This document shows, in pieces, positions 1 to 34,484 of a DNA stretch of 34,484 nt. The notes under the pieces are model-generated. The model was given only the letters and a program-made list of their open reading frames with translations. It made no database searches and was not told the origin of the DNA. Each line of letters starts with the position of its first letter. Position 1 is the stretch's first letter. Made by a program: the position numbers and the translations under genes. The DNA comes from an uncultured Dehalococcoidia bacterium (GTDB lineage: Bacteria; Chloroflexota; Dehalococcoidia; Lucifugimonadales; UBA3495). The stretch spans positions 1-34,484 of the forward strand of contig CATMOE010000040.1 in NCBI GenBank assembly GCA_950072105.1. The letters run 5' to 3'.

Positions 1-1802
1 TCATAGGGTGAATAGGACTTGATGTAGTCGTAGAATCGCTGGTCGTTGGGATTGCCCCACTCGTTGTACTCCATGGTCGTCAAAGGCAGGGTGTCGTCCA
101 GCATGGTGTTCAAGACGTCCACGAACGGGACGTCGGCGATGGCTGCCTTGAACAAGTCGGGACGCAGGTTCACAACAGCCCCCATCAGCATCCCGCCGGC
201 GCTGCCACCCGAGGCAACGATTCTGCCTTTAGTCGTATAGCCTTCGTTGATCAGGTGCTCGGCGCAGGCGATGAAGTCGGTAAACGTATTCTTCTTATTG
301 AGTAGCTTGCCGCCTTCGTACCAATCCCAGCCCAGGTCCATACCACCTCGGACATGGGTGATTGCGAAGATGTAGCCCCGATCGACCAGGCTCAGCCGAA
401 CTGAACTGAAATCGGAGTCAATTATGATTCCGTAGGACCCGTAGCCGTACAGATAAAGGGGCGCGGATCCGTCCAGAGGAGTGTCCTTGGCGTAGAGCAG
501 GGATATGGGGATCTGAGTTCCATCCGCCGCCGTGGCGAACACCCTTCGTGACTGGTATTTTTCCGGGGAGAAATCTCCCAGGACCTCGGTTTGCTTTCGG
601 AACTCCCGCTCCCGGGTATTCATGTCGTAGTCGTAGACGGTTGCCGGAGTAGTCAAGGAGGCGTAAGAAAACCGCAGGATAGGGCTGTCCCATTCCCGGC
701 CTCCCTGGAGTCTCACGGCGTAGTCTTCTTCGTCCAGGGTTAAATCATGGCTAGTCCCGGCGGCCAGGTCCATGATCCGTACTTGAGGCAGTCCGTTGGA
801 GCGGTAGTAGAGGACGAAATAATCTTGGGAAACACCGATGCCCGCTATGGGACGGCCGAGCACGTGGGGAACGAAGTCTCTCCAATCGTCTGAGCCTGGC
901 GCCGAGATCAGCGTTTCTGATACCTTGAAATCTCTGGCGCCATCCCCGTTGTTGCGGATCAGGAAACGGTCGCCGTGGTGGTCAACGTCGTATTCAAAGT
1001 CGGCACGACGAGGCTCGATCATAGTTAACTTACTGCTGGGATCGCCGGCGTCCATGAAATACCACTCCGACATGTTGTTGCCCGAAGACGCGACGAAGAT
1101 GAACCGTTTGCTGGACGATTTGGCTACGCCGACGAAGAAACGCTCATCGGTTTCTTCATAAACCAACTCATCATTGGCAGGGTCATCACCCAGCCGGTGT
1201 TTGAAAATCTTGACCGGACGATGATTTTCGTCCAGCACATCATAGAAAATGGTTTGATTGTCATTGGCCCATTCAAGAGAGTAATAGGAATTGGGGATGG
1301 CTTCGCCCAGTAGCTCACCGGTATCTAGATTCTTGATCACGATTGTGTATTGCTCTGACCCGTCAGTATCGACCGAATAAGCCAGCCACTTGTGGTCCGG
1401 GCTGTTTTCCCAACTGCCAACCCGGCAGTAGTCTTGACCTTCAGCTAACTCGTTCACGTTGATGAGAATCTCTTCCGGGGCGTCCAGGGACAGGCGCTTA
1501 CGGCAATGGATAGGATACTGCTTGCCCTCTTCGAACCGGGTGTAGTAGTAGTAATCCCCTTCCTTCTCCGGAACGGTAGAATCGTCCTCTTTGATCCGGC
1601 CCCTCATCTCCAGGAAGAGTTGTTCCTGTAGCTCCTCCTCTGGAGCCATCACGGCTTCGGTATAGGCGTTCTCGGCGCGCAGGTACGCCAATGTCTCGGG
1701 ATCATCGACATCGCGAAGCCAGAACCAAGGATCGACCCGAGTATCGCCGTGGGTCGTTATTTCTTGGGGCCTTTGCGGGGCGCTAGGGGTCGGGTCAGTC
1801 AT
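1..1802 (-). CDS. ptrB: Oligopeptidase B (S9A prolyl oligopeptidase family), 3' end truncated by the window
   Basis: Not in the ORF track because it runs off the edge. Manual translation from ATG 1802 (GGAG RBS upstream) gives MTDPTPSAPQRPQEITTHGDTRVDPWFWLRD...AYLRAENAY, the nucleophile motif GGSAGG at about 190-210, and EYNEWGNP...YDYIKSYSPY at the edge. Confidence 0.93.
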   Translation of the reverse strand, partial: MTDPTPSAPQRPQEITTHGDTRVDPWFWLRDVDDPETLAYLRAENAYTEAVMAPEEELQEQLFLEMRGRIKEDDSTVPEKEGDYYYYTRFEEGKQYPIHCRKRLSLDAPEEILINVNELAEGQDYCRVGSWENSPDHKWLAYSVDTDGSEQYTIVIKNLDTGELLGEAIPNSYYSLEWANDNQTIFYDVLDENHRPVKIFKHRLGDDPANDELVYEETDERFFVGVAKSSSKRFIFVASSGNNMSEWYFMDAGDPSSKLTMIEPRRADFEYDVDHHGDRFLIRNNGDGARDFKVSETLISAPGSDDWRDFVPHVLGRPIAGIGVSQDYFVLYYRSNGLPQVRIMDLAAGTSHDLTLDEEDYAVRLQGGREWDSPILRFSYASLTTPATVYDYDMNTREREFRKQTEVLGDFSPEKYQSRRVFATAADGTQIPISLLYAKDTPLDGSAPLYLYGYGSYGIIIDSDFSSVRLSLVDRGYIFAITHVRGGMDLGWDWYEGGKLLNKKNTFTDFIACAEHLINEGYTTKGRIVASGGSAGGMLMGAVVNLRPDLFKAAIADVPFVDVLNTMLDDTLPLTTMEYNEWGNPNDQRFYDYIKSYSPY

Positions 1803-1853
1803 CTATTTCTCCAAACGGAGTAAGACGCGTTCAGGCCTTACACTTCCGAGCAA

Positions 1854-2681
1854 TCAAATTTCCATCGGTGTATCTTCCCGGTTGGCCCATTCAAACATGG
1901 ATGCGTCGTAATTCCGGGCGTGTTCGAAGCCCAGCATCCGAAGTACAAAGGTGCCGTGCGCCGCACGGAGGCCGGCCTGTCAATAGGCGAAGATGGCCTT
2001 GTCCGGGGTTATCCCGTGGCTGTCCAGGATCGAGTGCATCTCTTGAGGAGACTTGAATCGGTGAGTGTCCCGGTCCATCAGGTCGGACCATTCCAGGTGA
2101 GCCGCTCCGGCAACGTGACCCTTCCGCTGGCCGCGGCGGTCGACCGTGCCATCGTATTCTCCTGACGTCCGAGTGTCCCAGTTGACCACATCCGGAAGGC
2201 GGCAACCCGCCAAGACTTCTTCCATCTCGACGATCAATGACTTATCGACGTGGGAGGTGAAGATTACGTCCTGGTTTATAACGGCCCGGTCAAAGCTCAC
2301 CGGGCTGCCTTCGCCGGACCAGCGCCGCCAGCCTCCGTCAAGGATTTTCACGTTGGGGTGACCGTTGTAGTTCATGACCCACCAGAATCGGGCGGCGCTC
2401 AGACTCATATTATTATCATAGACCACCACCGTCGTGTCGTCGCCGATGCCGAGAGCCTGGCAGGTGGCCGCAAATCTTTCTGGCGGGAAAGTGTGCACCA
2501 ATCCGGTTTCCGGATCCCTCTCATAATTATCCAGCAACATGACCGCGCCCGGAATGTGTCCCCTGGAGTAACCGGCTTCGGTGTCGATGTCCAAGACCAC
2601 AACATCAGCGTCTTCCCGGTGGGACTGGACCCAGGCTGGGTCGACCAGATATTCAGGGTGAGCGAATCCGTGGGTTGTCAT
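1854..2681 (-). CDS. Tandem-domain rhodanese / sulfurtransferase (SseA/TST-like), probable selenoprotein with Sec at TGA 1980-1982; 275 aa
   Basis: GHIPGA, VVVYD...AARFWW, ILDGGW and GHVAGA motifs. Reading through the TGA gives AY-U-QAGLRAAHGTFVLRMLGFEHARNYDASMFEWANREDTPMEI*, the normal rhodanese active-site loop and C-terminal YDxSxxEW signature. Confidence 0.9.
1954..1968 (-). promoter_or_regulatory. Candidate bacterial SECIS hairpin
   Basis: On the mRNA: UGA-CAGGCCGGCCU-CCGUGC-GGC-GCACGG. A 6-bp GC-rich stem starts 11 nt after the UGA and its apical loop begins with G. Confidence 0.65.
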
Positions 2682-2751
2682 ATCTCTCCTGTTGGATGAG
2701 TCACGTTAATATGATTGACAGGACCGCAGTACGTGGTGGAGGCTGCCCGGA

Positions 2752-2780
2752 ACTATAAATGTGTGTCCCCAAAGTGTCAA
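2752..2780 (-). promoter_or_regulatory. Sigma70-type promoter for the sulfurtransferase (possibly also ptrB)
   Basis: TTGACA (2780-2775), 17 nt spacer, TATAGT (2757-2752) on the minus strand. Confidence 0.65.
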
Positions 2781-2822
2781 AGCCGATCCGGTGCGGTTCA
2801 TGTCTATAAAGCCATCCACCAC

Positions 2823-2831
2823 TGATACAAT
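2823..2831 (+). promoter_or_regulatory. Extended -10 element upstream of the GlcG-like gene
   Basis: TG-A-TACAAT about 50 nt before ATG 2879, with an AGGAG RBS in between. Confidence 0.45.
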
Positions 2832-2878
2832 CCACGGTGCAAAACATAGGATCCATCTGAGGAAGGAGAGTTAATCAT

Positions 2879-3331
2879 ATGGCAACACCCCAAGACGAAG
2901 TAAGACCCTGCATGGAGATTTCCGACACCCAACTGAAATTAGACCAAGTGCAAGCGGCGATGAAGGTCATGATGGAGCGCGCTCGATCGATATCCGACAC
3001 TCCGGTTTGTCTTGCCATCGTGGACGCAGCGGGAAATTTGGAAGCCTTCGCTAAGATGGACAACGCGCGATTGTTCACCAGGAGGCATGCGGTGCGTAAG
3101 GCCTATACCGCCGCCGTGCTGGGGATCAACTCCTTGGCTTGGGAGGAGCGCATGTCCAGTATAGACCGCAGCGTCAGTGAGAACGGGGATCCGATGATTA
3201 CCTACGAGCAAGGCGGTGTAGTCATCATCAAGGACGGCGCGATCTTGGGAGGGATCGGTGTTGGTGGATTGCGCGGCCATAACGCCGATGAAGACTTGGG
3301 AAAGCTTGGATTGGAGGCGATGAACCTGTAA
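2879..3331 (+). CDS. GlcG/HbpS (PduO-C) family heme-binding protein
   Basis: PVCLAIVDAAGNL...KMDNA...AVRKAYTA and GGVVIIKDGAILGGIGVGG motifs. Confidence 0.88.
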   Translation: MATPQDEVRPCMEISDTQLKLDQVQAAMKVMMERARSISDTPVCLAIVDAAGNLEAFAKMDNARLFTRRHAVRKAYTAAVLGINSLAWEERMSSIDRSVSENGDPMITYEQGGVVIIKDGAILGGIGVGGLRGHNADEDLGKLGLEAMNL

Positions 3332-3409
3332 ACGGGTTTTAGTCGCAAGTTGGAGCCGCGCTTATTCAGCGGATCAGGAATACAGGTTTGAATGTACAGG
3401 AGGGCAATC

Positions 3410-3796
3410 ATGCCGATCATCGACCACAGCAAAGCACCGGAAGTGCCCTGGAGGCCCGGCTATCGCAAATGGGACGTGACTGGAAGGGAGCAAGGCGTAA
3501 CCAGCACCTTCAGCCTTAACACCGGCGAACCGGGGACCGGAGCGCCGCTGCACACCCACACCATTGACGAGTTGATCGTTATCATGGAGGGTACTCTGGA
3601 AGTGCGCATCGATGGGGAAACCCACATCGTCCCGAAGAACCACACCGTGGCCATCCCACCCGGCGCGGAGCACGCGTTCACGGTCATTGGCGATCAGGCC
3701 GCCGAGATGTTGGTGTTCTTCCCCGCCTTGGACCCTTATTCGGAGGAACACACCCATTACCTGGAAGGCGCCCGTCCGGCCTCGGTCAAAGACTGA
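3410..3796 (+). CDS. Cupin domain protein
   Basis: PLHTHTIDELIVIMEG and IPPGAEHAF cupin metal motifs. Start placed at ATG 3410 because AGGAGG lies at 3398-3403. Confidence 0.88.
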   Translation: MPIIDHSKAPEVPWRPGYRKWDVTGREQGVTSTFSLNTGEPGTGAPLHTHTIDELIVIMEGTLEVRIDGETHIVPKNHTVAIPPGAEHAFTVIGDQAAEMLVFFPALDPYSEEHTHYLEGARPASVKD

Positions 3797-3920
3797 GTTA
3801 CCTGATTGACATCTGCTAGGGTTATCGGGTTTGCCTGACGCTGCCGTACGGGATGCCAGGGCGATTGCGTCTTATTCTGTCTCATAGCGATAAAGGACAT
3901 TACGAAGATGGAACCCCGCT

Positions 3921-4021
3921 CGTCGTTCCCGCGCAGGCGGGAACCCAGGAACTTAGCCTTCTGCGTCCGGTTCGCTTTTCTGCCGAACGTCCAATGGATT
4001 CCCGCCTGCGCGGGAATGACG
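3921..4021. repeat. Inverted pair of REP/dRS3-like palindromic repeats
   Basis: CGTCGTTCCCGCGCAGGCGGGAACCCA (3921-3947) faces TGGATTCCCGCCTGCGCGGGAATGACG (3995-4021), 25/27 complementary. Each copy is itself a TTCCCGC..GCGGGAA palindrome. Confidence 0.85.
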
Positions 4022-4175
4022 ATTGTCAACAAAGGGACCGCCGACCCGGCCGCTCGGGATTCTCTCTAGCCGCATTAAGACGCGATTGCCCTGGAAGGGA
4101 TGCTTGGGAGCGGTCTCTGGCCTCCAAGCTGGTGTAGAATTGACCCGTTCCGGCCAACAGCGATAGGAGGCTCTC

Positions 4176-5345
4176 ATGAAGGATCATGTTGACGTCTACT
4201 TCCATTCCCAACAGCCTTATTCCCATGTGAAGGAAGAGGACATCAGCCGGTACGATTCCGGGCGATTAGACTTTCCCAACACCTATTTCGACCCTGAGAA
4301 GGCCCACGCGCTATACAACCAGTACCATGAACAATATGTGCTGGCTGACGAAGAGGGAGTCGACGGCATCATGACCAACGAGCATCATTCCGCTTTTTGG
4401 AACATGAAGCCCTCGGCCAATCTTGACGCCGCCGTTATCAGCAAAATCACTCATAAGGTCAAGATCGCAATCTTGGGGAATATTCTCCCGATCAGCGACC
4501 CGGTGCGTATGGCGGAAGAACTGGCCATGCTGGACTGCTATTCCGGAGGGCGGCTGGTTTCCGGGTTCGTACGTGGCGGGGCGGTGGAGACGCTGGTAGC
4601 GGGTCTAGATCCCACGGAGAACCGGGAGCGGTTTGAAGAGGCCCATGACCTGATCATGCAGTGTTGGACCAAGCCTGGGCCGTTTCGTTGGGAGGGCAAA
4701 TACTACCATCGGCGGATAGTGAACCCTTGGGTATTGCCCATCCAAAAACCGCACCCACCCATATGGTTTCCCGGCGGCAGCAGCCCTGAAAGCGTGATGT
4801 GGGCCGCCAATCGAGGTTACACCTACGTGAACCTGGGCGCCTTGATGGATCTCACCCTGGAACTCAAGCAGGTCTACATCGACACCGCTCACCAGGCCGG
4901 ATTCAATCCCGGACCGGAGCACTTTGGCTACCAACTCCGGGCGGTGGTGGCGGACACCGACGAAAAGGCTCATGAGATCGGACGAGGTTTCTTGTGGAAC
5001 GTGGAACATCGGATGCGAGGGCCGGCGGAGCATAACGACCCGCCGGGATACCAGTCTCGGGTTGCCAGTGAATTAAACCGGCGCCGGGCTGGGGGTCCGA
5101 CAAGAAGAATGACCTACGAAGACCTGCAGGAAGTTGGCGCCATCGTCGTCGGCAGCCCGGAAACGGTGATCAAGAAATTGGCCAACACGGTGGAGCAGCT
5201 TAACCCCGGCTATCTGATCCTGATCGGCAGCGACGGCAGCATCGCCCATAAGGATGTCATGCGTTCTATCGAACTGCTGGGACGGGAGGTGATTCCAGCT
5301 TTGCACGAAATAAAGCTGCAGGCCTACGACTCTCCTAACCTGTAA
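4176..5345 (+). CDS. LLM-class (luciferase-like) flavin-dependent monooxygenase/oxidoreductase
   Basis: DGIMTNEHH, PVRMAEELAMLDCYSGGRLVSGFVRG, PIQKPHPPIW and VGSPETV motifs; AGGAGG RBS. Confidence 0.92.
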   Translation: MKDHVDVYFHSQQPYSHVKEEDISRYDSGRLDFPNTYFDPEKAHALYNQYHEQYVLADEEGVDGIMTNEHHSAFWNMKPSANLDAAVISKITHKVKIAILGNILPISDPVRMAEELAMLDCYSGGRLVSGFVRGGAVETLVAGLDPTENRERFEEAHDLIMQCWTKPGPFRWEGKYYHRRIVNPWVLPIQKPHPPIWFPGGSSPESVMWAANRGYTYVNLGALMDLTLELKQVYIDTAHQAGFNPGPEHFGYQLRAVVADTDEKAHEIGRGFLWNVEHRMRGPAEHNDPPGYQSRVASELNRRRAGGPTRRMTYEDLQEVGAIVVGSPETVIKKLANTVEQLNPGYLILIGSDGSIAHKDVMRSIELLGREVIPALHEIKLQAYDSPNL

Positions 5346-5362
5346 CTGGGGCGGTGTCCCGG

Positions 5363-8300
5363 TTAGGGGGGCGTATAGTCCACCGTAAGCTTGGGCCGCT
5401 CTTCCTTCTTCCGGGTTTCACTGGAATGGAAGTCCGCCCCGTTCGTTGAGTTCTCGATGAAGACCCAACCTTCGTTGAGATGGCCATCCGACCAAAGCTG
5501 TAGGCTGGCCGTCACGTCCAGGCTCTGGAAACCGGATCTGGTCATCGGGAAGTTGCCGACAGCCACGGCCGCATGCGAGCCTGTCCCGTCGGCGCCGGCA
5601 TCGCTCCAGTTGACATCATCCCTTCGCTCACGCCAGGTCACTTCGGACTCGTCCCAAGATTCAATAATGCGGTAGACGGTTGGATCCTGATTCGTAGTGT
5701 TGGTCATTCTCAACGTCAATGTGGCGCTGTTGATGGTGGAACCCAACGGTATCTGATTTTCGCCGGTTCCGAAGATATTAGGGAACTTCAAGACAACGTG
5801 TGCATGCGCCCCCTGGCCGTCGACGTTCAGGGACCGATTATTTCCGGCGTTGTCATTGGGGTCGTTAGCTTCTAGCTCGGCGTCGTCGGTTTCGGAGACT
5901 GAACCCTTTCCATCGCCCTTTTGGAAAGTAACGTCTGTCGCTTGGGGTGGCGGCGTCGGAACATCGGTTATACCGTTGTGGCCCGCCGCGAAGTTTTGGG
6001 ATACGTCAGCCTGCGTCAGGGCCCGGTCGTAGATTGCCACCAGGTAAAACTTGCCCAACCAGGCCCGGTTGTTTGACAGTTCGTTGGCCAGAGCGAACCG
6101 GAAAGAGTTGCTCCAATTGCCGAAAGTCGACGGCGTGTTCCCCGTGGCTGCCAGATTACCATTGATGTAAGTCCGGGTCTCTCCGGAGGGATGGCTTCGG
6201 GTGAACACTACGTGGTCGAGTCTGGCGGTCAGGGAGCCGCCGGGAGTTCTCAAAGACGGTATCCCGTTGTTGTTGGTGGATGTGGTGCGTAGTCTGGTGT
6301 CGTAGGAACTGTCCTCCTGGCCCAAGGTAAAGTTCCGAGATGACGTGCCGGACGACAATGTAACGATACGGGCGGGACCGTCTTGCGTGATGTTATCCGG
6401 TTGGATCCATGCCTCGATCGTGATTTCGTTAGTTTCCTTGAGAGCCCCGATGATCTTGCTGGCGGCGCCATGCGATTTAATGACGGTTGATGATTTGACG
6501 AACAAAGCGCCGTCTCGCCGGGCTACGTCGTCCATATCGTCCACCGTTAGGTTCAAAGGTGTTCCAACGCCGGAGACATCTAGGACCGTGGCTCCGCTGG
6601 TCTCTTCGAAGTCGTAGAGCGCCACCAAGCCCTGGTTGACCCGGATTCCCCCCGGAGGCGGTTGAGGCACCGGTGGGGTAACGCCATTGGGACCCGCTTG
6701 GAAATTCTGGCTTACGTCTGCCGGGGATAGGTCCCGGTCATATATGGCTACCAGGTGCAACTCTCCCAGCCAGGCCCGATTCAACGTAAACTCATTGGCC
6801 AGGGCGAACCGGAAGTCATCGTCCCATCTGTTGAAGGTGGAGACCGCCGAGCCGGTAGCGACCAGGTCGCCGTTTATGTATGTCCGAGTCTCGCCCGATG
6901 GGTGGCTGCGGGTATACATCACATGGGTAAGATCGGTGGTCAGGGACCCATTGGGAGTCCTCAGCGATGGGGTGCCGTTGTCGCTGGTGGACGTGGTGCG
7001 CAGCCGAGTGTCGTAGGCGTCGCGCTCTTGACCCAGGGTAAAGTTCCGCTTCCTGGTGTCCTTGGACAGGGTGATGATGCGGGCGGGGCCGTTTTGGGTA
7101 GTGTTGGCGGGTTTGAGCCAGGCTTCAATCGTAATCTCATTCGTGAACTGAAGCGCGTCAATCAACTTGATAGCGGCATCGTCCGACTGAACAATGGTCG
7201 AAGAGTCGATGGATAGGGCGCCGTTCGGGCGGGAGACGGCGTTGGAGTTTCGGATGTCGAGATTTAACGGCGAACCAACGCCGGACACGTCGTGGACTGT
7301 ATTCCCACTGGTTTCCTCGAAATCGTAAAGGACCACCAGGCCTTCGCTGACCCGGGCGACGTTGGACGGTGGTGTGGACACCGTGATGTTAATCGACTCG
7401 CTGCCTGCCGCCCCCAGACTGTCCGTAGCCGTAAGGGTGATGGTGTGGATGCCCGCGCCCAGGGACACGTTTATAGACGTTCCGGTACCGATCTGACCGG
7501 CCAAGTTGGAGCTCCATACCAGTGAAGATCCGGTCAGATTGCCGTCCTCGGCGTCTGAACCCGTTCCGGCGAAGTTGATGGTGTCGGTGGTCAAGAAGGT
7601 AAACACGTCGTCGGGGATATTGATCGACGCCGAAGGGGGATTATTAACGGGCGCGGGATCAACGTTGGTATTGATTGAGGCGGTGCCCGACACTCCCTGG
7701 CTGTCCGTAGCCGTGAGGGTGATAGTGTGGGTGCCGGCGTCAAGGGACACGCTTATCGACGTTCCGGTCCCGATCTGACCGGCCAGATTAGAACTCCACA
7801 CCAGTGAAGCGCCGGTCAATACACCGTCCTCGGCGTCCAAACCGGACCCGTTAAAATGGATCGTTTCGGTGGTCAGGAAAGTAAAGCCATCGTCGGGGTC
7901 GCCGATGGACGCCGTCGGCGGTAAATTCACGGTAAGGTTGATCGAGTGGCTGCCCGTTGCTCCGAGGCTATCCGTAGCGGTAAGTGTAATGGTGTGGTTG
8001 CCTCCCCCAAGGGAAAGGCTTATCGATGTTCCGGTCCCGATCTGACCCGCTAGGCTTGAACGCCACACCAAAGACAAACCCGTCAATTCTCCATCCTCGG
8101 GATCAGATCCCGTGCCGGTGAAGTTGATCGTGTCGGTGGTCAGGTAGTTGAAGACATCGTCCGGGGTGTTGATGGACGCAGTGGGCGCGTCGTTTCCGGG
8201 CGGCGGATTTACTGTGATGCTGATAGATTCGTTGCCCGTGGCGCCCAGGCTGTCAGTGGCGGTAAAAGTGATGAGATGGATGCCGGCGCTGAGGGAGATA

Positions 8301-9139
8301 CTTATGGATTCCCCGTCGCCAATGGTCCCTTCCAGGTCCGAGGTCCATACCAGCGAAGAACCGGACAGTGAACCGTCTTCAGCATCCGACCCGGTCCCGG
8401 CAAAGCTGATGGAATCGGTGGTCAGATAGACAAATACATCGTCAGGGATATTTATCGATGCCGTGGGAGCCTCGTTTGTTGGCGCCTCGTTCACCGTAAT
8501 GCTTACCGTAGCGGTCCCGATGTCTCCGTGGTTGTCCGTGGCCAACAGAGAGATGATTTGGTTTCCCGGGCTCAACGAAGCGCTAAAGGACTCCCCTGTC
8601 CCGATCTGACCGTCGATGTTGGAGGTCCATACCAAGGCGTTCCCAGAAAGCTGGCCGTCCTGAGCATCGAAGGCAGAGCCGGTAAAAGTGATGCTGTCGG
8701 ATGTCAGAAAGGTGACGTTGCCCGCCGGAGCGCTGATGGATGCCACCGGGCGCGAATTGAAAGGCGTAGACGAATTGACCGAAACGTTGATGGAAGCGGT
8801 GTCGAAGGCCACCGCGCTATCCTTTGCTTTGAGGGTGATGACGTGGTCGCCAACGCTCAGAGAGGCGTCTATAGGAGATCCAATGCCTATCTGACCGTTG
8901 ATGCTGGAAGTCCACACCAAGGAATTCCCCGACAGTTGGCCGTCCTCGCCGTCCAAGCCGGAGCCAGTGAATCTGATGCTGCTGCTGGGTGGGAAGGTCG
9001 ATCCATTCGCGGGACTGGTGATCGATGCCGTAGGACGGGTATTGCCAGGAATGTTCGGTGTCGGCACCGGCTCGCCTGGTCCCTGTATGTCTTGTACGAA
9101 TCCTTGAATCTTGGGGAAGTGGGCGAAAAGGGTTTGCAC
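5363..9139 (-). CDS. Large extracellular adhesin-like body: 6 Ig/PKD-like repeats, 2 LamG-like (ConA lectin fold) domains and a C-terminal DNRLRE-like domain; probably the 3' part of a gene starting at 9790
   Basis: Six roughly 90-aa repeats (PTASI..P...F.GxGxDxEDGxLxGxSLVWxS...GxHxITLTATDS), two GLVxLYDFEETSG...ITIEAW...GPARI repeats, and a C-terminal SATLTL...WDESEVTW...FHSSE..RPKLTVDY. It has no signal peptide of its own and is in frame with the upstream pilin. Confidence 0.85.
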   Translation of the reverse strand: MQTLFAHFPKIQGFVQDIQGPGEPVPTPNIPGNTRPTASITSPANGSTFPPSSSIRFTGSGLDGEDGQLSGNSLVWTSSINGQIGIGSPIDASLSVGDHVITLKAKDSAVAFDTASINVSVNSSTPFNSRPVASISAPAGNVTFLTSDSITFTGSAFDAQDGQLSGNALVWTSNIDGQIGTGESFSASLSPGNQIISLLATDNHGDIGTATVSITVNEAPTNEAPTASINIPDDVFVYLTTDSISFAGTGSDAEDGSLSGSSLVWTSDLEGTIGDGESISISLSAGIHLITFTATDSLGATGNESISITVNPPPGNDAPTASINTPDDVFNYLTTDTINFTGTGSDPEDGELTGLSLVWRSSLAGQIGTGTSISLSLGGGNHTITLTATDSLGATGSHSINLTVNLPPTASIGDPDDGFTFLTTETIHFNGSGLDAEDGVLTGASLVWSSNLAGQIGTGTSISVSLDAGTHTITLTATDSQGVSGTASINTNVDPAPVNNPPSASINIPDDVFTFLTTDTINFAGTGSDAEDGNLTGSSLVWSSNLAGQIGTGTSINVSLGAGIHTITLTATDSLGAAGSESINITVSTPPSNVARVSEGLVVLYDFEETSGNTVHDVSGVGSPLNLDIRNSNAVSRPNGALSIDSSTIVQSDDAAIKLIDALQFTNEITIEAWLKPANTTQNGPARIITLSKDTRKRNFTLGQERDAYDTRLRTTSTSDNGTPSLRTPNGSLTTDLTHVMYTRSHPSGETRTYINGDLVATGSAVSTFNRWDDDFRFALANEFTLNRAWLGELHLVAIYDRDLSPADVSQNFQAGPNGVTPPVPQPPPGGIRVNQGLVALYDFEETSGATVLDVSGVGTPLNLTVDDMDDVARRDGALFVKSSTVIKSHGAASKIIGALKETNEITIEAWIQPDNITQDGPARIVTLSSGTSSRNFTLGQEDSSYDTRLRTTSTNNNGIPSLRTPGGSLTARLDHVVFTRSHPSGETRTYINGNLAATGNTPSTFGNWSNSFRFALANELSNNRAWLGKFYLVAIYDRALTQADVSQNFAAGHNGITDVPTPPPQATDVTFQKGDGKGSVSETDDAELEANDPNDNAGNNRSLNVDGQGAHAHVVLKFPNIFGTGENQIPLGSTINSATLTLRMTNTTNQDPTVYRIIESWDESEVTWRERRDDVNWSDAGADGTGSHAAVAVGNFPMTRSGFQSLDVTASLQLWSDGHLNEGWVFIENSTNGADFHSSETRKKEERPKLTVDYTPP
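7376..9045 (-). repeat. Six tandem intragenic Ig/PKD-like domain repeats
   Basis: Recurrent DNA words such as ccgatctgacc, and the recurring peptide DxEDGxLxGxSLVWxS. Boundaries approximate. Confidence 0.8.
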
Positions 9140-9226
9140 CTTGCCTTCATGATCTATATAAAACGTATAGGACCCGGCGCCACCCGTTACGTTGTTACTG
9201 GATGCGGACGCCGGTACTTTCTGCAG

Positions 9227-9790
9227 TCAACCTGCATCCACCAATGCCTGCATGTCTAGGAAATAGTACCTTGCGTCAACGAAATAGGCATGGCCGCGAA
9301 AGCTGACTTCAACGGTGGTCCAAGAGTCTTCGCCCGGCTCGCGAATGCCGTCCCCGTCGTCGTTCCATGCGGTGGTGCCGTCTTGACCCACGTGCAGCAG
9401 ATCAGCTCCTTGGCTACCTCCCAGAGGGTTCCAGTCGGGTCCGGCGGCGTCACTCGGGGCCAGCGGGGAGCCATCATCCTTATGGTCGAAGGGTCCCACC
9501 TCGTCAACACCCTCGACGCCTTGTTCGCCTCTAGTGATTCGGCCATCTTGGCTGGTTTCATTCCTGCCGATGATGGGATACTGTCTACTCCCCAGGAACG
9601 GATCGTTGTGTAAGTCTGAGTACCAAGCGCTGACCGCCGACTGAATGATCGCTACATCGGCGGTGTAAGACTGTTCGGTTGCCGAGCGCAGGAACTCGTT
9701 GACGCGGGGAATGGCGACCGCCGCCAGCACCCCTAAGATGGCGATGACCACAACCAATTCAACTAAAGTGAAGCCTTTCTGCGCTTTCAA
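9227..9790 (-). CDS. Type IV prepilin-like protein with N-terminal cleavage/methylation motif, ending at an in-frame TGA
   Basis: MKAQKG/FTLVELVVVIAILGVLAAVAIP is a class III signal peptide with G(-1), F(+1) and E(+5). Confidence 0.88.
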   Translation of the reverse strand: MKAQKGFTLVELVVVIAILGVLAAVAIPRVNEFLRSATEQSYTADVAIIQSAVSAWYSDLHNDPFLGSRQYPIIGRNETSQDGRITRGEQGVEGVDEVGPFDHKDDGSPLAPSDAAGPDWNPLGGSQGADLLHVGQDGTTAWNDDGDGIREPGEDSWTTVEVSFRGHAYFVDARYYFLDMQALVDAG

Positions 9791-9846
9791 CAGAACTTCC
9801 CTTGCTCCGTACCTTGACCAGATTACCTATTTATCTACATAACACT

Positions 9847-10290
9847 TTAGGCTAGCTCAACCGCTAACACATCATCCGCAAAGATGATTTTCGGGTGAGA
9901 TAATAGGTAGCCGGGCAATGCGGGATGTCCCCCGGCAACTGCCTCGATTAAGCTCCTTAGAGCGCATTGGGGCGTACATGGGGCCTCACCCAATGCCACC
10001 GGAACGCCGCTAAGCAGCCATCTTGTCCGGGGGAGACCAACCACGATGGCCGCCAGCACGATAATGGTAGCGCAACACGCGATCCAGCCAGGCCAGACTA
10101 TCCAAGCGCCGGCAACCGCGACTAAGTGCAACGCGATCTCCAGCAAGTCTCGGAGTGGGCCCGGCGTGGCTACAATGATCTTCTTTTTGTCTCCTGGAGT
10201 TGAGAAGACCGATGGGAGCCCGATCAGGATGAGCAGAGCGGGGAATATCAGCCAGACGGACAACTGGGCGGCAACCCACGAGCCTGCCAC
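9847..10290 (-). CDS. Small multi-pass membrane protein (YrdB/DUF2568-like); true start uncertain
   Basis: Hydrophobic helices and FSTPGDK..VATPGPLR..LE. The frame stays open upstream (HPFDTPLTSGSRFLAEIIAW) with only an ATA at 10380 as a start-like codon. Confidence 0.55.
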   Translation of the reverse strand: MAGSWVAAQLSVWLIFPALLILIGLPSVFSTPGDKKKIIVATPGPLRDLLEIALHLVAVAGAWIVWPGWIACCATIIVLAAIVVGLPRTRWLLSGVPVALGEAPCTPQCALRSLIEAVAGGHPALPGYLLSHPKIIFADDVLAVELA

Positions 10291-10412
10291 CCATGCGATG
10301 ATTTCCGCCAGAAAACGCGACCCCGACGTGAGCGGAGTGTCGAAGGGATGATGGAACGTGGACCGGCTGGCCTGCTCTATGGGGTTGCCACCATAAATGC
10401 CAACTAACTCTC

Positions 10413-11764
10413 TTAGCGCACCGGTTTCGCGGTCAGTGCTATCCGTACCTCAACTTCATCACCCAGTGTGAGAACCAAACCGGCCGTTGGCGGGCTTATA
10501 CCAAGGTCGTTCCAGCTGAATCTGGTCCGGCCGAGAATGGTTATCACGTCTCCTTTGTCCTGGACCGTGACGTCGAAGCCCAATGGAAACTCGGCGCCAC
10601 GGATATTAAGGGTTCCGGCGATCTGAGCTTTGACTTCATTCCCCTCCGGGAAGCCTTGGGGCAACGCCCCTACATCCAGGAGAGTGAAGATTGCCTTAGG
10701 GTCGTCTGGAAACATAGCGTTCCGGACGTAACGGTCGCGAAACCTCTGGTCGCTCTTCAGTTGATGCAAGTCGATCACAACCGACGACGGACGTCCATCC
10801 AGTGAATATCTCCGGACAGGGCGGTCGTGCGCATCTCGGCATGGTGGGGCAGGGGAATCAGAGCCAGTTGCTCCCGTACCCTGAATGTGGCTCTGGAGTC
10901 TTCCGTGACAACGAAGGTGATTCCGTCGTAGGCGCCGGTTTTCCTTTCAGTGTCGAAGTCGGGTGGCGCCGCGACGGTTCCGTTTGACGGCGGCGGACCT
11001 TGGCCCTGACCCCCACCTCCGCCTTGGCCCTGACCTCCACCCCTTCCTCCGCGACCGTCACGCCCACCGGTGCGGCCGGCAGACATCAGTCCTCCCAACT
11101 CCGGCGTGATCAGGACCGATTGGGCGGTTATGCCGCCGTCTGAAGTCTCTATACCGGTCACAGTGACAAGCTGGCCTTGAGACAATCGTTCCGTTGACAC
11201 CGGAGCGGGCATCATGAAGACGGTTGACGTAGTATCGATCTTCGCAGCGCGAGAACCCAGCTTTGTGTTGATCGTGATGTTGCCATCGTCGATCTTTTCG
11301 ATGGTGCCCACCAGCGCCCGAGTCGCCCTCCCTATTTGGAAGTCGCCTTGATCCTGAAACAGGCTTGTGTTTTCAAGGGAGACGATTACGGCGCGGGCGG
11401 TGATTCCGGAATCAGTCTCCTGGCCCATGTCCAAGTCTTTTAGTGAGCTAGCCGCGAATTCCTGAATAACGGAGTCCGCGGTTAGGTGGACCAAGGAGGC
11501 GCCTTCCAACGTCTGGACAGAAATGGAGTCACCATCGACTTCTCTGACGACGCCGACGACTACGGCCCTGATTCCGGATGGCGTTGGCGGAATGGGAGTG
11601 TTGGAGATTGTTGGGGTGGGCGCTTGGGTGGCAGTCTCGACGATCGGAGACTTTGTAGCTGGTTCGCTGATGGTAGCGCAGGAAACGAAGGATAATGTGG
11701 CGAGGAAGGCCAGGAATACTACCCAGCCGTACTTAAACCTGAGGCCAGCAGGAATCTTCATCAT
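10413..11764 (-). pseudogene. Lipoprotein with two DUF5666-like repeats, a Gly-rich linker and a C-terminal YceI-like domain, split by a 1-nt frameshift near 10802
   Basis: FVSC lipobox and the YceI start SRATFRVREQLA. Adding one base after CAC joins SGDIH-LDGRPSSVV-IDLHQLKSDQRFRDRYVR, which fuses ORFs 10775..11764 and 10413..10778. Confidence 0.8.
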
Positions 11765-11924
11765 TGGCTAGATTTCATCTTTGATATACGGCGGGGCAGC
11801 CGTACTGCAGTATGTCCGAATAGGTGCGGCGATCGCTGTCCGGAGCGGGCACAGCGTAAAAGTCGCGACTATCTTATCATGCCAGATTCGGATAACGGAT
11901 TTTCAAGGAAGAATCATCTGCCGA

Positions 11925-12506
11925 TTATGACTCGCGGGGTATCGGGTCTCCGAGGACGTGCATCAGGCGGTTGGCCCATCCGAACAATGATGCCGTGAGT
12001 ACTAGGTCGAAGATCTCGTCCATGCCCAGGCCCGCGTCCATGAGTTGTCGCACGTCAGCCTCGCCGGCCTCGGACGGGCATTCGGAGAGTTTGGTGGCGA
12101 AATTGAAGATGGCTTTCTGGCGCGGGTCTAGATCCGCGGCCTCGCCCGCACCGAATATGCCTTCGATCACTGTCTCGTCTTTGGCTAACTGGTTGTACCG
12201 GTTTGAGTGGACCGCCGCGCAATAGATGCACCGGTTGACCAACGATGCCGCCACCGCCCCCAACTCCGTCTCCGTTCGGGAGAGCCCGCCGTGGCTGTAC
12301 ATGATTCCGTTAAACAGGGGTGTCCGTTCTTTCAGTGTTTGGGGGTCGTGGGCCAGGACCAACACGTAAGCCCCTACGCCGGTGTCCGAGGGGGTAACCT
12401 TCATGGCTTCAAGCTGTTCTTCACTGGCCTTGTCCAGTTCAACCGGCGTCACTCTAGGCTTCCAGAAGGGAACAACCGTGGTGAAATCCGTGATCGGTTC
12501 GGTCAT
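11925..12506 (-). CDS. AhpD/carboxymuconolactone decarboxylase-like peroxidase-related enzyme
   Basis: GGLSRTETELGAVAASLVNRCIYCAAVH (CxxC..H) and FGWANRL motifs. Confidence 0.88.
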   Translation of the reverse strand: MTEPITDFTTVVPFWKPRVTPVELDKASEEQLEAMKVTPSDTGVGAYVLVLAHDPQTLKERTPLFNGIMYSHGGLSRTETELGAVAASLVNRCIYCAAVHSNRYNQLAKDETVIEGIFGAGEAADLDPRQKAIFNFATKLSECPSEAGEADVRQLMDAGLGMDEIFDLVLTASLFGWANRLMHVLGDPIPRES

Positions 12507-12997
12507 GCGGCTTCCGCCATGAGTCTCAACCCTTTTACCACGCGTACCTGGTACCCCACGAACGCTATCAACTCGGACAGCCGAACGATGTCAGGCTCAA
12601 GGATCCCGGCCGACTTCAGAGCCGCGATATCCGCTTCGGCGGCACGCTTGGGATCAACAGTGACTAGGTCGGTGTGCCGGAGGATGGCCCGGGTGCGTTC
12701 GTCATCGGTGCCGTCGAAGGCAGGGTCGGCTATCGCCTGCCATCCACCACTTTCGGGAATCATGGCTTCAAAGTGACGCGCCAACATCTCTTCATCGCTC
12801 AACCGGGCCATCCGGCAGGCCAAGGCGGCCCTTTCGGCGTGACTGAGCCCCCCGGGGGGTTCCGGCTTAAGGGCGGCGTCGTGGGATGCTTGGGTGAGTT
12901 GCATGACGTCGCTTCGGCCGGCTATCACTGCCGCCAACGGGTGATCGGCGGCGATGCCGGCCGCTTCCACGACGATTGATCTGAATATGTCATCCAT
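12503..12997 (-). CDS. CMD-domain partner protein lacking CxxC
   Basis: GLSHAERAALACR...DIAALKSAG..EPDIVRLSELIAFVGYQVRVV. ATGA overlap with the AhpD-like gene suggests translational coupling. Confidence 0.82.
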   Translation of the reverse strand: MDDIFRSIVVEAAGIAADHPLAAVIAGRSDVMQLTQASHDAALKPEPPGGLSHAERAALACRMARLSDEEMLARHFEAMIPESGGWQAIADPAFDGTDDERTRAILRHTDLVTVDPKRAAEADIAALKSAGILEPDIVRLSELIAFVGYQVRVVKGLRLMAEAA

Positions 12998-13064
12998 ACG
13001 CGGTTTCCGTCAAGAGCAGAGGGCAGTGGAAACAAGTTGTGCCCACTACGGCCTGATGCTCTAG

Positions 13065-13928
13065 TTATCCTACTGGCTGCATCGCCCCTAGCCGAGTAGC
13101 GATGTAGTTCTTCATCATGTCGATGGCCCGGTCCGTCTCAGGACTGGGAGTGTGAACCCAGCGATGTTCGGCGCGGGCGAAAACCTCGAACTCGATGTCG
13201 CCGCCGGCTCTCCGGTAGCAATCAACGAAATGCGCCTGGGTCTCGGGCATCACATTGTCGTCCAATGAACCTTGCAAGACGAACATCGGTGGCAAGGAAA
13301 CCACCTCTCCCCGATCTAGGATCTCTTGGGGGTTGGCCTCGTGAATGCTGTCCCAAGGATTGAAATAAGTCTCGTTGTTGTGCATCATGTTCTGCCGCTG
13401 CTTGCTCTTGGCGTTTTCATAGCGAGCGATGGTGTTGCTGATGGGCGAGCGAGCGATGACGTAGTTCAGGGTAGCGTCCAAATTAGGGGCCTCTTCCAAG
13501 GTGAACTCGTTGTAGCGTGGGTCGTTGGGCCGCATGGCGATCAACTCGACTACATGTCCGCCACTGGAGCTGCCTAAGACACCAAGGGTTTCGGGGTCGC
13601 CGTTCCACTCCCGGGCTTTGGATTTAAGCCAGCGGATGCCATAGTTGGTGTCGGCTACCGAGGCCGGGTAGGGGGCTTCGCTGGCCAAGCGTAGGTCGAT
13701 GGCCACCACCAGGACTCCGCTGGCCGCCAGTTGTTGGTCCACCAGCGCGTTTGCCGTGCGGTCTTGGTCGTTCCAGGCGCCGCCGTGCACGTCCAACAGC
13801 ACGGGGAACGGGCCGTCTCCTTGGGGTTGATATATCCGGGCCATCAATGTCCGTACCGGATCGCGCCGGTACTCGACGTCCCAGGACTTTATCTCGTATT
13901 GCGCCGAAGCGTCGTAGGAGGTCGCCAT
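13065..13928 (-). CDS. Alpha/beta hydrolase (HSL/BD-FAE-type esterase)
   Basis: HGGAW oxyanion motif, GSSSGG nucleophile elbow, QGSLDD and AEH catalytic Asp/His regions. Confidence 0.88.
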   Translation of the reverse strand: MATSYDASAQYEIKSWDVEYRRDPVRTLMARIYQPQGDGPFPVLLDVHGGAWNDQDRTANALVDQQLAASGVLVVAIDLRLASEAPYPASVADTNYGIRWLKSKAREWNGDPETLGVLGSSSGGHVVELIAMRPNDPRYNEFTLEEAPNLDATLNYVIARSPISNTIARYENAKSKQRQNMMHNNETYFNPWDSIHEANPQEILDRGEVVSLPPMFVLQGSLDDNVMPETQAHFVDCYRRAGGDIEFEVFARAEHRWVHTPSPETDRAIDMMKNYIATRLGAMQPVG

Positions 13929-13983
13929 GCATAGGCCTCCATCCGGTCTAAATCATGCTTAGTTGTCATCACGGGTGTGCGGC

Positions 13984-14012
13984 AGCGTACAGTTGGCCGG
14001 AGCGACTGTCAA
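13984..14012 (-). promoter_or_regulatory. Sigma70-type promoter for the hydrolase/CMD genes
   Basis: TTGACA (14012-14007), 17 nt spacer, TACGCT (13989-13984) on the minus strand. Confidence 0.5.
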
Positions 14013-14123
14013 GGGATTGAGCGGTTCGGCGTAGGCTAGCCAACTGGTCACCACAAATATCACCCAAACGGGTGATTTCGGGATCTTCCCCATGGTGCAA
14101 GATGTTAATGAAGATTCCAAGCC

Positions 14124-14309
14124 GTGAGAGACCGGCTGATGAGAGGGTTGAGGGATATGAGGGTTGGATTAGAGAGGGACGATGCCCGGCCGGCGCCGCC
14201 ACGGTTCGCTTTTTGGAGTCTGGGAAGAATCACCCCCGTTGAGTTGATGGCGACCGTGGGAATTCTGGCGATGATGGTCGGTATCATGGTGGGTACGATG
14301 TCAGGCTAA
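14124..14309 (+). pseudogene. Truncated, degenerate prepilin N-terminal fragment
   Basis: GR/ITPVELMATVGILAMMVGIM resembles G/FTLVEL plus hydrophobic helix. E(+5) is kept, G(-1) is R, position +3 is P, and a stop follows the helix. Confidence 0.5.
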
Positions 14310-14339
14310 CCTGCGTTGAACAGATCAATAACTGTGACG

Positions 14340-14366
14340 AAGCCCCGGTTTTACACCGGGGCTTTT
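14340..14366 (+). terminator. Intrinsic terminator hairpin
   Basis: AAGCCCCGGT-TTTAC-ACCGGGGCTT followed by TT. Confidence 0.75.
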
Positions 14367-14604
14367 CAATTTGAGCCGCCGTTTTTCAGGGCAAGATTAT
14401 TGTCCAGGCGTACCGTGGACACCTCCTATGGCTTCAGTTGGGAAATCGCTCGAGTTTCGCTTATTCTTATGAGGTAGTAAACAAAAGCGAGAAGGTCTCG
14501 GTTGAATGGGACTTGAGCAAAGCATCGGCTCGCCTCACACTTTGAGAGTGTGTTAGCTTGTCATTGCTCCGGAAATAGAATCGCCAACCTTCGGCCGCAC
14601 ACTT

Positions 14605-14795
14605 CGTCATTCCGGCACCAGCCCTTCGGCGGAAGAGCGGCTAGGAATCCTGGGTGGCGTCGTCTTAACCATTCCCAGATTCCTCTCCTTCCGCCGAAGG
14701 ATCGGAATGACAGTGGTCGCGGCCGAAATGACGGTGGTCTCCGCCGGAATGACAGTGGTCGCGGCCATAATGACAGTGGTCGCGGTTAGAATGAC
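14605..14795. repeat. GTCATTCCG...CGGAATGAC inverted-repeat element followed by a 21-nt tandem array
   Basis: GTCATTCCG near 14606 pairs with CGGAATGAC at 14703-14711, with an inner CCTTCGGCGGAAG / CTTCCGCCGAAGG pair. AATGAC recurs at 14706, 14727, 14748, 14769 and 14790. Confidence 0.85.
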
Positions 14796-14856
14796 AATTA
14801 TCCAGTTGATCTGGACGGGGTCTTGGTAAAGGCTTTGTGATGGAGTTTTTCTTGAA

Positions 14857-16197
14857 TTGAACTTGGTAAGGTGGCGCAACAAACTAGCGAACTCCCTGCC
14901 CTTCTATTACGGGTGGGTCATCGTCGGCAGTACGGTATCGGTCAGCTTATCTACCCGCACCGTCATGGCGGTGGCTGCCCTATCCGTATTCGTGGTGCCC
15001 ATGACCGAGGACTTGGGGTGGTCCCGGGGGCTATTCTCCGGCGCGGTCAGCCTTGGCGGTCTTTGTGCCGTGTTCATTTCGCCCTTGGTTGGCAAATGGC
15101 TCGACCGGTTTGGCTCGGGACTGTTGCTGTCCGTGGCATCGGTCCTGACGGGGGGGCTGGCCGTGGGATTGTCGATGGTAGGTAACCCGGCGGCCTTCTA
15201 CGCACTCTACGTGCCGGGACGGTTGATCTTCTCCGGTCCCATCGAACTAGGAATCCCCACCGCTATAAGCAATTGGTTCATTCGCCGCCGCCCCCTGGGG
15301 CTCGCCGCCGACGCTGTCGCCAAAGGGGCCGGACTCGCCATCATCCCCTTGCTGGCCCAGTTCATAATCACCGGCTGGGACTGGCGTACCGCATGGCTAA
15401 CACTCGGTATATTGACCTTTGCCCTGGGAGTGATTCCCCCGGTCCTGCTCATGGCCAGGCGGCCGGAAGACATGGGGTTGGAGCCGGACCCGGCCCCTAA
15501 CAAGCCGGTGGAAAGCGTGAGCGCCGTCGCCGAAAGCGAATCACCTTCACCGGCAGCGGTCACCGAGCCTAGCTACACCGAATCTAGTTTCACGGTACGG
15601 CAAGCGTTCCACACCCGGGCCTTTTGGCTCCTGGCAGCCTTCACCGCAGCGGGATTCATGGTGCAGGGCGGCCTGAGCCTGCATCAGGTAGCACACTACA
15701 TCAACCAAGGACTGCCTGGTCCCACGGCGGCGTTGGCCGCCAGCACTTTCGCCTTCTCCCAGATATTCAGCGCCATGTTTTGGGCCGCTCTTGGGAGACG
15801 GGTTCCCGTGCGGTTTCTGCTATCGGCTACGGCGGCTATCGTGGCGGTTGCGGCCTTTGGCACATCGGTCAGCGCGACTTTGCCCGCCGAGTTGGTATCA
15901 GCGGCCACCGTTGGATTCGGGGTGGGAGGTCTGCATCTGTTGGTGCGGCTGGCCTGGGCTGACTACTACGGACGGGAACACCTGGGGACGATACGCGGTT
16001 ACACCATGTCGGCGCAGATCGGCGGGCAGGCGATAGGCCCGGTGTTGGCCGGGTTCATGTTCGATGCCACCGGTTCTTACCAGATGCCCTTTTTGGTATT
16101 CACCGGCGCGGCGACGCTGGCCGCTATCTTGGCTTTGTTCGCCACGCCGCCGAAACTCTCGGCTCTAACGCAGGAGCCGGCCGGCCGGACCGCCTAG
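14857..16197 (+). CDS. MFS transporter (MCT/OFA-like)
   Basis: PFYYGW N-terminus, GKWLDRFG motif A, NWFIRRR, ADYYGREHLGTIRG, and about 12 hydrophobic segments. Confidence 0.9.
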   Translation: MNLVRWRNKLANSLPFYYGWVIVGSTVSVSLSTRTVMAVAALSVFVVPMTEDLGWSRGLFSGAVSLGGLCAVFISPLVGKWLDRFGSGLLLSVASVLTGGLAVGLSMVGNPAAFYALYVPGRLIFSGPIELGIPTAISNWFIRRRPLGLAADAVAKGAGLAIIPLLAQFIITGWDWRTAWLTLGILTFALGVIPPVLLMARRPEDMGLEPDPAPNKPVESVSAVAESESPSPAAVTEPSYTESSFTVRQAFHTRAFWLLAAFTAAGFMVQGGLSLHQVAHYINQGLPGPTAALAASTFAFSQIFSAMFWAALGRRVPVRFLLSATAAIVAVAAFGTSVSATLPAELVSAATVGFGVGGLHLLVRLAWADYYGREHLGTIRGYTMSAQIGGQAIGPVLAGFMFDATGSYQMPFLVFTGAATLAAILALFATPPKLSALTQEPAGRTA

Positions 16198-17207
16198 CTT
16201 GCCAGCAACTCTTTCAGTGCATCGTCGATGAACCGAGTGTCCGCTGGATTTCGGCCCGGACCTCCGCCGATGTGCCCCCAGATCGTCGGGATGACCCGAA
16301 GTTCGGCGTTGGGCATGTGGCTGACCTCGACCTCGTTGTCCTCAGGAGGGAAATACTGGTCCGTTCTTGAGGGCATGACGATCGCTTTGGCCTTGATCGA
16401 GCCCAGGGCCTTCAAGAATTCGCCTTGGTACAGAGGGTTATCGCTGATGTCCCCGTGTTGCCAGGTGTAAACCATGGCCAGGATGTCGTTGGCGTCCAGT
16501 TGAAGGTACCGCCCCTCCCACCCGGTAATCAGATAGTCCTCCAGCGACGAGAACCCCATCTGGAGATACACCCGCTCTCGATAAAAGGCCTGCGACGGCG
16601 CCCACCCGGCGTATACCCGCGCCATCGCCCTAAGTCCCTTGTCGGGAGGACGGTCGTACCAGCCGCCGTTCCAAGCGTCGTCGGCGCGCAACGCGGCCTT
16701 GACCCCTTCCAGGAACACAAAGTTGTGAGGGGAGGTCCTGGCGGAACCGCACCAGGGAGCTATACGCTCGACCATATCGGGAAACACCGCCCCCCAATGG
16801 AAGGACTGTTGAGCGCCCATGGAGAACCCGCATACCAGGGCGATGCGCTGGATGCCGAACTCTTCGGTCACCAAGCGGTGCTGGCACATGATGTTGTCGT
16901 AGTAGGTGGTTCCGGGAAACCTGGCCCGATCGTAGGGCGGCGGAGTGTTGCTGGGAGACGACGACAGCCCGTTGCCGAGAAGATTTGGGATGATAATGAA
17001 ATATTTTTCCGGGTCCAGTGCCATCCCAGGCCCGATCATGGGCTCGTTGGCCGGATGCTGGGAGCCGAAGAAGGTGGGAAACACGATAACGTTGTCTTTC
17101 GCGGCATTCAGGTTTCCGTAAGTCTTGTAAGCCAGTTTAGCGCCGCGGATCCTCAGCCCGGACTGAACGTCGATGTCTCCTAACTCGAAGATCTGGTGGT
17201 CGATCAT
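16194..17207 (-). CDS. Alpha/beta hydrolase of the homoserine O-acetyltransferase (MetX)-like family; substrate uncertain
   Basis: LAYKTYGNLNAAKDNVI, NLLGNGLSSSPSN, GFSMGAQQ, DQYFPP and WGH motifs. Confidence 0.85.
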   Translation of the reverse strand: MIDHQIFELGDIDVQSGLRIRGAKLAYKTYGNLNAAKDNVIVFPTFFGSQHPANEPMIGPGMALDPEKYFIIIPNLLGNGLSSSPSNTPPPYDRARFPGTTYYDNIMCQHRLVTEEFGIQRIALVCGFSMGAQQSFHWGAVFPDMVERIAPWCGSARTSPHNFVFLEGVKAALRADDAWNGGWYDRPPDKGLRAMARVYAGWAPSQAFYRERVYLQMGFSSLEDYLITGWEGRYLQLDANDILAMVYTWQHGDISDNPLYQGEFLKALGSIKAKAIVMPSRTDQYFPPEDNEVEVSHMPNAELRVIPTIWGHIGGGPGRNPADTRFIDDALKELLAS

Positions 17208-17271
17208 TATAGGAACCTCGCTCGCTGGTTAGCTGTCTACTCTACCGGAAATGGGATCATGGTGGAGTCGG

Positions 17272-18543
17272 TCACGGCTCCTGGCGTACGGAACCCAGTC
17301 GTATAGTGAAAAATGTGGAAAGAACGAGTCCGATCAACCCCAAAACGATTATCGCGGTGACCACGCCACTGAACTCGGCCAGAATGCCCACCAGGATGCT
17401 GAAGGGGAACACGAAACCTTGCCCGTAGCTGGCCAAGCTGGTGACCCGGCTCCTGAATCGATCCGGAGTACTCAGTTGTATCAGGGTCCCGGCGGTGGTG
17501 CGATAGTGCGACTGGGCCATGGACATGAGCCCGATCATGATAAGGGCGGGCAGCAATGGATACGTCGGTACTAGCCACGGCGACATGGCAAAAAGGATAA
17601 CAAAGATGGAGCTTGCCAGGATGGCCGCTAATGCCACCGGCCCTTTCTTGAAGGTAAAACCTATCGACGCGATGATAACGGAGGAAACAAACCCTCCCAC
17701 TCCGGTGGCGGACAATAGGAACCCTCCCACGTCCGCTTCCCGGCTAAGGACATCGGCGGTGAAAACCGGCAGCAGGAACCAAACCTGGTGCAAGACTACG
17801 TTTGGAATGAGACCCAACAGGATGAGGGTTAAGATGATCCTCTTTTCCCGGCGAATGAACCGGAGACCCTCGCCAAAGTCGGAGATAGGGGACCGGCGTC
17901 TGGTTGGCGCCTCCCGTTGGAAGGGGGTTTTCATGGGGATGTACACCAGGACCGTCGCGGCATAGAGGGCTGCTTCGACAAGAAAATTAGCGGTGAATCC
18001 AAGGCTGGCGATGAGGATTCCGCCGACGAACGGGCCGAAGATTCGTGTTCCGGTGATGCTGAGGGAATTGGCGGCGTAGGCGTTCCCGAATCCTTCCGGC
18101 GGCACCGTATTGGCGATGAGCGCCTGACGCATGGGCTGGGCGATGGCCAGGCAGACTCCGCTGGCCAAGACGTAGCTGTAGGCTAGCCCGACTCTCAACT
18201 GATCGGAAAGCGCCGGTCCGTTGTCCGATACTACCAATAGGGCAAACAGGGCGGCGAGTACCGCCATGAAAGTTTGGATCTTCATGAGCAGCTTTCGCCG
18301 GTCCACCCGGTCTCCCCACACCCCGCCCCAAGGGCCGACCAGCAACACCGGCAGGGTGCTCAAGCCACCCACGATCACGACCTGCAAGACCGACGCCGAC
18401 GACCCGATGGTCAGGTCGCGCACCAGCCAACCGATGGACAACAGTTGCAGCCATTGAGCGCTGTTGGAGAAGAAATTGCCGGTCCAGAGAAGGCGGTAAT
18501 TCCGGTAGGTTATCAGGGAGTCGAAGGTATGCAGGCGGGGCAA
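17272..18543 (-). CDS. MFS transporter (MFS_3/DHA3-like)
   Basis: RNYRLLWTG, GVWGDRVDRRKLL and TPDRFRSRV motifs; multiple TM helices. Confidence 0.88.
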   Translation of the reverse strand: MPRLHTFDSLITYRNYRLLWTGNFFSNSAQWLQLLSIGWLVRDLTIGSSASVLQVVIVGGLSTLPVLLVGPWGGVWGDRVDRRKLLMKIQTFMAVLAALFALLVVSDNGPALSDQLRVGLAYSYVLASGVCLAIAQPMRQALIANTVPPEGFGNAYAANSLSITGTRIFGPFVGGILIASLGFTANFLVEAALYAATVLVYIPMKTPFQREAPTRRRSPISDFGEGLRFIRREKRIILTLILLGLIPNVVLHQVWFLLPVFTADVLSREADVGGFLLSATGVGGFVSSVIIASIGFTFKKGPVALAAILASSIFVILFAMSPWLVPTYPLLPALIMIGLMSMAQSHYRTTAGTLIQLSTPDRFRSRVTSLASYGQGFVFPFSILVGILAEFSGVVTAIIVLGLIGLVLSTFFTIRLGSVRQEP

Positions 18544-18615
18544 GCGAAGTAGATTGATGGTGATGCGCTCCTGGGAAATCGCACGGCCAGCCCGGCCGGC
18601 GGCGGTCTCCCCATT

Positions 18616-19056
18616 CTACGCTGTGAGTTCCAGCACCACCACCGGGATCTCCCGCTCAGTTCGGACTTGGTATTCCTCAAAGGGCGGCCAAAGCTTGGTC
18701 ATGATCCGCCAGAGAGCAGGTTTTTCCTCGGGAGTCGCCGTCCGGGCTCGGACTGATAAGTGTTCGGCCATGACCTGTATCTGTACTTCGGGAGTCTTGG
18801 ACAGGTTGCGGTACCAGCCGGGATGGCGCGGCGCGCCGGTGCGGGAAGCCACCAACAAGTACCGATCCCCGTCCCGCCCGTAGATAAGCGGCGTGGTATT
18901 CGCGTTGCCCGATTCCCGCCCAATAGTTGTTAGGAGCAACGTGGGAGCTCCTGAATAGATGTGACCGTCTTCGCCCCCGGTCTTCAAGTAGCGAGACATG
19001 TGGTCGTTGACCCGCTTGCGGGCCTTATTGCGCTCCCGCTGGGTATGGTCTGGCAT
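18616..19056 (-). CDS. Deazaflavin (F420H2)-dependent oxidoreductase, Ddn/FDOR-A family
   Basis: LLLTTIGRESG...TPLIY..DGDRYLLVAS..GA..HPGWYRNL...P and YQ.RT.REIPVVVL. Confidence 0.92.
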   Translation of the reverse strand: MPDHTQRERNKARKRVNDHMSRYLKTGGEDGHIYSGAPTLLLTTIGRESGNANTTPLIYGRDGDRYLLVASRTGAPRHPGWYRNLSKTPEVQIQVMAEHLSVRARTATPEEKPALWRIMTKLWPPFEEYQVRTEREIPVVVLELTA

Positions 19057-19115
19057 GGCGATGCTGTCCTTGGGATGGAGTGGGGAGATCGTACCGGCTT
19101 GGCTTACCGGCCGAC

Positions 19116-20750
19116 CTACTCCAGCAGAAACCCCTCATACCCGTTGGCTGCCACCTCGGCGCGTTTGGCGCGCATGACTGGGGCGCTGTCGGGGGCGGTG
19201 AGGAGGACGCGGGCTTTGCCGGGGATGTTCGCGCCGACGAACCAGGAGTTGGCTTGGCCCCGGAGGATCTTTTCGCCACCTTCATTGACGTGTTTGACCC
19301 AATCGTCTTCGGCTTGGAGCGTGGGCGATATGCGGGTGAATTCGTTATTTCGCACGTAGCAGATGGCTTCGCTCACCCAATCCACCAAGGGCTCGGCGGC
19401 TCGGACAAAGTTGCCGACCGAGGCCGCGTTGACGGTGAACAGATTCGGAAAGCCGGCGCTGGAGATTCCCATATAGGTGCGTGGGCCCCCGGCAAACTTG
19501 TCCTTCAACGACTGTCCCCCGATGCCGCGGATGTCCAGCCGGTTCAACGAGCCGGTCACGGCGTCGAATCCCGTGGCGAAGATGATCACGTCCAGATCGT
19601 ACTCGGCATCGCTGGTCTTGAGGCCGGTGGGAGTGATTTGCTCGATGGGGGCTTGGCGCACGTCAACCAGGAGGACATTGTCCTGGTTGTAAACCTCGTA
19701 GTACCCGCTCTCGCAAGGGAGGCGCTTGGAGCCGAACATGTGGTCCTTGGGCACCAGCATCTCCGCCACCAACGGGTCGTGGACCCGCTCGCGGATCTTG
19801 TTGCGGAAGAATTCGGCGTAGTCCTCGTTGGCCTCACCGGGCATCATGACGTCGTAGAAATTGCTTAGCCACTTCTTGAAGCCAGGTTCAGCCCAAAGCC
19901 GCTCGTATTGCTCCAGCCGCTCTTCCGGTGAGACCTCCATTGCCGACCGCGGGTCGAATTCGTGCATGAACGAGCCCGCGGTTGCCATACATTTCGCGAA
20001 GATCTCCGGGTAGCTTGCCTTGATCTCGCGCTGGGCTTCGTCGTCGATGGGGCCGTTTCGGAGAGGGGCGCAGAAGTTCGCCGTGCGCTGGAATACGGTC
20101 AGGTGGGCGACTTCCTTGGCGATCTCGGTGATAAGTTGGACGCCGGTGGCCCCGGTGCCGATAACTCCCACCCGCTTGCCGGCCAGGTCCATGCCTTCCT
20201 TGGGCCATCTGCCGGTGTGACACCAGGGACCTTTGAAGCTGTCTATCCCATCAAAATCTGGTGTGTAGCCCGCTGACAGAATGCCAACCGACGTGATCAA
20301 GAATCGGCCCCGTGCCTGGTGGCCGTCCTCCAATTGGACCAGCCAGCGGTCATCGTCTTCGTCGAAGACGGCCGACATGACGCGGGAGTTTAATCGGATG
20401 TGCGGGCGAAGATCGAACTTGTCCGCTACGTAGTTGAGGTAACGTTCGTTCTCCGGCTGGCCGGAATAGTGTTCCTTCCAGTCCCATTCCTGCAGGAGTT
20501 CCTCCGAGAAGGAATACCCGTAGGTGTAGCTCTCGGAGTCGAACCGGCATCCCGGATATCGGTTCCAATACCAGGTGCCGCCCACGCCGCCGCCTTCCTC
20601 AAAGATGCGGACCGACAGCCCGTGCTCCCGCAAACGGTACAAGGCATACAACCCGGTGATCCCGGCGCCGATGACGATCGCGTCAAACTGCTCAATGTCT
20701 TCAGACGTCCCCGTACTGGCTGCCGGGGTTTGCTGTTGAGGAGTACTCAT
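19116..20750 (-). CDS. Type I Baeyer-Villiger monooxygenase (cyclohexanone monooxygenase family)
   Basis: GAGITG, GGTWYWNRYPG, fingerprint FKGPWCHTGRWP (FxGxxxHxxxWP), GTGATG and ATGF. Confidence 0.93.
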   Translation of the reverse strand: MSTPQQQTPAASTGTSEDIEQFDAIVIGAGITGLYALYRLREHGLSVRIFEEGGGVGGTWYWNRYPGCRFDSESYTYGYSFSEELLQEWDWKEHYSGQPENERYLNYVADKFDLRPHIRLNSRVMSAVFDEDDDRWLVQLEDGHQARGRFLITSVGILSAGYTPDFDGIDSFKGPWCHTGRWPKEGMDLAGKRVGVIGTGATGVQLITEIAKEVAHLTVFQRTANFCAPLRNGPIDDEAQREIKASYPEIFAKCMATAGSFMHEFDPRSAMEVSPEERLEQYERLWAEPGFKKWLSNFYDVMMPGEANEDYAEFFRNKIRERVHDPLVAEMLVPKDHMFGSKRLPCESGYYEVYNQDNVLLVDVRQAPIEQITPTGLKTSDAEYDLDVIIFATGFDAVTGSLNRLDIRGIGGQSLKDKFAGGPRTYMGISSAGFPNLFTVNAASVGNFVRAAEPLVDWVSEAICYVRNNEFTRISPTLQAEDDWVKHVNEGGEKILRGQANSWFVGANIPGKARVLLTAPDSAPVMRAKRAEVAANGYEGFLLE

Positions 20751-20951
20751 TTAGCTCTCCTTAAGGATTTTTAAGTGCCGCCCTCTGGTGAGCCCAACCG
20801 GCCCGCACCTGACGGCGTCTGTATCTGTATATTCGTCCAAACGGAAGACCCTTTGCGACCCCAATTCTACACCCGGCCTGCTCACGCCGCACTGGGCTCG
20901 TTGCGTGGATGGGTTTGTAGGTGATTAAGCAGCAGGGGTCGCTTAAGCCTA

Positions 20952-20960
20952 TGTTAGAAT
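20952..20960 (+). promoter_or_regulatory. Extended -10 element upstream of the Mo-hydroxylase gene
   Basis: TG-T-TAGAAT about 60 nt before ATG 21021. Confidence 0.45.
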
Positions 20961-21020
20961 CCCTGTGGATTCGACTGAGCCTATCCGGCCCGTATACGGC
21001 CAAGGGAACGGTGTTGCCGC

Positions 21021-23330
21021 ATGACTTACCTCGGCCAATCGCTGAAACGGGCGGAAGACCCCAGGTTGATCACCGGACAGGGCGCCTTTGTCGACGACAT
21101 CAACTTGCCGGACATGCTTCACGTGGCGGTGTTGCGGAGTACCCACGCCCACGCTCTGATCAAGTCGGTTGATACGGCTGCCGCCCGCAGTTCCCCGGGT
21201 GTCGCGGCGGTGCTGACCTCGGAGGACATTGCCGGAGTGCTGCGGGACGTTCCGTCGGGCGACGGTATTTACGACGACAAAGTTGAGCACATCGAAGCTC
21301 CACAACACCCGGTTCTGGCCAGGAACAAGGTGTGTTATGTGGGCCAACCGGTGGCCATTGTGGCGGCGGAGACTACATACCAAGCGCGGGACGCTCTGGA
21401 GTTGATCCAAGTTAACTACGAGATTTTGCCGCCGGTGATGGACACCATGAAGGCGGCCAACGAGCCGGGCGTCCCGATCCACGAAGAAACAGGCACCAAC
21501 GTCGGCATCCGGGTACGCCACTCGGGCGGTGACTTGGACGGGGCTTTCGCCAAGGCCGAGCGGATCGTCAGCGGTAGCTACCACGTACAGCGATTGGCCC
21601 CCTCGCCCATGGAGAACAGGGGAGTGGCCGCCGATTTCCAAGCCCAAGAAGGAATGCTGACAGTTTGGGACTCCACCCAGAGACCCCATGGCGTCAGAAA
21701 CTATCTTTCCCAGATCCTGGATTTACCGGAAGATCAGGTACGGGTGCTGGCCGGTGACGTGGGCGGCGGCTTCGGCGAGAAGGGGTGCATGTTCCCCGAG
21801 GAGATCGCCATCCCTTATCTTTCCAAGATTCTCGGCCGGCCCGTGAAGTGGGTGGAGGACCGCCAGGAGAACATGGTCTCGTTCCACGGCCGGGGACACA
21901 CCGCCGAGGTTGAGGCGGCAGTGACGAACGACGGCGTCATTCTTGGGGTGAGGGTGAAGATATACGTTGACCTGGGAGCGTATTTTTACCTCTCCACACC
22001 GGCGGCCCCCACCCTGGCCAGCGAACGCCTAGTTGGTCCATATAAGACTCCGGCCATGAGCGTCGATGTTTTGGGGGTCATTACCAACAAGGCCCCCACT
22101 GGAGCCTATCGAGGGGCGGGCGGACCCGAGGCCGCGTTTTGCATGGAGCGCACGGTAGACTTGATCGCCCAGGAGTTGCGTCTGGACCCCGCTGATGTCC
22201 GTCGCAAGAACCTGATTGGGCCGGACGCTTTTCCCTACCACACACCGACCGGTGTCACCTACGATTCGGGTGACTACGAGAAGGTGTTCGACCGAGCTTT
22301 GGAACTGGCGGATTATCCCGCATGGCGCGAACGGTCCAATCAAGCGAACCAACCCAATGCCCCCTTGATCGGCGTGGGCTTGGCCGCTGTTACCAAAGGC
22401 TCGGGAGCCCACGGCGCTCGCCGCACCGATCACGCCCGCGTTGTTATCGATCAAGAGGGCCTGGTTTCGGTCTACAGCGGTGTCTCTCCCCACGGCCAAG
22501 GCACCGAGACAACTTTCACCCAGATCGTTTCCGATGAACTAGGCGTGACCCCGTCGGACGTTGAGATGTTTCACAGCGATACCCAACTGTTCCCCGTCGG
22601 TGGCGGTACCGGCGCCAGCAGAGGGATAACCGTCGGCGGCTCCACGGTCTATACCGTGCTTCAAGACGCTCGCGAGAAGCTGGTCCGGATCGCCGCCCAC
22701 TTGTTGGAGTGTCCGCCTGCAGACGTCGAGATGCGCGAGGGACGGGTGTTCCGGAAGGGCACGCCATCGTCCAGCCTTCCTTTTTCCCAAGTGGCCGCCG
22801 CGGCATACGACGAAGAGTTGCTGCCACCCGATGTGGAACCGGGGCTGGAGTTCAACGCCACATATACCCTGCCGGACAATCCGTATGCCTTTGGCACTCA
22901 CGTGGTGGTAGTTGAGGTGGACCGGGATAACGGAGCGGTGAAGATCCTGAAATACGTCGCGGTACACGATGCCGGCCGGATCCTCAACCCGATGTTGGCG
23001 GAAGGCCAGATCCACGGCGGCCTCGCCCAAGGGCTGGGCCAAGCGCTGATGGAGGGGATGGAGTTCACCCCCGAAGGCCAGCCGCTAACGGGAAGCTTTA
23101 TGGACTATGCCATGCCCAAAGCTCAGGACATGCCGGACTTAACTTTGGATACGTTCGAAACTTTGTCGCCATTGAATCCGCTGGGAGCAAAGGGTATCGG
23201 CGAGCTGCCCACCGTGGCGGCGCCGGCGGCGATCACCAACGCGGTCATAGACGCTCTGTACAGCACCGGCGTGCGCCACATAGACACGCCGCTGACCCCG
23301 GAGAAGATATGGCGGGCGCTCAACCCGTAG
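21021..23330 (+). CDS. Xanthine dehydrogenase family molybdopterin-binding large subunit (CoxL/CutL-like, not form I CODH)
   Basis: KRAEDPRLITGQG, DVGGGFGEK, AYRGAGGPE, PHGQGTET, EGQIHGGLAQGLG and GAKGIGE. Confidence 0.92.
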   Translation: MTYLGQSLKRAEDPRLITGQGAFVDDINLPDMLHVAVLRSTHAHALIKSVDTAAARSSPGVAAVLTSEDIAGVLRDVPSGDGIYDDKVEHIEAPQHPVLARNKVCYVGQPVAIVAAETTYQARDALELIQVNYEILPPVMDTMKAANEPGVPIHEETGTNVGIRVRHSGGDLDGAFAKAERIVSGSYHVQRLAPSPMENRGVAADFQAQEGMLTVWDSTQRPHGVRNYLSQILDLPEDQVRVLAGDVGGGFGEKGCMFPEEIAIPYLSKILGRPVKWVEDRQENMVSFHGRGHTAEVEAAVTNDGVILGVRVKIYVDLGAYFYLSTPAAPTLASERLVGPYKTPAMSVDVLGVITNKAPTGAYRGAGGPEAAFCMERTVDLIAQELRLDPADVRRKNLIGPDAFPYHTPTGVTYDSGDYEKVFDRALELADYPAWRERSNQANQPNAPLIGVGLAAVTKGSGAHGARRTDHARVVIDQEGLVSVYSGVSPHGQGTETTFTQIVSDELGVTPSDVEMFHSDTQLFPVGGGTGASRGITVGGSTVYTVLQDAREKLVRIAAHLLECPPADVEMREGRVFRKGTPSSSLPFSQVAAAAYDEELLPPDVEPGLEFNATYTLPDNPYAFGTHVVVVEVDRDNGAVKILKYVAVHDAGRILNPMLAEGQIHGGLAQGLGQALMEGMEFTPEGQPLTGSFMDYAMPKAQDMPDLTLDTFETLSPLNPLGAKGIGELPTVAAPAAITNAVIDALYSTGVRHIDTPLTPEKIWRALNP

Positions 23331-24453
23331 CCAGCATCTCGTCGGTGCTGAACCGGGGGGAGAGTAGTTGGGGGCCATCGGGCGTGACCAGAATCATGTC
23401 CTGCAGGTGCCAATAGCCCACGTGGGGTTCCAGGGCCAGCACCATTCCCTCCTCAAGTAACACATGGGAGGTAGGGACGATGTAAGGTTCCTGTTGATGC
23501 CACCATGCGCCCACACTGTGTCCGACTAAGGAGACCCGGTCCTGGTAGCCGGCCTCTTTAAACTTCTCCGAGGCAAAGCGGTGGATATCATTGGCCTTGG
23601 CGCCGACTTGGCATTGATCGATGGTCATCCGGTAGATGTCGCGCATCAGCCGGTAGGTGTCCTTCTGTTCCTGGGTGGGCTCGCCAACCACGACAGTGCG
23701 CGACTGATGGCCGGGGTATCCCTGGTAGTAGGACACGTAATCGTTGCGAATGATGTCCCCCCGGTGGAACGCAAAGTCGCTCTCGCCCCCGTAGGCCACG
23801 GTGTTCCGGCTGCTGTTCAGGATGCCGTGGGCCCACTGGGCGCCCCTTTGCACGCAACTGGCGACGATGCGGCTATGAACCTCCCGCTCGGTGTCCCCTT
23901 CCCGCACGGTGGGAAAGATTTCCAGATATGCTTCGTCTAGGATCAGCGCCCCTTCCCGCAGCAACTCGACTTCGCCGGACGTCTTGATCCAGCGGACTTG
24001 GTCCATCATTTCAGTGCAATCGAAGAGTTTGCCGCCGGGCAATAGACTCTCCAGCTCTTCCCATCGGGCGGCGCTGACGTAGGTCTTTTCCAATCCCACG
24101 ACTTCCCGATCCAGGCCCAGGTCCTTCAATACCGCGGCCGCTTTTTGGTAGGGCGACTCGGCGTAGTCGTCGTAGATCTCAATCTTGTCCAGCCAAGAGT
24201 CCCGCCGAGCCAGTGGCGCGGCATAGTGGTTCAGAATCATCACCGGCTCGCCATGGCGCGGCCACACCAAAAGCACCTCCCGGGGAGAGTCGGGAAAGTC
24301 TAGGTGCCTTCCCAGAGTGCCCGGATAGGAGAACCCGGCCAGATAGGTGAAATTCTTGCCCGAGCGAAGGATCAAGGCGGAACAGCCGGCTTCGTCCAGA
24401 AATCGGTTCAGCCTGTCGATGTTGGCGATGATAGTTCTAGTCTGATCTACCAT
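23320..24453 (-). CDS. M24 (Xaa-Pro peptidase/creatinase fold) family protein with atypical metal ligands
   Basis: Creatinase-like N-domain, RWIKTSGEV, GYPGHQSRT, GHSVG, LEEGMVLALEP and LQDMILVTPDG. Confidence 0.85.
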   Translation of the reverse strand: MVDQTRTIIANIDRLNRFLDEAGCSALILRSGKNFTYLAGFSYPGTLGRHLDFPDSPREVLLVWPRHGEPVMILNHYAAPLARRDSWLDKIEIYDDYAESPYQKAAAVLKDLGLDREVVGLEKTYVSAARWEELESLLPGGKLFDCTEMMDQVRWIKTSGEVELLREGALILDEAYLEIFPTVREGDTEREVHSRIVASCVQRGAQWAHGILNSSRNTVAYGGESDFAFHRGDIIRNDYVSYYQGYPGHQSRTVVVGEPTQEQKDTYRLMRDIYRMTIDQCQVGAKANDIHRFASEKFKEAGYQDRVSLVGHSVGAWWHQQEPYIVPTSHVLLEEGMVLALEPHVGYWHLQDMILVTPDGPQLLSPRFSTDEMLATG

Positions 24454-24502
24454 GATTTTCCTCCTGGCTGGATACGCAGTAACCTAACATTGTTGGCGTG
24501 TG

Positions 24503-24533
24503 TTGACAATGGTTTTTCGCCTGCCCATAGTAT
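24503..24533 (+). promoter_or_regulatory. Sigma70-type promoter for the tag-like gene
   Basis: TTGACA at 24503-24508, then CATAGT after 17 nt (or TAGTAT after 19 nt). Confidence 0.45.
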
Positions 24534-24563
24534 GGCGCGATAGGCAATGATTGAGGAAAGCAG

Positions 24564-25070
24564 ATGCCGCATGAGGAATTTCACGACCCACTGGCGCCTC
24601 CGGACCCGTTACGGGACTGGTACGTCAACACCATCTGGGGCAAGCGGGTCGACGACGACGATCTCCTGTTTGAAGTGATGAGCCTGCAGGTGTTCCAGGC
24701 CGGGCTTACCTGGCGCATGATCCTGAACAAGCGGGACGGGTTCCGATCGGCGTTCGACAACTGGAGCATAAGCACCGTGGCCGGATTCGGCCCTGCCGAG
24801 GTGGAGTCGCTACGAAACGACCCCGGTATCATCCGCAACCGGCTGAAGATTCAAGCTACGGTTGATAACGCCCGCACCGTCCTGTCCCTACAGAGTGAGC
24901 ACGGCAGCTTCTGCAACTGGTTTTACGACGTACTGGAAGGCACCGAATACCCGGCGATCCAGAAGACCCTGCGGGGCATGTTCAAGTTCATGGGTCCCGA
25001 GATATCCCGAATGTGGCTGATGGCCTCTGGGCGCATCACCAGAGAGGAAGGGGACAAGTACAGGCCGTGA
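24564..25070 (+). CDS. tag: DNA-3-methyladenine glycosylase I family protein (divergent)
   Basis: WG..DD..LFE...QAGLTW..IL.KR..FR.AF, GIIRNRLKIQA...NA and FKFMGP. Confidence 0.82.
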   Translation: MPHEEFHDPLAPPDPLRDWYVNTIWGKRVDDDDLLFEVMSLQVFQAGLTWRMILNKRDGFRSAFDNWSISTVAGFGPAEVESLRNDPGIIRNRLKIQATVDNARTVLSLQSEHGSFCNWFYDVLEGTEYPAIQKTLRGMFKFMGPEISRMWLMASGRITREEGDKYRP

Positions 25071-25163
25071 TTTTGACCTGTATTCCTGACATTGGAACAA
25101 AACGGTGGGGTAGTGCGTCTTAAGAGTGAAGGAACCAAAGTATTCACTCAAAGGAGCACCCCA

Positions 25164-26414
25164 ATGAAGAACAGATTTACAGCGGTAATCGGGTTGGCCG
25201 CCATGCTTTTGCTGCTGGCCTCGGTTGCTTGCACGGACCATACCCCATCCGCTGCCCGCACCCAGCCATCTGTGGGCATTCAAACGACGCCATTGCCGAC
25301 TAAGCCCGTCGAACTGGTCACTGGAATCGATGAGAAACCAACGGCGATTGAACCTTCGGTTTCAGCGACTCCCGTTGCCGTCTCTCCCACTCAACCGACT
25401 ACTGAGCCTGCATCCGGCCAGCCTTCCGAGCCGAGCATGGTGGAGACGCCCGCCCCGATAGAGAGCGTCAGATTCGCCGTCTCGGATTCCGATCCGCCCG
25501 AATACACTCTGCAGATCACGTCGGGAATCCCCAGCGGCTGCGTAAAGTTCAATGGGTACGAGACTCTCCAAGAGGGCAATACCATTTTCGTCAATGTGAC
25601 CAACATGCAGCCTGCTCAGGCGATCCCCTGCACGGCGATCTACGGACAACATGAGGGCGAAGTAGTTCTGGACGGCGGGTTCGTTCCGGGCGAGAGCTAC
25701 ACCGTCGTCGTAAACGGCAACCTGACCAACTCCTTCACGGCTCGTGATCCCGAAGGCGTCAAGATGGCGGTGGCGGAGTCACCGATCGAGCGGGTTGAGG
25801 TGACGGTCTCAGACGCCAACCCACCGGAATACTTCGTCCAGGTCATCTCCAGGCTGCCCTTGGGAAGTAGCTGTTCCAAGTTTAATGGTTACGACCTCTC
25901 CCGCCGGGGCGCGAGGATAATACGTGTAACGGTAACGCATCTGGAAGTGAAGGAGATCATGCCGTGTACCCGTGACCTACCCGTGGCGATGACCGAGATT
26001 CTCCTGGGAACGGAATTTAACTCCGGAGAGTCGTACAAAGTTATCGTTAACGGTGAGGTAACCAACTCGTTCGTCGGCCGCGACACCGAAGGCGGCAAGA
26101 AGGTAGTGAAGGAATCTCCGGTTGAGAGCGTCGAGTTGATCATCTTGGAGTCGTTTCCGCCCCAGTATCGGATAAAGGTTGTCTCCACGATGAGCGGCAG
26201 CAGTTGTTCCCAATTCAACGGTTATGATATATCCCGCCCCTTCTCTAACACGATTCACGTAAAGGTGACCTATCTTTTCCCCGCGGGGGAGGTGATGTGC
26301 ACCATGGATATAGCATATGCTGAGACGGACATATCGTTGGGCAGCGACTTTGTTTTCAAAGAGGAATACACCGTTGCGGTCAATGGTGTGACCGAGACCT
26401 TTATAGCTCAATAG
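25164..26414 (+). CDS. Lipoprotein with a Pro/Thr/Ser linker and three tandem roughly 100-aa repeated domains of unknown function
   Basis: AAGGAG RBS before ATG 25164 and lipobox SVAC. Three repeats of PIE.V....PPEY...S....C.KFNGY...I.V.VT...C...L...F....Y.V.VNG. Confidence 0.85.
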   Translation: MKNRFTAVIGLAAMLLLLASVACTDHTPSAARTQPSVGIQTTPLPTKPVELVTGIDEKPTAIEPSVSATPVAVSPTQPTTEPASGQPSEPSMVETPAPIESVRFAVSDSDPPEYTLQITSGIPSGCVKFNGYETLQEGNTIFVNVTNMQPAQAIPCTAIYGQHEGEVVLDGGFVPGESYTVVVNGNLTNSFTARDPEGVKMAVAESPIERVEVTVSDANPPEYFVQVISRLPLGSSCSKFNGYDLSRRGARIIRVTVTHLEVKEIMPCTRDLPVAMTEILLGTEFNSGESYKVIVNGEVTNSFVGRDTEGGKKVVKESPVESVELIILESFPPQYRIKVVSTMSGSSCSQFNGYDISRPFSNTIHVKVTYLFPAGEVMCTMDIAYAETDISLGSDFVFKEEYTVAVNGVTETFIAQ

Positions 26415-26429
26415 GCATAGTTAACGCTT

Positions 26430-26574
26430 TGTCTTTGCGAGGCGACCAACGACGTGGAATCTGCGGATGGGCAGCATCCCCACGCCTGTCATTCCGATCG
26501 CAGGGAGGAATCTCGGGATGTGTGGGACGGCCCCACCCCAGATGCTTCGCCGCTGCGGCTGGCTCAGCATGACA
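26430..26574. repeat. Cluster of degenerate GTCAT-type palindromic repeats (REP-like)
   Basis: TGTCTTTGCGAG..GGAATCT, TGTCATTCCGA..GAGGAATCT (26487-26513) and the inverted AGATGCTTCGC..GCTCAGCATGACA (26540-26574). Confidence 0.7.
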
Positions 26575-26675
26575 TGTTCGGATCATCGACAGGCGGTCTC
26601 TATTAGTCAATCCACCACAAGCAAAGTGTAAGGATATATGGGGGAATCACTGATGATGGGAAATAGAGCCCGGAA

Positions 26676-27308
26676 ATGCCAGGATCCCCTGATTTGAGCG
26701 GCGATGTGCTAGTCACAGTCTGGTTCGATTACACCTGCCCCCATTGCCATGTCGGCCTGGGGCGGCTGGACAGCTTGTCCGGAGAAGTGGCCTTCACCAT
26801 TGACCGCCGTCCCTACCTGCTCCGTCCGCATGCGCCTATAAATTCTGTTTTGGCGCAAGACCGCTCGGTTGAGGCACAGTCGCTAACCCATGAATCTCCC
26901 GTCCGCCGTCCGCCTCTGGCGCCCTTGGGTGAAAAACCTGCGGCGGAGCCGTTTTCCAGCCGGTCTCTGAGCACCGTATTGGTTCACGAGGCCACGGCGT
27001 TTGCCAGAGAGCAAGGTAGGGACCGGGAGTTCTACTTGGAGACTGCCGGAGAGTACTGGGAGCGGGGCTCCGACTTGGGAAGCATATATACCCTTCGCAG
27101 GTCAGCCTCCAGAGCCGGACTGGACTGGGAGTCCATGTGGCCTAAGTTGGAGTCCGGCCACTACCGTCCATGGGTATTGGAAGAACATCGGGCAGCCGTC
27201 GAACAGGGTGTGAAGGGAGTTCCCTCCTATCTCATAGGAGGAAAAATGTACACCGGTGACGTGGGGATTGATGCGTTGCGGGCGGCAGTTGAGGGATCTC
27301 CCGGCTAG
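26676..27308 (+). CDS. DsbA/FrnE-family thioredoxin-fold oxidoreductase
   Basis: WFDYTCPHC (CxxC), PYLLRP and the GVKGVPSY cis-Pro loop. Confidence 0.88.
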   Translation: MPGSPDLSGDVLVTVWFDYTCPHCHVGLGRLDSLSGEVAFTIDRRPYLLRPHAPINSVLAQDRSVEAQSLTHESPVRRPPLAPLGEKPAAEPFSSRSLSTVLVHEATAFAREQGRDREFYLETAGEYWERGSDLGSIYTLRRSASRAGLDWESMWPKLESGHYRPWVLEEHRAAVEQGVKGVPSYLIGGKMYTGDVGIDALRAAVEGSPG

Positions 27309-28576
27309 CGAGCCGGCGCCTTGGCGGCTAAATGAGGCGGTTTAGTCAACAAGATCAGCCCGATGGCCGCGATCCCGATCACGGCGAGAGTTATAAAAGC
27401 GAAATGATAGCTTCCGGTGATGTCGAATACCAGGCCGGAAAACACCACGCCGATAGCCTGCCCCAAAGAGACGAAAGGCTCGGTTACTCCCCTGATCACG
27501 CCGATGGACCGGCGGCCGAAATAGTTGGCATATGCTACTGCGGGGACCACTAAAATCCCTCCCACGGATAACCCGAACAGCGACGCGACCAGCAGCGCTT
27601 GCCATACGGTGTTGACTGACGGGAACAGAAACAAAGCCACCACCATGACCACGGCGACAGCGGCGTAGCAATACCGGACGGAGACCCTCTCCACCAGCCA
27701 GCCCCAGATGAGACTGCCGATGCCGGTGAACGCCGCGTTAAAGCTGATGGATAGAGCCGAGATGACGCCGCCCAGGTCCTGGTCGATGAAGTAGGCGCCC
27801 TGGTGGGTATTCGTGCCGGCCTGCATCAGGAAAAGGATACCGGTGGCCAGAGCCATGAGCCAAAGTGTGGGGGTCCGGCGGGCGTCTCGCAACGTCCAGT
27901 CCGGTTCTTCAGACGGCGCCGGTACTGTGCCGGACTCATCTTCCGGCCTCCCTTGGGGTAGATCCGGCGCTAATCCCATCGCCTCAGGGGACTGTCTGAT
28001 CAATAACGAAACGGGTCCCAAGGCCGCGACCCACACGATCGCTCCCAGAACCATCCAAGCGGCCTGCCATCCCCAGTAATGGATCACCATTCCGGCGATC
28101 AACGGGAATAGCACCATGCCCATGGAGTGGGCAAGGAACAGCATGCCGGTCGCCCGGCCCCGCCGCCGCACGAACCACCGGGACACAACCACGGAGGGAC
28201 CTATCTGGAAGGAACTGGAGAACAATACCCTCCCCATTCCGAAGGCTAGGTAGAACGCGATGGGGACGGTGGCCCAAGCCAGGGAAAAGGTGGATATTCC
28301 CATGGCCAGAACGCTGATCGCAAGTATCAGGCGGACCCCGTATTTATCGGAAGCCCAGCCGACGACGGGAGAAGTCACGGCGGCCACCAACCCGCCGAGA
28401 CTGGCGGCGCCGGCTATCAAGGTGCGGCTCCAACCCAAGTCGTCGGAGATCGGGAATATGAAGACGGCTAGGGTGAGGCTGGCGGCGGCGTTGCGCACGA
28501 ACATCGCGTCGCCGGCCGCGAAGAGAATCACCCATCCGTAGTAGAAGGGCATCTTGTGGGCGAGCCGGTTGATCAA
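27305..28576 (-). CDS. MFS transporter (same subfamily as 14857..16197)
   Basis: PFYYGW, GWASDKYG, RWFVRRRGRA, ANYFGRRSIGVIRG and FDITGSY. Confidence 0.9.
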   Translation of the reverse strand: MINRLAHKMPFYYGWVILFAAGDAMFVRNAAASLTLAVFIFPISDDLGWSRTLIAGAASLGGLVAAVTSPVVGWASDKYGVRLILAISVLAMGISTFSLAWATVPIAFYLAFGMGRVLFSSSFQIGPSVVVSRWFVRRRGRATGMLFLAHSMGMVLFPLIAGMVIHYWGWQAAWMVLGAIVWVAALGPVSLLIRQSPEAMGLAPDLPQGRPEDESGTVPAPSEEPDWTLRDARRTPTLWLMALATGILFLMQAGTNTHQGAYFIDQDLGGVISALSISFNAAFTGIGSLIWGWLVERVSVRYCYAAVAVVMVVALFLFPSVNTVWQALLVASLFGLSVGGILVVPAVAYANYFGRRSIGVIRGVTEPFVSLGQAIGVVFSGLVFDITGSYHFAFITLAVIGIAAIGLILLTKPPHLAAKAPAR

Positions 28577-28703
28577 ACCTGTCTTATCCCGCGACTAGCC
28601 GCAGCGGCCCCTGGCGACCGAAGACCACCGGAGAGAGGCTTAGAGTATCGGACGCCATGACGCGCCCAAGTGTCCGCTGGCTGATGGGAGGCTATCGAGA
28701 TGC

Positions 28704-29495
28704 TCATTCCAGGTGAGGCATGTTGTAACGGTCTTCCGGATTCAGCCAACCCTTGAAGTTGGGCTCTCGCTTCTCGGCGAAGGCGATCCGCGCTTCCATC
28801 TGGTCGGATGTATCGCCGTGTTCGTGGAGGGCCGCCGCCAACCGGCTCAGGTCCGGAGCCACCTTGGGACGCATCTGCCGCATCATGTGGATCGTGTTGA
28901 CCCGGGACGCCGGGGGTAGGGTTAGCAGGTGCTCTGCCATCCCGAACGCGGTGGGCAATAGCTCATCGGGTTCAACCAGGCGGTTGATAAACCCAACCTC
29001 GTATAGACGTTGGGCGGTGAAACGGAACCCCAAGGCCAACTCGGTGGCGATGGGGTGGGGCAGACCGGCGAAAAATCCGTGGTTGTAGCCTCCTAGGAGA
29101 AACCGTTTTGCCTCGGATACTTCGAACATCGCGCTGGAAACCGCTACTCTCAGGTCGCTGCGTTCCACCAAGATGAACCCGCCGCCCATGGCAAACCCGT
29201 TGATAGCGGCAATCACCGGCTTGTCCGATTGCCATTCGTTGTAGGGATTGGTGAGGGGATGGGACTCGACGCCAGGAGCGCCCCGCTCCAAAACTTCCTT
29301 CATGTCGTCTCCGGCGCAAAAGGCCCGGCCGGTGCCGGTGAACACGGCGACCTCCAAGTCAGGATTGTCGTTGAACTCGGTAAACGCCGCGAACATCTCG
29401 GTTCGTAGCTCCAATCCCAGGGCGTTCATCCTTTCCGGACGGTTCAATTGGATGAGCATGACCTGACCCTGAATGTCGGTATTCACCACTGCCAC
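28704..29495 (-). CDS. Enoyl-CoA hydratase/isomerase (crotonase) family protein, copy 1
   Basis: LNRPERMNAL, GRAFCAGDD, KPVIAAINGFAMGGG and AFAEKREPNFKG. Confidence 0.92.
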   Translation of the reverse strand: MAVVNTDIQGQVMLIQLNRPERMNALGLELRTEMFAAFTEFNDNPDLEVAVFTGTGRAFCAGDDMKEVLERGAPGVESHPLTNPYNEWQSDKPVIAAINGFAMGGGFILVERSDLRVAVSSAMFEVSEAKRFLLGGYNHGFFAGLPHPIATELALGFRFTAQRLYEVGFINRLVEPDELLPTAFGMAEHLLTLPPASRVNTIHMMRQMRPKVAPDLSRLAAALHEHGDTSDQMEARIAFAEKREPNFKGWLNPEDRYNMPHLE

Positions 29496-29672
29496 GAGTG
29501 ATTCTCCTTATGGTTAGAGACGGTTAGATCTGGACGCGGCCAAGGCCCCGCCAAGGCGCCTGCCCGATGTTAGGCGGAAGCGCCCCCATCCGGCGGTTCG
29601 AGACCCTGGGAGAGAGACTTCGGTTTTCCGATTCTCACGGGGTTACTGGCTGATGGGAAGGTATCGAGTCGC

Positions 29673-30464
29673 TCACTCCAAAGTAGGTAAGTTGTACCGG
29701 TCTTCGGGTTTCAGCCAACCCTTGAAGTTGGGCGTTCGCTTCTCGGCGAATGCGCTACGCGATTCCATCAGATCGGATTTATCACCGTGTTCGTGGAGTG
29801 CCTCCGCTAGTTTGCTCAGATCTGGAGCGACTTTGGGCCGCATCTGCCGCATCATGTGAATCGTGTTGACTCGTGAAGCGGGTGGAAGAGTGAGCATATG
29901 CTCAGCCATGCCGAAGGCAGTAGGCAATAGCTCTTCAGGTTCAACCAAGCGATTAATGAACCCTACCTCGTAAAGCCGTTGGGCGGTAAAGCGGAAGCCC
30001 AAGGCCATTTCCGTGGCGATGGGATGGGGCAGGCCAGCGAAATAGCCGTGATTATAACCGCCCAGCAGCCACCGTTTAGCTTCAGACACTTCGAACACCG
30101 CGCTGGGGACCGCCACCCGCAAGTCGGTACGCTCCACCAAGATGAATCCACCGCCCATGGCATACCCGTTTATGGCGGCGATAACCGGCTTGTCCAACTC
30201 TCCATCGTTGAACGGGTTCTTGACCGGAGCCGATGCGCTTCCCGGAGCGCCACGTTCCAAAGCTTCCTTCATGTCCTCCCCGGCGCAAAAGGCCCGGCCG
30301 GTTCCGGTAAACACGGCGACCTCCAGGTCAGGGTTGTCTTTGAACTCGGTAAATGCCGCGGCCATCTCGGTTCGCAATTCCACTCCCAAGGCATTCAAGC
30401 GCTCGGGGCGGTTCAATCGAATGAGCATGATCTGACCTTGAATATCTGTTTCCACCACTGGCAT
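29673..30464 (-). CDS. Enoyl-CoA hydratase/isomerase (crotonase) family protein, copy 2
   Basis: Same motifs and same length (263 aa); about 85% identical to copy 1 by manual alignment. Confidence 0.92.
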   Translation of the reverse strand: MPVVETDIQGQIMLIRLNRPERLNALGVELRTEMAAAFTEFKDNPDLEVAVFTGTGRAFCAGEDMKEALERGAPGSASAPVKNPFNDGELDKPVIAAINGYAMGGGFILVERTDLRVAVPSAVFEVSEAKRWLLGGYNHGYFAGLPHPIATEMALGFRFTAQRLYEVGFINRLVEPEELLPTAFGMAEHMLTLPPASRVNTIHMMRQMRPKVAPDLSKLAEALHEHGDKSDLMESRSAFAEKRTPNFKGWLKPEDRYNLPTLE

Positions 30465-30479
30465 GGTTGATCCTCCTTG

Positions 30480-30686
30480 TTATTGGGGGATAGTCCTTTG
30501 AACGCCCATCAGATTATGGGCGACATAGCGTATTTGGGCAGGTCTGTCTCGTGGAGTTAGCTCCAATCTACGAGGTAAACCCGCTTGAGCAGCTTCGCGG
30601 ACAGCCTGCCAATTGTACCTGGCAACCGCATTTTCAGCTTCGTCGAGAAGGCGTTCTATCCTAAGTCTGCGCCGGTCGCTGGCCAT
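30480..30686 (-). pseudogene. Probable N-terminal gene fragment (helical/TPR-like start)
   Basis: MASDRRRLRIERLLDEAENAVARYNWQAVREAAQA looks like a real amphipathic helical hairpin, after which the sequence appears non-coding. Confidence 0.35.
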
Positions 30687-30983
30687 GATGGGAATCTTAC
30701 GTTGGAGATGGAAGGTTGTCCACTGGACCCGTCATGTATGCGGCATGTACGGCCAGCCTTAACCAATAGGCGTTAAGTAGGCCGGCCCAAGTCCGCAGCG
30801 AGGAAGATAGATTTGTCATTTGGCATAAAGCATAATCCCGAGCAAAAGTAATCGTTTCGTTCAAGCGCGATGTGGAGGATGCGGCTTCGTTGCCGCCGCG
30901 GTGGTAATAGTTGCACTCAAAAAACAAGGAGCCTTCAGCGGTACTGCCCGGCCAACCGGCTCCTGATCCTCGTCTCTACGGGT

Positions 30984-31169
30984 CTATCGGTAGGAGATCA
31001 TGGCGATAACCAAATAGATAACGCCTAAAAGAAAAGAAATGGGGATGGCCTTCAGTAATCTCTTGTGAGGGATCACTACGATATAAGCCACGGCCATGAT
31101 AAGGCCTAGTATGATAAATCCCCAGCCGGACAATATCGCCGCCAACCTGACACTATCTGGCAACTTCAA
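30984..31169 (-). CDS. Small two-helix membrane protein, unknown function
   Basis: 61 aa with two hydrophobic segments separated by PHKRLLK; lies in a lower-GC patch. Confidence 0.5.
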   Translation of the reverse strand: MKLPDSVRLAAILSGWGFIILGLIMAVAYIVVIPHKRLLKAIPISFLLGVIYLVIAMISYR

Positions 31170-31256
31170 CTCCAGGCATCAAGAAAGTAAATCGCCTAAG
31201 GCAGGGCGAATGTCTCTGCATCACTTAGTCGAAGGCCCAGTCTGGTCAACACCGGC

Positions 31257-32810
31257 TTAGGTGCCCCGGGACAGGTCCGCCGCGATCCAGTCGGCTACTC
31301 GTTCGCCGATCATGATTGTTGTGCAGTTGGTGTTGGCCCTGATGACATCGGGCATAACGGACGCGTCGGCAACCCGCAATCCCTGGATGCCATGGACTTT
31401 GCAATACTGGTCGACCACGGCCATGGGGTCGCTGTTGGGACCCATCTTGCAGGTGCCGGACAGGTGTTGACCTATCCACACGTTTTCCATCATCCAGGCA
31501 TCAAGCGCCTCATCCGAGGACAGGTCCTCTTCGACGGGAGAGATCAGGCTATCGACGATGTCGCGGAAGGCCTCATGCTCCATCAGTTTGATCGCTATGC
31601 GGACCCCCTCTCGCATCCGTTCCCGGTCCCAGGGCTCTTCAAGATAGCGGCAATCGATGTATGGTTGAACGCCAGGATCGGTGGAAGTGAGGCGTAGCTC
31701 CCCGGCGCTTGCCGCCAACTCCATCATGCAGGTGATTCTGATGCCCTCTTCGGCGAAGGGGTCGCCGCCCAGGGGCGTGGAGAAAGACGATGGGAAGAGC
31801 TGCATGTCGTTCCGATGGTCTGAACCGGTGGCAGTATAACGCAGCAACGCCTGCATCCTGGGAGCATCGGGGTCAAGCAGGAATTCATCTTTGACGGAGA
31901 CCCGGATCGGGAGCAGTGGATGGTCCCGCAGATTCTGCCCCACGCCGGGCAGGTCCTTGACCACTGGAATACCAAGGCCTCGTAATTGAGACTCAGGCCC
32001 GACCCCGGAAAGCATCAGTAATTGGGGTGAGGCGATGGCCCCGGCGCTGAGAACGATTAGATCGCTTTCCACGATGAATCGGTCTCCGCCGCTTTCCACC
32101 TCTACTCCGGTGGCTCGTTGCCCATCGAACAGGACGCGCCGGACCTGCACGTTGGGCCGGATGGTCAGGTTGATCCGGTGCCGGTTTGGATTGATGTAGG
32201 TTAGGGCGGTGCTCATACGGACGCCATCGGGGTTGTTCATCGGGAACGGCCCCACTCCACTGGAGTCCGGGTGATTATGGTCGTAAGTCTCCGGGTAGCC
32301 GGCGTCCAGGCACGACTGGTTAAAAGCCACTTGAAGGGGCGACCAGGTTTCCCGCTTGTGCCGGCGCACGGGGATCGGGCCGTCGAATCCGTGGAAATCG
32401 TCCCGCACATCTGTGTCGGTCTCCAATTTTCGGAAATAGGGCAGCACCTTGAGGTAACCCCACTCGTCGTTTCCCCACGACGCCCATCGGTCGTAGTCCT
32501 CGGGGACCCCACGCAAAAAGACCTGGCCGTTGATAGCGCTGGTCCCGCCGACCACTTTACCTCTGGGGACCGCCACGGGTTCCGACTGGACCTGGGTGCC
32601 CTGGCCCTCAAAAGACCAATTGTGGGGCGCACCCGCTTCCGAGGCCGTAGGAGCGTAGCCGTACTTCAAGTCATCCGGAGTGGACTCCAGGTCGGGGTAG
32701 TCGGGGCCGGCCTCTAAGAGTAGAACCGATCGGTTCGGCGATTCGGATAGGCGAGTAGCCAGGGTCCCGCCCGCGGACCCCGCTCCAATCACAATCACGT
32801 CGTATTTCAC
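31257..32810 (-). CDS. GMC family FAD oxidoreductase (choline dehydrogenase/MftG-like)
   Basis: GAGSAG, LLLEAG, RGKVVGGTSAING, SPQLLMLSGVG, GVGQNLRDH, H.SGTCKMG, DASVMP and NTN...IMIGE. Confidence 0.93.
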   Translation of the reverse strand: MKYDVIVIGAGSAGGTLATRLSESPNRSVLLLEAGPDYPDLESTPDDLKYGYAPTASEAGAPHNWSFEGQGTQVQSEPVAVPRGKVVGGTSAINGQVFLRGVPEDYDRWASWGNDEWGYLKVLPYFRKLETDTDVRDDFHGFDGPIPVRRHKRETWSPLQVAFNQSCLDAGYPETYDHNHPDSSGVGPFPMNNPDGVRMSTALTYINPNRHRINLTIRPNVQVRRVLFDGQRATGVEVESGGDRFIVESDLIVLSAGAIASPQLLMLSGVGPESQLRGLGIPVVKDLPGVGQNLRDHPLLPIRVSVKDEFLLDPDAPRMQALLRYTATGSDHRNDMQLFPSSFSTPLGGDPFAEEGIRITCMMELAASAGELRLTSTDPGVQPYIDCRYLEEPWDRERMREGVRIAIKLMEHEAFRDIVDSLISPVEEDLSSDEALDAWMMENVWIGQHLSGTCKMGPNSDPMAVVDQYCKVHGIQGLRVADASVMPDVIRANTNCTTIMIGERVADWIAADLSRGT

Positions 32811-33065
32811 GGTCTCCCCCGTTAGGTCAGGATGGGTTCAAAGTTGTGAGATCGACCAGCACGCTCACTTTAATACACGATTCACACAGAAAGCCTACAT
32901 TGCTCAATGGAAGCTAATGCATGATACCAGAGTACGGCGGATAGGCTGGCGGAGGAGTGGATCCAAGGGCAAGTGCGAACTTGGTTACATCTGTCATTAC
33001 AACCACAGGACCGGCTAACGGCCCGGCTCCGACAACTAAGCCATCAAATTAATACCCCCTTAATA

Positions 33066-33079
33066 AGAACGTTTGTTCA
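33066..33079. promoter_or_regulatory. Candidate LexA/SOS box (GAAC-N4-GTTC)
   Basis: AGAAC-GTTT-GTTC-A in an AT-rich divergent intergenic region. Confidence 0.45.
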
Positions 33080-33233
33080 TACGTAGATATACGTAAAAAA
33101 TGTGGCATTCTTGACCTGCAAACATCCAAGAATCCCCACCCACTCTACGTTGAGAGCAACGGGTGTGGCGCAGGGGCCGGTTGAGCGAGGGCGCTCCATA
33201 TAAGCCCTGATTCGTCGACAGCCGGCAGAGGCG

Positions 33234-33542
33234 GTGGCTAACTTGTTCAAGTTGCTGATCGGACTGTTTTCCACTTCAAGGCCGTCCAGTCTGCGCGAAG
33301 GTGTCATGGATATCTTGGGTGGTGCGGTTGGCCGGGTTGCCTTTCGTTACCAACCCGGCCAAGAGATGCGGGACAAGGCGTTGGTTGGGGCCGGAATCTT
33401 AGGCCGAAAATACCGCATAGCCGAACAACGGATATACACCCGCCAACCCTATTACACATTGATTGACGCAGCCACAGGGGATAGCCTAGGGCTGTTTCAC
33501 CAAGATTCGATCGAACCTTATAGCCCGGCGCCGTCCCGTTGA
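33234..33542 (+). CDS. Hypothetical protein (small, possibly SH3-like beta-barrel); start uncertain
   Basis: FRYQPGQEMRDK..G.G.I...........PYY.L pattern; the only substantial plus-strand ORF here. Confidence 0.45.
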   Translation: MANLFKLLIGLFSTSRPSSLREGVMDILGGAVGRVAFRYQPGQEMRDKALVGAGILGRKYRIAEQRIYTRQPYYTLIDAATGDSLGLFHQDSIEPYSPAPSR

Positions 33543-33603
33543 CTTGATTCGACGGCCATGCTAGGTTTTTGGCATCTAACGCTTTCAGATTTGAGGAGGG
33601 AAA

Positions 33604-34098
33604 ATGAGCAGAAGGTTAGTTGGCCTAATGGCGGTATTCATCGCGGTAGTTGTAGCCGGTGGGTTCGTAATCGCCCAGTCGAACGTTCCGGCAGCGACGG
33701 CGAAAACCGGAGATACGTTTCAGTTGGACTTAGTCATTCAATCCTCCGAGACTAAGTACTGGGGACTCGATGTCTCTACTACAATCAAAGTCATTGAGAG
33801 TGCGTTAGCCAAAGGCAGATATAACGTAGACTCGTTCTTCGATATCACCTACGCCTCGAATATCGGGTCTAGCGGCTTGGACGGCAACACCGCCAAAGCA
33901 AGTTTCAACGTTGATTCGTTCTTCGATCTAGAGTGAGAAATCACGCGAAGATCTTTCCCTACTGAGATGGTCGCCATGTCGCTGACAGCATCGCTCGGCG
34001 ACGGCCCGGTTTCCCAAAGGGCGATCGATCTCGTGAGGGAAGCAGTGAAGAGCTTGGGCGCCGACGTTACCTACGGCCACGTCACGGTTCTTAAGTAG
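33604..34098 (+). CDS. Secreted motif-rich hypothetical protein interrupted by an in-frame TGA at 33934-33936 (110 aa to the TGA; 164 aa if read through)
   Basis: GAGGAGG RBS, signal peptide and NVDSFFD twice. The frame continues for 53 codons: EITRRSFPTEMVAMSLTAS...YGHVTVLK then TAG. Confidence 0.65.
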
Positions 34099-34207
34099 CT
34101 CACATCTTCCCGTGGAATCGTCTAACGGCTGAGCCAGGAGTGCCGCCAGGCCGATTGAGGCATATCTTAGTTTGGTGCTGCATCCATCCACTGATCGAAC
34201 AAAGATC

Positions 34208-34237
34208 AGGCCCCTGGGATTAGGTCCGGGGGCCTTT
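34208..34237. terminator. Hairpin terminator between convergent genes
   Basis: AGGCCCCTGG-GATTAGGT-CCGGGGGCCT then TT. Confidence 0.6.
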
Positions 34238-34301
34238 CCTGTGCCGGGAGAGCTATTTTATCGAGCAGTGGGATGCACGGGCATATTTTGCGAAGACCGA
34301 A

Positions 34302-34484
34302 TCAGCCCACGCGGTATGGGTCTAATGCCTTCTGATTGATAGTGATGCCCAAGCCCGGCCGGTCCGGCGGGCTGACGTAACCATCAACGATGGTCAGGGG
34401 CTCCTCGAACATCTTGTCCCACATCGGGTCGGTTGAGCCCCGGTAGAACTCCAGGATGAGTCCGTTGGGTATGGCGGATGCCAG
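34302..34484 (-). CDS. C-terminus of a mandelate racemase/muconate lactonizing enzyme (enolase superfamily) protein, 5' part outside the window
   Basis: Manual translation: LASAIPNGLILEFYRGSTDPMWDKMFEEPLTIVDGYVSPPDRPGLGITINQKALDPYRVG*, with the family motif AIPN...E...DG...PP..PGLG. Confidence 0.85.
   Translation of the reverse strand: MASAIPNGLILEFYRGSTDPMWDKMFEEPLTIVDGYVSPPDRPGLGITINQKALDPYRVG

Follow-up and report, generated by a model that had tools for sequence, protein, structure and literature searches.

Does a sulfurtransferase gene that appears to end just before its catalytic residue represent a broken gene, or is its internal UGA read as selenocysteine (Sec)? This question is raised by a locus on the minus strand of the window, i.e., the whole 34,484-nt stretch of DNA that was analyzed here (contig C40 of the Dehalococcoidia genome G000; Table 1). 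Translation with table 11 from the ATG at 2681 halts after KAIFAY, residue 233, at the TGA at 1982-1980, and the same frame continues for 41 further codons (QAGLRAAH...PMEI) up to a closing TGA at 1856-1854, just as the original prediction had read the ORF track. We infer, with a probability of about 0.95, that the TGA at residue 234 is decoded as Sec by SelB-directed insertion, which would yield the full-length enzyme, and that the gene is an intact predicted selenoprotein gene that has been mis-annotated.

Table 1. Positions, in the window, of the features assigned to the sulfurtransferase locus.
Feature	Position	Strand	Evidence
CDS, 275-aa two-domain rhodanese (TST/SseA, COG2897 type), predicted Sec at residue 234	1854..2681	-	translation, Pfam, PDB matches, AlphaFold
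In-frame UGA at the catalytic Cys column (U234, loop U-Q-A-G-L-R)	1980..1982	-	alignment to Cys enzymes and homologues
Putative bacterial SECIS-type hairpin on codons 238-243, 11 nt past the UGA	1954..1968	-	fold, synonymous constraint, pair counts, published rules
41 codons past the UGA: active-site helix, last strand, C-terminal rhodanese signature	1857..1979	-	AlphaFold model and alignment
Shine-Dalgarno-like AGGAG, 4 nt upstream of the ATG	2686..2690	-	read by eye from the sequence
Sigma-70-like promoter candidate, 11/12 consensus matches, 17-nt spacer	2752..2780	-	consensus scan

The protein predicted across the UGA

Pfam PF00581 matches two stretches of the read-through product and one stretch of the product without read-through, and matches to the PDB entries 1uar, 3aax and 1e0c span residues 5-275 of the read-through protein. 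In the alignment, the U234 column coincides with the Cys of YCRIAER/YCRIGER in 1uar, 3aax and 3hwi, which supports the earlier proposal of a two-domain sulfurtransferase with UGA at the catalytic Cys position; alignment and structural model both place this residue in the C-terminal one of the two rhodanese domains. The AlphaFold model, for which Cys was substituted for Sec and an alignment of 46 sequences was used, has a mean pLDDT of 93 and a TM score of 0.90 to the Thermus rhodanese 1uar. In this model, residue 234 sits at the end of a strand and is followed by helix 238-249, strand 255-261 and helix 262-266, and a stop at the TGA would therefore remove the catalytic residue, the active-site helix and the last strand. 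D259 and W265 are invariant in 47 aligned sequences. Upstream of the gene, the scan that yielded the promoter candidate in Table 1 returned two sigma-70-like sites, against 0.7 expected.

All 120 of the database homologues listed cover no more than 85% of the query, and the 233-aa truncated product of this gene is itself present in the protein database, in agreement with the earlier claim that standard pipelines would call the gene truncated. Gene callers cut the protein short because the apparent internal stop almost certainly encodes Sec. The annotation is thereby corrected for a gene, from an abundant marine group, whose product ends immediately ahead of the catalytic residue in hundreds of database entries. 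The stretch occurs in public metagenome runs of marine, subsurface or vent origin.

Conservation of the UGA and of the hairpin behind it

Conservation of the TGA was examined in a relatives set of 40 genomes (G000 itself and members of its genus, family and order), in which 69 matches passed a threshold of E 1e-30; those relatives that carry a name belong to the Chloroflexota, the majority to Dehalococcoidia. The best 37 matches, which come from 31 genomes and have identities down to 38%, each carry one TGA, and the other 32 are without it. The TGA was found at column 234 in 34/34 close homologues checked (the remaining 3 of the 37 TGA matches lay outside the check), and 30 of these 34 keep the stem of the hairpin described below, so that the predicted sharing of TGA and hairpin among relatives was largely upheld. 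In the relatives alignment, the 41 codons past the TGA are conserved as protein and coding conservation is seen on both sides of the UGA. The alternation of Cys and TGA that had been anticipated at the catalytic column was also observed, as the homologue alignment contains both TGA rows and Cys rows there.

Contigs assembled from the independent runs X3 and X13 and from the RNA run X15 bridge the codon, with all differences accounted for and none at the codon, and for the contigs of run X14, 11 of 12 differences are listed, again with none at the codon. A TGC or TGT at this position, which would have pointed to an assembly error, was thus not seen in the contigs of these runs. The RNA contigs from X14 and X15 cover the gene; such contigs show neither strand nor level and may be DNA.

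These data bear on the reading that the TGA is a true stop, leaving a pseudogene or a 233-aa non-catalytic protein, or else an assembly error. A true stop would fit the 233-aa length given in public databases, the occurrence of private nonsense TGAs in this genome and the weakness of the hairpin. Against this, the TGA is kept in 31/40 related genomes together with a conserved downstream coding sequence, it is present in contigs of independent runs, and in the model truncation would take away the catalytic residue and its helix. We therefore consider a true stop or an assembly error extremely improbable.

Each of the 31 TGA-bearing genomes contains at least one of selA and selB, and 29 contain the two together. 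In a phylum sample of 301 genomes, 55 of which match at 1e-45, a TGA copy was found in 7 genomes besides G000, and selB was present in 6/6 further TGA-bearing genomes tested. Three genomes that are 95-97% complete (G267, G339 and G198) carry Cys versions only, and selB was looked for in them and not found; searches of G038 (85% complete) for selA and selB gave no match. The link with the Sec machinery is one-way: selB occurs alongside Cys copies in G331 and G046, and of the 9 close relatives that carry no TGA copy, 8 nevertheless possess selB. In a quick IQ-TREE tree, the Cys rows L064, L066 and L069 are nested among Sec rows, which suggests that they may represent Sec-to-Cys reversions, in a part of the tree where long branches meet.

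A separate observation concerns the codon preceding the UGA (window 1983-1985, minus strand), which reads TAT in 49 and TAC in 3 of the 56 TGA rows, a count that includes duplicates. The same pre-catalytic codon in Cys rows is TAT in 8/33 and TAC in 16, and the TAT usage of the genome is 0.29. A 5' context effect on read-through is a possible explanation for the TAT bias before the UGA.

The hairpin geometry that had been proposed was confirmed on the sequence: an 11-nt spacer is followed by a 6-bp stem (+12..+17 / +21..+26, CCGUGC/GCACGG) with the loop GGC, which can alternatively be described as a 5-bp stem capped by C-GGC-G. According to the accessible passages of PMC13188914, the bacterial SECIS model allows a loop of 3-9 nt, a stem of 4-16 bp, a spacing of 16-37 nt and an energy <= -7.5 kcal/mol, with G in the first two loop positions and the pattern N1-G(G/U)-N-N2. 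By these rules, the hairpin (energy -8.0 to -8.5 kcal/mol) agrees with the model in loop size, stem length, loop G, spacing and energy. Compared with the consensus in the same passages, it is minimal, with a single short stem, a spacing and a stability close to the lower limits, and no conserved lower stem. Structure alone is ordinary, with folding z-scores of 0.07, 0.26 and -0.16 for three fragments; the 50-nt fragment folds otherwise, and RNAalifold, run on the alignment of 34 sequences, returned no consensus pair. Folding energy was dropped as support for the hairpin because the z-scores are near 0 and RNAalifold gave no consensus. A generic scan for hairpins past TGAs was also set aside as too permissive, since 1356 of 13361 open-flank TGAs (about 1 in 10) pass the loose rule.

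Codon usage in the stem is more informative. Given the peptide LRAAHG and the codon usage of the genome, the probability of a complete 6-bp stem with G in the loop is 0.0015. Codons A241, A240 and R239 take ranks 1-3 of 65 conserved 4-to-6-fold columns for use of a single fixed codon, with frequencies of 31/31, 29/30 and 31/34 against backgrounds of 0.30, 0.30 and 0.12, respectively; the fixed R239 codon is CGT, a rare Arg codon. At least 5 of the 6 stem pairs are formed in 47/51 TGA rows versus 2/33 Cys rows, as counted on distinct contexts after 5 duplicate contexts had been removed. The codons CGT GCG GCG are used by 43/43 Sec rows that encode RAAH and by 0/3 Cys rows that encode the same peptide. 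When the structure is taken as given, 93.6% of cells are paired and 6 cells are changed on both sides; none of 500 shuffles was as high and all slid controls were lower. Two-sided change is found in only 2 of 6 pairs, which 66/500 shuffles reach, and these changes are also non-synonymous (Ala/His to Ser/Asn), represent few independent events and come from sequences that are kin.

Loop variation stays within the SECIS model except in L035; in L034 and L043, the second loop base is changed from G to U (GGC to GUC), as the G(G/U) rule permits. The stem is broken in 4/34 rows (L010, L028, L032 and L035), of which L035 pairs 4/6; in the other three, a different hairpin is present about 8 nt downstream of the usual place, its GUG loop lying at +26. 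Three GrdB-type TGA genes of this genome show the same c-GGC-g loop at +19. Moreover, public-run contigs with unlike flanks match only about 1954-1987, the segment containing the UGA and the hairpin, an independent sign that these are the most conserved DNA of the gene. The case for the putative SECIS is therefore one of conservation, i.e., sequence constraint, and not of stability, and the hairpin is predicted to be a real, minimal SECIS.

Selenocysteine machinery and other in-frame TGAs of the genome

A selABCD system had been predicted from the UGA, and selA, selB, selD and tRNA-Sec were all found in the genome. A search of its contigs identified selA (E 2e-134), selB (E 6e-105) and selD (E 2.5e-115), the last of which has its own in-frame TGA, along with a tRNA-Sec (selC) carrying a UCA anticodon. 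The genome is 92% complete and 6% contaminated, and the sel genes lie on contigs other than that of the window (selA on C17, selB on C10, selD on C60 and selC on C5), but relatives have them too. According to the proposed mechanism, SelB carrying Sec-tRNA would bind the short hairpin 11 nt past the UGA, and Sec would be inserted at residue 234 to give the full 275-aa two-domain sulfurtransferase.

Decoding of the UGA as Cys or Trp, by a variant code or near-cognate read-through, would be another route to a full-length protein. Cys at this position would also give an active enzyme; no positive support for such decoding was found. This gene and most homologues use TGA as their normal stop, a dedicated tRNA-Sec, SelA, SelB and SelD are present, and the hairpin codons are fixed in TGA genes only, all of which argue against it and make this reading very improbable compared with insertion of Sec.

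The genome appears to be rich in selenoproteins, with about 30 predicted genes when SelD and two sulfurtransferases are counted. This census was drawn from 36 TGA read-through candidates picked by eye among 170 listed of 299. Twenty-seven of the 36 candidates fall into the following families: UGSC (6), GrdB/PrdB-type (4), GrdA (1), OsmC (3), SelW (2), deiodinase-like (2), AhpD (1), DUF3179 (3), Prx/Trx-like (2), single-domain rhodanese (1) and ABC substrate-binding (2). At G000:C1:197308 and 197566 (plus strand), a single frame contains two in-frame TGAs (FYD-TGA-YT and VNG-TGA-GG) with coding-like sequence on both sides. By way of background, two Dehalococcoidia genomes are among the ten richest that BSepDB lists, with 49 and 46 selenoprotein genes (PMC13326102).

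In contrast to the TGA in the sulfurtransferase gene, two other in-frame TGAs tested in this genome were not conserved in homologues. C6:86740-87039 (L095; TGA at C6:86824), which encodes a small family-restricted protein and has a hairpin, was considered as a new selenoprotein gene and rejected, as the TGA occurs in 1/17 homologues; since the other 16 are without the stop, it is probably a private nonsense change. A pilin-like ORF in the window (9790-5363, minus strand) was also rejected, most of its homologues being read through without a stop. It ends at a TGA at 9229-9227 (minus strand), in frame with a 1,287-codon repeat-rich ORF, and this TGA appears to be a private nonsense mutation within a giant pilin-like gene, not a Sec codon. 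C32:5093-5542 (L105, YCII-domain) and C7:48894-49739 (L122, short-chain dehydrogenase) each have an in-frame TGA and no good hairpin, and are probably broken genes.

Possible chemistry, paralogues and known families

Sulfur-transfer activity is predicted from the fold. On the NCBIfam model for 3-mercaptopyruvate sulfurtransferase (MST equivalog NF008557), the protein scores 132.6 bits, below the cut-off of 250, and no specific activity can therefore be assigned from the family. By analogy with other rhodaneses, the enzyme could act by double displacement, in which the Sec selenolate would take a sulfane sulfur from a donor such as thiosulfate, a persulfide or mercaptopyruvate (as outlined in the accessible text of PMC9369223). 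The bound sulfur would form a selenenyl-sulfide, where the usual enzymes form a Cys persulfide, before being handed to an acceptor, which may be a thiol, thioredoxin, sulfite or cyanide.

The gene could also be recoded, as proposed here, and yet handle a different cargo, either selenium for selenophosphate synthesis or another electrophile, or serve as a thiol-type reductase; the selenium-cargo reading is compatible with Sec recoding. Passages in PMC9369223 describe in vitro binding of Se by a Cys rhodanese, as a perselenide and in a 1:1 ratio. The loop found here is without the basic residues that, in human TST, directly follow the catalytic residue and bind thiosulfate. The host, with some 30 predicted selenoprotein genes, would have a use for selenium. 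Against a selenium cargo, the gene on C40 is not beside any of the sel genes, and Cys orthologues with the loop CQGGIRAAH persist in G267 and G339, where selB was not found, which suggests that the job of these enzymes is not tied to Sec synthesis. On balance, a cargo other than sulfur is considered unlikely, and sulfur transfer by a Sec enzyme is preferred.

The gene is flanked by genes for oligopeptidase B, an HbpS-like protein, a cupin and a luciferase-like monooxygenase. As a clue to the substrate this neighborhood was uninformative, since among 48 related loci the first three flanking genes recur only in two genomes of the same genus; gene neighbors are not conserved beyond the genus. The peptidase S9 (oligopeptidase) gene (window 1802-1, minus strand) has the same orientation as the sulfurtransferase gene, begins 52 nt beyond the stop of the latter and is cut off by the contig end. 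A single contig from an RNA library, which may be DNA, spans both genes.

Specificity in the tandem rhodanese family is determined by the active-site loop. No match to U-Q-(A/G)-G-(L/I)-R was seen among the characterized enzymes compared. In many relatives, two Sec sulfurtransferase genes lie head to tail, one with the loop UQAGL and the other with UQGGI (L018, L020, L023, L046-L049, L051 and L052); the gene in the window belongs to the UQAGL subclade and has no adjoining UQGGI partner. A second Sec paralogue in this genome (C10:62791-63612; L010) is 54% identical and has the loop RAANSV, and it is this paralogue type, represented by L010, L028 and L032, that is without the usual stem.

A broader and rather speculative reading, to which we give limited credence, is that these Chloroflexota genes form an ancient, duplicated clade of Se-dependent sulfurtransferases with undescribed chemistry. 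Since the codons of the specificity loop also form the putative SECIS, the RNA and the protein would then each limit changes in the other, and paralogues could alter the loop either through paired amino-acid replacements that preserve the stem (Ala/His to Ser/Asn) or through a shift of the SECIS about 8 nt downstream (RAANSV). Adjacent QAGL/QGGI pairs might be two specialized enzymes in one sulfur relay for deep-ocean organosulfur breakdown, and the chemistry might involve a selenenyl-sulfide intermediate and a donor outside those described.

The original prediction held that Sec-containing rhodanese-like proteins are known in general; this stands, and the novelty was overrated in that the two-domain COG2897 Sec family is itself catalogued. 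In the accessible passages, a Sec-containing COG2897 rhodanese-related sulfurtransferase is among 15 new families from the Sargasso Sea in 2005, with 3 sequences and a predicted SECIS in Figure 3 (PMC1088965), recurs as cd01449 and COG2897 in the GOS 2008 survey (PMC2398784), is present in Olavius symbionts (PMC1976440), and is listed in reviews, i.e., the 2022 and 2026 catalogues (PMC9312934, PMC13188914). The last of these describes the family as "form 4, UxxG", "predicted with high confidence" and not "experimentally verified". Searches with exact phrases, mostly outside subscription journals, found no paper naming a Sec rhodanese or Sec sulfurtransferase, and literature searches on SAR202 with selenocysteine or selenoprotein found nothing relevant. 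The representatives MQG53192.1, MCY3690685.1 and AACY01016424 were not among the database cluster members listed, and the available entries of the BSepDB supplement (PMC13326102) included no rhodanese; the BSepDB family tables may bear on how fully the clade is already catalogued.

The gene is thus a real, mis-annotated predicted selenoprotein gene of a family predicted two decades ago, and not a new kind of system. With the Sec COG2897/SseA family, as far as the published passages describe it, it shares the two-domain SseA type, a single Sec, the UxxG motif (here U-Q-A-G) and a SECIS right after the UGA, and domain type, Sec position and motif suggest that it belongs to the same clade. The lineage survey, the codon-level test with its Cys-reversion control and the paralogue pairs go beyond those passages, and what is new here is this codon-level control, together with the paralogue pairs, the putative SECIS in its shifted position, and Cys orthologues from genomes in which the search gave no selB. 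The gene would be a well-controlled target for a first Sec rhodanese assay, with the Cys orthologues of G267 and G339 as natural same-loop enzymes for comparison. By comparison with the Cys tandem-domain sulfurtransferases (Thermus thermophilus 1uar, Mycobacterium CysA2/CysA3/SseA, Azotobacter 1e0c, E. coli SseA 1urh and bovine TST), the modeled protein has the same fold (TM 0.81-0.90), domain order and catalytic position at 27-34% identity, whereas Sec would replace Cys and the loop is UQAGLR instead of CRIAER/CRIGER or, in the accessible text of PMC9369223, CRKGVT.
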